Part shown: piece after piece, positions 1 to 64,000 of the stretch
How positions within the stretch are numbered: the stretch's first letter is position 1
Layout of the letters: every line of letters begins with the position of its first letter
From: Candidatus Bathyarchaeota archaeon
GTDB taxonomy: Archaea; Thermoproteota; Bathyarchaeia; Bathyarchaeales; DTEX01
Assembly (NCBI GenBank): GCA_963714275.1
Contig: CAVQNT010000002.1
Span: 640,001-704,000, forward strand
Length of the DNA stretch: 64,000 nucleotides
Reading direction: 5' to 3'
Notes under the pieces: generated by a model
The model's input: the letters and a program-made list of their open reading frames with translations, nothing else
Databases searched by the model: none
Told to the model about the DNA's origin: nothing
Program-made: the position numbers and the translations under genes

Positions 1-117
1 GTTGGTACGAGCATCTTGAAAAGCGATGGATCAAAAAGGAAGGCAACCGACGCAGACTCAGCCATAGAGATAGCCAGAAAAAACGGGCAAATAAAGACTA
101 GAAGGAAGAATGGCTGA
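1..117 (+). CDS. 3' end of a hypothetical protein running in from the left edge
   Basis: Frame 1 is open from base 1 (VGTSILKSDGSKRKATDADSAIEIARKNGQIKTRRKNG) to a TGA overlapping the next ATG at 117. Confidence 0.55.
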   Translation, partial: VGTSILKSDGSKRKATDADSAIEIARKNGQIKTRRKNG

Positions 118-1394
118 TGTTGACTCTGGAGAAAGGAAAGACGCTGCTTGTGGATGGTCCCGCAAGAGTTCATCTACGGTCAGGAAAAGTGTCCGTTTTA
201 GGAGCCCAAGTGAAAATCGGAGAACAAATCGTAGTCCGCAGAGGAAAATGCATGCCCATAATGGGTTTAGTGGACTGCGAAGTGGAACTAATTCTTGGAG
301 AAAACGCCTCGCACACAATAAACAGCGAAAACACAATTCCACCCTCGTGGCTGCAGGCAGCTGAAAAAATATTAGCCCATAAAGAACCCGCAACCGTGCT
401 TGTCGTCGGCAGTGTTGACTGCGGAAAAACGGGGTTCTGCACGTTTCTTGCCAACTTAGCTTTTGGGAAGAAGCAAAAAACCGTCATCATCGACGGGGAT
501 ATGGGTCAGTCAGACATTGGACCACCCGGAACCGTTAGCCTTTGCATGTTCAATGAGCCTGTTGCTGACCTTTTCAAACTGCGTTCAGAGGAATTAAAGT
601 TCATAGGCGTCACAAGCCCATCTGGCAAAATTAATGCTGTTTTGGACGCTGTTAGCTACTTGAAGCAAAAAGCGGTGGAACAGTCAGCGGATTTCATCAT
701 CGTCAATACTGACGGTTGGGTTGATGGAGACGCAGCCACAGAATATAAGGTGGGTTTAATCGAAAGAGTTGCTCCAGACATAATCGTTGCAGTTCAATGC
801 GAAGACGAACTGTCCCCAATCCTAAATGCGCTGAAAAAATTTCAGGTCATGGTTATTCAATCTCCACAAATTATTAAGAAACGTGACCAAGAGACCAGAA
901 AACTTCTTCGGGAATCAGCATACAAGAAGTACCTTAAAGAGGTGAAGGTCCGTTCCTTCCCCCTGAGCTGGGTTGCGGTTGAAGGAGACTTAAAATTAAA
1001 CAGCAATAACAATTCGCTGCTAAAAAAACAGATAGAGAACATAATTGGAAAAGAAGTCCTCTTTTGTCAGGAAGGACCAGACCGTATAACCATCATGCTG
1101 GGAAAAAAAGTCTCAATGAAAGAAGAGCATATTAATAAGCTTGAGTCGGAGCTCGGCAAACACGTATTATGGCTTCGCTGTGGAGACGAAGAAGGACTGC
1201 TAGTTGCCTTGGAAGACGCGAATGGTAAAGTTTTAGGATTAGGAACAATGGGCACAATAGATTTCGACAAAGGAACCATTGCACTCAACACAAGCGTTGA
1301 GGAACCCGTCTCTAAGATCATAATTGGTCAGATAAGGCTTGACGCTGAGGGACACGAAATAGGTCTTGTCTTTGAGAATTCAGGTTTCAGCTGA
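117..1394 (+). CDS. Clp1/Grc3-family polynucleotide 5'-hydroxyl kinase
   Basis: 425 aa; P-loop GSVDCGKT, DGDMGQSDIGPPG and NTDGW motifs of the Clp1/Nol9 family. Confidence 0.9.
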   Translation: MLTLEKGKTLLVDGPARVHLRSGKVSVLGAQVKIGEQIVVRRGKCMPIMGLVDCEVELILGENASHTINSENTIPPSWLQAAEKILAHKEPATVLVVGSVDCGKTGFCTFLANLAFGKKQKTVIIDGDMGQSDIGPPGTVSLCMFNEPVADLFKLRSEELKFIGVTSPSGKINAVLDAVSYLKQKAVEQSADFIIVNTDGWVDGDAATEYKVGLIERVAPDIIVAVQCEDELSPILNALKKFQVMVIQSPQIIKKRDQETRKLLRESAYKKYLKEVKVRSFPLSWVAVEGDLKLNSNNNSLLKKQIENIIGKEVLFCQEGPDRITIMLGKKVSMKEEHINKLESELGKHVLWLRCGDEEGLLVALEDANGKVLGLGTMGTIDFDKGTIALNTSVEEPVSKIIIGQIRLDAEGHEIGLVFENSGFS

Positions 1395-2045
1395 TTGACA
1401 CAAGTCCCTAACTGGGCAGGCGGAATGCAGAGGTTTTAGGGCTTTACAGTATTTCCGTCCTAAAGCGATGAAGAGCATGTGTACATTGAAATATTCTTTA
1501 GATGGATACAGCCTTTGCAGAGTTTCCCGAACCGTTTCGTAGCCACCATTTTGGGGAACTATCTTTAACCTTTTCGAAACCCGATTAACATGAGTATCAA
1601 CTGGCAATGTTGGCTTTCCAGCGGAAAAGAGGAGCACAATGTCAGCTGTTTTGGGTCCAACGCCTGGCAGGCTCATGAGCTTGGTTCTGGCTTCTTCCAT
1701 CGGTGAAGTGTAGATGAAGTCGAGGGACCCTTTGAACCTTTCAAGAATCAAATCAGCAACTTTTTTTAGGTTTCTGGATTTGTTTCTGTAAAGCCCCGCA
1801 GACCTCAATGCGTCTTCGATTTCTGCCTCTTCAGTCTCCGCTAACGATGTTGGGTTGATAGACGTTTTTCGGGAAAGGTTCTGGTAGGCTCTTCGGGTGT
1901 TCGCTTCTGCTGTGGACTGGCTTATGATTGTTCTCACCAAGACCTTAAAGGGGTCGCTTGCGATGTCCCAAGGTTCAGGCGCTTCAAAGTTGTGTTTTAG
2001 TATCCGCAGTATCTTATTTGCTCTTTCAGCATTGTTGCTTGTCAT
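1380..2045 (-). CDS. nth: Endonuclease III (HhH-GPD DNA glycosylase)
   Basis: LPGVGPKTA HhH motif, PVDTHVNRV, C-terminal Cys cluster CKALKPLHSACPVRDLC (second Cys replaced by His). Confidence 0.9.
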   Translation of the reverse strand: MTSNNAERANKILRILKHNFEAPEPWDIASDPFKVLVRTIISQSTAEANTRRAYQNLSRKTSINPTSLAETEEAEIEDALRSAGLYRNKSRNLKKVADLILERFKGSLDFIYTSPMEEARTKLMSLPGVGPKTADIVLLFSAGKPTLPVDTHVNRVSKRLKIVPQNGGYETVRETLQRLYPSKEYFNVHMLFIALGRKYCKALKPLHSACPVRDLCQSAET

Positions 2046-2212
2046 TGATGACGCCTTTTTGTTTCATTTATACAATGATTCAAGGTTATAGAGAATTCTT
2101 TTTAGAGGTTTTACGTCAAAGAACATTTTCCGTTGTAGTACAGGGCTAAAACACTAAAATACCAATAAACATCATGATATTGTTATCGCTACGTTTAGAG
2201 GGTTAGTGCAAC

Positions 2213-3384
2213 ATGCAGACGAACCAGCCTATAGGTAAAGTTTATAGTTTCCAGCTGCCCAAAAAGGTCCTTTTCGGGGTGAAAGCCTCCGAGAACGTTG
2301 GTTTGGAAGCCAAAGCCTTAGGCGGGAAAGTAGCTCTCCTCGTCACCGACGAAAACATGGTAAAGATGGGTATCTCGGGAAAAATCGAGGAAGCCCTAGT
2401 CAAAGAAGGACTGACCGTTGACGTTTTCAACAAGGTTGAACCGGAACCTGTCATAGAAGTAGCTGAAACCGTAGCTGAAGCTGTTAGAAAAAGGCGATAC
2501 AACATAGTAGTAGGGGTTGGTGGCGGAAGCGTTCTTGACATGGCAAAAGTCGCAGCCATAGCCCTCACGAATCCTAACCCAATGAGAAACTATGTTAGCG
2601 TAGACCTCGTGAAAAATCCTGGCGTCCCAAGCATCCTGCTGCCGACCACGTCGGGTACAGGCTCAGAGGTCACTAATGTGGCGGTTGTGACGATCGCTGA
2701 AAACGAGTTGAAGACATCCATAATAAGCCCTAACATGTTTGGGCACGTGGCTATAATTGATCCAAGCCTCACTTACAGTTTGCCCCCCGTCTTACCGCTT
2801 CAACGGGTCTTGATGCGCTAAGCCATGCCTTGGAGGCAATTTTGTCTGTTAATTCTAACCCTATTACCGATGCGTTGGCGTTGCAGGCTGTCAAGCTTAT
2901 TTTCAATAATCTGCTTAACGCCTACCAGAGCGGGGAACCTGAAAGCAGGTATGGTATGAGCCTAGGCTCGTTAATGGCTGGGATGGCCTTTGGGAACGCT
3001 GGCGTATGTCTTGGCCACGCAGCAGCCTACACTTTCGCTGTGTCCCATAAAGTTACGCATGGAGTGTCGTGTGGACTGGTCTTGCCTTACATTTTCAGAT
3101 TTAGTGCTCCAGCAATTTCTTGGAAGATTCCTGAGGTCGTTAGAGTCATGAACCTTGACGCAAAGAACCTGAGGCCCGATGGAATGGGTCTCGTAGTTTC
3201 GGATTCTGTCCTCGAGTTGATGGGTGAATTGCAGATGCCGAAGAGGCTGAGAGACTTGGGAATACCCAGAGAGGCTATGTCTAAGCTGGCGGATAAACTT
3301 CTTACGTTTAAACGCCTGATTCTGAGGAGCCCAAGACAGCCGTCCAGAGAAGAGGCTTTAAGGCTTTTCGAGGAAATGTGGTGA
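2213..3384 (+). CDS. Iron-containing alcohol dehydrogenase (one frameshift near 2790)
   Basis: GGGSVLD and PTTSGTGSEVT in 2213..2821; DALSHALE then GHAAA..THGVSCG in the shifted frame to 3384. Confidence 0.88.
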
Positions 3385-3541
3385 TCCTGTAAAAGCTGAA
3401 CATGAAATTCCTTAAAAAAAAGTTTGCACGGTGGATGCATATAACTATTCATTATATTGATTTTTTAGGCGGATTCGTAGTAATTTTTAAGTTATGTAGG
3501 CTCAATATGAAGGTGTTTGCTTCGAAAAGGATTGATAAGAC

Positions 3542-4327
3542 TTGAAAGAAAACAGGCTTAGGGAATTGATGAAAAAGAGCGAACCGACTATTGGCACCCG
3601 AATCATGATTGCGTGGCCAGGTCTGGTTGAGATGGTTGGGAACACGGGCGCCTACGATTATGTTGAGTTTCTAGGCGAGTACGGTCCTTTCGACCTTTAC
3701 GACCTTGACAATTTGGCTCGGGCTGCTGAGCTGGTCGGCGTTTCGTCCATGATAAAGATTGACCAGGAACCGAGAACGTTTTTGGCTGGAAGAGCCTTAG
3801 CAGCTGGAATCCAGAACGTGCTTTTCGCCGACATTCGAACAGTCGAGGATGCTGAGGAGGCTGTGCGAGCGGTGAGGATGGAGCCCAAAGGTTTCAGCGG
3901 ATTCAGGATGGACCGAAGAGTCGGGTACATAGGTTCCACAGGTTCAGCGGCAGACGTTGTTAAAATGTGCGACGACTCTGTTGTCGCGTTAATGGTTGAA
4001 AAGAAACAGGCTGTCGAAAACTTAGAAGAAATTCTTTCCGTAAGAGGAGTGGACATGGTTCAGTTCGGTCCGTCCGACTATTCTGTAAGCATCGGCTTGC
4101 CCGGCGACGTAATGAACCCGAAGGTGAGGGAAGCGGAGTTGAAAACCATCAAGACGGCGTTGAAGATGGATGTGGCGCCCAGAGCCGAGATTGGCAGACC
4201 CGAAGACGCTAAAAGGTACCTTGACCTCGGGGTACGGAACTTTAGCCTAGGCACAGACGTAGGGATTTTGAACATATACTGGAAGAACAACGGGGCAGAA
4301 CTGAAAAAACTTTTTTCCAAAACATGA
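3542..4327 (+). CDS. HpcH/HpaI-family class II aldolase
   Basis: ALMVEKKQAVENLEEIL and GVDMVQFGPSDYSVSIG motifs. Confidence 0.85.
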   Translation: MKENRLRELMKKSEPTIGTRIMIAWPGLVEMVGNTGAYDYVEFLGEYGPFDLYDLDNLARAAELVGVSSMIKIDQEPRTFLAGRALAAGIQNVLFADIRTVEDAEEAVRAVRMEPKGFSGFRMDRRVGYIGSTGSAADVVKMCDDSVVALMVEKKQAVENLEEILSVRGVDMVQFGPSDYSVSIGLPGDVMNPKVREAELKTIKTALKMDVAPRAEIGRPEDAKRYLDLGVRNFSLGTDVGILNIYWKNNGAELKKLFSKT

Positions 4328-4399
4328 ACAGCTTATGGCAAATTGGTAAAGAAATAATAAATACGAAAAACTTTATCGTCAAGTGTAGGTGAGTTTGCA

Positions 4400-4777
4400 A
4401 TGTCGCAGGCAAAGATTATTCGTGAAGAAACAAAAATTGGGGACAACGTTTTCTCCGCGGTGCTCATTGAAACTAAGAATGGCTATGTTGTGCTTTTAAG
4501 CGAGGGGCAAGACAACATCGGAACCTTGGCGGTATCAATCCCCCAAACGCCGGGGATGGTGGGACCGCCATTGTCATCCGCACTTCTGGGCGACAGAAAC
4601 GTGATGCTTGCCAGAATGTTGGCGGAACGGCTTGCCAACAGCTTGAAGAAGATGGTTTTGGTTTCAGTCTTCGTTAAGACAACTAAAGAGGCGGAGGCTG
4701 GACGGACATTCCTTAGGCTTCTTGAAAAAACCTTGAAGAGGATGATGGCGGATAATGAGTCTCAGAAGCTTTCTTGA
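4400..4777 (+). CDS. Proteasome assembly chaperone 4 (PAC4/Poc4)-like protein
   Basis: Pattern IGTLAVSIP..SSALLG..ARMLAERLA..KKMVLVS resembles the PAC4 fold signature (recognised by eye). Confidence 0.55.
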   Translation: MSQAKIIREETKIGDNVFSAVLIETKNGYVVLLSEGQDNIGTLAVSIPQTPGMVGPPLSSALLGDRNVMLARMLAERLANSLKKMVLVSVFVKTTKEAEAGRTFLRLLEKTLKRMMADNESQKLS

Positions 4778-4895
4778 TAGCATGGAAAAGCAAGGGCAAG
4801 TACTCCACATTAAAGACGGGGTGTCCACGAAACACGAGATATCATCAATCATGAACGCTTTTCCAGATGGTCCAGTTCTGTTTTTCGAGGAGTGA
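4755..4895 (+). pseudogene. N-terminal remnant (46 aa) of a UbiD-family decarboxylase
   Basis: MSLRSFLDSMEKQGQVLHIKDGVSTKHEISSIMNAFPDGPVLFFEE* matches the UbiD N-terminal pattern (LRxFLxxLE..G.L..I...VS...EI....GP.L.FE); no continuation in any frame. Confidence 0.7.
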
Positions 4896-4978
4896 GCTGA
4901 CTTTTTCATCCGTCCTTTTCATGCCAAGTAAAGTGGACATTATAAATCTTTTGATAAATTACTTAAATGAACTCTTTT

Positions 4979-5371
4979 TTATCTGTGTGACGCGAAGACT
5001 TCTTCTTGCCTTTTTTCAGCCACCGTAAGTAGGGCTTTGTAGTATTCTCCTGTCTCTATTTTTATACAGATGTTGTCTAAGGCTTCGTGGACGCTTCGGA
5101 AATACTCCCTGTCTGAATCTTTGAGTTTACCATCTTGTACCATCATTACACGGTCTTGGATGCCCAGTCCAGCTTCCCTCAGCGAAACGTAAAGAACACG
5201 GTGTTCAACTTGAATCAGCTGCGGATAAATGTCCTTGGCTAGCTCAACAAGGTCCTCGCCTACAGTTTGAAGCTGCGGAACATCCCAAGACAGCATGTAA
5301 CCTTCATTTCTGGTCAAAATTTCTCTCAGCTGAGTCTGAATTATGTTCAGTACTGGAAGAAATTTTTCCAT
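4979..5371 (-). CDS. Hypothetical protein (130 aa, helical)
   Basis: Clean ORF preceded by GGAGG SD; no recognised motif. Confidence 0.7.
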   Translation of the reverse strand: MEKFLPVLNIIQTQLREILTRNEGYMLSWDVPQLQTVGEDLVELAKDIYPQLIQVEHRVLYVSLREAGLGIQDRVMMVQDGKLKDSDREYFRSVHEALDNICIKIETGEYYKALLTVAEKRQEEVFASHR

Positions 5372-5515
5372 GCCAACCTCCTAATTAGTAGGCAAGTTAA
5401 ACGTTTAAAGATTGCTTAAAAAACAAAAAAACAACCAGTCTCTAAATTAATCCGCAATAATCGCTTTTTTGCTGTATGTTTTTTAAGGTTCGTAACAAAT
5501 TAAGGTTGAAAAGTT

Positions 5516-6253
5516 ATGCCTCGATATGCCATTGAGACCTTTGACCTGACGAAGCGGTTCAGCGAACACACCGCAGTTGACCATCTAAACCTAAAGGTCG
5601 AAGAAGGAACCATCCACAGCCTTTTGGGACCAAACGGAGCAGGAAAGACAACCGTGCTGAACATGCTTTCTGGCATCCTTAAGCCCACAAGCGGATCAGC
5701 GCAAATATTGGGCTACGACATTGGAAAGGAGCCTGAAAAAGCCAAAAGCCTGGTCGGCTACTTGCCTGAGGAACCTCAAATCTACGAGATACTGACGGTA
5801 AGAGAGTTTCTGAGGCTGATCGGTCGAGCATACTCTGTGCCTAAGTATGAGCTTGAGGGACGAATCGACGAGTACTTGAAACTTTTCGACTTGAAACGTG
5901 TTGAGCAGGTCTTCTGTGGAGCCCTTTCGCACGGCATGAAGCAACGTGTCGTGGTATGCTCGGTTCTGATCCATGACCCCAAAGTAATTTTGTTGGATGA
6001 ACCTTTCTATGGGTTGGACCCTGCATCAGGTAGGCTTTTCAAGGAGTTCCTGAGAGACAGGGCGGCGGACGGCAGCACCATCCTTGTTTCAACCCACATT
6101 CTTGAGATTGCTGAAAGGTTCAGCGGCAAGGTCACGATTCTTAACGAAAGCAGGATTGTCGCAGAAGGCACATTGGAGGAGCTGAGGGAGAAAGCAGGCA
6201 TCGGTGGAGATTCATCGCTTGAGGACGTTTTTCTCGCGCTTACAGAGAGGTAA
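5516..6253 (+). CDS. ABC transporter ATP-binding protein (exporter type)
   Basis: Walker A GPNGAGKTT, signature LSHGMKQR, Walker B ILLDEP, H-loop STH. Confidence 0.93.
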   Translation: MPRYAIETFDLTKRFSEHTAVDHLNLKVEEGTIHSLLGPNGAGKTTVLNMLSGILKPTSGSAQILGYDIGKEPEKAKSLVGYLPEEPQIYEILTVREFLRLIGRAYSVPKYELEGRIDEYLKLFDLKRVEQVFCGALSHGMKQRVVVCSVLIHDPKVILLDEPFYGLDPASGRLFKEFLRDRAADGSTILVSTHILEIAERFSGKVTILNESRIVAEGTLEELREKAGIGGDSSLEDVFLALTER

Positions 6254-6259
6254 AGACGA

Positions 6260-7950
6260 TTGACTGGAAAAACGGTTCTCATGGTCAAGTATGAGTTACA
6301 CATGCTTCGGATGTCTTTCGAACTTAATGCGAGGAAGCCAAGTACGTTGCCAGCCATATTGCTCTACTTTTGACGTGCCTGATAATCGGGGTTTCGTTTG
6401 CTCTGACGCCTCTATACTTGTTTCCAGACCAGAATCCGCTTGGCTTAACCAGCCCAGATGCCATTGCCCGAAACGTCTTGAGCACGTTTTTCGCTTTGAT
6501 GTTGCTCTACACCATTCTTCGAGGCGTCTTCAGTAAAGGAGTCCGCAACTACATGACGCTGGCGGACGCTGATCTTTTAGCTTTGACTCCAGTTAAACCA
6601 AGGTCGCTTGTTATGGCGAAATGCGTGAGAGCCCTTGTTTCCAGAATTTCCATGACTTTCCTTGCGTTTTTTATTATGTTTCCTGTTTCTTTGACTTTAG
6701 GGACACCGTTGCTTCTGTTTTTCGTGGCATTATTGTCATTTACTCTTTACATTGAGTTTCTTCAGGTTGCCAGTATAGCAATTCAGTCAGTTTCGGATGT
6801 TGCACGGTTAAAGCTTCCCTCCATAATAAAATTCACGTTAAAAATTTCTGCAGTCGCAGCATCGTCAGCAGTCATAATCGTGGCAATATTGAGTCCGTAT
6901 TTTCCAATCCAACAATACGTGGCGGTTTTAGGTCAAGCTGCTGAAGACCTTTGGGTTAGCCTTCCAAGCTCAATCGCTGCTTCTTCGATTGCGAAGCTAA
7001 TGTTTGGCAACACAGAAACATTGTCTCAAGACATCATTTTTTTAGCAGCCTTCATTGGCGTTTCCTTAGTCGCCACACACCTTTCTTTGGGACCATTTCA
7101 TCCTGAACAGCTTTTGCCCATTCCCTCGCCTGTTGGGATACAAAATCCGTTTGGGCTCCGCATTGAAAAACTCCTCGAAGACAGGTTCAGTTGGCAAAAG
7201 CCTTCTCAGATTGTATTTTTGAAAGATTTGAAGTTGACTTTGAGAGGAGCTTTGATTGATTTCTCGCTGTTAAACTTCATATTAATGTACGGAGTTTCGT
7301 TTGCAGCGTGGTTCCTCCTCGAATCGGTTCTTCCCATTCAAGCAATTCCTGATTTTGAGGAGCTTCTGGGACCGCTAAGAATATTCGTTAAGGAGTTTGT
7401 TCTCATACTTGCCCTTATGCCGTTCATCCCTTCCTTAACGTCGTTCAGCCGCGAAATGGGCAAAATCTGGATTCTGAAATCCTTTCCGTTCAAAAGCCAC
7501 TCGTCAGCTGAAGGAAAATTCCTGTTTGCGTTGACTATTTCTGCTGTTTCGCTTGCTCCCATGGCTTTGGTGGCTGGGTGGGTTTTCAGAGTCTCCTTCT
7601 CAGAGTGGATACTCGGTGTGCTTCTCCCCTTTATCCTCCTAATCGCAAATTCGTTCGGCGTCCTAATCGGCGCCTACATTCCTCCGTACGATTTGAACAA
7701 CCAGATTTCGCTTAAGTCAGCAAGTGCCTTTTTTATTTCCCTGATAATTTTGCTGGCGCCTTTCATTTTTGTCGTCTCCGTTCATTCAGTCTTGTTTCAA
7801 GCAGTCATCGTGGTAGCGATTGTGGCGTATTCGTTGTTGGCAACAAACCTTTTTCTCAAGGTAGCCAGTAGAGGATTCGATAAAATGGAACTGAAAAAGG
7901 TATTTCCCCGCAACCCACGCCTAGAACAATCTACTGTCGAGGAACAATAA
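6260..7950 (+). CDS. ABC exporter permease (frameshift near 6340-6370)
   Basis: Many hydrophobic segments in 6370..7950; upstream frame from TTG 6260 (MTGKTVLMVKYELHML..) supplies the N-terminus; follows the ATPase. Confidence 0.8.
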
Positions 7951-7970
7951 CTGGCGAACTTGGCATCGTT

Positions 7971-9294
7971 CTAGAAAGTAGTTTTCTTGCCGAAGAAGGG
8001 AAGTCTCTTTCTTCGCAGGGTCTTCATCATCCTTCTAGCCATAGTGTATTGCTGAAGCAAGGTTTTCACGTCTTTCTCCGTTGTGCCTGAACCTCTGGCA
8101 ACCCGTTTAATCCTCGAAGCGCTCAGAATCTTGGGCTGCTCCCTTTCGTCAGGCGTCATGGACTGGATGATGACGCGCCACTTCTTCATCTGGTCCTCTG
8201 CAACGTCCATCTTATCGGTTGGAATCTCGTAGCCGAACCCTGGCACCATCTTCAAAATTTTGTCCAGCGGACCCATGCTTCGCATAGCCTCGAACTGCTC
8301 GTACATGTCAGCAAGCGTGAATTTTCCGCTTAGAATGGCTTTAGCCTTCTTTTCGGGGACCTTGATTTCGGCTTCTCTAACCTTCTCGATGAGGCTTTGC
8401 AGGTCGCCCATACCCAAGAGCCTGCCAACGAACCGGGGCGGGTCAAACGGTTCAATGGCGTCGGTTTTTTCGCCTGTGCCCAAAAATTTTATTGGCACGC
8501 CTGTGGCTGCGACAGCTGAAAGGGCTCCTCCTCCGCGGGCTGAACCGTCAAGTTTTGCGACGACGATTGAGCCTAAAGGCGTGGCTTTGTGGAAAGCTTC
8601 AGCTTGGATGGCTGCCTGTTGCCCGATTGTTCCGTCTATGACCATGATGACCTCGTCAGGCTGCACGGTTTTCTCGAGCGATTTCATCTCTTTTATGAGG
8701 CTTTCCTCGTCTTTGTGCCTACCAGCGGTATCAACGATGACAACATCATAATTCTCGAACTTTCTGAGACCTTCCGCCGCGACCTTGGCAGCGTTCTTTT
8801 CTTTCTCGTCCCCATAAATTGGGATGTTAATCTGGTCTGCGAGCTGCCTTAGCTGAGCAAAGGCGCCAGCCCTGAAAGTGTCAGTGCACACAAGTGCTAT
8901 TTTATGTCCCCGTTTCTGTAGATACCTAGCTCAGCTTGGCGGTTGTGGTCGTTTTTCCTGAGCCTTGGATTCCAACAAGCATAAAAATGGTTCTTTTCCC
9001 AGGCTTCGTCGCCAGCGGAATGGGTTTTTCGCCTAGGAACCGAGTTATCTCTTCGTAGACGACTTTTACGACATGTTCTCTTCTCGGAATTCCTGGCGGA
9101 ACTTTTTCCTGCAGCGCACGTTCCTCTATCCTTTTCGAAAGGTCCAAGACAAGCTTAACGTTCACGTCAGCCTGCAGCAGCGACCTTTGCAGGTCACGGA
9201 CGAGCTCCTTAACGACCGCCTCGTCGACAACGGAAACTCTGAGAAGCTTCTTTAACGAATCGTAAAGCGACGAACCCAGACCTTCCAGAACCAA
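7971..9294 (-). CDS. srp54: Signal recognition particle protein SRP54 (frameshift near 8930)
   Basis: LLQADVN, GIQGSGKTTT, DTFR, DTAGRH, KLDGSARGGGALS and Met-rich M domain. Confidence 0.95.
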
Positions 9295-9401
9295 CTCGGT
9301 CCAGCCAACCAAAGGATACTTACAATCGGACTATGAACTCATTTACTGAATCACTAGTTGAGAGCATGCCCATAAATCTATCTTTAAAAGAACACCTTTT
9401 T

Positions 9402-10244
9402 TCAGGGAAGTTTCTGGCAGCTTGGACAATAATACGATGCTCCGCCAAGGTATTGCATCTTTCCGATGGGTGTTCCGCATTCAGGACACGGCTTACCCAC
9501 CTGTCTGCTGTCAAGAATTCTCTTGTATTTTCCAGGACGGTTGTAAAGGTCGAATTCGGTGTCTCTGCCACCTAGTTCCACTGCTTGTTTTAGGGTTTCT
9601 CTAATTGCCTTATGAAGCGCTCTCTTTTCTTTCTCGGTAAGGTTGATGCACCTTTTCCTGGGATGAACCTTAGCCCTGAAAAGGATGTCCTGCAGATAAC
9701 CATTTCCGACGCCCCAGATGCCGGGTTTACTGATTATAAAGAACTTGACACTTCTGGAATCCGCATCTACGAGCTCTCCGAAAAGTCCATGAAAATACTC
9801 AAATGTAAACTTATCACTTAAAGGAGAAACCGCCTTTCTGCCAAGATGATATCCCCTTTTTCCTTCAATTTCGGATTGGTGAAAGAGCTGGGCAAACCCC
9901 CATCCTTGAACTGTGACCGTAAGGTATGTGTTGTCCTCAAAATGTAGTAGGAGCTGGTGCTTTTTTGGTAGTGTGCTTTCGTTTTGGTGAAACAGTATTC
10001 TTTCTCCGCCCCATCCAAGCAATAATACATAATCGGGTTCTACTGAAGCCCAAATCGAGGAACCTTGTTCAATCGCAGGTCCCATCGTTTTACCTTTAAG
10101 AATGGCTTCGTATTCTTCTGGTGGACGATTGTAGAATGCGAATTTATGTGGCGAATTTCCACGGATGCAAGATTCGACCTTTTTTCCTTTCAGTTCCTCG
10201 GTCATTTGGCGGGCTATTATCATTGCCTCAGGAAGTTCAATCAT
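9402..10244 (-). CDS. Fpg/Nei-family DNA glycosylase with MIELPEA N-terminus
   Basis: xELPE start, H2TH GVGNGYLQDILF, C-terminal zinc finger CPECG..CPSCQ. Confidence 0.88.
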   Translation of the reverse strand: MIELPEAMIIARQMTEELKGKKVESCIRGNSPHKFAFYNRPPEEYEAILKGKTMGPAIEQGSSIWASVEPDYVLLLGWGGERILFHQNESTLPKKHQLLLHFEDNTYLTVTVQGWGFAQLFHQSEIEGKRGYHLGRKAVSPLSDKFTFEYFHGLFGELVDADSRSVKFFIISKPGIWGVGNGYLQDILFRAKVHPRKRCINLTEKEKRALHKAIRETLKQAVELGGRDTEFDLYNRPGKYKRILDSRQVGKPCPECGTPIGKMQYLGGASYYCPSCQKLP

Positions 10245-10387
10245 CTTCGTTCAATCCTCCTTTCCTAATATAGACTCTTTTTTATTTTATGTTTCTACTA
10301 CCTTATGAAAAAAAATTCATCTTAAAAGGAAGGATTAAAGTTTATCAACGTTTCAAACATTCTATTGCTTAAGGTGAGTATAGCTGA

Positions 10388-11442
10388 ATGAAACTGATTG
10401 ACCTAAGAAGCGACACAGTGACCTTGCCCACCGAGGAGATGCTTGAAGTTATAAGGCACGCGGAGCTCGGCGACGACGTTTATGGTGAGGACCCGACGGT
10501 TAACCAGCTCGAAGAAATGGCAGCAAAAAAAATGGGTAAGGAAGCAGCCATGCTTGTGCCAAGCGGGACGATGGCGAACCTTGTCTCCGTGATGTGCAAC
10601 ACGAAACGGGGAGACAGCGCAATACTGGAAGCAGACTCGCACATCTACTGGTATGAGCTAGGCGGAATCTCAGCCATCGCAGGAGTTTTGCCTTTACCAG
10701 TTAAGGGAACAATGGGCGTCCTTGACCCTTTGAACATTGAGGCTGTGATTAGACCAAAGGGCTTGCATTCAGCTGAGGACGACGCTTATTTGTATAGAGA
10801 ACACGCATAACAGGGCTGGAGGTACAATCGTCACCCCGTCTCAGATTGAAGCGATAAGCAGGGTCGCAAAGAAGCATAAGCTGAGACTTTACATGGACGG
10901 AGCCCGAATTTTCAACGCTGCGGTTGCCTTGAAGGTTGATGTGCAACAGTTCACGAGACACGTTGACAACCTGATGTTCTGCCTCTCGAAAGGGCTAAGC
11001 TGCCCCATAGGCTCCATTGTAGTAGGCACCGAAGAACACATCCAGAAAGCCCGAAGAGCCAGAAAAATTTTAGGCGGAGGAATGCGGCAAGCGGGCGTCA
11101 TAGCAGACTCCAGGCATTATCGCGCTGGAAAAGATGATAAATCGATTAGAGGATGATCACTGCAATGCCCGTTTGCTGGCTGAGGGATTATCGAAAATTG
11201 AAGGAGTCAAGGTGGACATGAAGACTGTTCAGACCAACATGGCCATGTTCGATGTAGATGGTTTGGGGATCAAAGCCGACGTTTTCGTGAAGCAGCTGAA
11301 GGGACACGGCGTCCTCGCTGGAAATATGAGCAAAACAAGGGTTAGAATGGTTACGTACCGAGGTATCGAAAAGGAAGATATCGAAAAATCGTTGGCAGCA
11401 ATCGAGAAAACAATAAAAGAACTACTAACAAAGATTAGTTGA
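10388..11442 (+). CDS. ltaE: Low-specificity L-threonine aldolase (frameshifts near 10775 and 11110)
   Basis: [47 protein letters not shown] across consecutive frames. Confidence 0.92.
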
Positions 11443-11458
11443 AACCCACAAGATTCTT

Positions 11459-11851
11459 TTACTTTACACGCATGACTCTGTTTTTGCCTAGGATGCTCCA
11501 GTACTCGACCTCTACACCTTCGGTTATGCGGGGTTTAAGGTCTTCGTCGTCCGGGAGTGGAGTCTCAAAAATTTCGTACGTCTCCATGTCCATTATCTGC
11601 AGGGCATTGGGAAGAATGGCAATCAGCTGACCCGTCTTTTTTTCGATCATGGGCATGTCAACCTTGGCATCCACGGGCTTAACGAAGCTGCGTTTGAGAC
11701 TATCGAAGACTCCGATTGCCACTACGCGCGCTTTCGCTGCGCCGTGTTTTCCGGGTTTCGACTTTGTAACTTCCACTATTCGGCACGCTATGTCATCGAC
11801 AATAACGTAACTTCCAGTTTTCAGGCTTCCAACTTCCACAGGTCTGCTCAT
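11459..11851 (-). CDS. eif5a: Translation factor aIF5A
   Basis: Hypusine loop KSKPGKHGAAK; ATG at 11851. Confidence 0.96.
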   Translation of the reverse strand: MSRPVEVGSLKTGSYVIVDDIACRIVEVTKSKPGKHGAAKARVVAIGVFDSLKRSFVKPVDAKVDMPMIEKKTGQLIAILPNALQIMDMETYEIFETPLPDDEDLKPRITEGVEVEYWSILGKNRVMRVK

Positions 11852-11952
11852 AACCTTCGTCCTCAAAGTAAAGTAAAACCATAATCTTTTACATACGAAG
11901 GCTTAATTACTATAATAAGTTTCCGCCCACCAATCTCGAGGCGCATACAAAA

Positions 11953-12807
11953 TTGACAAAAAACATTGGCATAGTAGCCCGAACAGACCGCAAAGAAGCA
12001 GTAACCCTCGCGTCTGAGCTAGCAGTCAAATTCAAAAACGAAGGATTCAACGTCCTCGTGGAACCAAACCTAGCGAAACGCCTGAACTGGGCTGAAAACT
12101 CAACTCCAATTAAAGATATGAAGGCAAACCTGATAGTCACGATTGGCGGAGATGGCACCATACTGAGAACGTGCCTCAGACTTCCGAAGCCTGAACCTCC
12201 AATTTTAGCCATCGACATGGGTGTCCGCGGGTTTCTCACCGAAATCCCGCCTGAAAGGGCGCTTGACGCGGTAGAGAGATACCTAAAAGGAAACTACACG
12301 GTTGAGCATTACAGCAAGCTCGTCTCCTACATAGGCGAAACTAGGCTCCCAGATGCGCTGAACGAAGTTTTCATCACATCCCGTTACTTGGCGAAGCTGC
12401 TTCACGTCAGAATATGGAAAGACAACAAGCCTGTAGCGGACTGCCGAGCCGACGGAGTCATCATATCGTCCCAAGTTGGGTCCACGGGATACACGTTTTC
12501 CGCGGGAGGTCCCATTCTTGACCCTGAGCTCGAAGCTTTCGTTTTGACCCCTGTCTGCCCAATCACGTTCATGCGTTCAATCGTCTTTTCTTTAGGTTCG
12601 CAGGTGACTGTGGAGCTGCTTGATCCTAAGGTGGCAAGGGTTGTAATTGATGGCGACTACCAGAAACCCATGAATCCAAAAACGCACTCGATTCTCGTAA
12701 AGAAGTCAGAGTACGAGTCTTCCTTCATAAGGTTTGATGGCCACTTCTACCAGCGTTTGAAGGCTAGGCTGCTTTTTTCGAGAGAGGAAGGCTACGAGAA
12801 TGGGTAG
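11953..12807 (+). CDS. nadK: NAD kinase
   Basis: GGDGT, ALNEV, ADGVIISSQVGSTGY..SAGGPI. Confidence 0.93.
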   Translation: MTKNIGIVARTDRKEAVTLASELAVKFKNEGFNVLVEPNLAKRLNWAENSTPIKDMKANLIVTIGGDGTILRTCLRLPKPEPPILAIDMGVRGFLTEIPPERALDAVERYLKGNYTVEHYSKLVSYIGETRLPDALNEVFITSRYLAKLLHVRIWKDNKPVADCRADGVIISSQVGSTGYTFSAGGPILDPELEAFVLTPVCPITFMRSIVFSLGSQVTVELLDPKVARVVIDGDYQKPMNPKTHSILVKKSEYESSFIRFDGHFYQRLKARLLFSREEGYENG

Positions 12808-13336
12808 CCGAAGAACCCTCGTCCTAGACACTTCAGCTTTTATCGCTGGCTTTAACCCGTCTGCAGTTGTCTGCGACCTTTACTCGGTGCCAGAGGTGGA
12901 ACACGAACTTACTAAAGCCGATTTAATTAAAGTCAGGTTTCAAGCAGCCGTTGAATCTGGGAAACTTAGGATTCTTTCACCCGATGCCCATTACTTAGAT
13001 GCGGTTAGAGAAGCTTCGAAGGAGATTGGGGACATGCGTTACCTTTCAGAAGCGGATATGCACGTAATCGCCTTAGCGGCTCAGCTCAAAGACGAAGACC
13101 GTTCGCCAACGATTGTTACTGACGATTACTCCATCCAGAACATGGCAACAAAAATCGGCGTCAACTTCACCTCGTTAGCAACCTTCGGCATACGATATCA
13201 GCTACACTGGTTGCTGTATTGCCCAGCGTGCCGACGGAAATACCCGTCGGACTACAAACACAGAGACTGCGAAATCTGCGGAACCCGCCTAAAAAGAAAA
13301 CCTCAAACCAAAAAACCAGCAAACGAATCCGTTTAG
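12800..13336 (+). CDS. nob1: Nob1 PIN/zinc-ribbon rRNA-processing endonuclease
   Basis: VLDTSAFI, LSEAD, TDDYSIQN plus CPAC..CEICG. Confidence 0.92.
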   Translation: MGSRRTLVLDTSAFIAGFNPSAVVCDLYSVPEVEHELTKADLIKVRFQAAVESGKLRILSPDAHYLDAVREASKEIGDMRYLSEADMHVIALAAQLKDEDRSPTIVTDDYSIQNMATKIGVNFTSLATFGIRYQLHWLLYCPACRRKYPSDYKHRDCEICGTRLKRKPQTKKPANESV

Positions 13337-13389
13337 ACTGGTTGGAAAGAAGCAACTCCCCAAAACGATTAATTTTGTCTCACACGACC

Positions 13390-13483
13390 AAAAATCTAGA
13401 CGTACAAACGAATACCGGGAAACCCAAGCTGCCGGGGAGATGAGAAGGGGGTATATTTAGACAGGTTGAGCTTCCCGGAGATT
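13390..13483 (-). ncRNA. Candidate structured small RNA
   Basis: Minus-strand BRE/TATA (CGAAAAA TTTATAA, 13517..13504), 17-bp stem 13478..13462 / 13431..13415 with two G-U pairs only on this strand, C/U-rich loop, T5 at 13394..13390. Confidence 0.5.
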
Positions 13484-13644
13484 TATCCTCTACATTTTCC
13501 CTATTATAAATTTTTCGATGTTATATTATTGGCGAATTGGAGTTTTCTTCGCGGATTTTGCTATTCGATAGGTTTAACAGTGTCTAATGTTTAAAAAAGG
13601 AGTGTAGTGTTTTGCTCCTTAAATGTGTGAAGGTTGCTGTAACG

Positions 13645-14721
13645 ATGAGGATTCTTCGTAGCGATGTTAAACATGGCACGGTTGCGGTGCTTCCTGAGGT
13701 GCTTGATGACTTTTGGGTTCTGTACAATGTCATCAAAAAGGGCGACAGAGTCTACGCCCACACCACTAGGGAGGTTAGGTTCGGAGACCGCTACGACAAA
13801 CCCGAGAAGGGAAAACGAATTACAGTTTTTCTCGGCGTCTCCATAGAAGACGTGTCATGGGACCGTTACCTAAATCGGCTGCGGGTTCACGGAATCATCT
13901 GCGAAGCTCCTGAAGACGTTGGACCAGGTTCTCATCACACTTTGAACGTGACTTTGAACAAGCCTTTAACGATTGTTAAGGACAAATGGATGAAGTACGA
14001 GCTCGACCAGCTTAAAAGGGCAACTGAAACTGGGGCTCCACCGATCGCCGTAATAGTTGTCGACGACGAGGGATACTGCGTCGCAGTTTTAAGAGGCTTC
14101 GGATTCGACACAAAAGCAGAGGAAACCATCAGTCTACCCGGAAAACGCATGGCGGATGAAAGGACGAGGACCCTTCAGGAACTCTTTAAATCCGCATCTA
14201 AAGTCCTCGAACCCCTTATATCTGAACACAAAATGTCGATTGTTGTGCTCGGGGTAGGTTTCGTCAAGAACCAGTTCATCAAGTTCTTGGAAGACAACAA
14301 GCCTGAACTCCGCAAAGCAGTGGTCGACGTGAAGAGCGTCAACAGCACAGGCAAGTCGGGAATCAACGAGGCTTTACGGTCAGGAGTATTAGGTAAAGCC
14401 CTAAAGCATGTCCGTATCGCTGATGAATCTGAAGTCGTGGAGGAGGTTCTGGAAAGGCTTGGAAAGGAAAATGTAAATGTCACATACGGGTCTGCGGAAG
14501 TCGAAAAAGCCAACAGCCTTGGCGCTGTGGACAGATTGTTGCTTGCGGATGTTAAGTTGAGAGAAGCTTCAGACGAGGAAAGGCAAGTTCTCGAAAAGCT
14601 GATGCGGGAGGTTGAGAACAAAGGGGGAAGAGTCATCATAATCAGCACCGAGCACGAGGCAGGAACAAAACTCAACTCGCTCGGAGGTATAGCAGCGCTG
14701 TTAAGGTTCTACATAAATTAA
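13645..14721 (+). CDS. pelA: Pelota/Dom34 ribosome rescue factor
   Basis: PEVLDDFWVLYN, RLRVHG, GSHHTLNV, C-terminal HEAGTKLNSLGGIAALLRF. Confidence 0.95.
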   Translation: MRILRSDVKHGTVAVLPEVLDDFWVLYNVIKKGDRVYAHTTREVRFGDRYDKPEKGKRITVFLGVSIEDVSWDRYLNRLRVHGIICEAPEDVGPGSHHTLNVTLNKPLTIVKDKWMKYELDQLKRATETGAPPIAVIVVDDEGYCVAVLRGFGFDTKAEETISLPGKRMADERTRTLQELFKSASKVLEPLISEHKMSIVVLGVGFVKNQFIKFLEDNKPELRKAVVDVKSVNSTGKSGINEALRSGVLGKALKHVRIADESEVVEEVLERLGKENVNVTYGSAEVEKANSLGAVDRLLLADVKLREASDEERQVLEKLMREVENKGGRVIIISTEHEAGTKLNSLGGIAALLRFYIN

Positions 14722-14729
14722 TTAAGAAT

Positions 14730-16091
14730 CTACTCAGGCTTTTTTATTGTGTCAATTATTTTCTTTTCAGCGAAATTTGCCAATTTTTGTAAAGTTTCTT
14801 GGGTTTTCGCTTCAACTGTCAGTCTGACCAGCGATTGCGTGTTGGAGGGTCTTATGAGGAACCAGCCTTCATCTTCAATGACTTTGACCCCGTCAATGGT
14901 AACCGTTTCATAACCCATACTCATAAATTCTTTAGCCAGTTTCTCGACTATCAGAAACTTCTTTTCTTCAGCGCACTCGTAACTTTTACCAGGAATCCTA
15001 GGATACTTGGGCAGAGAGTCCACGATCTCCGAGAATTTCTGTTCTCTTTTCGAAAGAACCTCGGCAACCTTGAGACACGTGAACATGGCGTCGTCGAAGC
15101 CGTAAACATCCATAAAATAGAAGTGACCGCTTGTTTCTCCGCCAAACACAGCCTTCTCCTTAAGCATCTTATCCGCAATATAAGTATGCCCAACCCGGCT
15201 GAGCACGGGCTTACCGCCGTAGGCTTCGATTGTTTCCTCTACAGCCAACGAACAGCTAACCTCGTACACGATGGCGGCGCCTTTCCGCCTTTCAAGGTAG
15301 TGTTCTGTAAGTAGTAGAAATATGTCTGTGCTTGAAACCATGCCCCCCTTGTCGTCTACGAACACTGCTCGGTCACCGTCCCCGTCGAAGCCTACGCCAA
15401 AGTTAGACTTCTTCTTGTAAACCAGCCGCTTGACCTCAGACAGAGTTTCCTCGTTCGGCTCCGGTGAATGAACCGGAAAGGTTCCGTCAGGTTCACCGTT
15501 AATGACATCCACGTTTATCCCTGTTTTCTGGAAAAGGCTTGGCGTCAGCAGGGAGCATGAGCCGTTTCCAGGGTCAGCAATGATGCTCAGATCTTTCTTG
15601 ATTTCCACTTTTTCTGAGACATAGCTCTCATAGTCTCTGATTGCGTTGGCATACTTTGAGAGATGTCCGCGGGATGAATATGAAAATTTGCCTTTGACTG
15701 CTAGGTCTCTCAGGGCTTCCATGCCCATGCCCATGCTTATGAAGCTGTTTCCCGCCCAGATTTTAAGCCCGTTCCACTCAGGCGGGTTGTGGGAAGCAGT
15801 AACCATGACGCCGCCATCCTTTTCATAGTGCACTGAAGCCCAGTTAAGCAGTGGAGTTGTCACCGTCCCGATGTCTTCAACGTTGAGTCCACCAGAAAGC
15901 ATTCCTTCGGAAACAGCTTTGCCTAAAGGGTTGCTGCTCATCCTGACGTCTTTACCTACGAGCATCGTTTTTTGTTTGCCGCCAACGTATGCTGCGAGTG
16001 CCCTGCCGATTGTTTGAACGGTGTTTTCTGTGATTTCTTTTCCGTAGACGCCTCGGATGTCATACGCCCTAAAAATGCCTTCTGAAATCAT
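14730..16091 (-). CDS. Phosphomannomutase/phosphoglucomutase
   Basis: IFRAYDIRG, TASHNP, FDGDGDR, GETSGH, RPSNT. Confidence 0.93.
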   Translation of the reverse strand: MISEGIFRAYDIRGVYGKEITENTVQTIGRALAAYVGGKQKTMLVGKDVRMSSNPLGKAVSEGMLSGGLNVEDIGTVTTPLLNWASVHYEKDGGVMVTASHNPPEWNGLKIWAGNSFISMGMGMEALRDLAVKGKFSYSSRGHLSKYANAIRDYESYVSEKVEIKKDLSIIADPGNGSCSLLTPSLFQKTGINVDVINGEPDGTFPVHSPEPNEETLSEVKRLVYKKKSNFGVGFDGDGDRAVFVDDKGGMVSSTDIFLLLTEHYLERRKGAAIVYEVSCSLAVEETIEAYGGKPVLSRVGHTYIADKMLKEKAVFGGETSGHFYFMDVYGFDDAMFTCLKVAEVLSKREQKFSEIVDSLPKYPRIPGKSYECAEEKKFLIVEKLAKEFMSMGYETVTIDGVKVIEDEGWFLIRPSNTQSLVRLTVEAKTQETLQKLANFAEKKIIDTIKKPE

Positions 16092-16181
16092 GCAACGAAC
16101 TTCCAAGGTTATTCTACGCTTAGGTAAACTATTAAAATTTCCGCACATAAGATTTCAGCTTGGAATCGCTGGTGGTGGGTA

Positions 16182-16613
16182 GTGGAAATAACTGAAGTGG
16201 TTACGGCGTACGGGCACAGTCTCGTCCAAGCGACCCACAGAACAACTTTAGAGGTAACCAAAGACTCGCATCTGACAAAGAAGGGAGACTGCATAATCGC
16301 GGTGAAGGCTGACAAAAGCCTTGTGGACCTAAGCCGAGACTTCAAAGAAGCAGCGAGAACCCCAAAAGCGAAGATTACAGTTACAATCGAAGCTGGAGAA
16401 GTAAAGGAAACCGTTACAGCCAACGGCGATGTGGGCTTTCTGTTTAATCATCCGACAGACATGGTTGTGAGGAAAAGCAGCTACATGTGCAGCCGAACGT
16501 TGGCTGTTAAAGCCGACAAAGCCGCACAGGACCTATCCAGAAAGCTTGTCGAAAAGCTCATGAACCCAGACCAAAAAGTCAAGATAACGTTGACCGTGAA
16601 CGTTCCAGAATAG
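16182..16613 (+). CDS. DUF371 family protein
   Basis: GH..V.ATHRTTLEVTKD.HLT..GDCII and RKSSY...RT pattern. Confidence 0.85.
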   Translation: MEITEVVTAYGHSLVQATHRTTLEVTKDSHLTKKGDCIIAVKADKSLVDLSRDFKEAARTPKAKITVTIEAGEVKETVTANGDVGFLFNHPTDMVVRKSSYMCSRTLAVKADKAAQDLSRKLVEKLMNPDQKVKITLTVNVPE

Positions 16614-16625
16614 AACAAGAACTTC

Positions 16626-17709
16626 TCAATAGACGGTTGCGTCAACGACAACATGCCACTTGAACGGAGCGACCTCTCGTACGGTTTTTACTGACAGATA
16701 TCCGCTAATGTTGCGACCAGTTTTACTTATAGCCTCGGTCAAATGTCTTTTCGCTGCCTTCATCGCGTTCGCTCCTTCTGAAAACTCGTAATAGTGGATG
16801 ATTCCGCCTTCAGGCTTCAAAACCTCACAAGCAATGTCCACGTACTCCTCAGGCTCTTTCTGGAAGATTCATAATTACGCGGTCAGTGGTCCCACGTATC
16901 TTCCCTTTTACGACCTTTCTTACATCGCCAAGAACGGGCACAACTTTTCCCAGAACGCTGTTAGCAGTCACGTTCTTTTCCAAATATCGAACTGCGTCTG
17001 GATTCACGTCAACCGCATAAACCTTAACATCATTGCATAGTTTGGCTATTAATACGGAAAATGGTCCAACCCCTGCGAACATGTCGATTACGGTTTCGTT
17101 TTCTTTAACCTGCAAGGCGACCCTTTGATGCTCGTGAGAAAGCCTTGGCGAAAAGTAAACTTTACTTAAATCAACAAAATACCTGCACCCGTGCTCCTTG
17201 TGAACAGTTTCTGTGTTAGGTAATCCTGCGATGACTTCGTATTCCCTTAATCGGCATATTCCTTCCACAGCGCTAGACTTTGCCAGCACCGTCTGAATGT
17301 TTTTGTGGACTTCGAGGATTGCTTCGCCGACAACGGTTTTGTGTTCAGCCAGCTCAGCGGGGATTTCCACGACGGCTATTTCGCCCACAAAGTCTATGGC
17401 GTGAGGGAAACTTGCCCGAAGATTGGGAGGCAACCGTTCAGCAGCAACGTCAAGGGCACTTTTTGAGCGCTTATCTTGAACGACGAACTCGTGGACGACA
17501 ATTTCTAAGGCAACAAAATCCTTCCTAATTTCTTCGACATGCCCAGAATCAAGTTTCTTGACCACGGGAATAAGCAGAGAACCATTTTCAAGAATGATTT
17601 TAAGGTTTTTATCAAGTAAGCCCAAACTGGCAACTAGGCGGATGGCTTTTTCGCCTTGTTTTTTCGGTACTTTTAGGGCATAAGCCTTTGTTTTTGTTTG
17701 TTGACCCAT
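16626..17709 (-). CDS. trm5: Trm5/Met-10+-like tRNA methyltransferase (frameshift near 16850)
   Basis: VYFSPRL, DMFAGVGPF, RVIMNLP, GGIIHYY. Confidence 0.88.
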
Positions 17710-17774
17710 GAAACGGTTTGTTTCTCCTTGATTGCGCAGATTTATTTTTCAAATGACTACGTTTGTCTGCAGCT

Positions 17775-18818
17775 TTATGCCTTTTCCACGATTTTTTGGA
17801 TTTTCACTTGCTTTCTGATTCCTAGTCCTTGTTCTTCGAGAAGCTTTTTCACGTTGGATTCAGTCACCGCAGTCGTTGTTCCGACCATCGTGACGCACGA
17901 TGCTCCAGCAGCTTCGCCTTCCAACAAAATCTGGATTAACTCTTCGACTGAAAAGTCGGATAACTCGCGCCTTTTTTTACTCATTGCCTTAATCAGTCCT
18001 TTTATCATGCCTGAGCAGAGGGCGTCTCCTGCACCCGTAGGGTCCACCACCGGCACTTTGAAGGTTGGCATTTCAAAAAAAGTATTCCGAGTTTCGGCGA
18101 TGAGCCCTTTTTCGCCCATGCTTATGACTACGAGCTGAATGCCCTTGCGGTTTAAAGCCTTCGCTGCTTCGTGGGGGTCATCCATTCCTGTTATGCCTTT
18201 GGCTTCGTCTTGGTTGCAGTGAAAAATATCCATAAACTTGAAAGATGGAAAAATCAGGTCCCAATCTCGCTTGTACGGTTTCACTGCGTCCACAAAAGTT
18301 AAGCACCCGTAATCTTTGGCTTTCTCCAGAACCATTGGCAGCTTCTCGTCGAATTTTCCTGTGATGCCGACTCCGCCCACGTATAATAATGCTGGTTTCT
18401 CTTTTTCAAAGACGGAAAGAACGTGGTCTGTGCTGAGATGCCAGTTGGCTCCGATGTCTGTGTGGAACCGTCTGTCCTCGCCTGTTACCACAAGCACAAT
18501 AGTTTTTGACGTGCCCGCTTCCTTAACTCTCTGTAGATGTGTGACTATTCCATGTTTTTTCAGTAGGTTCTCTAAAAAATCTCCGAACACATCGTCCCCG
18601 ACTACACTGACGCAGCTAACCTCGCCCTCGTGTAAACCGAGCTTCCTCAGGTTGACCGAAACGTTCCCCGAATGCCCGCCCATGTGCACCTCGATTCCTT
18701 GAGGTGAAAACGTGAGCTCGCCCGGCTCTGAGACTTTTGGCAAATTCGCTGCGATGATATCTACTACGAGAATGCCGACACACGTAACCTGCAAACCACA
18801 TTTCTCCTTTCGTTTCAT
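17775..18818 (-). CDS. PfkB-family carbohydrate kinase
   Basis: GGHSGNV, VGDDVFG, VVDPTGAGDA; start uncertain (18818 or 18794). Confidence 0.9.
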   Translation of the reverse strand: MKRKEKCGLQVTCVGILVVDIIAANLPKVSEPGELTFSPQGIEVHMGGHSGNVSVNLRKLGLHEGEVSCVSVVGDDVFGDFLENLLKKHGIVTHLQRVKEAGTSKTIVLVVTGEDRRFHTDIGANWHLSTDHVLSVFEKEKPALLYVGGVGITGKFDEKLPMVLEKAKDYGCLTFVDAVKPYKRDWDLIFPSFKFMDIFHCNQDEAKGITGMDDPHEAAKALNRKGIQLVVISMGEKGLIAETRNTFFEMPTFKVPVVDPTGAGDALCSGMIKGLIKAMSKKRRELSDFSVEELIQILLEGEAAGASCVTMVGTTTAVTESNVKKLLEEQGLGIRKQVKIQKIVEKA

Positions 18819-18998
18819 AAGAATAATTGGATTGAATTCATTTATCGTTTTCCAGAACATCATGGCACAATTAAGCGTAAAGGTTAACTTTAGCTGACGA
18901 TTCAGGTAAAGTTTTGGGTTGACCGGCTTATTCGCCTTCGTAGAAGCTGACCTTAACAAATATGAGCCCAAAAATGTCCAGATTGCGCGCTTGTTTTT

Positions 18999-20015
18999 CT
19001 AGTAATCTGCCCAGCCTTCAAGCGCCTTTTTGGCGTACCCCCGAATGTAGGCTCGAGTGCGGGCTATGTCCCCTTTTTTGTTTAATGTTTTTAATTTTTC
19101 TTTGCCTCCTAGGCTTTCAGCGATTTCAAGGCATTTTCTGAGTATTCCGTCGTCTACCTCGCCTTCTTTCGAAACGGCACCAATGTTTTCTTCGAGTTCA
19201 GCCATCGTGTTGGTTCCGGGCACAATCGTGCTTACTTCAGGAGACTTCAGTATCCACCTTAAGGCCATCTGGGCAGGCGAAAAATCCCGTGTCTCATAAC
19301 CTTCTGGGCAAAAGTTCGTAAAGGCTATCCCGTAATATGGCCAACAGAAGGGTTTCATGACAACTATGCCGACATCCAACGCTTTGCAGAGGGGAAAGAG
19401 GATTTTGGCTTCTTGGCGGTGGAAGTTGTATGGAATCATGACGGAGTCGAAGCAGTCGAACTTCCGCACCAACTCAGCGACGAAACTCGGCTGGTGGTCA
19501 GCGATGCCGATGGCTCGGATTTTTCCTTGGCTTCTAATTTCTTTCAGCACGTCAACGACGAATTCGAACCTTTCTCGCGAATACCCACCTGACACCTCAT
19601 GAACGTTGAAAACGTCAATGTGTTTGGTTCCGAGAACCTTGAGTCTCTCGTCAACTCCTTCCATTATCGTGTCTCTCCATCTGGCTCTTGAGACAGTCTT
19701 CAGTCTGGCAACGGGACTCATCGTCTCGGCGGCTATGTGAACTTCGTTTCTTCTACCAAGAGTTTTTAGGCTTAAACCCAATGATTGGCACTCTTCGATC
19801 AGACCAGTATCGAAATAGTTTACTCCCGCGTTGATGGCGCATTCGATGAGCTTGGTCCTCGACGATTGGGTATTTATTAGTTCATCGTGCTCTAGGGGTT
19901 CTTCGGGTTTTTTTTCTGGAAAATGGTAGGGATTAAGGAAACGGGCGTATTCGTGTCCCCCCAGCCCCAGTTCCGAGACCTTAAATCCTGTTCTACCTAA
20001 AATTCGGTACTTCAT
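18999..20015 (-). CDS. Aldo/keto reductase
   Basis: YRILGRTGFKVSELGLG, GVNYFDT, GKIRAIG, IVVMKPF. Confidence 0.9.
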   Translation of the reverse strand: MKYRILGRTGFKVSELGLGGHEYARFLNPYHFPEKKPEEPLEHDELINTQSSRTKLIECAINAGVNYFDTGLIEECQSLGLSLKTLGRRNEVHIAAETMSPVARLKTVSRARWRDTIMEGVDERLKVLGTKHIDVFNVHEVSGGYSRERFEFVVDVLKEIRSQGKIRAIGIADHQPSFVAELVRKFDCFDSVMIPYNFHRQEAKILFPLCKALDVGIVVMKPFCWPYYGIAFTNFCPEGYETRDFSPAQMALRWILKSPEVSTIVPGTNTMAELEENIGAVSKEGEVDDGILRKCLEIAESLGGKEKLKTLNKKGDIARTRAYIRGYAKKALEGWADY

Positions 20016-20238
20016 GTTAAAAAGTTCCTCATCACATGTCTATTAATGTTCAATGATTCATACTTGTATGCATGTTGCTTATGGGTTTACATCTTCCGTA
20101 AGCATTAATTGAAGAGGTTTGTCGTCTGAGACTTAAATATTCATCCCACAATTTTCACTTGACATTCGCTGAGATTACATGAACAGTGAGCAAGCACAAC
20201 GGAAACAGAAACGAGGTTCAGTTAAGGGTGAAAAGCGT

Positions 20239-21473
20239 TTGAAAACAACAATTAAAACGAAAAATAGTCGGTCAAGTTCCATTAAGGTAAGTGAGAATGG
20301 CAGATATTTTGTTGATTCTGGAGGCAGACCCGTCTTCTGGCTAGGCACCACGCAGTGGCAAATCTTTAGGGAGCACCCGTTGGCAGAGGCTGAGTTGATC
20401 CTCGAAAAGACGAAGAAGAATGGATTTAGCTTCGTCCAAGCAATGTTACTAGGCGTAGGCGACGGCACCAAACCCAACGTCTATGGCGAGACTCCGTGGA
20501 ATAACGATGACCCTGCAACGCCGAACGAAGCATTTTTCGAGCACGTGGACTCCGTGGTTCAAGTTGCCCACAAAAAAGGGCTAATTCTCGTGGCTGGGAT
20601 TTACCATCAAACGATGGGCAACCACGTAAACGAAAAAAACGCTCGAACGTGGGCACGATGGATTGCTGAACGGTACAGAGATGTGCCGAACCTGATTTGG
20701 TCGATGTATCCCCGAGCTGAACCCGAGTACACTCCGCTTATGAGGGAGATGAGCTGCGGGGCTTCAGCAGAGCGACAAAGGTTTCCACTTGATTACCGTT
20801 CATCCTGACCCTTCGCCGACTTCATCTAGCACCTACCTGCATGATGAGGGCTGGCTGGCTTTCAATTCGATGCAACCTTGGGGGTACGTCGAATTAATGT
20901 ATTCCATGATCACCCACGACTACGGTCTGAAGCCCGTGAAGCCCGTGGTTATGGCAGAGGGCGCCTACGAGCAGGGCACAGAGTACGGGTTCGACGTTAC
21001 ACCGTTGTGGGTTCGCAGACAAGCCTACTATTCGTATTTGGCTGGCGCACACCACAGCTACGGGCACAACGACAGCTGGCGAATGCTCCCAACGTGGAAG
21101 GAGGCTTTGGATGCGCCCGGCGCAAAACAGATGGGCATCCTAAAGAAATTTTTCCTTGACCTTGAAGAATGGTGGAACCTTTTCCCTGACCAAACAATCC
21201 TTGCAAGTGGCGGACAAACCGATGGTAGACTGCTGAACCTCGCTGCACGCCATAAGGACGGAAAATGGGTAATCGCATATTTTGCCTACAAAGCCTCGTT
21301 CAAAGTCGACATGGGAAAGGTTACGGCGGGAAACAAGGCTGAAGCCTTCTGGATTGACCCAAGAAACGGCGAATCAACTCCAATGGGCAGTTTCACAACC
21401 AAGGTGATAAAAATCGTTCTCGACGCCTGATGGATGGGAGGATTCACTGTTATTGCTGAAAGCAAAGGATTGA
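20239..21473 (+). CDS. GH140/DUF4038 apiosidase-like glycoside hydrolase with C-terminal collagen-binding-like domain (frameshifts)
   Basis: SENGRYFV..GRPVFWLG, ITVHP, KPVVMAEGAYE, RRQAY, HSYGHN..W, WIDPRNG, TPDGWEDSLLLL across three frames. Confidence 0.8.
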
Positions 21474-21569
21474 GGATATATATTAAAAATAAAACTCAAC
21501 GAAAACGTGCAGTATCCAAGAAAAAATATATCATCTTTTGACATTATAATTGTAGGGTAGGAGCGTGAA

Positions 21570-22121
21570 TTGTTGAAAGTAGTTGCGGTCCAGTCAAGCC
21601 CAAACGTGGATGGGTTGACGTGCCAACTGGCTAAAGCTGTCTTAGAGGGGGCCAAAAGTAAAGGCGCTGAAACAGAATTAGAACACTTGAACAAGTTGAA
21701 AATTGATTCCTGCATGGCTCACGATCGAGGATGGGGAACGTGCCAAACTGAAGGAAAATGCATGATACAAGACGACTTCCAAAACCTAAGAGAAAAAATC
21801 AACAAGGCAGATGCATTAGTGTTTAGCACACCTGTCTATTTTGGCGACCTAAGTGAGTCCGCTAAACGGTTTCTTGACAGATGGCGCAGATGCGAAATTT
21901 TCAATCGTGAAGCCACTCTCCTGAAAGGAAAACTTGCAGTCGGAATAGCAGCAGCTGGAGGGTCGGGCGGAGGAGCAGTGAACGCCCTGCATAATCTGGA
22001 AAATTATCTGTGGTGGCTACAATTCACGATTTTTGACCTTGTTCCCGTAACTAGAATGTCGAAGGAACATAAGCTTGACATGCTAAAGGCAGTAGGCAAG
22101 AGGTTAACAACCCAAAAGTAA
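21570..22121 (+). CDS. Iron-sulfur flavoprotein / flavodoxin family protein
   Basis: SSPNVDGLT, C..C....C.IQDD, FSTPVYFG. Confidence 0.85.
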   Translation: MLKVVAVQSSPNVDGLTCQLAKAVLEGAKSKGAETELEHLNKLKIDSCMAHDRGWGTCQTEGKCMIQDDFQNLREKINKADALVFSTPVYFGDLSESAKRFLDRWRRCEIFNREATLLKGKLAVGIAAAGGSGGGAVNALHNLENYLWWLQFTIFDLVPVTRMSKEHKLDMLKAVGKRLTTQK

Positions 22122-22157
22122 CTACGCCATTTCTTTTTGGCAAGAGTGTGTTTTGGC

Positions 22158-22992
22158 ATGCCTGAACTTCCCGAGATTAAGGTCATTGCAGACTCAGATG
22201 GACAGGGAGCTTTCTGGAAAACGGGTCGCTGAAGTTGAGTCGAGGCAGCCGAAGAACCTTAATGTGGCTGTGGAGGACTTTGTCGAGGCGGTTAAGGGCA
22301 AAACCGTCAGCAACGTTACAGGCAGGGGCAAGTGGATATTCATGAAGCTTAAACCCGCGTATTTTTTGCTCATTAATCTCGGAATGTACGGCGAACTCCT
22401 CTACTACACGAAGGGGCAGAAGCTTCCTGAACGTTACCAATTCAGACTGACGTTTACTGACGGAAGCGGCTTCACGATTTTCTTCTCGTGGTTCGGGTAT
22501 GTCCATCTTGTCGCAGAAAAAGACGCCGCAAAACACAAGATGACAGCCAAGCTTGGCGTTGACCCCTTCGACGACGGTTTCACGTTCGAAAAATTCGACA
22601 ATCTGTTGATGTCCAAGAGAAGGACAAGGCTAAAAAGTTTCATCTTGGACCAGAAGAACGTCGCAGGCATCGGAAACGTCTACGCGCAGGACACGCTTTT
22701 CGAAGCTGGGCTGCATCCTGACCGCCAAATTTCAACATTAACAAAAGAAGAAAAGGAAAGTTTGTACAGCGCCATAAAACGGGTACTGAACCGAAGCGTC
22801 CAACTCGGTGGCTTGGCTTACGAGAAAGACTTCTACGGGCGGAACGGAAGGTTCGGCGGAAACGAGTTCCAAGTGGGCTACAGGGAAGGCAAGCCTTGCC
22901 CAATGTGTCAGACGACAATACAAAAAATCAGGACGGGAAGCACCTCCACATACATCTGCCCAAAATGCCAACCTCTAAAATCGGTTGGCTAA
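22158..22992 (+). CDS. mutM: Fpg/MutM-family DNA glycosylase (frameshift near 22190)
   Basis: ATG 22158 gives MPELPEIKVIA; shifted frame continues RGKW, LGMYG, AGIGNVY, CPMC..CPKCQ. Confidence 0.85.
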
Positions 22993-23121
22993 TCGTCTAT
23001 CCCCATTTGGTTTATAAAAACATAAATGAAAAAAAGGTCTTTTTTAGGGCAATCAATCACTTAAGATAATGCCTATAGAAGAATGTCCCCCAAAAAAAGC
23101 ATGTAAGGCAATGTAAGACTT

Positions 23122-24634
23122 CTATGGTTTCCCGATTTTTTCCCATATCGGCGGAATCCTTTTGTTCGCTTCCGGACCGAGTATGACGGGTTCTACGCCA
23201 CTGATTTCGCATAGGTACTCGAGTTTGCGGAGGTGGTTGCCTGAAACCGCTAGTATGTGGTTGCTGGGGAACAGCTTTGTGAACTCGTCGAACCCGCAGT
23301 GCAGCCTTGCGTGGACGTGTGGCCAAGTTGGGTTGGTTTCCTCGTTTATTGCCTTTCTTTCCTTGGGTGGCAGGTCGAGGGCTTCGCCTGAAACGATGAC
23401 CATGTAGAACTTGTCGTCCCAGAGCCCGAGGCGTGCAAAGGTTAATTCGCCAGCTGCAGCGTCAAACTCGACTGAGGCTCCGCCTGCTTTGAAATAGTAT
23501 TCCAGGGCTGGGTGAAAGGTTACCTTTTTGAAGTTCTCTTCGGGACTTGTACTTCGCGCCGCGTACCAGCTCGCGTGGTTTCCCGAGTTGCAGAAGTCCC
23601 ACATGTCCTTGTCGGGATGGTACAGTCGGACGTCCATGAAAAGCACGGGCAAGCCTCCGGTGATGTACTTGAGGAGCTGCATTGTGACGGCTGCGAGTGA
23701 GTCAGCTTCGGTTGCGCAGACGGTTGTTTCTTTCGTTCCGTTCCAGTCGTAGGGGTCGTTCATAAGCATCTCGGGAACGTCGCCGAGACACACGTACTCC
23801 GTTAGTTCACGCTGCCCTTTCAGCCCGCAGAAGTCGAATCCTTTCTCTTCGTTAACCATCTTCATGGATAAGTAGAGCTTAATCTGGGTCTTCAGGGTTT
23901 CTGGGGTAAGCATTTTCCCGTCGTACTTTAAGCGTGGACCCAGAAGATGTTCGAACCATTTCAGTCCCTTTTCTACTTGTTTCGGGTCAACCTCTTCCAT
24001 CTTCTTAACGAGTAAAAGCTGGTCAATCTGGCGGACCGTGACGCCGAACGTTTTGATTGTCGGGACGAGGTGGAAGTATCCTGTTTCCATGCCCATCGAG
24101 TGGCCTCCGTACATGCCGTAAACCTCGTTTTGGATAGTCGAATAGGCTTGGGACGCGTAAACCCAGTCAACTACTTTGGCTTGTGTCTCAGGGTCGTCCA
24201 TTCCGCCAACAATCCGTTGAGTCTTAATTCCAGCTTGACGCGAAGCCTCCGTCCGTGGCGAGTAACCCGACGTTTCCGGGGAACTTTCCGCTGTTGTTCG
24301 AAAGGCACAGGATTGGTTTGTTTCGACCTAGGCTGTTGATGAAGGGCCACACAAAGAACGGGAAATTCCACACGTAATAACACAGAATCACCTGCTTGCA
24401 GTTTGCCCTCGACAGTTCTTCACCGACCTTCTGAGCGGACCTGACTGAGGTTATGATTTCTGAGCCCATGACGACTTCCGGAGAGGTGCCGTCGACGTTT
24501 TTTGCTTCTTTTCTGATGATTTCAGCCCAACCCTTAACAACCTTAATGCATTCTTGGGTATTTGCCTTCCAGACATGTTCCCTTTCGTCATTAAACATGA
24601 CAAGACCGATAGGTGTGCTCTTCAAAGGTTTCAC
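23122..24634 (-). CDS. L-fucose isomerase-family sugar isomerase (frameshifts near 24240)
   Basis: WNFP, PGNVGL, GHSMGM, QRELTE, CATEAD, FMDVR, CNSG, WPH, NH motifs. Confidence 0.82.
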
Positions 24635-24689
24635 CGCTTGAATAATGGAAGCCGAACAAGATTAAAGCGTTATGGCATGCGTTCACAGG

Positions 24690-24821
24690 TGGCGGGCCCG
24701 GAGGGAATTGAACCCTCGACCTACGGGTAACTCCGCGGACAATGGCTTAGCGCGTAAGAGCCTCAGCCCAGCTTATTATCGTGTTCTGGTCCGCCGCTCT
24801 ACCTGGCTAAGCTACGGGCCC
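24690..24821 (-). tRNA. tRNA-Lys(CTT) with two introns (about 29/30 and canonical 37/38), CCA encoded
   Basis: Removing 29-nt GACC..CTGA and 26-nt CGCG..GAGTT gives a 77-nt cloverleaf GGGCCCGTAGCTTAGCCAGGTAGAGCGGCGGGCTCTTAACCCGTAGGTCGAGGGTTCAATTCCCTCCGGGCCCGCCA. Confidence 0.92.
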
Positions 24822-24931
24822 AATTTTACGTCGCTGAATAGGTTACTTATGGAAATTACTAATAACCTTTTCTTTCAATCTTACAACGATAATAGGCTTA
24901 AAAGTGGTTCTTTAGCTGGTGGTGTAAAGGT

Positions 24932-25739
24932 TTGGGTGAGCTTGTCTTCGTTGGGTTAGGACTTTTCGACGAGAACGATGTGTCTCTTCGTGGACTGAAG
25001 GAGGCTAAGTTGGCGGATTATGTTTTCGCTGAGTTCTATACGAGTTTGATGGGTGGTCTTTCATTGGAAAGATTGGAGAAAAAGGTCGGAAGGAAGGTCA
25101 CAATTGTTACAAGGAAAACACTTGAAGAAGAGAACGGAGAACTTATCTTGCATAAAGCTGCGAACATGAAGGTTGTTTTTCTGGTTTCGGGCGACCCTTT
25201 GATTGCGACTACTCATGTTGATCTGAGGGTTCGGGCGGAGAAGCGCGGGATAAAGACAAGTGTTGTGCATGGCACCTCAATCGTTTCAGCGGCGATGGGT
25301 GATTCTGGGCTTCAGAACTACAGGTTTGGGAGAAGCGTAACAGTTCCGTTACCTGAAGGGGGCGTGGTTTCTGAGACCCCTTACAACGTGGTCGGAGAGA
25401 ACAGGGCTCGAGACCTACATACCCTCTGTTTTCTGGACGTTAAAGCCGAAAAAAAGACTTTTCATGACTGTCAGGGAAGCCCTTGATATTTTATTGTCAA
25501 TAGAAAAGAAGAAACAAAAGCACGCCATAACCTTGGACAACATCGCTGTTGGCTTAGCCCGAGTTGGAGCTAAAGATGAAGTCGTGAAGGCTGACAGGAT
25601 AAAGGCTCTTTTAGGCTTCGATTTTGGCAGTCCGCCGCACATCCTTGTCTTTCCTGCACCTAGGCTTCACTTCATGGAGGCTGAGTCTCTCATTAGTCTT
25701 GCGGGTGCACCTGAACACGTGAACGAGTTGGTTGGGTAA
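24932..25739 (+). CDS. dph5: Diphthine synthase (frameshift near 25450)
   Basis: FVGLGL, EFYTS, GDPLIATTH, GLQNYRFG, LHTLCFLD, PPH, LHFME. Confidence 0.93.
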
Positions 25740-25741
25740 CA

Positions 25742-26002
25742 TTGATGAGTTCGAAGGAGCTTGCTGCCAAATATATTTTGAAGGCTGAACATGCCTTGAC
25801 CGAGCTTAAGACAGTCAACGGTGAAAGGCGTCTCAACATTGATAAGGTCAAAACAGTCATTGACGAGGCGAAGAGATATCTTGAGGACGCGAAGTATTAT
25901 TTTGCGAATAAAAGGTTTGAGACGAGCTTGGCTTCGGTTGCGTACTGCGAGGGGCTGCTGGATGCTTTGCGGATGTTGGGCTATGTGGAGTTTTCGTGGT
26001 AG
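25742..26002 (+). CDS. DUF357 family protein
   Basis: RYLEDAKYY..SLASVAYCEGLLDALR..G motif; usual dph5 neighbour. Confidence 0.85.
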   Translation: MMSSKELAAKYILKAEHALTELKTVNGERRLNIDKVKTVIDEAKRYLEDAKYYFANKRFETSLASVAYCEGLLDALRMLGYVEFSW

Positions 26003-26015
26003 GTGAACGGCGAAG

Positions 26016-26482
26016 ATGGCTGAAAAAAAGAAGGAAAAGGTGGTCTTGGCCTCGGGGGCTTTCGACCTGCTACATTATGGGCACGTGTACTATTTGTCTG
26101 AGGCGAAGAAGGCGGGGGGCGAAAACGCGAAGCTAGTCGTCATCGTCGCCAAGGACAGGACGGTTGAAAAGTTCAAGGGCGCGAAGCCCATTATCTCCGA
26201 GGACCAGCGGAGGGCAGTTGTCGAATCCCTAAAGGTAGTTGACGAGGCAATCCTCGGCTACGAAGACATGGACATGCTTAGGGTCATAGAAAAAGTGAAG
26301 CCCGACATCGTCGCACTCGGTTACGACGAGGAAAGAATAGAGAAAGACCTCAGAAGCTTTTAGCTGAAAAAGGACTCGGCATCAAAGTCTTGAGGGTCAG
26401 CCAGTTCACCGAAAGGGACCTTGTTAGCTCCTCAAAAATCAAAAGACGAATCATCGAAAACTACAGGGCGAACGTAAAGTAA
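26016..26482 (+). CDS. ribL: FAD synthase (cytidyltransferase-like; frameshift near 26360)
   Basis: SGAFDLLHYGH, KPDIVALGYD, shifted C-terminus SSSKIKRRI. Confidence 0.85.
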
Positions 26483-26483
26483 C

Positions 26484-26920
26484 CTAGGCCTCCTCGCTTT
26501 CCCGCTTGCTGAAGTATTTTATGCCTTCTCACTCTTCATAGCCAAGTTTTTTGAACAGCTCTTTAGATACCCTGTTGTGGTCCATGATTAAGGCACTGAA
26601 GATTTTGACGCCATTTTTGCGCAAAACCTTCTCCGCTTCAGCGATCAAAGCCTTGGCGACGCCTTGTCTCCTATGCTTTGGGTGAACGGCCAAGCGGTTT
26701 ATCCAGCCTTTCCGCCCGTCGCTGCTCGCGATGACGGTTCCTACGAGATGAGCATCCGTGAAGGCTCCGATGAAAAACTCAGGGCACATTCTCATTTGTG
26801 CTTCTATAGATGCTTTGCTGTCTCTTCCTCTGGGCCTAATCGGTAAATCCGCTTCTTTCCAGAGATTCACCATCTATCGTAGTCGCAAAAGTTAACGTTC
26901 GGATACAAAAATCCAATCTT
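26484..26920 (-). CDS. GNAT acetyltransferase (frameshifts at both ends; start approximate)
   Basis: DGRKGWINRLAVHPKHRRQGVA, N..S..LFKKLGY. Confidence 0.82.
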
Positions 26921-27015
26921 ACCAATCCCAAGAAAACCTTTCAGCGTTCTAACTATTTTTGGCAATAAATATCTGTTAGTGAAAAAGGTTATTTTTAAGA
27001 TTTACCTCGTCGAAC

Positions 27016-28960
27016 CTAGGGCAACCCAAGAAGGGACAATATTCTGAATGTTACTCCGCCAACCAACAGCGCGAAGAGTATCTCGAACACCGTGATGAGT
27101 AGCGCTTTCTTCCAGCCGATTTCTTTAACGAGCGTAGCAATAGTAGCCACACATGGAATGTACAGCATGATCACAAGGGTGAACACAACCATCTGTACAG
27201 GCATCAAAACTGCAAGGTTTGACCCAAGCAAAGTAGCAAGCATAATTAACGTGGAGCTCCTTCCTGATCACGCCGAAGAAAAGGGCGATGCCCATCTCAG
27301 GCCTCAACCCGAGCCATGTCACCGTCAGGGGGCTCATGGCTTGAACAATCGGTCCCAACAAGCCAAAAATGTCCGCTGCCTTGATTGCGAGGGTACTTAC
27401 GATTATCAGCGGAAGAGCCATCTTGATGTATTCGCCTAGCCTGAACGAGGTTTGAGTCAACGCCGTCTTCAAGTGGGGAACCCGGTACTCACTCATCTCC
27501 ATTATGAGGTCAGTCGGTTCGCCGGGAAAAGCCTTGAACGCGAACCTTCCAAGCATCATAACAATGACCAAATTTACTAAGTAAAGCATCAACACCCATC
27601 CGAAGCCGACATATTTTCCGACTAAGCCAAGCACGACAACGGTCACGGCGGCGCAAGGCACCAAAGTAACGACGAAGATGGCTAGAAGCCGCTCCCGTTC
27701 AGTCTCCATTATCTTACATGCTAAACACGCGGGGACGTTGCAGCCGAAAGCAAGCATCACGGGGATGAAGGCTTTACCATGTAGCCCAATCTTGTGCATC
27801 ACCGCATCCATGAGGTAAGCGATTCGACTGAGGTAACCTGAGTCCTCAAGGAGGTAAAGTGCAAGATAAAACGGTACAATGTACGGAATAGCAATGGTGA
27901 CAGAAGCTTATGACGCCTTCCATGACTCCTCCCCAAAGCAGACTCCTTAACTAAGCCTTCTCCGAAAACTGCTGTGAAGATGGGTTCCAAACCGTAAAGG
28001 AGGCTGCCGAAGTAGCTGGAGACAAAGCCTCCGAAGGCGAAAATGGACCAGAAAACAAGAAGCAGGACGCCCGCCATTATGAGGTAGCCTGAGACGCTTT
28101 TGGTCGTGAGTTCATGGATACGTTCAGTTATGGTCTGCTTTGTATGTGGCTGAATCTTCTGAACTTGGCTCGCGATGCATCGGGCGGTCTCGTATCTTTC
28201 AGAGGCTACCACTGTTTCCATGTGTGTCGGTGAATTTTTCAATTTCTGTTGCTAGTTTTTTTGTGGTTTCAAGGATTTCGGGGGTTTTCTCGCGGATTTG
28301 CTTCTCGATTTCTTCGTCGCCTTCCAGCAGTTTGATGGCTGTCCATCGGGCTGGATACTTGAATTTTGATTCTTCAACGAGATTAACGAGCTTCTCGATC
28401 CTTTCCTCGATCTCTTTTCCGTACGTGATCCGGGTGGGTTTTACTTCACCTTTCTCGATTGTCTCAACAGCCTTTTCCAGCAGTCCGTAGACTCCGTTGC
28501 CTTTGATGGCTACTGTTGGAACAACGGGTACGCCCAGAATTTCAGCGAGTCTTTGGGAATCTACCTCTATGCCTTTCTTGGTGGCGATGTCCACCTGGTT
28601 TAACGCCAGGACCATTGGAACTTCCAGTTCCATCAGCTGCAGAGTGAAGAAGAGGTTTCTTTCAAGAACCGAGGCGTCGACAACGTTGATCACAAGGTCA
28701 GGCTCTATTCGAAGGCTATGTACTCCCTGGTAGACCCAGCTCCTCCAGAGAAAAAGTTGAAAGCGAGTAGATGCCAGGGAAGGTCGATAACATCGATCAG
28801 GTAACCCTCTAAATAAAGGGTTCCTTCCGCCTTCTCAACAGTCTTGCCAGGCCAGTTTCCAATGTGCTGATGCAGTCCTGTTAAATGATTGAAGATGACT
28901 GATTTGCCGACATTTGCGTTTCCAGCTAACGCGATGGTGAGTTTCTTTGCTGCTACTTGT
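27016..28960 (-). CDS. feoB: Ferrous iron transporter FeoB (several frameshifts)
   Basis: [43 protein letters not shown] in successive frames. Confidence 0.92.
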
Positions 28961-29239
28961 CTTCTCCACGAGGATCTTTTCCGCCATGCCTCTTCCAAGC
29001 GCGAGCCTGGACCCTCTGACAATCACCTCTATCGGTCCGTGGAAGGGCGCTGCCTTCGAGATTTCGACTTGTGTTCCAGGAGTCAGACCCATGTCCATGA
29101 GCCTTCTGACGAACCCGTGGCCTTCGCCATGTCCCAATCCTTTTCCCCTGGGGTTCGGCGTTATTGAGACGATTACGCCTGTTTCTCCAGCCTTGAGTGT
29201 CGTCAATGGTGTCTTTAATCCGCTGTCTTGTGGTTCCAT
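28955..29239 (-). CDS. feoA: FeoA domain protein (3' end / junction with feoB unresolved)
   Basis: [38 protein letters not shown]. Confidence 0.88.
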
Positions 29240-29267
29240 TTTTCCACCCCTGCGTGAGCATGAAAAT

Positions 29268-29937
29268 CAACTCCTGATTTTTTCACTTTTACTCGAATGG
29301 CTGAGGCGATCTTTGAGGTTGTCTTTTTGTAAGTTCCGTTGGTTTGAAAAGTGACGGTGCCGTTGCGGAGGTTTCTATCGACGACCTTGACGTGAACTCC
29401 TGGTTTCAGCCCCAGCCTTTCAATGTGCTCAAGCATTGTTTGTCTCTCGTCGGTGATGCGGGTCACGGTTCCCTCTGCACCGAGGACTGAGGGTTGACAG
29501 CGGTGCCGTTGATTCTTCAGCGATCCGCCTGACAGCGTCGGTATAGGGTTTCCGTGGGGGCAGGTTGGGGGCTGTTCGAGGAGTTTCTCGATGTTTCTGG
29601 CGACTTCTTCGGTTACGCCGTGTTCAAGGTGGCAGGCAGTCGTGGATTCGGTCCCATTTCATCCTGAGCACGTCTGAAAGGAGCCTTTCGGATAATCGGT
29701 GTTTCTTAGAACTTGGAGGGCAATAGTTCGACCTTCCTTGGTGAGTTTTACACCTTGGTAGGCTTCGTGTTTGATTAAGCTCTTTTTTTCTAAGCGTTCA
29801 ACCGTGTTTGTGACTATCCCGGGTGCGATGTGAAGCATTTTTACGAGTTTGCTTGTTCGGGCTGCTCCGTCTCTTTCTTGGAGTCTGTAGATGGATTCGA
29901 GGAACTCTTCGATTTGGCTCGTTACTTCCTCAGTCAA
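29268..29937 (-). CDS. DtxR/MntR-family metal-dependent regulator with C-terminal FeoA-like domain (frameshifts)
   Basis: EEFLESIY..LEKKSLI.HEAYQGVKLT, ACHLEH, CPHGNPI, then LGLKPG SH3-like tail. Confidence 0.85.
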
Positions 29938-30091
29938 GATAAATCACTTTTTGTATACAGTAAATTACGATGGGTCGGAAATTAAACTTGTTGCATGACC
30001 AATCGGCGATGGTAAAGGCTAAAATCGTTCTTAAGGATTTAAGACTTTGAGTGATAATAAAAATATGAGGTTATGTATAGAGGTGTGAGTC

Positions 30092-30319
30092 ATGGATAAG
30101 CATTATTTTAAGGAACGTTGGGCTAGATCATTGATTAAGGCAATTACATATAGAGTTATTATTATCGTATTGGATTTTATTGTGGTTTACCTTCTTTCTG
30201 GAAAGGTTGAAACTGCATTTTGGTTCATGTTAATCAGCAACATCTACACAAGCGCAGCATATTTTGTTCATGAAAGAGTCTGGGACGGCATAAACTGGGG
30301 GAAAAAGCACGTTAGCTGA
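30092..30319 (+). CDS. DUF2061 small membrane protein
   Basis: RSLIKAITYR...YFVHERVW..I.WG. Confidence 0.8.
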   Translation: MDKHYFKERWARSLIKAITYRVIIIVLDFIVVYLLSGKVETAFWFMLISNIYTSAAYFVHERVWDGINWGKKHVS

Positions 30320-30383
30320 ATTTGTTCAATCCCAAAGAGTTAACAGAACTAAGAATCAGTTAAGTCTTTAAGGTGGATCATCT

Positions 30384-31226
30384 GTGAAGGTTGGGTTTCA
30401 TGTTTCAATCGCTGGCACACTGGATGAGGCTGTGGACAGGGCAGTGGAGATAGGCTGCAACACGTTCCAGATGTTCACTCGGACTCCCAGGGCTTGGGCT
30501 GCCGCGTATTTGGCTGAAGCTGAGGTCAAGGCTTTCGTTGACAAGGTGAACAGTTTCGACGTGAAGCCTGTTTTTGCGCATATCCCCTACCTACTGAACT
30601 TAGCTTCCGCGAGGCGGGACGTTTACGTTAAGTCCGTTATGACATTAAAGGAGGAGCTAGGCAGGTGCAGGAGTCTCGAGATTCCTTTCTTGGTTACGCA
30701 TTTGGGCAGCCATTTGGGTTCTGGGAAGAAGTTGGGCTTTGAACGTATAGTCGACGCTGTTAATGAGGTTTTCAGGTCTGGCGAATGTGGGGTCATGTTG
30801 CTGCTTGAGAACACGGCTGGGACAAGAAACAGCATGGGCGACCGGTTCGAAGATATAAAATACATAATCGACAGCTTAGCTCGTCCTGAGGCTGTGGGTG
30901 TCTGTTTCGACACTTCGCACGGTTTTGCTGCAGGCTACGACCTTCGCAGCGAAAAAGCTGTCAATCAGACCTTGCGCATGTTCGACGAGGTTATCGGGTT
31001 CGACAAGCTTCAGCTCGTTCACCTGAACGATTCTTTGGGCGGGTTAGGTTCGCGGGTTGACCGTCACCAGCACATTGGCTTGGGCGAAATCGGCGAAAGA
31101 GGCTTCAGGGCTATTTTGCACAGTAGGTTTAGGGAGGTGCCTTTAGTCATGGAGACTCCTTGGGACGAAGCTGGAAGCGACATTGATAATCTTCGGAAAG
31201 TTAAAGAGTCAGCTGGAGAGCTTTGA
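30384..31226 (+). CDS. nfo: Endonuclease IV
   Basis: GFHVSIAG, HIPYLLNL, LLENTAG, CFDTSH, HLNDS, DRHQHIG, METP. Confidence 0.95.
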   Translation: MKVGFHVSIAGTLDEAVDRAVEIGCNTFQMFTRTPRAWAAAYLAEAEVKAFVDKVNSFDVKPVFAHIPYLLNLASARRDVYVKSVMTLKEELGRCRSLEIPFLVTHLGSHLGSGKKLGFERIVDAVNEVFRSGECGVMLLLENTAGTRNSMGDRFEDIKYIIDSLARPEAVGVCFDTSHGFAAGYDLRSEKAVNQTLRMFDEVIGFDKLQLVHLNDSLGGLGSRVDRHQHIGLGEIGERGFRAILHSRFREVPLVMETPWDEAGSDIDNLRKVKESAGEL

Positions 31227-31241
31227 CGGGGCGAATGCCCA

Positions 31242-31415
31242 TTGACTGAGAAAAGGCGTTGTGAGGGTTGCGGTGCGGTCATGTCTGAAGAGAACGTTAT
31301 GAAGCTTCAGCTTGACGATGGGTCTTGGGAGACGGTTCCTCTTCCTTTGTGCCCGAAGTGCTTCAAGGAGTCGCTGGTTCAGCTCGCCAAGAAAGAAAGG
31401 CAAGGTAAACGTTAA
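31242..31415 (+). CDS. 57-aa zinc-finger microprotein
   Basis: TTG start: MTEKRRCEGCGAVMSEENVMKLQLDDGSWETVPLPLCPKCFKESLVQLAKKERQGKR*; two CxxC pairs; below the ORF-track cutoff. Confidence 0.7.
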   Translation: MTEKRRCEGCGAVMSEENVMKLQLDDGSWETVPLPLCPKCFKESLVQLAKKERQGKR

Positions 31416-31495
31416 GCCTTGTCTTTGGTCTTGAGCTTTTGTGGGGTGTTAGTTTTTTAGGTTCGTTCGTTGTTTGTTTCCTGTGGTGTTAAGCG

Positions 31496-32203
31496 TTGGT
31501 TTTGCCTGTTAAGGTGTTCGAGATTACGGAGGACGTTGACTTCGGGTTTTTGGTTCAGAAGCTAAAGAACTTCCGTGAGGAGGAGGCTTACCGGATTGAG
31601 TCGGGTCAAGAGATATCTTTGGTCACCGAAATCCTTGACCTGAAAGTCGAGGGCGAGGTCATTTCGGGGGTTTTCAGTAAGGACTTTGTTGGTGCCAGTT
31701 TCTACAAGCGGGAGCTGGTTGAGACTCCGGGAACTGAGGAGGCTCCTTTCTGGATCGTTTCTTACGACAAGCGCAAATTTCTGATCGTTTTGGCTCCTTC
31801 GGTTGCCCGTGGCGTGAAGAAGCTGCTTACGGGAACCGTCGCGAACAAGCTCAGCCGAGTCCTGTTTATTCAGATCGGCGCGATTGTTGAGGTGAACATT
31901 CCGAATGAGGTTTTGCGGGAGCTGCACGAGTCGAATCCTGCTGCGACGAAGCTGATTTGGTTTGACAACGTCGACATTCCCGGCGTCGAGAAGCTGTGCC
32001 TCGCAGGTCCGGGCATAGCGGACACGGCTTTGTACAGGGATTACCTTAAGCATATGCAGATTTGGTACGTGGTTTTCGAGGCTCAGAGGCGGGGCATAGT
32101 CATCGGCATAACGCGGAGCTGCACGGTGACACTGTTCAGTAAAAGCACAATCGGCGACCTCATAAAATACATACAACAAGACATACTAAAACTCATACAA
32201 TAA
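31496..32203 (+). CDS. Conserved-looking archaeal hypothetical protein (235 aa)
   Basis: Intact ORF with GGTG SD and normal composition; no functional motif recognised. Confidence 0.75.
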   Translation: MVLPVKVFEITEDVDFGFLVQKLKNFREEEAYRIESGQEISLVTEILDLKVEGEVISGVFSKDFVGASFYKRELVETPGTEEAPFWIVSYDKRKFLIVLAPSVARGVKKLLTGTVANKLSRVLFIQIGAIVEVNIPNEVLRELHESNPAATKLIWFDNVDIPGVEKLCLAGPGIADTALYRDYLKHMQIWYVVFEAQRRGIVIGITRSCTVTLFSKSTIGDLIKYIQQDILKLIQ

Positions 32204-32441
32204 TAAAAAAACCAAGCATATGAATTCATAGGTTACTGTTTGTTCTTTAATTGGAAAACTTGGTTGTTACGCAAAATAGATTATCCTAAACGCAGTGAAT
32301 CCACGGTCATATAGTGGTTCCACATATTATTTAAATATAAAAAATTCCCACATAAATTCAAATGTTCTTTTTTTCTTTCTTTCAGTACGCTAGACCACAC
32401 ATATATCATATGAGTGATGTCTATACATGCAAGAGCGGAGT

Positions 32442-33195
32442 TTAGGACTGTTTACGGGATTCTATGTTTACGTCTTTAATAGTTTGTTGTCTGAGCCTTT
32501 CGTACAGAATGAGGGCAGTGGACACGCTGACATTAAGTGACTCTATCCTGCCCCGCATGGGAATACGGATAACATTATCGCATTTCCCGAGAAGGGAACG
32601 ACTGATACCTCTGTCCTCACCACCAAGCACGAAGGCAACCGCTCCCTTAAGGTTCTCAGAAAAATACTCAGCGAACCCTGATGGGTCTACACCGATGACC
32701 CGTATTCCCTTTTCTTGAAGCAGTTTAGTTACAGAATGAAGGTTCTCTCTGAAAAGAGGCACATATAAACTTCCACCCATCGAAGCCCTGTGAACCGTTG
32801 GAGTCAACTCAACGCTCCTCCGCTTCGGGATTACAACGGCACTAACGACTGTTGACTCAGCGGTCCTGAGTATGGCTCCGAGGTTCTGAGGGTCCTGAAT
32901 TTGTTCAAGAAGCAGCATGCATGAATCGTCGTTCATCCCTTCGACGATTGCCCCCAAAGACCGAATCTGGGATAACTTAACAACCGCTATTACGCCTTGG
33001 TGGCGACCAGTCTCAGACAGCCCATCTAGGCTCAGTCATGCTTGTGAAATTTACTGGAACACCAAGAGCCTTCGATAACTCCATAATAAGCTGAACCTTT
33101 CTTTCCTTTTCAACCTCCCTGGCTACCATGAGCTTAAGCACACGGTGAGCCTTAAGAGCCTCGTATACGGGATTCCTTCCTTCTGCTTGGATCAC
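32442..33195 (-). CDS. TrmH/RlmB-family SPOUT RNA 2'-O-methyltransferase (frameshifts near 33020)
   Basis: GRNPVYEAL, HQGV, QDPQNLGAILR, LGGEDRGI, IPMRG.IESLNVS. Confidence 0.9.
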
Positions 33196-33588
33196 GCCAC
33201 AAATCCTCCTACCGTCCAATAGGCTAAGACACAAGATCGAATGTTTCGGGTAAACAACAAAATATGGTATGGCTCTCCTGCAGAAAAACCTTAGTTAGCG
33301 GACTCGAAGAAGGAACCTTCAGCAATACGGATGGATCTCGAGGTTCTCGGTGGAATGCCTGAACAGGAATTTATTTGTAACCCTAGACAAACGTGCTCAC
33401 GGGCGAAAAAAGAAATGAAGGAAATCCGCATCATTTCCCAATTTTCTTGGCGTGTTTTTCCTTCTTTTTAATATTCTTTTTCTTCAATGAAGGCATACAC
33501 AAATCTCCACGAAACACATCTTTCAATGATATTACTGTGCGATAGTCTTAAATACTTTTCAACAAAGCGGCATATGAACAATATTCGG

Positions 33589-33953
33589 TTACATTATTGC
33601 GTTGCCTTTGGCACTTTTGGCTTTTTCAAGGTAATCCTCACGGGGCGGATTAAAAACGTCAAGGAACAGGCTCGGCTCATCAGCCAACGAGGCTACGCTG
33701 TGTTTTTCGTTGGGCTTGAACCAGTAGAACATGCCTTCCGTGACTGTGGTTTTCTCGGTTTCTGTGCGGAGTGAGCTCTGCCCTTTAGGCACACGCCCAT
33801 CTGCTCGTGGCGGTGGCTGTGCATGGGAACCTCAGCTCGGTGCGGAATCTCCACAAGCAGAAACATGACGTTCTCGCTGCTGAACACGATTTTGCCTTCA
33901 CTCTCGCAGAACAAGCGAAACGGCTTCAAAACACGGGCGTCGACAACCTTCAA
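33589..33953 (-). CDS. Cupin domain protein (frameshift near 33780)
   Basis: PMHSHRHEQMG and PNEKH..DVFNPPREDY in two frames. Confidence 0.82.
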
Positions 33954-34171
33954 TCCAGATATCCTCCAAACACCTATACAAACAACACAGACATAAAGAA
34001 CTAATCCAATAAAAAACCGTCATTTATTAATGGTTATTGTTTTGCAAACGGAAAATTCTATTGTCACACAAAACAGACCAGTCTGAGACGTATGAATTGA
34101 TGATTGTTGATAGATACTATATATAGATAAATCCTCACAACCGCGCGGAGAGGCTTATATTAAGAAAATGA

Positions 34172-34637
34172 TTATGATTTTGGCAGGGCATATGTAGACT
34201 GGATAATGTCATCTGTTCCCCACTGGAGAAACTGTGAGATACGGTTGAATTCCAGGTTCTGCGCATAATCTAAAGCATCAATATACCACTGTATCCCTAG
34301 GTCTAACAAGTCTATACTTCGCGTGTAGGTGGGAAAAGCGACATTCCTCATCTCAGTTAACTCGGTCCTTAACGCAGTCATACCGGTTTTTAGGTTCGCC
34401 ATCCGAATTATAAAAGTCGAGTTGTCGATGCTATGGTTAGCTAAAGCTTGTTATGTCGTCGCTCATGTTGCCCAAGATGACTTGGGTTCTGGAGTAAATG
34501 CTGTTAAGCCTCCCAGCAGTCTGCGCGCTTGACAGACCGGATGACATAAAGAAAAGAACGTAAACCCCGGACACAGTGGCTACAATTGCAATTGCCACAA
34601 ATATGAAAAACAGAAAAGCCCTCTTCTTCAACCGCAA
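34172..34637 (-). CDS. Hypothetical N-terminally membrane-anchored helical protein (frameshift near 34440)
   Basis: KKR + hydrophobic helix in 34437..34637 followed by amphipathic ORF 34172..34402. Confidence 0.5.
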
Positions 34638-34723
34638 CGGACCAAACCACCATGAAACCAGATATGGAAAATAGTTACAACCTCTTTATACCGTTTTTTC
34701 TCCACAACACCCAAAAGCCGCCA

Positions 34724-35839
34724 TCAATCAACAGGAAACCTGACGAGAACCCGCCCGGGCTTAATCCGCGACTCACCCTCCTCAGTGTCCGCATACCTGA
34801 AAGCCGCCTCCAAATTCCCAGCTGACATAACTGTGAAGCTCCTATCAGAAATAGCCCTTTTTACCTGAGTCCTGAAAACATCGTCCTTCAGCAAATCCAA
34901 AACCCGAACATAATGCTCCATCCGGCTGCGCGTCGAACCCATGAACGTCAAACCCTTGTTAACGACATTAGTCACCGCGACGGGAACTTCACCCAACGAA
35001 ATCCCAAGCAAAACACACCTGCCGCCCGGTCTTAAAAGATGAACAGCTTGGGCAACCGTAACCCTATGAGCGCCTCCGCCAGCAGCCTCAAAAACAACGT
35101 CCACGCCATCAGTCAAAGCCTCAAGCCTCAGCCTTTCACTCATAGAATTCAGGGGAGAAGCAAAATCTTTGGTTAAAGCCAGCTTTTCATCAACCACACC
35201 CACGAAAAACAGGTCTTCAACAGGAACCTTCGCCACGGACGAAACCACCGCAGTCACGAGGTAACCAACCGTCCCGTCGCCGATGACCGCAACCCTTTCG
35301 CCTGAACTGATGCCTGCGGACTCAACAGCGTTCAAAGCAACCGAAACAGGCTCAGACAAAGCAGCAACCTCCAAACTGACGCCGTCTGGAACAGGAACAA
35401 CGCGGGATTCGGGGTAAACAAAAAAGGTCCGAGCTAAACCGTCCATGGTTGCAGCCATGTACCGTCCTTCACGGCAAAGGTTCTCACGAAGGTTCAGGCA
35501 CGCACGGCATTTTCCGCACGGAACCAGCGGGTCAACAACCACCTTCGTCCCTTTCTGCAGCTTCGTACCATGCCCAGATTCGACAACCTCAGCCACACCC
35601 TCATGCAGCAAACATATGGGAAGCCGCTTCTTGAGCTTCTCAGCCTCCTTTTGACCTTTAAAGTAAAGCATTTCGCTGCCACAAATCCCAGCCACAACGG
35701 GCTTAAGCAAAAGCCAGCCGTCAGGAACAGAATCGATGACCCGCTTCCGCTCGACAAACGTGAAAGGCTCAACCAAACAGTATTCCCGAGCAACAACCTC
35801 CGCAATCTTCAAGGGCAACTTCAAAAACCCCAAGTTCAA
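34724..35839 (-). CDS. Zn-dependent dehydrogenase, TarJ-like (ribulose-5-P reductase family)
   Basis: GICGSE..Y..G....KL..RLP..LLHEG, CxxCxxC..C, GDGTVG, GSTRS; overlaps the hisI stop. Confidence 0.8.
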   Translation of the reverse strand: MNLGFLKLPLKIAEVVAREYCLVEPFTFVERKRVIDSVPDGWLLLKPVVAGICGSEMLYFKGQKEAEKLKKRLPICLLHEGVAEVVESGHGTKLQKGTKVVVDPLVPCGKCRACLNLRENLCREGRYMAATMDGLARTFFVYPESRVVPVPDGVSLEVAALSEPVSVALNAVESAGISSGERVAVIGDGTVGYLVTAVVSSVAKVPVEDLFFVGVVDEKLALTKDFASPLNSMSERLRLEALTDGVDVVFEAAGGGAHRVTVAQAVHLLRPGGRCVLLGISLGEVPVAVTNVVNKGLTFMGSTRSRMEHYVRVLDLLKDDVFRTQVKRAISDRSFTVMSAGNLEAAFRYADTEEGESRIKPGRVLVRFPVD

Positions 35840-36195
35840 GTTTGTTTCTTTTGTTCAGCTTTCAGCTTGTTGTGGAAACACGTCTCCTCGCCCAAGTGGC
35901 AAGCTGGACCCTTAGGCTTAATCAGAAACAGAACCGCGTCGCCGTCGCAGTCAACTAGTATGTCGACGACTTCCTGAACGTTCCCAGAGGACTCACCCTT
36001 TTTCATCACGCGACCGAAAGACCGCCGATAAAAATGGGCAAGCCCAGACTCAATGGTCCGTTTCAAGGCTTCACGGTCAACGTAAGCTAAACTCAGAACC
36101 TGCTTAGACTCAGAGTCCTGAACGATGACGGGAATTAATCCACCTACTTTACTGAAGCCCAGCTCGTCAAGGCTTAACAGTTTTTTAGGCTTCAA
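35836..36195 (-). CDS. hisI: Phosphoribosyl-AMP cyclohydrolase (no fused HisE)
   Basis: [31 protein letters not shown]. Confidence 0.95.
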
Positions 36196-37002
36196 ACTCG
36201 AACAGCCACACCCCTTTCAGCCAAAAACCGCTTCACAACAGGAATAGGAAACTTGTCGTAATGGAAAACCGAAGCAGCCAAAGCCGCATCAGCCTTCCCA
36301 GCAACGAAAGCATCAAGAAAATGCTCAGGCTTCCCCGCTCCGCCGCTCGCAATGACGGGAACGTTGACCCTTTCAACCACGCTTCTGGTCAACTCAAGGT
36401 CATACCCATCCTCTGTTCCGTCACGGTCCATCGAAGTCACGAGAAGCTCCCCGCCCCTAACTCCTCAACCTGTTCAGCCCAACGAAGCGCATCGATGCCC
36501 GTAGGCTTTCCACCAGTGCCGCCGTAAGTGTGAACCTCAAACCAGCAAGACCCATCAAATGTGTTAACCATGACCTTGTCGGAACGTTCTTCGAACCTTC
36601 TTTTCGCATCAATCGCCACAACAACGCACTGCCGCCCAAAAATCTCAGCCAACTCGCTAACCAACCCAGGATTCTCAACAGGAGCCGTATTAATTGAAAC
36701 CTTGTCCGCGCCGTTACAGAGAACGACACGGGCATCCTCAACGCTTCGAATTCCACCCCCAACTGTGAACGGGATGCCAACCTCAGTCTGCCACAGCCCG
36801 AACAACGTCCTTGAGAATGTCGCGTTTCTCGGGAGAAGCCGTAATGTCCAAGAAAACAAGCTCATCAGCGCCCTCCTCGCTGTAACGCCTGCCGAGGCTC
36901 AACGGGGTCACCTGCGCCTCTGTGACCCAAGAAACGGACGCCCTTAACGACCCTTCCGTGGTCAACGTCGAGGCACGGAATAATCCTCTTCGCCAAAACC
37001 AA
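36192..37002 (-). CDS. hisF: Imidazole glycerol phosphate synthase cyclase subunit (frameshifts)
   Basis: [55 protein letters not shown]. Confidence 0.93.
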
Positions 37003-37020
37003 CCTCAGCCAACCTCCCTA

Positions 37021-37750
37021 TTATGGGTCCTTAACGGTTCTTAAGGCTTCATTTAAACTAAACCTTCCTTCGTAAAGGGCTTTCCCAACGACGACCGCAC
37101 CTACGCCTAATGTCTTCAGAGCCACAAGATCATCTAGACTTCCGATACCTCCAGCAGCAATCACACTGACGCCTTTCCGACAAAGCTGAGACAAAACATC
37201 AAGATCAGGACCCGACAAGGTTCCGTCCCGAGCCACAGAAGTCACCAAAAAAAGCTTGACGCCCATCTTGGAAAACCGTGCCACAGCCTCAGACGCGGAG
37301 ACCTTGGCAGAAGCCTTCCATCCCCGAATCATAACCAAACCTTCAAGGTTGTCCAGAGCCACAATTACACGTTCCTCGCCAAACTCGCATAAAAGAGCCT
37401 CAACAACAGAAGGTGAAGAGAAAGCAACTGACCCCAAAACCACCCGTTTGACGCCAGTTAAAAGTAAACGACGGGTTGCTTCAACGCTTCGTATTCCGCC
37501 CCCAACCTGAAGCTGAACCCTAACAGCTTTGGCGATTAATTCCACCATGTTCAGGTTGCTTCCCAGCTCCCAAGACTGCATCCAAATCAACAACGTGAAC
37601 GAAACGGGCTCCCTCAGCCTCCCACTTTTTTGCCACGGAAACAGGGTCGCCTAAACGCTCGTAAGAAGTTGCCAGCTTAGGGTCTCCACAAACAAGCCTG
37701 ACAACCTTGCCACCCATCAGATCAACCGCTGGAATAATGTCCACAGCCAA
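37021..37750 (-). CDS. hisA: ProFAR isomerase (frameshift near 37560)
   Basis: IIPAVDL..GKVVRL, HVVDLD, QVGGGIRS, RDGTLSGP. Confidence 0.93.
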
Positions 37751-37757
37751 CCCTCTC

Positions 37758-38365
37758 TCATTTTTTTATGATTTCAGCAAAGTTGCGGAGGACGACTTCG
37801 CCTGGTTTACCCGACTTTTCTGGGTGAAACTGGGTGCCCCAAACGTTCCCGCAGGCAACAACCGAAGCGAATCTTAAGCCATAGTCCGTTTCTGCCACAA
37901 CAACGTTTCTGTCAACTGGATTGCCGTAGTAGCTGATGGACAAAATAGAAAAAATCATTGTCACTGATTCCGTCCAAAAGACCATTCGGTCTGACGACTT
38001 CGAGCGTGTTCCAACCCATGTGCGGAATCTTCGTAGCCAGAGGCAGCTTTACGACTTTGCCTTTCAGTATGCCTAAACCTTCACCCTGACTTTCCTCGCT
38101 GGATTCGAAAAGAAGTCTGCATCCCCAAGCAGACACCTAAAAGCGGAACCCCGCGTCCAACGAGTTCAGCAATCTCGTCTTTCATCGCTTGAATGTTTTG
38201 GGACCCCGCCCTAAAGTTGCCAACACCAGGCAAGACAACCGCATCTACGTTTTCAAGACTCCTTGAACCTGAAACGATGTTGGCTTCTAAACCCGTCTTT
38301 CGCAGGGCGCATGTTATGCTAAAGAGGTTGCCGACGCCGCAGTCGATTATGGCAACTTCGGGGAA
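37758..38365 (-). CDS. hisH: Imidazole glycerol phosphate synthase glutaminase subunit (frameshifts; start approximate)
   Basis: IIDCGVGNL, LPGVGNF, PHMGWN, YFVH, GTQFHPEKS. Confidence 0.92.
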
Positions 38366-38366
38366 C

Positions 38367-38944
38367 CTAGATCACCCCTTTTGAGGCTGGGAATTCCGCC
38401 TCTTCTGGAATCAAGCGAAACAGCTTGCCGTAACGCCAAAGCCAAAGCCTTGAAGGCAGCCTCAACCTTGTGGTGATCATTCGCGCCGTACTGAACCCAA
38501 ATGTGGATGTTCGCCCGTAAAGCCATAGCCAACGTTTCAAGAAAATGCATGATGTTCTCGCAAGGCATGTCCTCAACCCTTTTGCCTCTCAGCTTCAGGT
38601 CGACCACCACATAAGGTCTCTTAGCAAGATCAACAGCTGCCAACGCTAGGGAACAGTCCATAGGCACAATCGCATACCCAAACCTCGTTATCCCAGATGC
38701 GGAGCCTAAAGCCTTCAGAATCAGCTTCGCCGAGACAGATAGCCACGTCCTCAAGCGTGTGATGCGTCAAATCTCCCTTAGCTTTAACAGTTATGTCGAT
38801 TAGGCTGTGGGTGGCAAGAGACTTCAACATGTGGTCCAGAAACTCAATCCCAGTTTCAACCTCAGCAACGCCTTGGCCATCAAGGTTAACCTTTACACTG
38901 ACATCGGTTTCGCTCGTTTTTCTTGAAACTTCGCCTACACGCAA
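38367..38944 (-). CDS. hisB: Imidazoleglycerol-phosphate dehydratase (frameshifts)
   Basis: [35 protein letters not shown]. Confidence 0.93.
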
Positions 38945-38946
38945 CT

Positions 38947-40152
38947 TTATCCTCTCCTGATAGCTCCCAATATTGAAGGTAAATCGTTAACTGAAGGTAT
39001 AACTATGTCGCAACCAGACTCTAGGAAACCGTCACGAACAACGTCGTCAAGACCCGAATAATGGTAGACGCTAGCAAAAACGTAACTCTTGCCAGTTTTC
39101 GACGCGTCCTCAGCCATCAAAGCGTCCTCCATGGAATCCCCAACATAAAGCACCAAATTAGGTTCACCAAGTCCCTCTGCAGCCTTAAGAAGCGAATAAG
39201 GATTCGGCTTCCTCAAATTGACCAGCACCCCCTTTTCTTTTGAAAGTTTACGTTCAGCCTCCACCGCATTCTCCAAAAAAATTAGGGCTCTGGGGTCAAA
39301 TTGTTCAATCAAATCTCCCAGAACATATTTTGCGGGTTTAGACCAGCTGCCAGACGCAATGCCGAGCTTTCTTCCGCCTAAAAGCAAGGCTAATTTTTTA
39401 AGAACCGCTGGCTGAACGATAATTTTTTCATTTTCAATCATCCCAGAACCGTTGTTGAAGGCAGGTTCGACCCCGAAAGTTTGTTTAAACAGTTTTGCAC
39501 CGCAAAAGAACTCCTCCTGAGCAGTGGCAATTATGCTTTTACCGACTTCAGCGGGAAAGTAAAGGAAACTACTCAAAACACCGTAAAAGGCATTAAAGTC
39601 CCCGCTTGAGCCAGCTCTTTCAGCCAAGACTTTGTCAACAGACGCTATACCTGACGCGTCGAGAAGCTTCGCGAACTCCTTCAGGTTGCGAACCGTTTCC
39701 TCAAAAAAACCTTCGATCAAGAAACCTTTTTTGAATTCTATTTTTGTACCATTCATAGCCAATGAAAGCCGTTTAAAAGGGTCTTGTTGCGTTCCTATTT
39801 TCGTAATTAGTTTTTTTAGGACGTCCCTACAATCATCTGGTAAGCTGCAGAGAATGAACATGAGGGTTCCATAAACTGTGTCCCAATCGTTGTTGAACCC
39901 TCCGGTCTTTCTGAAAAGGTAGATAACTTCGTTGGAAATCAACCTTTCTGGGACCTCGAAGTTTGTTAGGGCTTTGAGTGTGTAGGAGACGGTTTTGGCG
40001 ATGGCTTTATTGTATGATTCCCGTATGTCAACAAGCACACCGTCGCAGTCGAATATGACACCGTCAACGTGTTTCAGCTGAGAAAGCTTGTCTTTCCTTA
40101 CGTACGCCTTTTGACCGTCAACACTGAAAACGTTATAGTTTTTTACCCACAT
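38947..40152 (-). CDS. HAD-family hydrolase with large cap, candidate histidinol-phosphate phosphatase
   Basis: [28 protein letters not shown]; sits between hisC and hisB. Confidence 0.75.
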
Positions 40153-41268
40153 TCAGCCCAAGACCTCCTTTAAGGCTTTCAGGAACCTGTCCATCATTGG
40201 CTGAGGGGCAACCGTGACCCTTAAACAGTTTTTGCTGCTCAAAACCTGCCCAATGTTTCTCACAATCACGCCTTTGTCGAGGAGCTTCTTGTAGACCGTT
40301 TCTGAACCTTTAACAGTTTGGAAGAGAACAAAGTTCGTTTCAGAACCGAAGGCTCTGACTCCGACGATTTTGTTAAGGGCTTCTATGAGGATGCTGCGTT
40401 GAACTTTTACTTCATCTATGGCTTTGTTGATGACATCCATTCTTCCCAAAATCTTTGAAGACGCCCTCAAAGTGACAAGCGTTACCGTGTATGGCATCTG
40501 GAACCTTTCGTCCATGACCTTTGCCAAGACAGGATTTGAAACTGCACAGCCCAATCTTAAGCCAGCTAAGCCAAAAACTTTTGAAAATGTTCTGAAGACA
40601 ACTAGATTCTCGTAGTCGCCGACCGCTTCGATGATGGAGCTGCCAGAAAAATCAGCATAAGCCTCATCAACCGCAACGATTCCGTCAAAATTTTTTGCTA
40701 AATACTCGATGTCTCGACAGGCAAGACTGTTTGCAGTCGGATTATTCGGAGAGCAGAGGAAGATTACTTTGGTTTTAAGTGAAACAGCGTCCAGCAATCC
40801 TTCTGTGTCAAGGGAAAAATCCTCCTTGAGAGGAACAGGCTTGTAGGTTGCTCCCTGAATTCTTATGCACCGCTCGTAAATCGAAAACGTCGGCGAAATA
40901 GAGAGGGCTTCGTCGTCTTTTCCGAGCATCATCCTCGAGACTAAATCTATGAGATTGTCGCTTCCTGTACCAACCACTATCTGGTTAGGCAAAACCCCGA
41001 GATACTTGCCCAAGGCTTCCTTAAGCTCCACGTATTCGTCTCTCGGATAAATGCGAGGGTCAACCTCACCCACGGATTCACTTAGAATGTTGCGGAGGAA
41101 ATCCAGAGGAACAAAAAAATTCTCGTTAGAGTTTAACTTCAAAATCTGCTCAGGCTTCTTTCCTAATTTACGAGCCAAGCCATCAACCGTTTCTCCGACA
41201 TCGTAAACGCTTAAGCCTTGAGCCTCAGCAAGAACCTTCTTAACGGTTGCCCCGCTTCGTTTACGCAT
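40153..41268 (-). CDS. hisC: Histidinol-phosphate aminotransferase
   Basis: LNSNEN, SPNNPT, DEAY, RTFSKVFGLAGLRLG. Confidence 0.95.
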   Translation of the reverse strand: MRKRSGATVKKVLAEAQGLSVYDVGETVDGLARKLGKKPEQILKLNSNENFFVPLDFLRNILSESVGEVDPRIYPRDEYVELKEALGKYLGVLPNQIVVGTGSDNLIDLVSRMMLGKDDEALSISPTFSIYERCIRIQGATYKPVPLKEDFSLDTEGLLDAVSLKTKVIFLCSPNNPTANSLACRDIEYLAKNFDGIVAVDEAYADFSGSSIIEAVGDYENLVVFRTFSKVFGLAGLRLGCAVSNPVLAKVMDERFQMPYTVTLVTLRASSKILGRMDVINKAIDEVKVQRSILIEALNKIVGVRAFGSETNFVLFQTVKGSETVYKKLLDKGVIVRNIGQVLSSKNCLRVTVAPQPMMDRFLKALKEVLG

Positions 41269-42568
41269 TTTTGAACCGTCCCTCCACAGCCAAAGAGTGG
41301 TTAAGAAGACCCTCTGCTTCAGCCATAACCTTCGCTGTTTTTCTCACTTTAAGGAGTCCTTGCTTTGAACACTCAACGATGTTGAACCGTTTAACGAAAT
41401 CGAAGACCGAAAGCCCAGAGTAAACGTGGCTGAAACCCTCGGTTGGAAGAATGTGAACCGTCCCAAGGCAATAGTCGCTCGCAGCAACAGGCGTGTAATC
41501 GCCAACCAAGACCAAGCCTGCGGACTTAATCTGTTCAGCAACACCCCAGCCATCATTAGACAAAACTTCAAGGTGTTCAGGAGCAAACTCGTTCACGAAC
41601 CCAACAGCCTCCTGAATGTTCTTGCAGACAACTATACAACCGTTTTTTGCTAGATTTTGAGCAACCATCCCGCAATTGGGAACCGTTTTAATGGCTTTTT
41701 GTAACTCTTTTACTACGGATTCTGAAACTTTCTGCGATGTCGTCACAAGAACCGCAACACCGTCCAAGTGCTCTGCCTGAGAAATCAAGTCCAAAGCAAC
41801 CGTACGCGGATTCGTTGTTTCATCAGCCAGCACGACAATTTCGCTTGGACCTGCAGGAACGTCAATCGGCAAATCCTGCGACACCAGCATCTTTGCTGCC
41901 ACGACGTATTTGTTGCCAGGTCCAACCAGCTTGTCAACGGGCTTAATTGTTTCAGTTCCGTACGCCATCGCTGCAACTGCCTGAGCGCCGCCTACTCGGT
42001 AGACTTCGTTGACTCCGCATATGTCTGCAGCCACCAAAATTGACGGGTCAATTTCGCCCTCGCTTCGGGGCGGCGAACAAACAACAATTTCGGGCACACC
42101 AGCGACCTTGGCTGGAGCAATCGTCATGACTAGGCTGCTCGAGTAAGCTGCTTCTCCTCCTGGAACGTAACAGCCTAACCTGCGGATTGGAGCAACGCAG
42201 CTGCGAAATTTTGTTCCGTTTGCTTCATACTGGAAGCTGAGTCGTTGAAGGAGCCTTTTTTGGGATGCTTCGACGCGTCTTTTGACAAACTTAATAGCAG
42301 AAACCTGTGCTCTACTGACTTTCAGATACGCTTTTCTGATGTCTTCGCTGTCCACTTTTATTTGGTTGTTAGACAGTTTCACGCCGTCTAATTTTTGGGC
42401 GAAATCAACGAGGGCTGAGTCACCTCGCTTCTTAACGTCCTCAATTATGGTTTTCGCTTGTCCTGTAACTTCGGAGTCAAAGCGTTTATTGTTCGGCCAT
42501 CTATTCTTTAAGATGGTAGTCTGTGCAGCGGAACAATCAAGCATTCTCATTTTGAGTTCACTGTTCAA
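41261..42568 (-). CDS. hisD: Histidinol dehydrogenase
   Basis: YVPGG, GGAQAV, GPGN, PAGPSE, SQAEH, PEHLE. Confidence 0.96.
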   Translation of the reverse strand: MNSELKMRMLDCSAAQTTILKNRWPNNKRFDSEVTGQAKTIIEDVKKRGDSALVDFAQKLDGVKLSNNQIKVDSEDIRKAYLKVSRAQVSAIKFVKRRVEASQKRLLQRLSFQYEANGTKFRSCVAPIRRLGCYVPGGEAAYSSSLVMTIAPAKVAGVPEIVVCSPPRSEGEIDPSILVAADICGVNEVYRVGGAQAVAAMAYGTETIKPVDKLVGPGNKYVVAAKMLVSQDLPIDVPAGPSEIVVLADETTNPRTVALDLISQAEHLDGVAVLVTTSQKVSESVVKELQKAIKTVPNCGMVAQNLAKNGCIVVCKNIQEAVGFVNEFAPEHLEVLSNDGWGVAEQIKSAGLVLVGDYTPVAASDYCLGTVHILPTEGFSHVYSGLSVFDFVKRFNIVECSKQGLLKVRKTAKVMAEAEGLLNHSLAVEGRFKNA

Positions 42569-43551
42569 CTTTCGCTGTTTCCCCCAAAATTCATCTCGTC
42601 GAGTGGCAGTACTTGGCGAGGCTCATAGACGACCAGTCCCTGAGCGAGCTTCCTTAAGGTCGGCAGAATCTCCAAGAAACGGTCTCTTTCGATGACCGTG
42701 TTCACCGAAAACCAGTCTTTGTCCGAAAGGGGAGAAACCGTTGGTCGCCTTAAAGCAGGCAAACTCGTTAACAGTTTTTCGAGGTTTTTTTTGTTGACGT
42801 TCACGAAGATGTGAAGTTTCTTCCTACCGTCCACGACTCCTCTCAAAAGAGTGATAATGTCGTAGATTTTTTCCTGTTTCGCCGGGTCTCTGAACGCCTT
42901 TTTGTTGGCTATCAAAATTGCGGTTGACTCCATCACAGCTTCCACGGTTTTAAGGTCGTTCTGTTCCAAAGTAGACCCAGTGTCAGCAACGTCGATTATG
43001 GCGTCAGCGTTCTCCGGTGGTTTAGCCTCAGTTGCACCGAAAGAAAGGAACAGGGCAACCTTGTCGTTCTGACCCTTCTTCCACCACGGCGTAATCATGA
43101 GAGGGTCTTTAGCACCATAAAGCGCGTTGTAGACGGGGTTCTTTTTCAGGAATTCCGCTGACAGGTTAAGGTACTCAGTTGAAACCCTCAGGGTCTTTCC
43201 TTGCTTAGAGAAACTTTCCAGCAGTTCTGAAAGGGAATTTATTTCCGTCCAAGGTTTTGGGACAGCTAGGACAAGTTTGACCCATGAGTATTCTAGGTCA
43301 AGCAAGACTTCAACGTCGACCTTGGTTTCCTGCAACCAGTCTTGGCCGGTGATACCTAGGTCTTGCAGTCCTTCGTTGACATAGATGGGGATTTCTTGGG
43401 GTCTCAGTACCTTTAACTCCATCATTGGGTCATTGACCTTTGGACGGTACGTTGTGTCTCCGCCTGAGATTACATATCCTGCGCGTTCCAACGTTTTGAA
43501 CGTGGCTTCTGCCAGGTGTCCTTTCGGGATGGCTAACCTAACTTTCTCCAT
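42565..43551 (-). CDS. hisG: ATP phosphoribosyltransferase (long form)
   Basis: LAIPKG, RPQEIP, DLGITGQD, SFGATEAKPP..ADAIID..TGSTL, C-terminal regulatory domain. Confidence 0.96.
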   Translation of the reverse strand: MEKVRLAIPKGHLAEATFKTLERAGYVISGGDTTYRPKVNDPMMELKVLRPQEIPIYVNEGLQDLGITGQDWLQETKVDVEVLLDLEYSWVKLVLAVPKPWTEINSLSELLESFSKQGKTLRVSTEYLNLSAEFLKKNPVYNALYGAKDPLMITPWWKKGQNDKVALFLSFGATEAKPPENADAIIDVADTGSTLEQNDLKTVEAVMESTAILIANKKAFRDPAKQEKIYDIITLLRGVVDGRKKLHIFVNVNKKNLEKLLTSLPALRRPTVSPLSDKDWFSVNTVIERDRFLEILPTLRKLAQGLVVYEPRQVLPLDEMNFGGNSES

Positions 43552-43777
43552 AATTCATCAACTAACGTTTGTACCTTTTAGAAAATAACTTTGACGCTGA
43601 AATGAACATGAATGCGCTGAAAATTGTGAAGAAAACAAAAATACGTAAACGTTAAATCAGAATCTAAAGTAGGGTCACGAAGGCTAAGGATGAACGCAAC
43701 CGCCTCGTGTGAACTTGATCCCTCACTTTGCACCACTCGCAGAAATATGCGTACGCTTTCCTCATATAAATCTTTCC
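43552..43777 (-). promoter_or_regulatory. his operon promoter and ~190-nt structured leader with His-containing uORF
   Basis: GGAAAGA-TTTATAT at 43777..43764; uORF 43736..43578 with 4 His; hairpin CACGAGGC/GCCTTCGTG; long-range helix 43654..43637 with 43578..43563. Confidence 0.5.
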
Positions 43778-43830
43778 ATAGCAAATGACCCTAAAGGTGT
43801 ATGTTGAACTTTTTTATAAAATTTCCGAAT

Positions 43831-44925
43831 TCATGGATTATTACATCTGTAAATTCTCAGGTTGGCGGTGTTTGATTCACTATGTTTTCTGTAAAGTCTT
43901 TTCTCACCTGTTTCAGCATTACACAACACGACAGCGTTCCCAGCGTCTACTCCAATCCACCACAGCCCAACAAAGTCCTCCAGATACTGAAAAGGAATGT
44001 TCCCGATTCTTCCAAGCATCACCTCTTTTGGCTCAATAGACTCTTTTTCTGCCACATTAAGGAAGTCGTCTTTTCTCATATCCATTGAATCATTCATTGA
44101 CTTAAGGTCTAATTTGTCTATTGTGAATTGATGCCACAAATCGATGAAAAGCGTGGGTTTAACCAGCTCCTTCACAGCGATCTCGTAGACTTCGGGATCG
44201 TGTTCTTTCAATGCAACCAGGTATTCTCTGCCTAAACTGACTGATGGTTGACACAGGACGCTGCAAGGCACATGGGCAACAACTTTTAATTCAATGGGAA
44301 CAGATTTTTCCAAGCCTTTATCGACTATTGACTCGTAGAACAAATAGTCCTCTTGCGACTTCCGCTTTTCCCTTTCACTAGTGAACCTTTCGGTGCAACA
44401 TTCAGGGTATCCGAAGGCTGTCCCGAGGATTCTGTCAAACAACTCCATGGATTGTTGCGTCTGGGAATGCTGAGTTTTTGCTATGGCATATTGAGTGAGG
44501 AAATTCGTCAGTCCCTCGAAATCTTTTGTTATGATGATTTCAGAGGACGGGTTTAATGTGCCGCCTGCAAGATTTAGAGGAATTAACTTGCCTTCCGTCA
44601 GCGAACCCCAAAACTTTTCATACTCATTCAAGTTTGCAGACAAGCACTGAAAACGGTAATTCCTGGTCTCAACGTACCATGGAAGAGCCTTCACTTTTAC
44701 TTCTACGCTTTTTTGAAGGGAAGTTGGGTAACAAATCCTTATGGGATTGGGGGAATGCTCAAACCAAACGAGGTTAAGATCTGTCAAAAGTTCAATGAAG
44801 TTCGCGTAGTCTTCGCCGTGAAGTTCGAACTCCACTCTGACAGCAGGCTTCTTTCCTCGTATGATGGCTGCAAGTTGGGCGACGAAGGCTGGCTGTTTTC
44901 GGGCAAAATCTTCAATTAGCCTCAT
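43831..44925 (-). CDS. DUF483-like hypothetical protein
   Basis: GKKPA, LGTAFGYPECC and HVPCS..C..S motifs. Confidence 0.6.
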   Translation of the reverse strand: MRLIEDFARKQPAFVAQLAAIIRGKKPAVRVEFELHGEDYANFIELLTDLNLVWFEHSPNPIRICYPTSLQKSVEVKVKALPWYVETRNYRFQCLSANLNEYEKFWGSLTEGKLIPLNLAGGTLNPSSEIIITKDFEGLTNFLTQYAIAKTQHSQTQQSMELFDRILGTAFGYPECCTERFTSEREKRKSQEDYLFYESIVDKGLEKSVPIELKVVAHVPCSVLCQPSVSLGREYLVALKEHDPEVYEIAVKELVKPTLFIDLWHQFTIDKLDLKSMNDSMDMRKDDFLNVAEKESIEPKEVMLGRIGNIPFQYLEDFVGLWWIGVDAGNAVVLCNAETGEKRLYRKHSESNTANLRIYRCNNP

Positions 44926-45016
44926 AACACGGAAACATAGTCGAATAAACGAGATAAAGGTTCTTTCACGAATCCATAATCGTGATGAAAGAACCCCGAA
45001 AAGACATCTTTGGTGA

Positions 45017-45817
45017 TTATTTTATGTATTTTTTCAGAGCTGCCTTAACGTCTAAGCCTTCGTGGACGATGCCGCAGATCACGCGGACCATGCTTGCGGG
45101 GTCTTTGTGTTGAAAGACGTTTCTTCCGGTTGCCGCGCCAGCTCCTCCAGCTTTCACTGAATCGTAGACCATCTGGCAAAACTCCGCTTCTGTCTCGGTT
45201 TTCGGTCCGCCCGCCATAATAACAGGAACTGGGCAGCCCTTAACAACCTCTTTGAACGTTTCCAGACTGCCAGTGTAGTTGGTTTTCACGATGTCGGCTC
45301 CGAGCTCAGCGCCTATACGCGCGGCGTGCTTGACAACCTCAACGTCGTACTGGTTCTTAATCTTCTCTCCCCTTGGGTAGACCATGGCTAAAAGCGGCAT
45401 GCCCCAGTCTTCGCATATTTTGGTAACTTCGCCGAGAACCCGTAGCTGTGCAGGTTCAGTTTTCGAGCCGACGTTAATGTGTATCGATACAGCGTCAGCG
45501 CCTAACTTAATCGCCTCAAGAACGTCAGCAACCAACACTTTGTCGTTTGGGTCAGACCCTAGCGAGGTGCTTCCTGAAAGGTGCATTATGAGGCCAATGT
45601 CTTTGCCGTAGCCTCTGTATCCCGCTCTTATGATGCCTTTATGCAGAAGCACGGCGTTCGCTCCGCCTTCCGCTACCTTGTTCACGGCGGTTCTCATGTC
45701 CTCTAAGCCGCGGATTGGACCGTCGGTTAATCCGTGATCCATGGGAATGATGACGGTCCTTCCGGTGTCTCTTTTCATGATTCTGTCCAGTCTGATTCTT
45801 TTTCCGATTTCTGTCAC
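45017..45817 (-). CDS. aroA': 2-amino-3,7-dideoxy-D-threo-hept-6-ulosonate (ADH) synthase, DhnA-type aldolase
   Basis: [36 protein letters not shown]; divergent from the aro operon. Confidence 0.85.
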
Positions 45818-46184
45818 TTTTAATACACCTTAGTTGGATGGTTTGGTCTGAACTGCCCGTAAAATAAACGAGGTTAAGGCATAAAAGATTTTGCTTTAAT
45901 AAAAGTATATGCCATCTTGTTGTCAGTTTTTATAGATTCTTCTGGTCTGTTTTGTTCAACATCAGGTTTTGCTGTTTGAATAACATTTGCTGTTTTCGAG
46001 AGGCTATCTGATTTGTGTAACAATCAAGTTTTCCGTTTGCATAACAATATTAAAACTTGTGAAAAATGACCTGTTTTAAAGCATGTTTGTTTCGCGGTTT
46101 TGGAACAATTTGACCAAATTTGTAGTTAGTTTCTAGGCTGAACATTTTTTATAAAACGGTCATGAAAGAGTGTTCTCTGTTTTC

Positions 46185-46228
46185 ACAAGGCTTAAATACG
46201 ACTTAAAGGTAGAAACGTGGCGCGGAGA
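46185..46228 (+). promoter_or_regulatory. Archaeal promoter and SD for the aromatic-operon leader
   Basis: CACAAGGC-TTAAATA (TATA 46192..46198); GGAG at 46224..46227, 9 nt before ATG 46237. Confidence 0.6.
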
Positions 46229-46236
46229 ACCCGAAA

Positions 46237-46323
46237 ATGCACAGAAAATGTTCATTAAGGCTTCTCGGCACGATCCGTGCGTTTCGTTTCTTTAGCTGGT
46301 ATACTAAATATACCACATATTAG
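46237..46323 (+). CDS. Leader peptide MHRKCSLRLLGTIRAFRFFSWYTKYTTY (28 aa)
   Basis: ATG..TAG with SD; last 13 codons contain 3 Phe, 1 Trp, 3 Tyr, 3 Thr, 1 Lys; directly upstream of the aspartokinase-aro operon. Confidence 0.75.
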   Translation: MHRKCSLRLLGTIRAFRFFSWYTKYTTY

Positions 46324-46326
46324 GCT

Positions 46327-46375
46327 GGAAGAGCCAACACATTCGCATTCCATCCGTCTCTGGTTCTTCCTTTTT
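46327..46375 (+). terminator. Attenuator-like hairpin plus U-tract
   Basis: GGAAGAGCCA (46327..46336) pairs with TGGTTCTTCC (46361..46370) over 10 bp with one G-U, immediately followed by TTTTT. Confidence 0.65.
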
Positions 46376-46388
46376 GGGGTTGTTGAAA

Positions 46389-47664
46389 ATGAGTGTAAAC
46401 AAAAATAGAAAGATGCTCGGTCGAATCGTCGTCAAGTTCGGCGGCACAAGCCTAGCTGACGGACTCGGCATTTTCCACGCCGCGGAATCCGTTATCAAAA
46501 AAGCGAAGCAGGGCGTTCAAGTAGTGGTTATTGTCTCAGCTATGGGAAAATCCACAGATGCTTTGATTGAAACGACTCGCCAAGCCTGCGAAGGCTCGGG
46601 TTCAAACGTGGACTTAGACGACGTCGTCGCAATGGGCGAACGCATTAGCGCTAGAATCTTTTCAGCCACGCTGAAGGCACAAGGAATATACAGTCATTAT
46701 CTGGACCCTTCACATCAAGACTGGCCAATCATTACGGACGACAATTTCGGGAACGCCAGCCCCATTTTGCCTGTTTGCGAGAAACTAATCAAACATCATG
46801 TTCAGCCATTGCTTGAGAAAGGTGTGACGGTTGTCGTTCCTGGCTTCATCGGCAGAACTGAAGACGGCAGAACAACGACGATGGGAAGGGGAGGAAGCGA
46901 CATAACGGCTTTTGTCTTGGCTCAAGCCTTGTCTGCAGACCTGATTTTGTTAGTCACTGACGTTCAGGGCATATTGACGGCTGACCCGAAAATCATCAAG
47001 AACCCTCGGAAGCTCAACGAAATATCAATCGACAACCTTATAGGGTTAGCTGACTCCGGAACCAAATTCATCCATAAAAAAGCCTTAAAGTACAAGACAC
47101 CCAAAATAGACGTAAAAGTCGTCAGCAACGCCTCCAGCGACTTGGATTTGGATGGAACCTTGATACGTGGAGGGTTCCCCCAAAACCTGCTTGTCGAATC
47201 GCACCCAGACTCAGCCGCAGCAATCACAATAGTGGGAAGGGGTCTTTCGGAATCACCTCAGACTCTTTTTAGGGTTTTCAGTGAGATTTCGAAGGCTGAC
47301 GCTCAGCTTTTGGGGATGTCTGTTAACCATAATTCCATAATTTTGTATCTGCCTTCGAAGGCTGCTGAAGGCATCCTAGAATCCATCCATTCGATCGTGG
47401 TCAGCGACGAAAAGGCTCAAGCTGATGGCGGTGAAAAAGGACCTTACTTTTGTTAGGGTTAAAGGTGTCGGGTTAGAGGACACTCCTGGAGTTGTAAGCA
47501 ACATAACTAAAGCCTTAAACTCTGAGGGTGTCAACATCTATGGGATTTTCACTATCACGTCAAGCGTTGTGATCTTCGTGGACTTTAAGGACGAGGAAAA
47601 AACGGTTCGTCTAATGAAAAAAACCTTGACAATGAATCACAATGGGCAATTTAAAGCCCTTTAA
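46389..47664 (+). CDS. lysC: Aspartokinase with ACT domains (frameshift near 47420)
   Basis: VVKFGGTS, VSAMG, MGERIS, TTMGRGGSD, TDVQG..ADPK, C-terminal DTPGV ACT. Confidence 0.92.
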
Positions 47665-47678
47665 AGGAGACGAAGAAG

Positions 47679-48774
47679 ATGCGGGAACTATGGGTTAAAA
47701 TCAATCCTAACTTATCCTTGAAGGGAAAGAAGATGGTTGTCGAAAAGACGGCTACGTTAGTTTCAGTCTTCATTGTTGAACCTCAGGACCTCGAATTAGT
47801 GAAAGAGTCGGGAGCGAAGACAACAGCAAGTTCGACTGAAAAAGGAGACATAATGATAGTAGAAGGTCCCAAAGAAATCGCCAAAGCTAGACAGACTGGA
47901 AAGAAAACGTGCATTCTTGTGACGGTGAAATCAAAAGCGGACGAAGCCAAAATCGAGGCTGCAGACTGAGGCTTCAACAGACTATGTAGCGGTTGAGTGC
48001 CCAGACTGGAAAGTCATTCCTTTAGAGAATCTCATCGCGAAGGTGCACGGGAAAACTAAGCTGCTGGCTGTTGCATTAAGCGTGCAAGAGGCAAAGACGG
48101 CGCTTGAGACTCTTGAGATAGGGGTTGACGGAATCGTGGCATACCAGACGAACGTAAATGAAATAATAAAAATCAGCGAGGTCATAAAGGAAACCAAGAC
48201 AAGAACGGATGAGGAGGAGTCAATCAAAACAATATCGCTTCTCCCTGCCAGAGTGACCGAAATTAAACCTCTTAGCTCAGGAGCTCGGGTATGCATAGAC
48301 ACATGCGATCTCATGAGGGAAGGCGAAGGCTTGCTCGTCGGATGCCAGTCTAACGGTCTTTTCCTCGTCGAAGCTGAGGTTCATGAAACACCGTTCGTTG
48401 CTCCTCGCCCGTTCAGAGTTAATGCTGGGTCAATCTCGCTTTATGTTCTTGCGCCGGACGGTAAAACCCGGTACCTTTCGGAGCTTAAAGCTGGAGACGA
48501 GGTGCTGATAATTGACCGAAACGGAAGACCGAGAACGACGAACATAGGTCGCGTAAAAATAGAGTGGCGACCGTTGCTGATGATTGAGGCTGAATGCCAA
48601 GGGAAAACTGTCAAAACAATATTGCAAAACGCTGAAACCATAAGAGTCGTCACGGAAAAAGGAAGCAAATCCGTTAAAGACATGAAAGCTGGCGACACAA
48701 TTATGGTGCGGTTTGAGGAGGGCGGCAGACACTTCGGAACCCTTGTTAAAGAAGAGAAAGTGATTGAAAGGTGA
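47679..48774 (+). CDS. aroB': 3-dehydroquinate synthase II (frameshift near 47965)
   Basis: DWKVIPLENLIA, RVCIDT, RPFRVNAG, YLSEL, LQNAETI, RHFG. Confidence 0.93.
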
Positions 48775-49470
48775 AGCCTAGAATCTGTGTTCCGCTGCCG
48801 GTCGAAAGGCTCTCTGACCTTACATCAATGATTAAAAGAGCTGAGAACGCGGGGGCGGACTTAATCGAGATACGTTTAGACTACTTAAAAGACACCCAAA
48901 GTCAGCTGAGATGCCGTGAAAGAGGTAATCAGCCAAGTTTCAGTGCCCCTAATTGCTACAAACAGGGAGCACAGCCAAGGAGGAAAACGGGTCCAAAAAG
49001 AAGAACTGAGAGTTCAAACTTTGGTTAAAGCAGCTGAAATCGGTTTTCAGTACGTCGACATCGAATTGACCACGGCAAGTTTAGAAACAATTGTCAAAAA
49101 AATTCTGGACTGCAGTTCAAAACCCATCATCTCATTCCACGATTTTAAAGGCACGCCTTCAGACTCGGAAATGGAAAACATCGTAAATTCACAGATTAAG
49201 GCAGGAGCGTCCATCTGCAAGTTAGTCACAACAGCAAAAATCCTCGACGACAGCGTCAGATGCCTACTTTTCACTCAAAAAATGAGCAATGTCACGGACA
49301 TCGTTTGCTTCGCCATGGGCAGCCAAGGCGTCCTTTCAAGGATTCTTTCGCCTTTGTTCGGGGGATTTTTTACCTTCTCTGCGCTTGAGGTTGGCTTAGA
49401 GACTTCTTCGGGCCAAATCTCATTAACCGAGCTAAAAGAACTCTACAGGAAATTAGGTGTCAACGCATGA
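48771..49470 (+). CDS. aroD: Type I 3-dehydroquinate dehydratase (frameshift near 48910)
   Basis: GADLIEIRLD, ATNR..GG, YVDIE, ISFHDF..TP, FAMG..SR. Confidence 0.92.
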
Positions 49471-50348
49471 AGATCTCAGGGAAAACTAAGGTCTGCGGGT
49501 TGATAGGAGACCCAGTAGAGCACTCTTTAAGCCCTTGTTTTCAAAACGCTGCTTTTCAGAATCGAGGCTTAGACTTTGTTTACGTCGTTTTTAAAGTAGA
49601 AAAGGGAGGACTTGAAGCAGTCATCGCAGGAATGCGGAGCTTAGGGATATTCGGGTTAAATGTTACGATGCCTTACAAGATCGATGTTATCCAGTATCTC
49701 GACGAGTTAGACGAGACAGCGAAAAGCATCGGATCAGTCAACACCATTCTAAACAAGAAAGGAAAGCTAATTGGGTTCACGACGGATGGCAAAGGCGCCC
49801 TCGAAGCCCTAAAATACAATGGCGTAGAGCTGCCAGGAAAAAAAGTAGTGGTCTTAGGAGCTGGAGGTGCTTCCAGATCAGTTTCTTTGACTCTGGCTAA
49901 AGAGGTTAAGGAACTAGTGATCCTAAATAGGACTTTAGGGAAAGCCGAGGAACTCGTCAAAGAACTCAAGACGACTCAGGCTGTCAATGCATCCGTTAAA
50001 GCTGAAGAACTCAATCATCATAATGCTCAACAGGAGCTGCGGAACGCTGACATCCTCGTCAACGCAACATCCATGGGCATGCGTCCGCATGACAGGTTGA
50101 TGCCGGTGGATTCGTCGTTTCTACGGTCTGATTTGGTGGTTTTCGACCTCGTTTACGAACCTCTTGAGACAAGGCTGCTTGTGGAAGCAAAGAAAAAGGG
50201 AGCGACAACAATAGACGGACTGACCATGCTTGTGTTTCAAGGAGCCGTTTCCTTCGAAACTTGGACAGGCGTAAAGGCGCCAGTGGAAGTGATGATGGAG
50301 GCTGCTGCAGAGGAAATAGCTCAAAGGTCAACAAGTAAAAGGGGATAA
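49467..50348 (+). CDS. aroE: Shikimate dehydrogenase
   Basis: GDPVEHSLSP, NVTMPYK, SVNT, GAGGA, NATSMG, DLVYEP. Confidence 0.95.
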   Translation: MKISGKTKVCGLIGDPVEHSLSPCFQNAAFQNRGLDFVYVVFKVEKGGLEAVIAGMRSLGIFGLNVTMPYKIDVIQYLDELDETAKSIGSVNTILNKKGKLIGFTTDGKGALEALKYNGVELPGKKVVVLGAGGASRSVSLTLAKEVKELVILNRTLGKAEELVKELKTTQAVNASVKAEELNHHNAQQELRNADILVNATSMGMRPHDRLMPVDSSFLRSDLVVFDLVYEPLETRLLVEAKKKGATTIDGLTMLVFQGAVSFETWTGVKAPVEVMMEAAAEEIAQRSTSKRG

Positions 50349-50352
50349 TAAT

Positions 50353-51224
50353 GTGGCTGACGTTGGAAAAGCGGTTGCGTATGGTGCTGTGACCGTCATA
50401 AACGCCATCTCATGCGGATTTGGTGCTGCCCTCAGCATCGACCTAAAAACTGAAGCCACCGTGAAACTGACTGACGAACCGGGTCGGATTAAGGGGCGAA
50501 TATTGTCAGACCTAGAGGAAAGCCCAGCTCTCATTGAGAAGACTGTTAGTCAAGTTTTTAGATGGTTCGATCTTGAACATGAACATGGCGCTTACGTGGA
50601 AACGCAATCGAACATTCCCATAGCACGCGGTCTAAAAAGCAGCAGCGTGGCAGCTAACGCAATAACGCTTGCATCACTAGCAGCATTGGGAAAAAAAGTT
50701 AGTGACCTAACTGCAGTCAACATCGGAGTGGACGCAGCCTTGGATGCTGGAGTTACAATTACAGGCGCATTTGACGATGCTTGCGCATCCTTTTTCGGAG
50801 GCATCGTAATCACCGACAATTTTAGAAGAAAAATTATGAAAAAGATTCAGCCTCCAGAAAAGCATCCAATTCTGATACATGCGCCCACAGCCAAAGCTTA
50901 CACGGCTGATTCGAACGTGCGGAAAATGAAAATCATATCTGAGGAGGCGAAGGCTCTTCACAGAATGGCTTTTCGCGGAGACTGGATGGCAGCCATGACG
51001 CTGAATGGATTATTATATTCAGTGGTTCTGGAATACGACCCAAACACAGCTATCGACGCACTGGAAGCAGGAGCTCAGCTGCAGGATTATCGGGAAAGGG
51101 ACCAGCAGTCGCTGCCGTTGTTCCACGAGAAAACGTCAACAGCGTAAGGGAAGCATGGAAAAAGTTTGGCGGCAACGTAATTGAGGCTAAGATTAACACT
51201 GAGAAAGCCCACAGATTATGGTGA
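50353..51224 (+). CDS. aroK: Archaeal GHMP-type shikimate kinase (frameshift near 51075)
   Basis: GAVTVINA, PIARGLKSSS, TITGAFDD, TDN, shifted GLSGKGP. Confidence 0.92.
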
Positions 51225-52525
51225 CCAATGTGACTGATCTCATCGTTAAACAAGTAGAAAGCCTAGACGGAACCGTTAAAGCGCCTCCTTCAAAGTCTTT
51301 CACGCACCGAGTCATAATCGCTACTTCGCTTTCGGAAGGTCGCTCGATAATCAAAAACGCGCTTTTCTGCGACGACACGTCGGCGACCCTTGAAGCATGC
51401 CGTATGCTGGGAGCCAGAATAGACCAGAATGAATATGGTGCCCTAAAAATTGATGGGCGTTCTAAGCCTTTAACGCCTGAAGATGTGATTGACTGCCGAG
51501 ACTCAGCTTCGACGATGCGGTTTCTCGCCCCAGTCTGCGCGTTAGCGGACGGCATATCGGTGTTAACGGGCGGAGAAAGCCTTCGCCTGAGACCCATGGA
51601 ACCTGTTTTGTCAACGTTGATGCAGCTAGGCGTTCTTTGTTATTCTGCGAGGGGAGACAATCATCCGCCATTGATTGTTTTCGGAGGAGGAATCACAGGT
51701 GGCGAAGTCGTTCTCAAAGGAGACGTAAGCTCACAGTTTACGTCAGGATTGCTTTTTGCATCGCCTTTGGGAGAGAAAGACACAGATATTATATTGTCGA
51801 CTCCTCTCGAGTCCAGACCTTACGTGGAAATGACGCTGGATGTTCTGAGAAAGCATGGGTTAAATTTTGAGGTCCAACGCGATTACGGGCAGTTCCACGT
51901 GCCTTGCCAGCAAACTTACAGTCCATCCGACCACGTTATAGAAGGCGACTATTCGTCAGCAGCGTTTCTTCTGGCAGCAGCAGCCATAACAAAATCGAAC
52001 GTAAAGTTAACGAACCTTCGAAGCGATTCAGTTCAAGGTGACCGTGCAATCGTCAAACTGCTCAGGGAAATGGGCGTTCAAGTCAAGGTGGGTAAAGGCT
52101 CCGTAGAAGTCCAAAACGTGAAAAACGAGTTAAGACCCATAGATGTGGACCTTAAAGACAACCCAGACTTAATCCCAGTGATGACTGTTGCTTCTTGTTT
52201 TGCAGACGGAAAATCCCTTATTCGCGGTACGAAGAGACTGCGACTTAAGGAGTCTGACCGTGAAACTGCTTTGCTCAGCGAGTTGATGAAGGTGGGCGCA
52301 AAAATCAAGTCCACCAAAGGCATAATACAGGTCGAAGGCACAAAAAATCTCAAAGGGGCACAGTTGGATTCGCACGGGGATCACAGGATAGCGATGGCTT
52401 GCGTTGTCGCTAGTTTAAGGGCTGCCGGAACAACAACCGTTAAGGGCATCGAATGCATAAATAAGTCGTACCCCGATTTTGTTAGAGACATCGTTTCCTT
52501 GGGAGCGGATGTTGTTGAGCGGTAA
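51218..52525 (+). CDS. aroA: EPSP synthase
   Basis: PPSKSFTHR, SLRLRPM, SSQF, LRLKESDR, GDHRIAM, KSYP. Confidence 0.96.
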   Translation: MVTNVTDLIVKQVESLDGTVKAPPSKSFTHRVIIATSLSEGRSIIKNALFCDDTSATLEACRMLGARIDQNEYGALKIDGRSKPLTPEDVIDCRDSASTMRFLAPVCALADGISVLTGGESLRLRPMEPVLSTLMQLGVLCYSARGDNHPPLIVFGGGITGGEVVLKGDVSSQFTSGLLFASPLGEKDTDIILSTPLESRPYVEMTLDVLRKHGLNFEVQRDYGQFHVPCQQTYSPSDHVIEGDYSSAAFLLAAAAITKSNVKLTNLRSDSVQGDRAIVKLLREMGVQVKVGKGSVEVQNVKNELRPIDVDLKDNPDLIPVMTVASCFADGKSLIRGTKRLRLKESDRETALLSELMKVGAKIKSTKGIIQVEGTKNLKGAQLDSHGDHRIAMACVVASLRAAGTTTVKGIECINKSYPDFVRDIVSLGADVVER

Positions 52526-53616
52526 CTCAATAAGCAAAATTCTGGTCGTCACATGCTTCGGAGAAAGCCACGGACCATGCGTCGGAGCAGTTGTAGATGG
52601 ATGTCCAGCGGGTTTACCCATAACTTCCGATGACATACAAACTGAGTTAAACAAGAGAAAATCTGGATTAACAGCAGTCAGTACGCCGAGGAGGGAAGAA
52701 GACCAAGTCGAGATTCTTTCAGGAGTCTTCAATGGGCATACTACCGGCGCACCGATCTGTCTGATTATTGGGAACCGGGATGTTGAACCGGAAGCCTACG
52801 AGCATATGAGACACAAACCTAGACCTGGACACGCTGATTACATAGCCTACATGAAATACGGCGGATTCAACGATTACAGAGGCGGAGGACGATTCTCCGG
52901 ACGTGTCACAGCAGCATACGTCGCGGCGGGAGCAATCGCCAAGAAACTGTTGACACAAATAAGCGTTGAAGTATTAGCGCACACGGTTCAAATCGGTAAG
53001 ATAAAAATCACAAAAAATGTTTCATACGACCAAATTCGCGAGAACGTTTATGATAATGCTGTCCGCTGTGCAGTGCTCGAATCCGCTGATCTCATGGAAA
53101 AAGAAATCCTGAAGGCTGCGGAAGAAGGGGATAGCCTTGGAGGTGTAGTTGAGGTTATTGCCTTAAACGTTCCAGCTGGACTGAGGTGAGCCAGTTTTTG
53201 ACTCGTTGGATTCGGACATTGCTAAGATGATGTTCAATATTCCAGCCGTTAAAGGCGTGGAGTTTGGCGCTGGTTTTCAGGTGGCTTCTCTAAAAGGTTC
53301 AGAAAACAACGATGCATATGTCATACGGAAAGGAAAGGTTACCTCTCCAACCAACAATGCAGGTGGGGTTCTGGGCGGACTCTCAACAGGCATGCCGATT
53401 GTCTTAAGGGTCGCGTTTAAGCCAACGTCCTCAATAGCGAAAAGGCAAAAAACTGTTGATCTGACAAAAATGAAGGAAACCGAGATTGAAGTTGCGGGTA
53501 GACATGATTTGTGCATCGTGCCGCGTGCTGTGCCAGTCGTGGAATCTTGCCTTGCTTTGGTTCTGGCGGATCATGCGCTCAGAGCTGGGAAGATACCTAA
53601 AGTAATTAAGGCTTAA
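52509..53616 (+). CDS. aroC: Chorismate synthase (frameshift near 53185)
   Basis: FGESHG, RPGHAD, RGGGRFSGR, GGLSTG, FKPTSSI, GRHD. Confidence 0.95.
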
Positions 53617-53695
53617 TTTTGGATTCTGTCTTCTTTTCACGTTTCAGAACAGTAGGCTTTAATGTCTATTATGATTCTATCGTTTATAGACCGTT

Positions 53696-54957
53696 ATGTC
53701 TCGTCTTTTAGGCGTGATCGCGGACGATTTCACAGGCGCATGCGACGCTGGCATCCAATTCAGAAAGTGTGGTCTTGAAACTGTTGTTTTGGCTGACGTT
53801 GAAAAAATACGCGAGTTTAAAGATGCTGCGGACATCATTGTTGTTGACACCGAAACCAGAAACCTTGACCCAAAGGCAGCTTACGATAAAGTGAATCAAA
53901 CGCTGAAAACTTTTCAAAAGATCGACGTTAAACTTGTCTATAAAAAAATCGATTCAACACTTAGGGGAAACTTCGGAGTTGAACTTGACGCTGTTCTGGA
54001 TGAACCGACAATCAGAGGCGTTTTAGTGGCTTCATCTTATCCGCAACAGGGCAGAACCGTCGTAAATGGGCAGGCTTACGTTAAAGGTGTCTCGCTTGAA
54101 AAAACGGAGTTTGCCTATGAATTATTGAGTCCAGTGAAAGATTCTCATGTTCAACCGCTGATAGAAAGGCAATCCAACCGAAAAATTGGGCTTTTAAACC
54201 TGTCCATGATTAGAGCTGGACCTGACGAATTGAGAGATCATCTAGAAAAGCTTTTGGAAAAAGGCAACAGAATAATCGTGGCTGACGCTGAAACCCAAGA
54301 AGACCTAGACAAGGTTGCGAAAGCTTCTATCGATCTGAACCTTTTGCCCTGTGGGTCAGCTGGGCTGGCTGAGAAAATCGCTTTGTCAATGACTTCTAAG
54401 AAGCGGTTGCTTGTAGTTTCAGGAAGCGTTAACAACGTGACGCTTGACCAGATTGAAACGGCAGAAAAAAGCTTGGGATTCCAATTGTTGAACCTGACCT
54501 CGACGAAATCTTGGTAAGCGACAAAAAACTGCGAGTTGCAGCAACCAATCTTGCTGATAAGGCTGTAACAGTCCTTCGGGAGACGGGAATCGTCACAGTT
54601 AGGCTTGCAAGCTCCAGAAATGTTATTCAAAAAACGTTAGATTTAGGCGAAAAGCTTGGTTTAAGCCGCATGCAAGTTGTTGAAAAACTTCTTTCTGTCT
54701 TAGGTTTGGCTGTAGGTGAAGTTTCTAACCATTGTAGGCTAAACAGTTTGGTCTTGATAGGAGGTGATTCTTCGGCGAAAGTAATAGATGCGATTGGGGC
54801 TGAAGGAATAAGGATTGAGGTTGAAATTTTTCCCAGCATATCGATGGGCAGAATCCATGGTGGTAAACATGAAGGGATGTTAGTTGTCACAAAGGCAGGC
54901 GGATTCGGTGACAAACAAACACTTGTAGATGTCATCAATTATTTAGAAAAAATTTAA
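53696..54957 (+). CDS. Four-carbon acid sugar kinase family (DUF1537) protein (frameshift near 54480)
   Basis: IADDFTGA, YKKIDSTLRGN, GSAGLA, GGD, TKAGGFG. Confidence 0.88.
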
Positions 54958-55056
54958 CATCGAATGAAAAGTAAATCGAAAGGAACATTCTAGATTAATT
55001 AAATGATTTTAAAAATGTGGTTTGAAAATTCCTTTCCACAAAGGATTTTTGCTTGT

Positions 55057-56393
55057 TTATGCTTTTTTAAGGTGCTTAAGGGCGTCTTTCACGTTTTTGA
55101 ACCCGTATTTTATGTCAGCGTGTTCGTTCCTTAAAGCCATCACGTCTTCCCTGACTTCGGGCGGTTTACGCTTACCTTTTATGATATCAAGCATCAGGTC
55201 GCAGAAGTGCTTAACGTCGTTTTCATTGAAGCCTCTTCTTGTGATGTCCTGGAAGCCAATTCTGAGCCCAGAAGGATTCTCCCTGTTGTTCTGGTTGTCG
55301 TAGGGCAACAGGTTTCTGTTCAGAATTATGTTGGCAGCCTCAAGGTTTTCCGAGATTTTCTTTCCGCCACCAAAAGCTCGGACGTCAACCGCTATTTGAT
55401 GTGACCTTGTGAATCCTTTGTGCTGACCCAGCACTGTTACGCCGTTCTCGTAAAGGTATTGCCCAGCAGTCTGAGCGTTCTTCACTGTCTGTTTCGCGTA
55501 GGCTTCGCCGAACAACCGCATCTCAAGGGCAGCCACACCCAAAGCGGGTAAACGCCCCAGATGAGTGTTCGACGTGCTCAGCGGAAAAATGGCGTACTGA
55601 ATGTTTTTTATGGCTTTTTCCATGCGGGCACCCTTAAGGTTTCCAAGGATTACACCTCCTTGGGGTCCTGGAAACGTTTTATGGGTTGATGCTGTTATGA
55701 AGTCTGCTCCTTCTTTGAATGGGTCTTGGAATGTGCCTCCAGCTATGAGCCCAAGTACATGCGCTGCGTCATAAACAACATAGGCATCTACTTCGTCTGC
55801 AACAGCCCTTAGTTCTTTAACTGGGTGTGGAAACAGGAAAAGACTGCCGCCAAATGTTATGATTCCTGGTTTTGCAGCTCTGATTATTGCACTGATTTGT
55901 CGGGATCGATGTTCATTTCTTGTGGGTCGTAAGCGTGTTCGATATTTACCAGCCCCAGAACTCTCCCTGCAAGACCCGAATAGTCATGGGTGATGTGCGC
56001 TCCAGCACTAAGTGGCGTAACGACCATCTTTTGGTTTTTCGAGGTTAAAGACAAACCCTTGAAAGCTGCAAGATTCGCGTGTGTACCAGAAACCAGACGT
56101 ACGTCGGTCCAGCTACATCTGAAAAGTCCTTTCATTAAGTCAGCTGCCCTGTCTTCGATGGTCGACATGTATTTTTGGCCTTGATAGTACCGTTTCTCAA
56201 CATGCCCTTCTAGATCGTTTTCGCCTTCAGCGTATCGGCTTTCAAGATCCATCGACAAACGAAGCATTTCCTTAACTGCTGGGGATTTTATGCCTTCGCT
56301 GGCGATGAGGTTAATGCATTCTTTTTCGCGGTATTGCTCATGTTTTTCGCTGGCTTCAATGAGTTCGAGAGCAACCTCAAGAAATTCGTCCAT
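55057..56393 (-). CDS. glyA: Serine hydroxymethyltransferase, archaeal type (frameshifts near 55880 and 55630)
   Basis: INLIASE, RYAEG, SGTHAN, YDAAHV, STHKTFPGPQGG, NLLP, SGLRIG. Confidence 0.93.
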
Positions 56394-56674
56394 AAATGTC
56401 CAACCTTCGGACTGAGTAACCGCTTACAAAAAGATTATTGGCTATTTATTCTTTGTGTACACTTTTTTGGGAAGCTGCCTGTTCTTCGTATAAGTCGAAG
56501 GCGAAAAATATATATGTTAGTGAATAATATTTAGCAAAAATATATAATAGAATATATGGAGGAAACGGAAACTTAACATAATTCCCAATAAAGCACGAAA
56601 TTCAAAATGCGTTGAATTGTCATTTTCAGAACCAACGATCAAGAACGTGCATACAAACTTTTGGAGGAAAAGAG

Positions 56675-58210
56675 ATGTCTGAAAACGAAAAAACAGAAAC
56701 GATCAGGTCAGTAGAAGAAATCAATGAGAAAATTAAACGCGGCGACGCTGTTGTGTTGACGGCTGAAGAGATGATTAAACTAGTTGAAAGCAGCGGCGTT
56801 GAAGTCGCAGCGAAAGAGGTGGATGTCGTAACTTCAGGAACCTTTGGTGCAATGTGCAGCTCCGGAGTATTCCTCAACTTTGGGCACTCTGACCCGCCGA
56901 TAAGGATGACCCAATGTTGGCTGAACGACGTCCCATTATACAAGGGGCTGGCTGCTGTTGACGGTTACCTTGGCGCTACAGCTTTAAGTGAGACTTTAGG
57001 GCTCGAATACGGCGGTGGACATGTCATTGAAAACCTTGTTTCAGGCAAAGAAATCGAGCTCAGAGCCGAATCCTACGGGACCGACTGTTATCCGAGGAGA
57101 CACATTGAAACAGTCATAACAATCGATGACTTGAACCAAGCCGTGCTTCTTAACCCCCGAAACTGCTACCAACGATACGATGCGGCAACAAATAGCACAG
57201 ACCGCGTACTCTACACATACATGGGCACCCTTCTACCAAACTATGGAAATATCTCTTTTTCAGGCGCTGGCCAACTAAACCCATTGTGTAAGGACCCGAA
57301 TTATGAAACGTTGGGAATGGGCACACGAATCTTTCTTGGCGGAGGAACTGGATATATCATAGGCGAAGGAACCCAGCACAGTCCATCCGGAGGATTCGGA
57401 TCATTGATGGTTAAAGGCGATTTGAAGCAAATGAACGCCAGGTACCTTAGGGGTTCCGCCTTTTACCGGTATGGAGTGAGCCTTTATGTAGGCGTGGGAA
57501 TCCCTATTCCAATCATTAATCAGAAGGTTGCTTCCACAGCTGCCGTGAGAGACGAGGACATCTTTGTTTCCATCAAGGACTATGGAGTTCCGTCCAGACC
57601 AGATTTAAGACCAGTTGTAAAGAAAGTCTCATACTCAGAACTGAGGTCAGGAAAAGTTGAAATTAAGGGTAAGGATGTGCCTTCGTCTTCGTTGTCGAGC
57701 TACAAGATGGCTGTTGAAATTTCCGAAGTCTTGAAAAAATGGATTCAGGAAAGAAAGTTTTATCTAACAAGCCCTGTTGAAACTCTTCCCACTCAACGGG
57801 TAGTCAAGCCTTTAGAAATAAAAAGGAAGGAGCTCAGAGTCTCAGATGTGATGAGGACTAAAGTCATTACGGCGAATCCTGACGACGACGTGAAGGAAGT
57901 GGCGAAGAAACTTGTTGAAAAAGGAATCGACCACCTTCCAGTCGTGGATGAAACAAAAACGTTGATCGGAATAGTGACTTCGTGGGATCTCGCAAGAGCC
58001 TTAGCAAGTGGCAAAGGAAGGCTCGCGGAAATAATGACCAAACGAGTCATCACAGCCTTACAGAACGAATCTATCGATGTCGTCGCTAGGAGGATGGCGA
58101 AACACAACATCTCCGGAGTGCCCGTTGTTGACAAGGCGAACCGTGTCGCTGGAATCGTGACGACAGACGACATCTCCAAGAGACTTGTAGGAGGAAGAAC
58201 CACAATATGA
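56675..58210 (+). CDS. L-aspartate-semialdehyde sulfurtransferase (DUF39 + CBS), homocysteine biosynthesis
   Basis: EINEKI..G.AVV.TAEE, VDVVTSGTFGAMCSSG, YGGGHVI, RNCYQ, GEGTQH, C-terminal CBS pair. Confidence 0.9.
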   Translation: MSENEKTETIRSVEEINEKIKRGDAVVLTAEEMIKLVESSGVEVAAKEVDVVTSGTFGAMCSSGVFLNFGHSDPPIRMTQCWLNDVPLYKGLAAVDGYLGATALSETLGLEYGGGHVIENLVSGKEIELRAESYGTDCYPRRHIETVITIDDLNQAVLLNPRNCYQRYDAATNSTDRVLYTYMGTLLPNYGNISFSGAGQLNPLCKDPNYETLGMGTRIFLGGGTGYIIGEGTQHSPSGGFGSLMVKGDLKQMNARYLRGSAFYRYGVSLYVGVGIPIPIINQKVASTAAVRDEDIFVSIKDYGVPSRPDLRPVVKKVSYSELRSGKVEIKGKDVPSSSLSSYKMAVEISEVLKKWIQERKFYLTSPVETLPTQRVVKPLEIKRKELRVSDVMRTKVITANPDDDVKEVAKKLVEKGIDHLPVVDETKTLIGIVTSWDLARALASGKGRLAEIMTKRVITALQNESIDVVARRMAKHNISGVPVVDKANRVAGIVTTDDISKRLVGGRTTI

Positions 58211-58596
58211 GAGTGAAGCTTGTCTACTCGCCTGAAGTCGTAGAAAAATCTGTCCTTGCAGAGGTCATACTGAAAACTGGTGTTCTAATCAACATTCTCG
58301 AGGCGAAGGTGAACACTCAGAAAGGCGAGCTCGTCATCTCAATTCCTGCAACAGGAAAGACTCTGGAAAAAATTTTGGGCATGTTCAAAGACGCAGGAGT
58401 GACGGCACAAAAGTTCACGAAGATTCTCCAGATAGACTATGACAAATGCACATCGTGCGGCGCCTGCATATCGCCTTGCCCGACAAAAGCGCTGCGGTTC
58501 AAGCCTGACTGGACACTTGAGTTCGACGAAGAAAAATGCGTAGCCTGCAGAACGTGTGTGACCGCTTGCCCAGTAAAGGCGATAACTGTTTCTTGA
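58207..58596 (+). CDS. NIL domain + 2x[4Fe-4S] ferredoxin partner subunit
   Basis: INILEA NIL motif; two CxxCxxCxxxCP. Confidence 0.9.
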   Translation: MRVKLVYSPEVVEKSVLAEVILKTGVLINILEAKVNTQKGELVISIPATGKTLEKILGMFKDAGVTAQKFTKILQIDYDKCTSCGACISPCPTKALRFKPDWTLEFDEEKCVACRTCVTACPVKAITVS

Positions 58597-58613
58597 TCTG
58601 GTGAACTGCATAA

Positions 58614-59327
58614 TTGCTGAATGAACTGTACGAGCAAGGCTTCGCGCTTAAGGAATCCAGAATCCACCTTAAAAGCGACAAAAAAGAGGCTATTGCTGAA
58701 GCTCTAAAGGACATAAAAAATCATCGAAAAAACCTCGTTGACTACATAAAAAAGCACCCAGAATTTCAACACGCCCTAAAACCTATAACGGTTCCTCCAG
58801 AAGCCCCAGAAATAGTTCAGTCCATGGCGGAAGATGCGAAGAAAAGCGGAAGTTGGACCGATGGCTGCCGTTGCTGGTGCACTTGCGGACCTCGGGATGA
58901 AGGCGATGCTTAGAACAGGAGCAAAAATTGCCATCGTAGAGGACGGGGGCGAGATTGCAGTGACCACAGATCGACCTATCACAGTGACGGTACTATCAGA
59001 GCTATCCGGGGCTTTCGGGAAAGATTGGTCTATGCATCACTAAGGAAGACTGCCCACTGGGCGTTGCCACTAGTTCAAGTAAAACTGGCGCGTGTCTTGA
59101 GTTTTGGGAAGGCTGATTCGGTTACAGTCATAGCGACGAACGCTTCTTTGACTGATGCTGCTGCCACCGCTGTCTGCAACGCCGTAGCGGGTGAAAATGT
59201 CGGAGTTTCCATTCAACGGGGACTTGAGAGAGCCAAGGCAATAGACGGAGTCCTTGGCGTCATCATAGTTCGTGAGGGACAGACAGGTCTGTGGGGGAAA
59301 CTTCCCAAATTAATCAGCATAAAATAA
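58614..59327 (+). CDS. UPF0280/ApbE-like protein (frameshifts)
   Basis: VGPMAAVAG, VEDGGEI, SFGKADSVTV..ADAAATA. Confidence 0.85.
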
Positions 59328-59355
59328 TGAAGAATTTGATTCTTATCTTGAAGGG

Positions 59356-60205
59356 TTAAAGGGCGTTGGATATTTCGGGGGCTTTGGGATATGAGCCGAG
59401 TACTTTCACGAAGACTGCTTTGCTTCTTAAATCTTCTAATGCTTCGCTGCAGCGTTTTTCGGTTCTGTGTCCTTCAAAATCCAGGTAGAAATTGTATTCC
59501 CATGGCTGCCGCTTTGTGGGTCTTGACTCAATTTTTGTCAGGTTAATGCCTCTTCCTGCGAACTCTCCTAAGATCTGGTAGAGTGCGCCAGGAATGTGTT
59601 TCGCTGAAAAGATGACAGAGGTTTTGTCATTGCCTGAAGGTACGGCGTCATTTTTTGACAGCACAAAAAACCGTGTGAGATTGTTTGTGGTGTCCGAAAT
59701 GTTCCTTGCGACGATTTTCATTTCATAAATTCCTACGGCTTTCTCTCCTGCTATGGCTCCCGAATTCAGCATCCGTTGCTCTTTTATCATTTTGACGCTT
59801 CCGGCTGTGTCGTATGTTGAGATAATTTCGCAGTTTAGGCTTTCAAGGAAGCTTCGACATTGAGCTAAGGCTTGAGGGTGCGAGTATATGATTTTGATGT
59901 CCTCAAGTTTCGTTTCGTTGTTAGCGATGAGGCAATGGTCAATTTTCAGGACTATTTCGCCGCAGACTTTGTGGTCATACATCAAGAACAAGTCGTAAAC
60001 TTGGTTGACGCTTCCCTCTATGGAGTTTTCAATGGGGACAACGCCGAACTCGGTTTTATCAGTCTCAACATTCTTGAAAACATCCGAAAATCCTTTACAT
60101 GGAACAGACTTTAACTGAACGACCGAAGAACGCGTAGACTGCGCTTTCGCTGTATGCCCCTGGTTCGCCTTGGTATGCGATTCTTTTTTGTTTTTGGGCA
60201 CCCAT
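59356..60205 (-). CDS. pheA: Prephenate dehydratase (frameshift near 60115)
   Basis: ATG 60205 gives MGAQKQKRIAYQGEPGAYSE; then PIENSIEG, SHPQALAQC, TRF, NLTKIESRP. Confidence 0.93.
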
Positions 60206-60423
60206 GGATTTCAGAATCCCTAAGTTTTTAATGTGTCGAGTTTAAGGCTTTTTCCTCTTTATTCTCGTAGCATTAATATCTTTTGGTTTCTTAATTGCTG
60301 TTTTATTCCGTTAGAAACAACATTGGGAGAGTTAGTGAAAATATCCGAAAATCGTAATTTTTTTCCGAAACATTTAAAAATAATCCTTGTATGCTTATTA
60401 CGGACAATTGAAGGTGTAACCGT

Positions 60424-62036
60424 TTGCAGAAAGTTCCGGTCGCGATGGCTACTCAGCACGCTGATTCGGCGACTAAACTTGTTCCGGTAAGGGATGAGGT
60501 TGATGAGGCTGTTCTCTCGTTCGAGCAGGAGGGGTTAGACTGCGATGAATATCTTGTCGATTACATGGGTAAGCTTACGCCTTACCATCAGATTGGGCAG
60601 ATTATTCAGAGGATTCGTGAGAAGACGAAGTTTGTGCCTGGAGTTGACGTGTTTGTTACGCCGCGGATGGTTAGCTCTTTCGAGGAGGATCCTTTCAGGC
60701 AGCTGATGACAACGAGCTGCGATTATCGAAGGCATAAAGTACTGTGTGGACAATTATGGGCAACAGGGAATAACGGAGGTCATTCAAGCAGCGGTTACGA
60801 CAACCGAGGAGTTGAGAAACTGCAAAATAAGATGTGAGGACCTTCTCAGGGTGTTTGGGAAACACCTTAAGATGAAGACTGAAGACATGTCGATAAGAAT
60901 TGTACCCCTTTTTGGCGGACTTGCTGAACAACTCTCCATGGAGCAGGTTCTATCCATCTATGTCAAGGACGTGAGCGCAGAAGGATATGCGAGAGTCTTC
61001 ATCGGAAAGTCTGAAGCTGCACTTCTTTATGGGCACATGGCTTCGGTGCTTTCTTGTAAGGTTGCTATTGCTGGATGCAAAAAAACTGAGGATACGCATG
61101 ACATTAAGATTTACCCAATTCTTGGTTGTGGAGCATTGCCCTTCAGGGGGCACATGACGCTTGAGAACGCGGATAACTTCCTCAAGGAGTATCAGGGAAC
61201 GCGGACTTACACTATTCAGTCAGGTTTAAGGTATGACCATGGCGTTGAAAAAACAAGAGCTTTAATCGAGAAGATCAAGGAGGCTGTTAACCGTCCGTCT
61301 CCCGAGTACGATGAAGGGCAGCTTCGAGAAATGGAGAGGATGATCTTCATCTTCGCAAAGAATTACTTGCTTGAGCTTTCCGAGATTGCTGAGAAAATTT
61401 CCGTGATTGCGGATTACATTCCTGACCAGCGGGAACGGTTGCTGAACGTTGAAGAAGTTGCTTATTATCGTGAACTGAGGAATGTTGAAAGTATCCTGCG
61501 GTTGTGTCCAGACAAGGAAGTGAAAAGAAGTATCATGGGATATGCTTACACGGCTTTCCATAAGCCTCCCAGATGGGTGAGGTTCATAGCCTCATCATAC
61601 ACTTGCGGTTTGCCGCCTGAGTTCATCGGGTTGGGGACAGCACTTTCGGAGATTAAGGAGACGATGGGAGAAAAGGCGGTTGAGAGGCTTCTCGGTGAGA
61701 TATATCCCTCATTGGAGGTTGATGTTAAGTTCGCCTCAAGATTCCTCGATAAGAACCTCGACGGCAACATTCTCTTAACTGAAAGATTGCTGAAAAGCAT
61801 AGGTGAGTTAGAGAACTTCATAAGCCTTGAAGAACCTGACAACGGCTACCTTATCCTCAGCAGACTGGCGTCAGCATACATTAAGGACATGCTTACAGGA
61901 AAGGCTTCGAAGGGAAGACGGTTGCACTATCATGATCGAGAAGTCCACGGTCGCCGAGTACCTAAACGGCACCAGCAGGGATAACCTGAGCAAGATGGTT
62001 CTTGACCTTGGGAGGATTAGGAAGTCGCTGGCTTAA
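60424..62036 (+). CDS. ppcA: Archaeal-type phosphoenolpyruvate carboxylase (frameshifts near 60720 and 61920)
   Basis: MATQH, DEVDEA, RVF..S....YG, YPILG.G..PFRG, QS..RYD, PR..F...Y..GLPPE, R.SLA end. Confidence 0.85.
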
Positions 62037-62060
62037 AGAAGACTGGAGGAAGATTGAAGA

Positions 62061-63143
62061 ATGTGCAGTTTTTGTATAACCAAGTTTCCGGGCAGAGTTA
62101 ACTATTATTCGCCTAAATTTACGATGAGAATCAATGAGGACGCGAGGGACGCGCTGGTTGAGTACTGCAAGCCCTTTGTGAGATACGTGGATAACGCGTA
62201 TTTTGACGGCTTGAACATTAGGCTTTACACGAACATCGAGCACGTTTATGACTTTTGGCGGGACAACTGGTGGTCATACTCGCACAATGTTGTTCCTCAC
62301 GGCCAAGTCTACACGATTGATGATGGAGGAAAATTCAACCTTAAAGACTATTATGATGGACCAATGCAGAATCCTGACGTGAATGCTGGCGGACTGTATA
62401 ACGCCGAGACTAAAACGGCGATTATCTTTAACCAGGATTATTATGGTCAGACGAAGCCTTCGGCTCTTGGGATTGCGGCTGACATTTTCGAGGACCAGTA
62501 CGACATTCTTTCGGTTCACGGTGCTTCAGGCGCTATTGATGGTAAAGGATACCTTCTGATTGCGCCGACTAACACTGGGAAGACGACTCATTCATACGGT
62601 CCAGCTATTCATCATCCCGGAGGAGAGTTCCATCAGGATGACTGGATTTTCGTCGAGTTTGAGGGCGGTAAAGCGGTTGGGAAGGCTTCTGAGAAACAGT
62701 TTTACATGCGGACGAACTCGATTGAGAACTTTCCTTGGTTAGAAAAGGTTTTCCGTACGCGTAAGCTTGAGAACGTGAAGCCCAGTGATCCACGTGAAAA
62801 GTTTCTGCCGCCTGATCCGAGGGTAATGATTGACCCGAGGGAGATTTTGAGCCCTCAGAAGGTTGCGAACGAGATTCGGATTAACAAATGTTTCCTGCTG
62901 GAAAGGAACCCTAAGGAGAACGTGGTTGCGAAGTCTCTTTCTCCAGATGAGGCGGTTGATGTTTTGTTGAAGGCGCCTGAACAGTTCTATAACAACTACT
63001 TGACCATTTACTCTGAGCGGAAGATAAAAAAGCGGGCGCAGCTGTTCAGGAAGCTGTTCAATATCGCGGAGCCGTACCAGATCAACATCGTCGCAAAAGT
63101 TGAAGCCATCAGAGATATAATCATAAAAATAACGAAAAGCTAA
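62061..63143 (+). CDS. PEPCK/HPr-kinase-fold P-loop protein
   Basis: DYYGQTK, SVHGA, APTNTGKTT, QDDW, SEKQFYMR. Confidence 0.7.
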   Translation: MCSFCITKFPGRVNYYSPKFTMRINEDARDALVEYCKPFVRYVDNAYFDGLNIRLYTNIEHVYDFWRDNWWSYSHNVVPHGQVYTIDDGGKFNLKDYYDGPMQNPDVNAGGLYNAETKTAIIFNQDYYGQTKPSALGIAADIFEDQYDILSVHGASGAIDGKGYLLIAPTNTGKTTHSYGPAIHHPGGEFHQDDWIFVEFEGGKAVGKASEKQFYMRTNSIENFPWLEKVFRTRKLENVKPSDPREKFLPPDPRVMIDPREILSPQKVANEIRINKCFLLERNPKENVVAKSLSPDEAVDVLLKAPEQFYNNYLTIYSERKIKKRAQLFRKLFNIAEPYQINIVAKVEAIRDIIIKITKS

Positions 63144-63242
63144 AGGAACCCTTCTTTTATTCATGGTGTGGTTTCGTTTAATTTTCGTTTTCACAATATT
63201 CTTTTTAATATCGATGTCAATAATGACGGAGCGTGATCATGA

Positions 63243-63719
63243 ATGAACAAAAAGTTCTCGTATGGTATATGCGGTGTCTACTGTGGGCAATGTCCAAGTG
63301 GGAATGGTAGAGTCAGATTTGCTGCTGGGGAACTCAAGAGGCTTGTTGATACAGCTCGTTACGATTGGGCTGAAAATGCAGTTAAATCGTTCAGTTTCAG
63401 GGAGTTTAGAAAAGGGTTAGAATGGTTTTTGAACTCTCAATGCCCGATGTGCCTGAACGGTGGAGGTGCGCCTTGCGAAAACCGGAAATGCGCATCTGGG
63501 AAGAAGCTTGAAAGCTGCCTTCTCTGCGATGACTACCTTACATGTGAACATACTAATTATCAGAGAGACTGGTATCCCTTCGTGGTCGATAATTACAGGC
63601 GAGTTAAGGAAGTTGGGTTTCAAAGGTACCTTGAAGAAGAGGAAGAAAAATCTCAGGCAGGCGTGGATTTGATGGGTCATTTGGAGCGGAGATGCTGCAA
63701 GGTCGTGAAACTAGACTAG
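63243..63719 (+). CDS. DUF3795-like Cys-rich protein
   Basis: CGVYCGQC, CPMC, C..RKCA..K....C..C....C. Confidence 0.78.
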   Translation: MNKKFSYGICGVYCGQCPSGNGRVRFAAGELKRLVDTARYDWAENAVKSFSFREFRKGLEWFLNSQCPMCLNGGGAPCENRKCASGKKLESCLLCDDYLTCEHTNYQRDWYPFVVDNYRRVKEVGFQRYLEEEEEKSQAGVDLMGHLERRCCKVVKLD

Positions 63720-64000
63720 TCGAGTCTGCCTTGCTTGTAGCCTTCGTCGTACATGGCGAGAATGTTTTCGGTGGGCGTCACAGGCTGGATGTTGTGACAA
63801 GGAGCCAGAACGTAGCCTCCGTTTTTTCCGAGGATTCTGAGGTTGTCTCGGACTTCTTGGCGGACTTCTGCTTCTTTTCCGAAGGGTAACGTGTACTGGT
63901 TGTCCATGGCTCCGTGGAAGACGAGTTTGCTGCCAAATTCGCGTTTCAGCGTTTCTCGGTCCATGTCTTTGCACCTCCACTGTATGGGGTTGAGGATGTC
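63716..64000 (-). CDS. C-terminal part of uroporphyrinogen decarboxylase/MtaA-family protein (cut by window edge)
   Basis: LNPIQ, LKREFG..LVFHG..D.Q..LPFG, GGYVLAPCHNIQ..TP.EN. Confidence 0.85.
   Translation of the reverse strand, partial: DILNPIQWRCKDMDRETLKREFGSKLVFHGAMDNQYTLPFGKEAEVRQEVRDNLRILGKNGGYVLAPCHNIQPVTPTENILAMYDEGYKQGRLD

Follow-up and report, generated by a model that had tools for sequence, protein, structure and literature searches.

The window analysed here is a 64,000-nucleotide stretch of the genome of a Candidatus Bathyarchaeota archaeon (contig CAVQNT010000002.1; genome handle G000). On its forward strand a 28-codon open reading frame (ORF), with its ATG at 46237 and its TAG at 46321–46323, stands ahead of an aspartokinase and shikimate operon (Table 1). 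Its product, MHRKCSLRLLGTIRAFRFFSWYTKYTTY, contains seven aromatic residues (F16, F18, F19, W21, Y22, Y25 and Y28), all of which fall within the final 13 positions. The original prediction had given the extent of this leader ORF exactly, and its account of the surrounding signals also held: the TATA element placed at 46192 corresponds to a TATA-like cttaaata at 46191–46198, the Shine-Dalgarno (SD) sequence GGAG is present at 46224–46227, 9 nt ahead of the leader ATG, and the gap from the leader stop to the aspartokinase ATG (46389) is 65 nt. The distance from the TATA-like element to the leader start is 44–45 nt in 13 of 13 loci of the window's family. All 13 also have a simple SD and an in-frame start, a combination found at 39 of the 63 loci compared below. 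As in a bacterial attenuator, the leader thus begins with a short ORF served by a dedicated ribosome-binding site, and the 5' end of the transcript is predicted from the TATA-like element.

The assembly of this genome contains many split genes, and an indel artefact had been named as something that would undo the prediction. The leader frame is no artefact, since a second genome (L010), whose aspartokinase is 87% identical to that of the window, keeps the same 28-codon frame with four residue changes.

The operon behind the leader has the content that had been predicted. Pfam matches are to AA_kinase (with ACT), DHQS-II, DHquinase_I, shikimate dehydrogenase, GHMP kinase, EPSP synthase and chorismate synthase, and the putative activities of the enzymes are deduced from this family membership. 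The aspartokinase (AA_kinase 2e-45, ACT_7 9e-09) is spread over two overlapping frames in this assembly, the change of frame sitting at an A5 run; its orthologues are single frames of 414–482 aa. Together, DHQS-II (PF01959), the DeoC/LacD-family aldolase and the later shikimate enzymes identify an archaeal DKFP-type (aspartate-semialdehyde-dependent) shikimate operon. The aldolase gene is divergent here and lies 3' of the aspartokinase on the same strand in most other families, and in nearly all loci ADH synthase and/or DHQS-II come after the aspartokinase. An aromatic short ORF on the aldolase strand was found at 0 of the 9 loci examined in the window's family.

Table 1. Features at the leader and operon (positions in the window).
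Feature	Position	Strand	Basis
Divergent DeoC/LacD-family aldolase, presumed ADH synthase of the DKFP route	45017..45817	-	Pfam DeoC 7.8e-72
Predicted promoter, conserved ttcacaag then TATA-like cttaaata	46182..46198	+	Family-alignment conservation
Leader SD GGAG, 9 nt 5' of ATG	46224..46227	+	Sequence; SD survey
Leader ORF, 28 codons + TAG	46237..46323	+	Same-type ORF at 63 distinct orthologous loci
Phe/Tyr(/Trp) codon cluster, codons 16–28, proposed sensing part	46282..46320	+	Aromatic profile over 63 loci
Hairpin, 5' arm GGAAGAGCCA, 24-nt loop, 3' arm TGGTTCTTCC, starting 3 nt past the stop	46327..46370	+	Folding
U5 (five T) directly 3' of hairpin	46371..46375	+	Sequence
Aspartokinase SD-like GGGG(T) + ATG (46389)	46376..46391	+	Sequence; family alignment
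Aspartokinase, two overlapping frames (46389–47456; 47425–47664 = ACT domain)	46389..47664	+	Pfam
Rest of operon: DHQS-II (split), type I dehydroquinase (split), shikimate dehydrogenase, GHMP-type kinase, EPSP synthase, chorismate synthase (split)	47679..53616	+	Pfam

Conservation of the leader ORF

The rate at which such ORFs arise by chance was estimated from the short ORFs <=150 nt upstream of a long ORF in the window's genome. Six of 3945 have at least seven aromatics in their last 13 residues. Counted by long ORF (n = 1498), an aromatic-rich upstream ORF is present at 0.4% for a threshold of at least seven, 1.5% for at least six, 4.3% for at least five and 14% for at least four. The single occurrence in this genome is thus unusual and not decisive, and it is conservation that carries the case.

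In genomes related to that of the window, a Phe/Tyr-rich short ORF stands in the same place at 63 distinct orthologous Bathyarchaeia loci (those passing filters), as the original prediction had anticipated, and there is little nucleotide similarity between families among these leaders. In the first two sets of loci, 31 of 31 with upstream sequence, some of them the same genome present in two collections, have four to eight aromatics in the last 13 residues, and in these the short ORF ends 50–68 nt ahead of the aspartokinase. Sixty further loci were drawn from across the class; at least six aromatics were found at 40, at least four at 45 and three or fewer at 15. In two families, accounting for 15 of the 60, the aromatic cluster is missing and the short ORF conserved there is a different one. 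Of 19 loci from outside Bathyarchaeia but within the phylum, 13 have at least five aromatics and 8 at least six. In these comparisons the low counts are inflated because the most aromatic ORF in a 210-nt stretch was taken at each locus (14% of control genes reach four), and related loci are non-independent samples. None of the 15 paralogous aspartokinase loci reaches four.

Ranking the short ORFs of the window's genome by runs of single amino acids gave no other convincing leader of the Phe/Tyr type. A Tyr/His-rich short ORF proved to be an off-frame reading of a Thr-repeat protein, and the nine other aromatic-rich short ORFs that were inspected lie ahead of unrelated genes without a comparable SD and hairpin.

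Codon content of the leader

Over the 63 loci the aromatic fraction is 0.48–0.86 at codons −1 to −12 and then falls to 0.29 at −13 and 0.14 at −14. The cluster of end-product codons typical of a bacterial attenuator is therefore present and is bounded at −12; within it, aromatic codons peak at −4/−5 and dip at −1 to −3. When compared with the tails of short ORFs in the same genome as the window, the last 13 codons of the 63 loci are enriched 8.5-fold in Tyr and 4.1-fold in Phe. These two residues make up 55% of the positions, and Leu, Ile and Val occur at 0.07–0.11 of background. The values are 1.4-fold for Trp (2% of residues) and 1.3-fold for Thr, and Lys is depleted (0.21-fold).

The original prediction had proposed a multivalent leader sensing Phe, Tyr, Trp and possibly Thr and Lys. 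The Phe/Tyr part of this proposal is supported and the remainder is not. The window's single Trp is replaced by Tyr or Gly in the two closest relatives, and the Thr-Thr near the leader end is restricted to the window's own family. What the 63 loci do support is a conserved leader ORF with codons that match end products of the operon downstream.

Substitutions within families were also counted. Pairs from the same family, which are non-independent, differ at 348 codon positions where at least one codon is aromatic, and an aromatic residue is kept at 148 of these (76 synonymous and 72 aromatic-for-aromatic changes); by comparison, only 8 of the 36 single-base neighbours of Phe/Tyr codons stay aromatic.

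A hairpin at the foot of the leader

The pattern of the window's hairpin is unique in its genome. Across the class, 60 of 63 loci have a stable hairpin that begins within −3 to +5 nt of the last base of the stop codon (median dG −17.4), and the last aromatic codon lies 3–14 nt (mean 7.7) from the first paired base. Scored against dinucleotide shuffles, the hairpins have a mean z of −2.73; for 150 control gaps the value is 0.08. In the alignment of the window's family, five of the eight consensus pairs show compensatory changes; with MAFFT and alifold, long segments gave no consensus in two of three groups and shorter segments worked. Leader ORF, codon bias, placement and hairpin are thus all conserved across the class and beyond.

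Only in some families is the hairpin commonly followed by a U-tract. Within 12 nt of the hairpin, runs of at least four U are found at 15 of 63 loci and of at least five at 6 of 63, the window being among them with its U5. In the stretch from the leader stop to the aspartokinase start, the longest U-run has a mean length of 4.13, compared with 3.27 in shuffles, and U-runs in or after the hairpin are present in 76% of loci. A generic terminator and promoter scan returned no enrichment (21 versus 22.5 expected) and was blind to the window's hairpin because of its long loop. Searches of Rfam matched no curated leader RNA family: at the gathering threshold the whole window yielded tRNA only, and at E<=10 the region 45800–46500 yielded two chance-level matches, neither of which overlaps the leader ORF or the hairpin.

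Modelling of ribosome positions

Constrained partition-function folding was carried out for 11 ribosome states. The predicted probability of the hairpin is 0.78 in free RNA and 0.81–0.85 with the ribosomal A-site at −10 to −4, and it falls to 0.48, 0.24 and 0.08 with the ribosome at −2, at −1 and on the stop codon.

The bacterial style of attenuation that the original prediction had invoked is not recovered from these RNAs. The last 60 nt of the leader were duplexed with each hairpin arm and with the SD region over 59 loci. In none of the three cases was pairing better for cognate than for non-cognate combinations (−8.18 versus −8.46 kcal/mol for the leader tail with the 5' arm), and no co-varying antiterminator was seen. 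Nor did we find mutually exclusive antiterminator and pause (1:2, 2:3) pairings, as masking of the tail lifts the hairpin only by the small amount given above. The exception is a group of five loci outside the class, in which a small hairpin enclosing the stop shares an arm with a larger one.

Frameshifting at hungry codons, through the hairpin and on to the aspartokinase start, was also considered and rejected. Taking a frame as open when its first stop lies <=20 nt ahead of the aspartokinase start or further downstream, the +1 frame is open in 24 of 63 loci; the −1 frame is open in 18 of 63 and runs into a stop within the cluster in 29 of 63.

A proposed Phe/Tyr sensor and its alternatives

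We consider it probable that the ORF is a real regulatory leader, serving as a ribosome-mediated Phe/Tyr sensor for the aspartokinase/DKFP-type shikimate operon. That the leader would be translated and would act as a sensor is suggested by its sequence features. In the proposed mechanism, the transcript would begin roughly 20 nt ahead of the leader ORF and a ribosome would load at GGAG. It would then have to read 12 mostly Phe/Tyr codons up to a stop at the foot of a stable hairpin, so that its dwell time on these codons may report the supply of charged Phe- and Tyr-tRNA, and its position would decide whether the hairpin between leader and aspartokinase start forms.

Two versions of the output can be envisaged. 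In version (a) the hairpin would be an 'off' element, terminator-like in this window with its U5, and a ribosome held on the last aromatic codons would cover the hairpin foot and allow transcription or expression to continue. In version (b) the hairpin would be an 'on' element that forms when the ribosome is held further upstream, while an unhindered ribosome at the stop would block the hairpin and expose the spacer RNA to termination, for example by FttA/aCPSF1. We lean towards (b) because of the aromatic peak at −4/−5 and the dip at −1 to −3. Version (a) stays alive because at no locus is the hairpin foot out of reach of an aromatic codon; a ribosome stalled at −12 to −4 would leave the hairpin intact, however, and (a) would therefore explain the last few codons only. 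Version (b) in turn requires an 'off' step, and none is visible in the sequence. Since the U-tract is confined largely to some families, either version of the output step may hold. Leaders with a single His or Trp codon at other operons, described below, count as support for the sensor in that they point to the same habit in the lineage.

The alternative that survives best, though we judge it unlikely, is purely translational control, in which leader and hairpin would set initiation on the aspartokinase (for example through a crowded binding site) and leave transcription unaffected. The hairpin ends only 8–24 nt from the aspartokinase start, nearly abutting it in a few loci (L071, L072 and L079), and most families are without a U-tract after the hairpin; in PMC8716108, archaeal termination is reported to be U-tract-dependent. 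Against this, the hairpin of most loci does not include the SD, and in aligned relatives this purine-rich element comes 3' of the hairpin, so that sequestration of the ribosome-binding site in the manner of erm/cat leaders is not found. The predicted accessibility of the aspartokinase SD and start is also flat over the 11 modelled states (0.41 in free RNA, 0.40–0.44 with the ribosome on the cluster and 0.46 with it on the stop), and pairing of the 3' arm with the SD is no better in cognate (−5.6) than in non-cognate (−6.1) combinations. We therefore rejected SD sequestration as a candidate.

Much less probable is an element that acts as RNA, structured or rich in U/A, for example a riboswitch-like RNA or a site bound by a protein, with an untranslated ORF and Phe/Tyr codons present by chance. 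Codons for Phe and Tyr are U/A-rich and could be mimicked by a U-rich tract, and the lack of any Rfam family match leaves room for an RNA of a new kind. Such an element does not account for the keeping of one frame, with a start and SD at 39 of 63 loci and a stop at the hairpin foot at 60 of 63, or for the near absence of Leu, Ile and Val codons from the tract. Moreover, tract and hairpin-arm sequences both vary between families, unlike a site that binds a ligand or protein.

Slightly less probable again is a small functional peptide, an aromatic-rich membrane or precursor peptide produced alongside the enzymes of the pathway. In its favour are the conservation of the ORF and its expression signals, but what is conserved is composition and position and not sequence: leaders of different loci end in ...RFFS.Y..YTTY, ...FGYYFYYYFN, ...FFDFFYYYFYFE and ...AYRYYYRFF. 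Length and N-terminal half vary freely, and Pfam revealed no modifying enzyme in the operon. Finally, a chance ORF in an AT-rich spacer, for which it might be said that 22 of the 3945 upstream short ORFs in the window's genome also reach at least six aromatics in the last 13 residues, is refuted by the cross-genome comparison, since this operon has such an ORF at 63 distinct loci and at 13 of 19 loci outside the class, against 0 of 15 paralogous loci, and we give it next to no credence.

Comparison with known leaders

Leader-peptide attenuation is a textbook form of bacterial gene control and needs ribosomes close behind RNA polymerase. With the bacterial attenuators (pheL/pheA, trpL, hisL, thrL and ilv/leu; Rfam Phe_leader), the Phe/Tyr sensor proposed here shares a 5' short ORF with its own ribosome-binding site and dense end-product codons just ahead of a stable hairpin and the first structural gene. 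With its sensing codons distributed over about ten positions near the stop, the Bathyarchaeia leader resembles pheL. The differences are an archaeal host, no match to an Rfam leader, no co-varying antiterminator or 1:2 pairing, a hairpin that begins at the stop codon itself, and a U-tract in a minority of loci. We know of no requirement of archaeal RNA polymerase for hairpins in termination.

In the proline-codon leaders of mgtL/mgtP and in tnaC, the position of the leader ribosome picks the downstream structure or exposes RNA beside the stop. This logic fits version (b), with FttA/aCPSF1 replacing Rho, and a stop codon at the hairpin foot, together with the U-runs in or after the hairpin, is a layout compatible with control of factor-dependent termination by a leader ORF. 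Unlike those systems, the Bathyarchaeia leader has no recognisable factor-binding site. The translational attenuators of erm and cat likewise have a leader ORF followed by a hairpin whose 5' arm is in reach of the stalled ribosome. In these, however, the 3' arm sequesters the gene's ribosome-binding site, whereas the hairpin described here leaves out the SD, for which the predicted accessibility is unchanged. PMC8716108 stresses the U-tract and aCPSF1 in archaeal termination, and the policing of uncoupled transcription by FttA is put forward as a hypothesis in passages of PMC11616081.

Full-text literature searches found no archaeal leader peptide that senses an amino acid, in agreement with the suggestion of the original prediction that such a system may be undescribed in archaea.

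Leaders with His and Trp codons

Two other kinds of leader were observed. One, at 43664–43726 on the reverse strand of the window, carries a single His codon at position 6 and stands ahead of hisG. The other has a single Trp codon, also at position 6, and its frame is offset by +1 from that of trpE at 30 of 30 loci.

The arrangement at trpE can be compared with the +1 frameshift of prfB (RF2). Both have a codon ending in UU followed by a slow codon starting with U, which would let the P-site tRNA re-pair on UUU, and a purine-rich SD-like stretch a few bases upstream, and at trpE, as in prfB, the regulated protein would come from the shifted frame. They differ in that the slow codon of prfB is a stop; in the trpE leader it is a Trp codon, the host is archaeal, the SD-like spacing is longer and the shift is predicted from the sequence.

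Discussion

A broader reading is that Bathyarchaeia and neighbouring classes of their phylum regulate several amino-acid operons by ribosomes that read 'hungry' codons, through Phe/Tyr, His and Trp leaders and with a +1 shift required for TrpE. This would be a first in archaea and of a non-bacterial build, and we regard the case for and against it as evenly balanced. If it is true, amino-acid sensing that depends on coupling or recoding is not a bacterial invention. Whether archaea use leader-peptide attenuation, or anything similar, has so far been an open question. At the locus described here, the aspartokinase emerges as the dedicated and apparently regulated first gene of the archaeal pathway that leads through aspartate semialdehyde to the aromatic amino acids. 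Its conserved leader, with a clear sensing logic and an output module that is not bacterial, offers a test object for the crosstalk between ribosome, RNA polymerase and termination factors in archaea.

A Phe/Tyr-rich leader precedes the shikimate operon

The 28-codon ORF that the original prediction had placed ahead of the aspartokinase/DKFP-type shikimate operon is present in the window, with all seven of its aromatic codons in the last 13 positions (codons 16-28). A hairpin with 10-bp arms (GGAAGAGCCA / TGGTTCTTCC, including one G-T pair) follows the leader stop; 3' of it come TTTTT, GGGG and then the aspartokinase ATG at 46389. The operon continues with six further genes. DHQS-II and the DeoC/LacD-type aldolase family constitute the archaeal aspartate-semialdehyde route, and the divergent aldolase here is presumably its ADH synthase.

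Features of the leader locus and its surroundings
Feature	Position	Strand	Remarks
Leader ORF, MHRKCSLRLLGTIRAFRFFSWYTKYTTY	46237-46323	+	28 codons, ATG to TAG; read from sequence
TATA-like cttaaata	46191-46198	+	45 nt 5' of leader ATG
GGAG	46224-46227	+	9 nt 5' of leader ATG
Hairpin	46327-46370	+	starts three bases past leader stop
Gene 1, aspartokinase with ACT domain		+	Pfam
Gene 2, DHQS-II		+	Pfam
Gene 3, type I dehydroquinase		+	Pfam
Gene 4, shikimate dehydrogenase		+	Pfam
Gene 5, GHMP-type kinase		+	Pfam
Gene 6, EPSP synthase		+	Pfam
Gene 7, chorismate synthase		+	Pfam
DeoC/LacD-family aldolase, presumed ADH synthase	45017-45817		divergent from leader operon; Pfam
SBD_N + NBD_C domains (four-carbon acid sugar kinase family)	53696-54957	+	gene pair or split gene; Pfam
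Split-gene overlaps/regions	47425-47456, 47969-48043, 48771-49028, 53189-53206, 55057-56393 (-)		two frames each
364-aa ORF	43831-44925	-	between aldolase and hisG
Short ORF VRDQVHTRRLRSSLAFVTLL	43726-43664	-	single His codon at position 6; TATA-like box upstream
hisG	42565-43551	-	ATG at 43551; His-leader ORF 113 nt upstream

Several genes here are split between two frames, namely those for aspartokinase, DHQS-II, dehydroquinase, chorismate synthase and serine hydroxymethyltransferase, as is ilvC just beyond the window. Of the junctions, the two inspected fall on an A5 and a T5 run, pointing to assembly indels and not decay. The SBD_N/NBD_C gene or genes, directly 3' of chorismate synthase, may belong to the shikimate operon. 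The 364-aa ORF has only a weak, sub-threshold match to DUF483 (22.7 bits vs a cut-off of 25). In the gap from the aldolase to the leader promoter lies an interspersed repeat (~45934-46157), seemingly two copies of a ~45 nt core, with 37 other matches in the genome containing the window (G000; E<=0.001, 70-95% identity). This intergenic region spans 571 nt in the window vs 293-377 nt in eight relatives.

Within G000 (2.64 Mb, 10 contigs), at least seven aromatics in the last 13 residues were found in 6 of 3945 short ORFs ending no more than 150 nt before a long ORF, and at least six in 22. When the most aromatic upstream ORF was taken for each of 1498 long ORFs, at least four aromatics were reached in 14%, at least five in 4.3%, at least six in 1.5% and at least seven in 0.4%; this rule is biased towards aromatic ORFs, and these control rates are hence stated alongside the counts below. 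Taken alone, without its relatives, the window leader is unusual but does not decisively exceed chance, and the case therefore depends on comparison with relatives.

The leader is conserved with the operon

Aspartokinase occurs in the relatives in two forms, orthologues of 49-87% identity and a paralogue of 36-45%. In the first two sets of relatives, 31 of 31 orthologous loci have a short ORF whose last 13 residues include 4-8 aromatics and which ends 50-68 nt 5' of the aspartokinase start; these are the loci with upstream sequence (two more were without it), and several represent the same genome in two collections. Among paralogous aspartokinase loci, none of 15 had at least four aromatics. 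In a class-wide sample, an orthologue was found at E<=1e-80 in 162 of 401 genomes. Another 60 loci were picked to span families and genera: 40 had at least six aromatics, 45 at least four and 15 three or fewer. Beyond the class, 13 of 19 loci from the same phylum had at least five and 8 at least six, class and phylum labels being those assigned by the database tool.

Dropping duplicates, loci containing N and gaps outside 30-80 nt left 63 distinct loci, although kinship among the relatives means that such counts overstate independence. Conserved aromatic-rich short ORFs, which the original prediction had proposed to look for upstream in relatives, were thus found with divergent sequences. Composition is common across families and sequence is not, with leaders ending in ...RFFS.Y..YTTY, ...FSGYW.TFNY, ...FGYYFYYYFN, ...MFYSFSYFFYN, ...FFDFFYYYFYFE or ...AYRYYYRFF. 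In most families aspartokinase is followed on the same strand by aldolase and/or DHQS-II; the window's own family instead has a divergent aldolase. Because most orthologous loci have the leader, the paralogous loci have none and operon linkage is kept, the sequence comparison indicates that the leader goes with the shikimate operon and not with aspartokinases generally.

The 15 loci without the cluster belong to two other Bathyarchaeia families. In these families (L083-L089, L098-L101, L111-L113, L115 and L116) no Phe/Tyr cluster precedes the aspartokinase operon. At most of the loci a different short ORF is conserved, MGD[HC]LFGDGVY... or MHGDHVYGDGY, in which two aromatic positions are fixed and GGTGA[CT] words recur.

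Phe and Tyr codons are concentrated near the leader stop

Counted back from the stop codon across the 63 loci, the aromatic fraction is 0.48 at both -1 and -2, 0.63 at -3, 0.86 at -4, 0.83 at -5 and 0.51-0.63 from -6 to -12, falling to 0.29 at -13, 0.14 at -14 and at most 0.11 further upstream. Relative to short-ORF tails of G000, the last 13 codons are enriched 8.5-fold in Tyr and 4.1-fold in Phe. The original prediction had also named Trp and possibly Thr/Lys as signals; the corresponding ratios are 1.4 for Trp (2% of residues), 1.3 for Thr and 0.21 for Lys. The cluster could be thought merely a U/A-rich tract, but Leu, Ile and Val codons are almost missing from it (0.07-0.11), which argues against this reading. 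In ungapped within-family pairs, which are non-independent, 76 synonymous and 72 aromatic-for-aromatic changes were counted vs 200 aromatic-to-other changes.

Median leader length is 26 codons, with start codons assigned by inference; a plain SD with an in-frame start was seen at 39 of 63 loci, and in the window's family a TATA element lies at 44-45 nt.

A stable hairpin follows the leader stop

At 60 of 63 loci the main hairpin begins at -3 to +5 nt relative to the stop-codon end; its median dG is -17.4 kcal/mol. Compared with dinucleotide shuffles, the spacers gave a mean z of -2.73 (65% of loci below -2), vs 0.08 (7% below -2) for 150 control spacers between a short ORF and a gene in G000. 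Arm sequences vary between families, and in two family alignments pair-keeping double changes were seen at 5 and 2, respectively, of the 8 consensus pairs. A U-run of at least 4 within 12 nt 3' of the hairpin was present at 15 of 63 loci, the window among them. At 40 of 63 loci the hairpin itself contains the longest U-run, and U-run enrichment is modest (4.13 vs 3.27 in shuffles).

At five loci from another class of the phylum (L125, L126, L128, L135 and L136), the aromatic leaders end Gly-Pro-stop and a small hairpin has the stop codon in its loop; the 3' half of this hairpin can instead pair with a segment downstream to form a larger one. This hints that alternative pairing is possibly part of the design in these loci outside the class.

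How the leader might act

The leader is easily read as a Phe/Tyr sensor: about eight of the twelve codons to be read encode Phe or Tyr, and the time a ribosome takes over them would therefore report charged tRNA-Phe and tRNA-Tyr. We modelled equilibrium folding at 37 C on the assumption that the ribosome covers -15..+12 relative to the A site. Hairpin probability was 0.78 in free RNA, 0.81-0.85 with the A site at -10 to -4, 0.48 at -2, 0.24 at -1 and 0.08 on the stop; in the model, therefore, the ribosome blocks the hairpin only from the last codons or the stop.

Two readings of the output carry about equal weight in our view. The hairpin may turn expression off; in the window it resembles a terminator. 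Ribosomes stalled on the last aromatic codons would then hold it open, and the last aromatic codon is within reach of the hairpin foot in every locus (3-14 nt). Alternatively, the hairpin may turn expression on and form when a ribosome stalls at any point of the cluster. A ribosome that reaches the stop unhindered would cover the 5' arm during synthesis of the 3' arm by the polymerase; the spacer would then stay single-stranded and be exposed to termination. This second reading is favoured by the aromatic peak at -4/-5, by the dip at -1 to -3 and by the distance of most sensing codons, too far away to touch the hairpin. PMC8716108 reports that archaeal termination depends on U-tracts together with aCPSF1/FttA, and PMC11616081 proposes, but does not demonstrate, steric competition between FttA and a coupled ribosome. 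A purely translational effect is less probable than either; sequestration of the aspartokinase SD was not found in the modelled ribosome states. Nor was there an antiterminator co-varying with the hairpin across the relatives' loci, or a frameshift route through the hairpin in the 63 loci.

His and Trp leaders in the same lineage

Upstream of hisG, the window has a short ORF with a single His codon. The motif [ML]R[DN]C[VI]H.RRL.S or a variant occurs 83-196 nt upstream at 6 of 11 relatives' loci with long-form HisG, and at 0 of 19 with short-form HisG. The first five codons of the window's His leader come close to matching those of the trpE leader at L124, from a genome of the same genus.

At 30 of 34 trpE loci of relatives (L120-L124 and L166-L194), a TATA and an SD precede a short ORF of the form M-[RG]-[DNYG]-x-[VLIF]-W. 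The TrpE frame is +1 to this ORF in 30 of 30, and the codon ahead of the Trp codon (TGG) ends in TT in all 30. In 15 of 30 the TrpE frame has no ATG/GTG/TTG upstream of its conserved N-terminal motif, and in 24 of 30 none past the Trp codon. From these frames it is likely that TrpE is made via programmed +1 frameshifting at a hungry Trp codon, the alternative being a non-canonical TrpE start. First codons are common to the His and Trp leaders and to the aromatic leader at locus L023 (MRDKC...), which we note as a lead and not a finding.

In G000, which is 91% complete, trpE/anthranilate synthase component I (PF00425) was not found; component I is present in a same-genus genome. That it is missing agrees with the scarcity of Trp codons in the leader, but an assembly gap could also account for it.

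Relation to known leader-peptide systems

No Rfam family matched the leader or the hairpin. We found no archaeal leader-peptide attenuator in full-text searches of the literature outside subscription journals, a result that does not prove absence; searching by term in PMC2965389, PMC1262725, PMC6393860, PMC10219788, PMC8116511 and PMC11616081 likewise gave no archaeal case. PMC10219788 states generally, citing reviews, that uORFs regulate archaeal genes too. Judged by sequence, the archaeal element falls outside the bacterial attenuator class, as the alternative hairpin of that class was not found; by analogy, it would nonetheless work like a bacterial leader-peptide sensor.

Follow-up and report, generated by a model that had tools for sequence, protein, structure and literature searches.

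The question raised by this locus is whether an archaeal operon for aromatic amino acids is governed by a ribosome reading a short, aromatic-rich leader and, if so, which conformation of the RNA leaves the operon on. The window is a stretch of 64,000 nucleotides from a metagenome-assembled genome (MAG) of a Candidatus Bathyarchaeota archaeon, and all coordinates below are positions within it. An earlier note, made from the letters of this stretch, had described the region before the first gene as a terminator and an antiterminator that exclude one another. The label "terminator/antiterminator" fits no more than half of the element. What stands up is a Phe/Tyr leader, conserved among relatives, followed by a covarying hairpin adjacent to its stop codon. 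We read the element as a ribosome-sensed cis-regulator of the aromatic operon, with a probability of roughly 0.8.

Leader, hairpin, and downstream operon in the window

The locus comprises the following features.

46182..46198, forward strand: promoter-like element, TTCACAAG followed by the TATA-like CTTAAATA, in columns that are (nearly) invariant in a 15-sequence alignment (A1)
46221..46269, forward strand: helix P1 of the minimum free energy (MFE) fold, formed between the leader SD region (46221-46231) and the Arg-Leu-Leu codons (46259-46269)
46224-46228, forward strand: SD of the leader ORF, GGAGA, 8 nt 5' of ATG 46237
46237-46323, forward strand: leader ORF, 28 codons for 28 amino acids, with the stop codon TAG at 46321-46323
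46327..46370, forward strand: stop-adjacent hairpin (arms 46327-46336 and 46361-46370, loop 46337-46360), from folding and covariation
46371-46375, forward strand: T5 run between the hairpin and the kinase SD, a candidate archaeal termination or pause signal
46376..46391, forward strand: kinase SD (GGGG, 46376-46379) and start codon (ATG 46389), from sequence, with the SD-to-start spacing compared in relatives
46389..53616, forward strand: operon presumed to be controlled by the leader, from NCBIfam matches

The operon begins with an aspartate kinase paralog and continues with 3-dehydroquinate (DHQ) synthase II, aroD, aroE, an archaeal shikimate kinase, aroA, and aroC (chorismate synthase). 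Several of these genes, the kinase among them, are frameshift-split in this assembly. The earlier note had placed a probable lysC SD (GGGGT) before ATG 46389; the gene is indeed an aspartate kinase according to NCBIfam. An ADH synthase gene lies divergent to the operon at 45017-45817 and, together with DHQ synthase II, identifies the pathway as the aspartate-semialdehyde-dependent common aromatic pathway, given what is established for these two enzymes. Two aspartate kinases are encoded in this genome and in its relatives, one of them being the aro-linked paralog.

Seven of the last 13 sense codons of the leader ORF specify aromatic residues (F16, F18, F19, W21, Y22, Y25, and Y28), and the C-terminal end of the peptide reads A-F-R-F-F-S-W-Y-T-K-Y-T-T-Y. 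Two properties of trpL and pheL are thereby found in this leader: it is an SD-bearing ORF enriched in codons for the regulated amino acids, and it precedes an operon for those same amino acids, a linkage that is the same in relatives. The leader SD is part of a CGGAGA motif that is invariant in 15/15 sequences of alignment A1. The element at 46182..46198 is taken to be a BRE/TATA pair from general knowledge of archaeal promoters, and its spacing would place the transcription start at ∼46215-46222. Helix P1 consists of 9 pairs, with 90.3% of cells paired in an RNAalifold analysis of 8 close relatives and hardly any covariation.

Between the leader and the kinase, the terminator-like stem of the earlier note was found as described: 10 pairs, starting 3 nt past the leader stop TAG, followed by T5, and ending 5 nt before the kinase SD. 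One pair is a G-U (G46333-U46364), and the loop measures 24 nt. The hairpin has a predicted energy of -13.9 kcal/mol (z = -2.19; a fraction of 0.023 of 300 dinucleotide shuffles is as stable), and the fold of the wider region, 46222-46400, is unexceptional (z -0.87). The MFE and centroid folds both contain this main hairpin together with a small 7-bp hairpin within the leader codons. Simple searches overlook the main stem. A promoter/terminator scanner omits it because scanner loops are restricted to 3-8 nt, and an inverted-repeat search confined to Watson-Crick pairs misses it because of its G-U pair. The terminator scanner reports a 5-bp hairpin at 46268-46280, which is at chance level (1 found versus 0.8 expected). 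When the segment 45800-46500 was scanned against Rfam 15 with permissive filters, no leader family was matched; the two matches obtained (E values of 2.2 and 3.6) are at chance level and far below gathering scores.

Conservation of the leader and hairpin among relatives

The same arrangement lies upstream of the orthologous kinase in 13/13 relatives and at 8/8 further MAG loci. After removal of duplicates, the collection comprised 59 distinct leaders, all located before orthologous aro-linked aspartate kinases and drawn from many Bathyarchaeia families as well as from further classes within the phylum. A Phe/Tyr-rich short ORF is present in all of them. In 52 leaders, the last 14 residues are composed of 25% Phe and 25% Tyr, with Trp at 1.8%; the leader of one locus (L069) is of a seven-Tyr type.

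The distribution of the element was taken from kinase synteny because the covariance model built from 15 sequences (R1) is narrow, finding 4/151 genomes class-wide. Within the family, this model detects one copy per genome in 17/47 genomes. The aro-linked kinase paralog (E ≤ 1e-90) is present in 151 of the 401 genomes sampled from the class, of which 40, from about 20 families, were examined. An upstream ORF with at least 6 aromatics in its last 14 codons, accompanied by a hairpin, was found in 29 of these 40, and the 11 genomes without such a leader belong mostly to two families (f26 and f35). Outside the class, 8/18 sampled loci have at least 6 aromatics in the last 14 codons. The covariance model gave no hit in any of 23 genomes of genus g6, and the best kinase matches in sampled genomes of that genus are 39 to 45% identical, which is the similarity expected of the second kinase, the one not linked to aro genes. 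A strict genome scan for other amino-acid-rich leaders followed by a hairpin and a gene yielded 11 candidates, among which the aro leader alone is convincing; a loose version of the scan returned 1,648 candidates and is uninformative. No His-rich ORF was found upstream of hisG within the window.

The hairpin is conserved as a structure rather than as a sequence. Stem sequences are wholly different between lineages: the arms are rich in purines in the window's family, of the GCCGCGACC type in L052, and of the GCCCAGAAC type in family f10. RNAalifold on a full-length MAFFT alignment recovers the main hairpin alone. In an alignment of 18 sequences, which was fitted to the structure and thereby favors the main stem, 96.1% of cells are paired and 9/10 pairs are double-changed, a level reached in 0/500 shuffles; slid controls of this alignment pair at 45 to 61%. 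Leaders folded singly provide an independent measure that points the same way: a hairpin appears at this place in 25/25, with a mean z of -3.1 against shuffles, and 18/25 fall below -2. Its presence and covariation in relatives show that the hairpin is more than a chance fold, and the stop-adjacent hairpin is under selection.

Its placement is conserved as well. Counted from the first base of the stop codon, pairing starts at a distance of 0 to 9 nt in 59/59 leaders (median, 2), and the gap between the end of the hairpin and the kinase SD is 1 to 8 nt. One hairpin that seemed to hold the SD, in family f47, was dropped, as the start codons place the true SD downstream of the hairpin. The T-run is far less regular. 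The terminator-like stem with its T-run is present in the window as the earlier note had it, but a U-run of at least 4 follows the stem in only 12/52 leaders (at least 5 in 6/52), mostly in the window's own family, and in one of the 12 (L037) the run lies beyond the SD.

Aromatic codons occur at frequencies of 0.47 to 0.86 at positions -3 to -12 relative to the stop, with peaks at -4 and -5 (0.86 and 0.76); at -1 and -2, the frequencies are 0.49 and 0.32 (59 leaders). The last aromatic codon is at -1 in 29 leaders, at -2 in 17, and at -3 in 13, and in the window's family an aromatic codon always occupies -1.

These patterns bear on another account of the locus, namely, that it is not a sensor at all, with a small ORF that is either untranslated or encodes a functional aromatic-rich microprotein and a hairpin that is a constitutive 5' untranslated region structure. 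Translation of the leader ORF is predicted from sequence, and its peptides do share motifs within families (e.g., a terminal YTT[YF]), as a microprotein would. Across families, however, what is kept is the composition (about 50% Phe/Tyr) and the position by an aromatic operon, not the motifs; in addition, the SD before the leader ORF is conserved, and the element occurs with the aro-linked kinase only. We consider this account very improbable.

Small hairpin, alternative fold, and ribosome position

Two further features lie within the leader codons.

46286..46297, forward strand: 5' strand of an alternative fold, formed by the Arg-Phe-Phe-Ser codons, which pairs with 46323-46334
46297..46315, forward strand: 7-bp apical hairpin (46297-46303/46309-46315, loop CTAAA), spanning the W-Y-T-K-Y-T codons

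On the earlier note's reading, the stop-adjacent hairpin and T5 form a terminator, and the helix between the Phe-Phe-Ser codons and 46323-46334, capped by the 7-bp hairpin, is an antiterminator that a stalled ribosome selects to give read-through. In the window, the exclusive geometry holds. When the segment 46282-46340 is folded alone, its MFE structure (-12.4 kcal/mol) is the 46286-46297/46323-46334 helix capped by the small hairpin, and this fold and the main stem (-13.9 kcal/mol) share 46327-46334, so that the extension does exclude the 5' arm of the stem. The local energies are thus close; for the full leader up to the T-run, the difference is 3.8 kcal/mol (-40.4 kcal/mol with the hairpin versus -36.6 kcal/mol with the 3' arm single-stranded).

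The cap is specific to the window. The 7-bp hairpin is destroyed in the relative L002, whose kinase is 87% identical, and three other leaders (L003, L015, and L066) have local hairpins of different sequence in its place.

To examine the proposed antiterminator in relatives, transcripts cut before the 3' arm were folded in two subgroups. In the first (8 close relatives, alignment A5), RNAalifold gives the Phe-Phe-Ser helix, which pairs with the spacer and the 5' arm over 10 pairs and can form in 8/8; 95% of cells are paired, one pair is double-changed, and 36/500 shuffles reach the observed pairing. In the second (9 sequences), a different pairing of 5 bp joins the Ser-Gly-Tyr codons to the inner 5' arm, with 93% of cells paired, 2 double-changed pairs, and 60/500 shuffles reaching the observed pairing. 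Both helices are register-specific (slid controls, 22 to 59%). As the shuffles indicate, sequence conservation explains the pairing potential of these alternative helices. Of the two stems that the earlier note proposed to check by covariation, then, the main one passes clearly and the alternative one does no better than shuffles. In L006, the alternative helix is a perfect 13 bp (-21.5 kcal/mol; z -4.5).

Beyond these subgroups, no general partner for the 5' arm emerged. In the set of 59 leaders, the segment made of stop codon and 5' arm had no better partner upstream than shuffled arms did (mean z, -0.81; 6/59 below -2), and when duplexes between the 5' arm and the preceding leader sequence were sought in 25 leaders, the mean z was -0.98, with 2/25 below -2. 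In family f10, the best upstream partner reaches about -5 to -12 kcal/mol versus about -11 to -23 kcal/mol for the hairpins. Even in the window, upstream pairing of the 5' arm reaches a mean probability of only 0.16 once the 3' arm is left out. The mutually exclusive fold is therefore real as a possibility in the window's close relatives, but it is not a general property of the element.

Ribosome position was simulated by masked folding, a calculation at equilibrium that assumes a footprint from -15 to +12 around the A site and a temperature of 37°C, which may not match the growth temperature of the host. With no ribosome present, the probability of the hairpin, P(hairpin), exceeds 0.6 in 20/25 leaders. 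In most of the 25, the hairpin is kept with a ribosome on the upstream aromatic codons and lost only at the last one to three codons or at the stop. In the window, P(hairpin) is predicted to be about 0.9 with the ribosome at any position from F16 to Y25, 0.2 at Y28, and 0 at the stop. The model thus suggests that a stall on the control codons favors the hairpin and that completion of the leader prevents it. The earlier note's proposal that ribosome position selects between folds keeps one half, in that the hairpin responds to masking, yet in the window it disappears only when the ribosome has advanced to the final two codons or the stop, and a ribosome stalled on the control codons masks the supposed antiterminator itself.

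A stall that favors the hairpin is the reverse of what a terminator would need in a biosynthetic operon. In trpL and pheL, a stall on the control codons favors the antiterminator and the stop codon leaves the terminator free; here, the 5' strand of the alternative helix is made of the control codons and would be covered by the stalled ribosome, with P(hairpin) at about 0.9 on F16, F18, and F19, and masking the positions covered by a ribosome at the stop abolishes the hairpin. The "terminator" starts 3 nt past the stop codon and would be blocked by any ribosome terminating there, the opposite of the trp-type geometry. The close local energies, the formability of the helix in all 8 close relatives, the 13-bp case in L006, and the second subgroup with another pairing between control codons and 5' arm are what a classical attenuator would lead one to expect. 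The low upstream pairing of the 5' arm, the unremarkable covariation, the want of a competitive partner in most other families, and the loss of the cap in L002 argue the other way, and termination by the hairpin with antitermination by the Phe-Phe-Ser helix appears improbable. The alternative fold is instead a local feature of the window's clade, with a logic opposite to that of an antiterminator.

Possible output of the element and its relation to known systems

Archaeal termination can proceed independently of hairpins, at oligo-T tracts or through FttA/aCPSF1. The T5 run at 46371-46375 has the length expected of an archaeal oligo-T signal (at least 5 T on the coding strand) and is a candidate site as judged from its letters. 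The window's form also fits the outline of an intrinsic terminator (10-bp stem, 24-nt loop, and U5), and a hairpin directly before a U-run is the signature of a bacterial terminator. Gene ends in this genome were also compared. Runs of at least five T occur within 80 nt after 429/1,503 long ORFs versus 330/1,503 random segments, a weak enrichment, and the 40 nt before such gene-end runs fold with a mean of -3.98 kcal/mol versus -3.58 kcal/mol for shuffles, 3.3% being at or below -10 kcal/mol. Since gene-end T-runs are not preceded by hairpins, a hairpin plus T-run is not the ordinary terminator of this organism. On this result, we read the T-run as an archaeal signal that would work without a hairpin, to which the hairpin would add regulation.

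The earlier note had offered accessibility of the kinase SD as another possible output, and this is not supported. Mean P(unpaired SD) over 33 leaders is 0.39 without a ribosome, 0.34 with one at the stop, 0.31 at -1, 0.42 at -5, and 0.39 at -10, and the direction of change is down in 11 leaders and up in 9. A switch by SD sequestration was rejected after two rounds of masked partition-function folding without a consistent change. A drop in SD accessibility from 0.59 to 0.24 is specific to the window and not common to L002; it arises because the hairpin loop is able to pair with the SD and start region.

The sequences establish the architecture, conservation, stem covariation, and geometry of the element; that the leader is translated, that ribosomes stall on it, and how the operon responds, with which sign, are inferred. 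In the reading that we tentatively prefer, the element would be a leader-peptide attenuator in which the hairpin is a starvation signal that keeps the operon on at the level of transcription. The hairpin and T5 would form the 3' module of this attenuator, and the position of the leader-translating ribosome would decide whether the hairpin exists. A ribosome held on Phe/Tyr codons, with its A site at -3 or further upstream, would leave the 5' arm free, and the hairpin would form; in the window's clade, the held ribosome would also cover the Phe-Phe-Ser codons, the competitor for the 5' arm. Once formed, the hairpin may shield the nascent RNA behind a polymerase slowed by the T-run from oligo-T or FttA/aCPSF1 termination, leaving the operon on. 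With aromatic tRNAs charged, the ribosome would reach the last codons and the stop and cover the 5' arm; no hairpin would form, the pyrimidine-rich 3' arm and the T-run would be single-stranded, and transcription would end. Such a system would have three interacting segments (control codons, 5' arm, and 3' arm), with the hairpin in place of the bacterial 2:3 helix and no fourth segment.

The protective role assigned to the hairpin in this scheme would follow from regulatory logic only, and to our knowledge there is no case in which archaeal termination is inhibited by a hairpin. The constant aromatic codon at -1 in the window's family also counts against a hairpin that means "on," as a stall there would melt it. 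Moreover, 40/52 leaders have no T-run, so an output based on the T-run is not the common mechanism, and lineages without one would need another output under either sign.

The opposite sign, in which the hairpin is negative and is relieved by ribosomes queued on the last codons, is nearly as likely. In its direct form, the folded hairpin would act as a terminator at the T-run in the window's family, and elsewhere it would hinder initiation at the SD; one ribosome, or several in a queue, stalled at the final aromatic codon(s) would keep the 5' arm unwound and thereby turn the operon on, and fast release would let the hairpin re-form. Much of the geometry suits such occlusion. An aromatic codon lies within the last three in 59/59 leaders, and the last such codon begins 3 to 13 nt from the first paired base in 58/59, within reach of the leading edge of a ribosome; masked folding loses the hairpin at those positions only; the hairpin adjoins the SD across 1 to 8 nt; and the stem with U5 has the form of a bacterial terminator. 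Against this, a lead ribosome would stall first at the upstream aromatic codons, where the hairpin is still folded, and a transcriptional decision taken only once would then have the wrong sign. Aromatic codons are scarcer at -1 and -2 than from -3 to -11; the stem does not include the SD, for which no consistent change in accessibility is predicted; and the T-run is missing from most leaders. This specific form of occlusion seems to us somewhat unlikely.

Control of mRNA stability offers a further alternative, in which the stalled leader ribosome and the hairpin would block 5'-to-3' decay or endonuclease entry and give a longer-lived operon mRNA in starvation; the ermC mRNA in Bacillus follows a comparable logic of stabilization by a stalled ribosome. 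Stalled ribosome, hairpin, and SD would stand edge to edge with almost no naked RNA, and the hairpin is kept even where the T-run is absent, as this model would predict. However, no nuclease site or processing signal was identified at the locus, and the model does not require the tight placement of stem next to stop. It is quite improbable in our estimation.

The preferred reading, with the hairpin as starvation signal, can be set beside known systems. The element looks like bacterial ribosome-sensing leader control, differently built. Bacterial leader-peptide attenuators, such as E. coli pheL-pheA, trpL, hisL, thrL, and leuL, share with it an SD-bearing leader ORF packed with end-product codons, followed by a stem (and a U-run in the window) before the first gene. 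They also share a 5' arm with a competing pairing whose alternative 5' strand is made of the control codons, as in the 1:2 helix, and the stall-favored folding predicted here is the behavior of the 2:3 helix. The archaeal element differs in that only three segments interact, with no terminator hairpin downstream of the 2:3-like helix; stop and stem are separated by 0 to 9 nt, which places the stem under a ribosome that is terminating; the U-run is absent in most lineages; and no Rfam family matches.

In the translational attenuation of ermC and cat, a stalled leader ribosome opens an SD-hiding hairpin. There, as here, the end of the leader ORF adjoins a hairpin that adjoins the SD, and a ribosome at the leader end would melt it. 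Unlike in ermC and cat, neither SD nor start is sequestered, since the SD lies 1 to 8 nt downstream of the stem and shows no consistent accessibility switch, and the signal would be hungry codons rather than a drug.

The tnaC leader senses free tryptophan via its nascent peptide and induces a catabolic operon; in the element described here, it is composition and not a peptide motif that is conserved, and the operon is biosynthetic. In tnaC-tnaA, ribosome arrest at the leader stop codon is reported to block the entry site for Rho (PMC8429421); in both systems, the decisive step may be the presence of a ribosome at the very end of the leader and its effect on factor-dependent termination downstream, with FttA/aCPSF1 as a possible analogue. 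In mycobacteria, Cys-rich leaderless short ORFs upstream of operons for that amino acid are reported to act as attenuators (bioRxiv 10.1101/834739). These are likened to the present element by description, not structure: both involve amino-acid-specific short ORFs and attenuation outside the classical enterobacterial scheme, although the mycobacterial ORFs are bacterial and leaderless. Two published accounts present attenuation as something that follows from coupling in bacteria, and they cite FttA, aCPSF1, and archaeal coupling (PMC13681488 and PMC7858274). Full-text literature searches, with results judged from abstracts, found no report of an amino-acid-sensing leader-peptide attenuator in archaea.

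If the preferred sign is correct, archaea would have a three-segment attenuation of their own, in which the stop-adjacent hairpin is the starvation conformer and the antiterminator, keeping U-rich nascent RNA from being exposed as a single strand to termination that needs no hairpin, in a design that is old and common to Phe/Tyr leaders across Bathyarchaeia and other classes of Thermoproteota; we regard this wider claim as doubtful. For the organism, the element points to the aspartate kinase paralog as the step at which regulation of the aspartate-semialdehyde-dependent aromatic route would begin. More broadly, it is a concrete, widely conserved, and sequence-defined case that ties ribosome position to a hairpin near an oligo-T tract, and it may be used, e.g., in vitro or in tractable archaea, to ask how the archaeal polymerase, FttA/aCPSF1, and the lead ribosome interact.

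Split genes in and after the aro operon

Five successive genes in the window, running from the aspartate kinase paralog of the aro operon to a gene beyond the operon, are each broken into two overlapping or adjacent ORFs:

Genes of the window that are split into two ORFs
46389-47664, aspartate kinase, two ORFs
47679-48774, DHQ synthase II, two ORFs
48771-49470, aroD, two ORFs
52479-53616, aroC, two ORFs
53696-54957, threonate-kinase-like gene, two ORFs

With the kinase of L002 (a relative whose enzyme is 87% identical) as the reference, the break in the window's kinase fits a single-base indel near position 47425. Given an assembly of 10 contigs, the five splits look more like erroneous indels than like a pathway in decay.

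Neighboring features of the window

The window also carries a his cluster:

38947-43551, minus strand, hisG, hisD, and hisC with a HAD-type hydrolase

No His-rich ORF was seen upstream of hisG in this cluster. A short way downstream of the ADH synthase stop codon (minus strand) lies a perfect 10-bp inverted repeat (44959-44995; arms GGTTCTTTCA and TGAAAGAACC, spacing of 17 nt), with T-rich sequence after it. The arms of this repeat are similar to those of the stop-adjacent leader hairpins at two loci of relatives, L005 and L007.

Leader variants and hairpin loops in relatives

Among the leaders of relatives, extreme variants were encountered: that of L069 (genome G049) has seven Tyr codons in succession, and those of L107 to L111 carry F-G-P or Y-G-P directly before the stop codon. 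Such a peptide end is a slow-termination context in bacteria. In four genomes of the Bathyarchaeia family f26 (loci L086, L102, L103, and L104), the aromatic leader is absent upstream of the aro-linked kinase, and a short peptide motif conserved among the four, M-G-D-x-L-F-G-D-G-V-Y..., is found there. The motif may belong to an upstream ORF of another kind or to the terminal part of some other gene.

A run of at least four U residues falls within the hairpin loop of 27 of 52 leaders, a raw count that may reflect no more than AT-richness. Such runs (e.g., in L004, L008, L077, L085, and L097) often have a pairing-capable A-run 5' of them.

A possible helix over the leader's own SD

Within 46221-46269, the SD region of the leader can form 9 pairs with the leader's Arg-Leu-Leu codons, and this helix is able to form in all 8 close relatives (8/8). 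It may gate translation of the leader itself.
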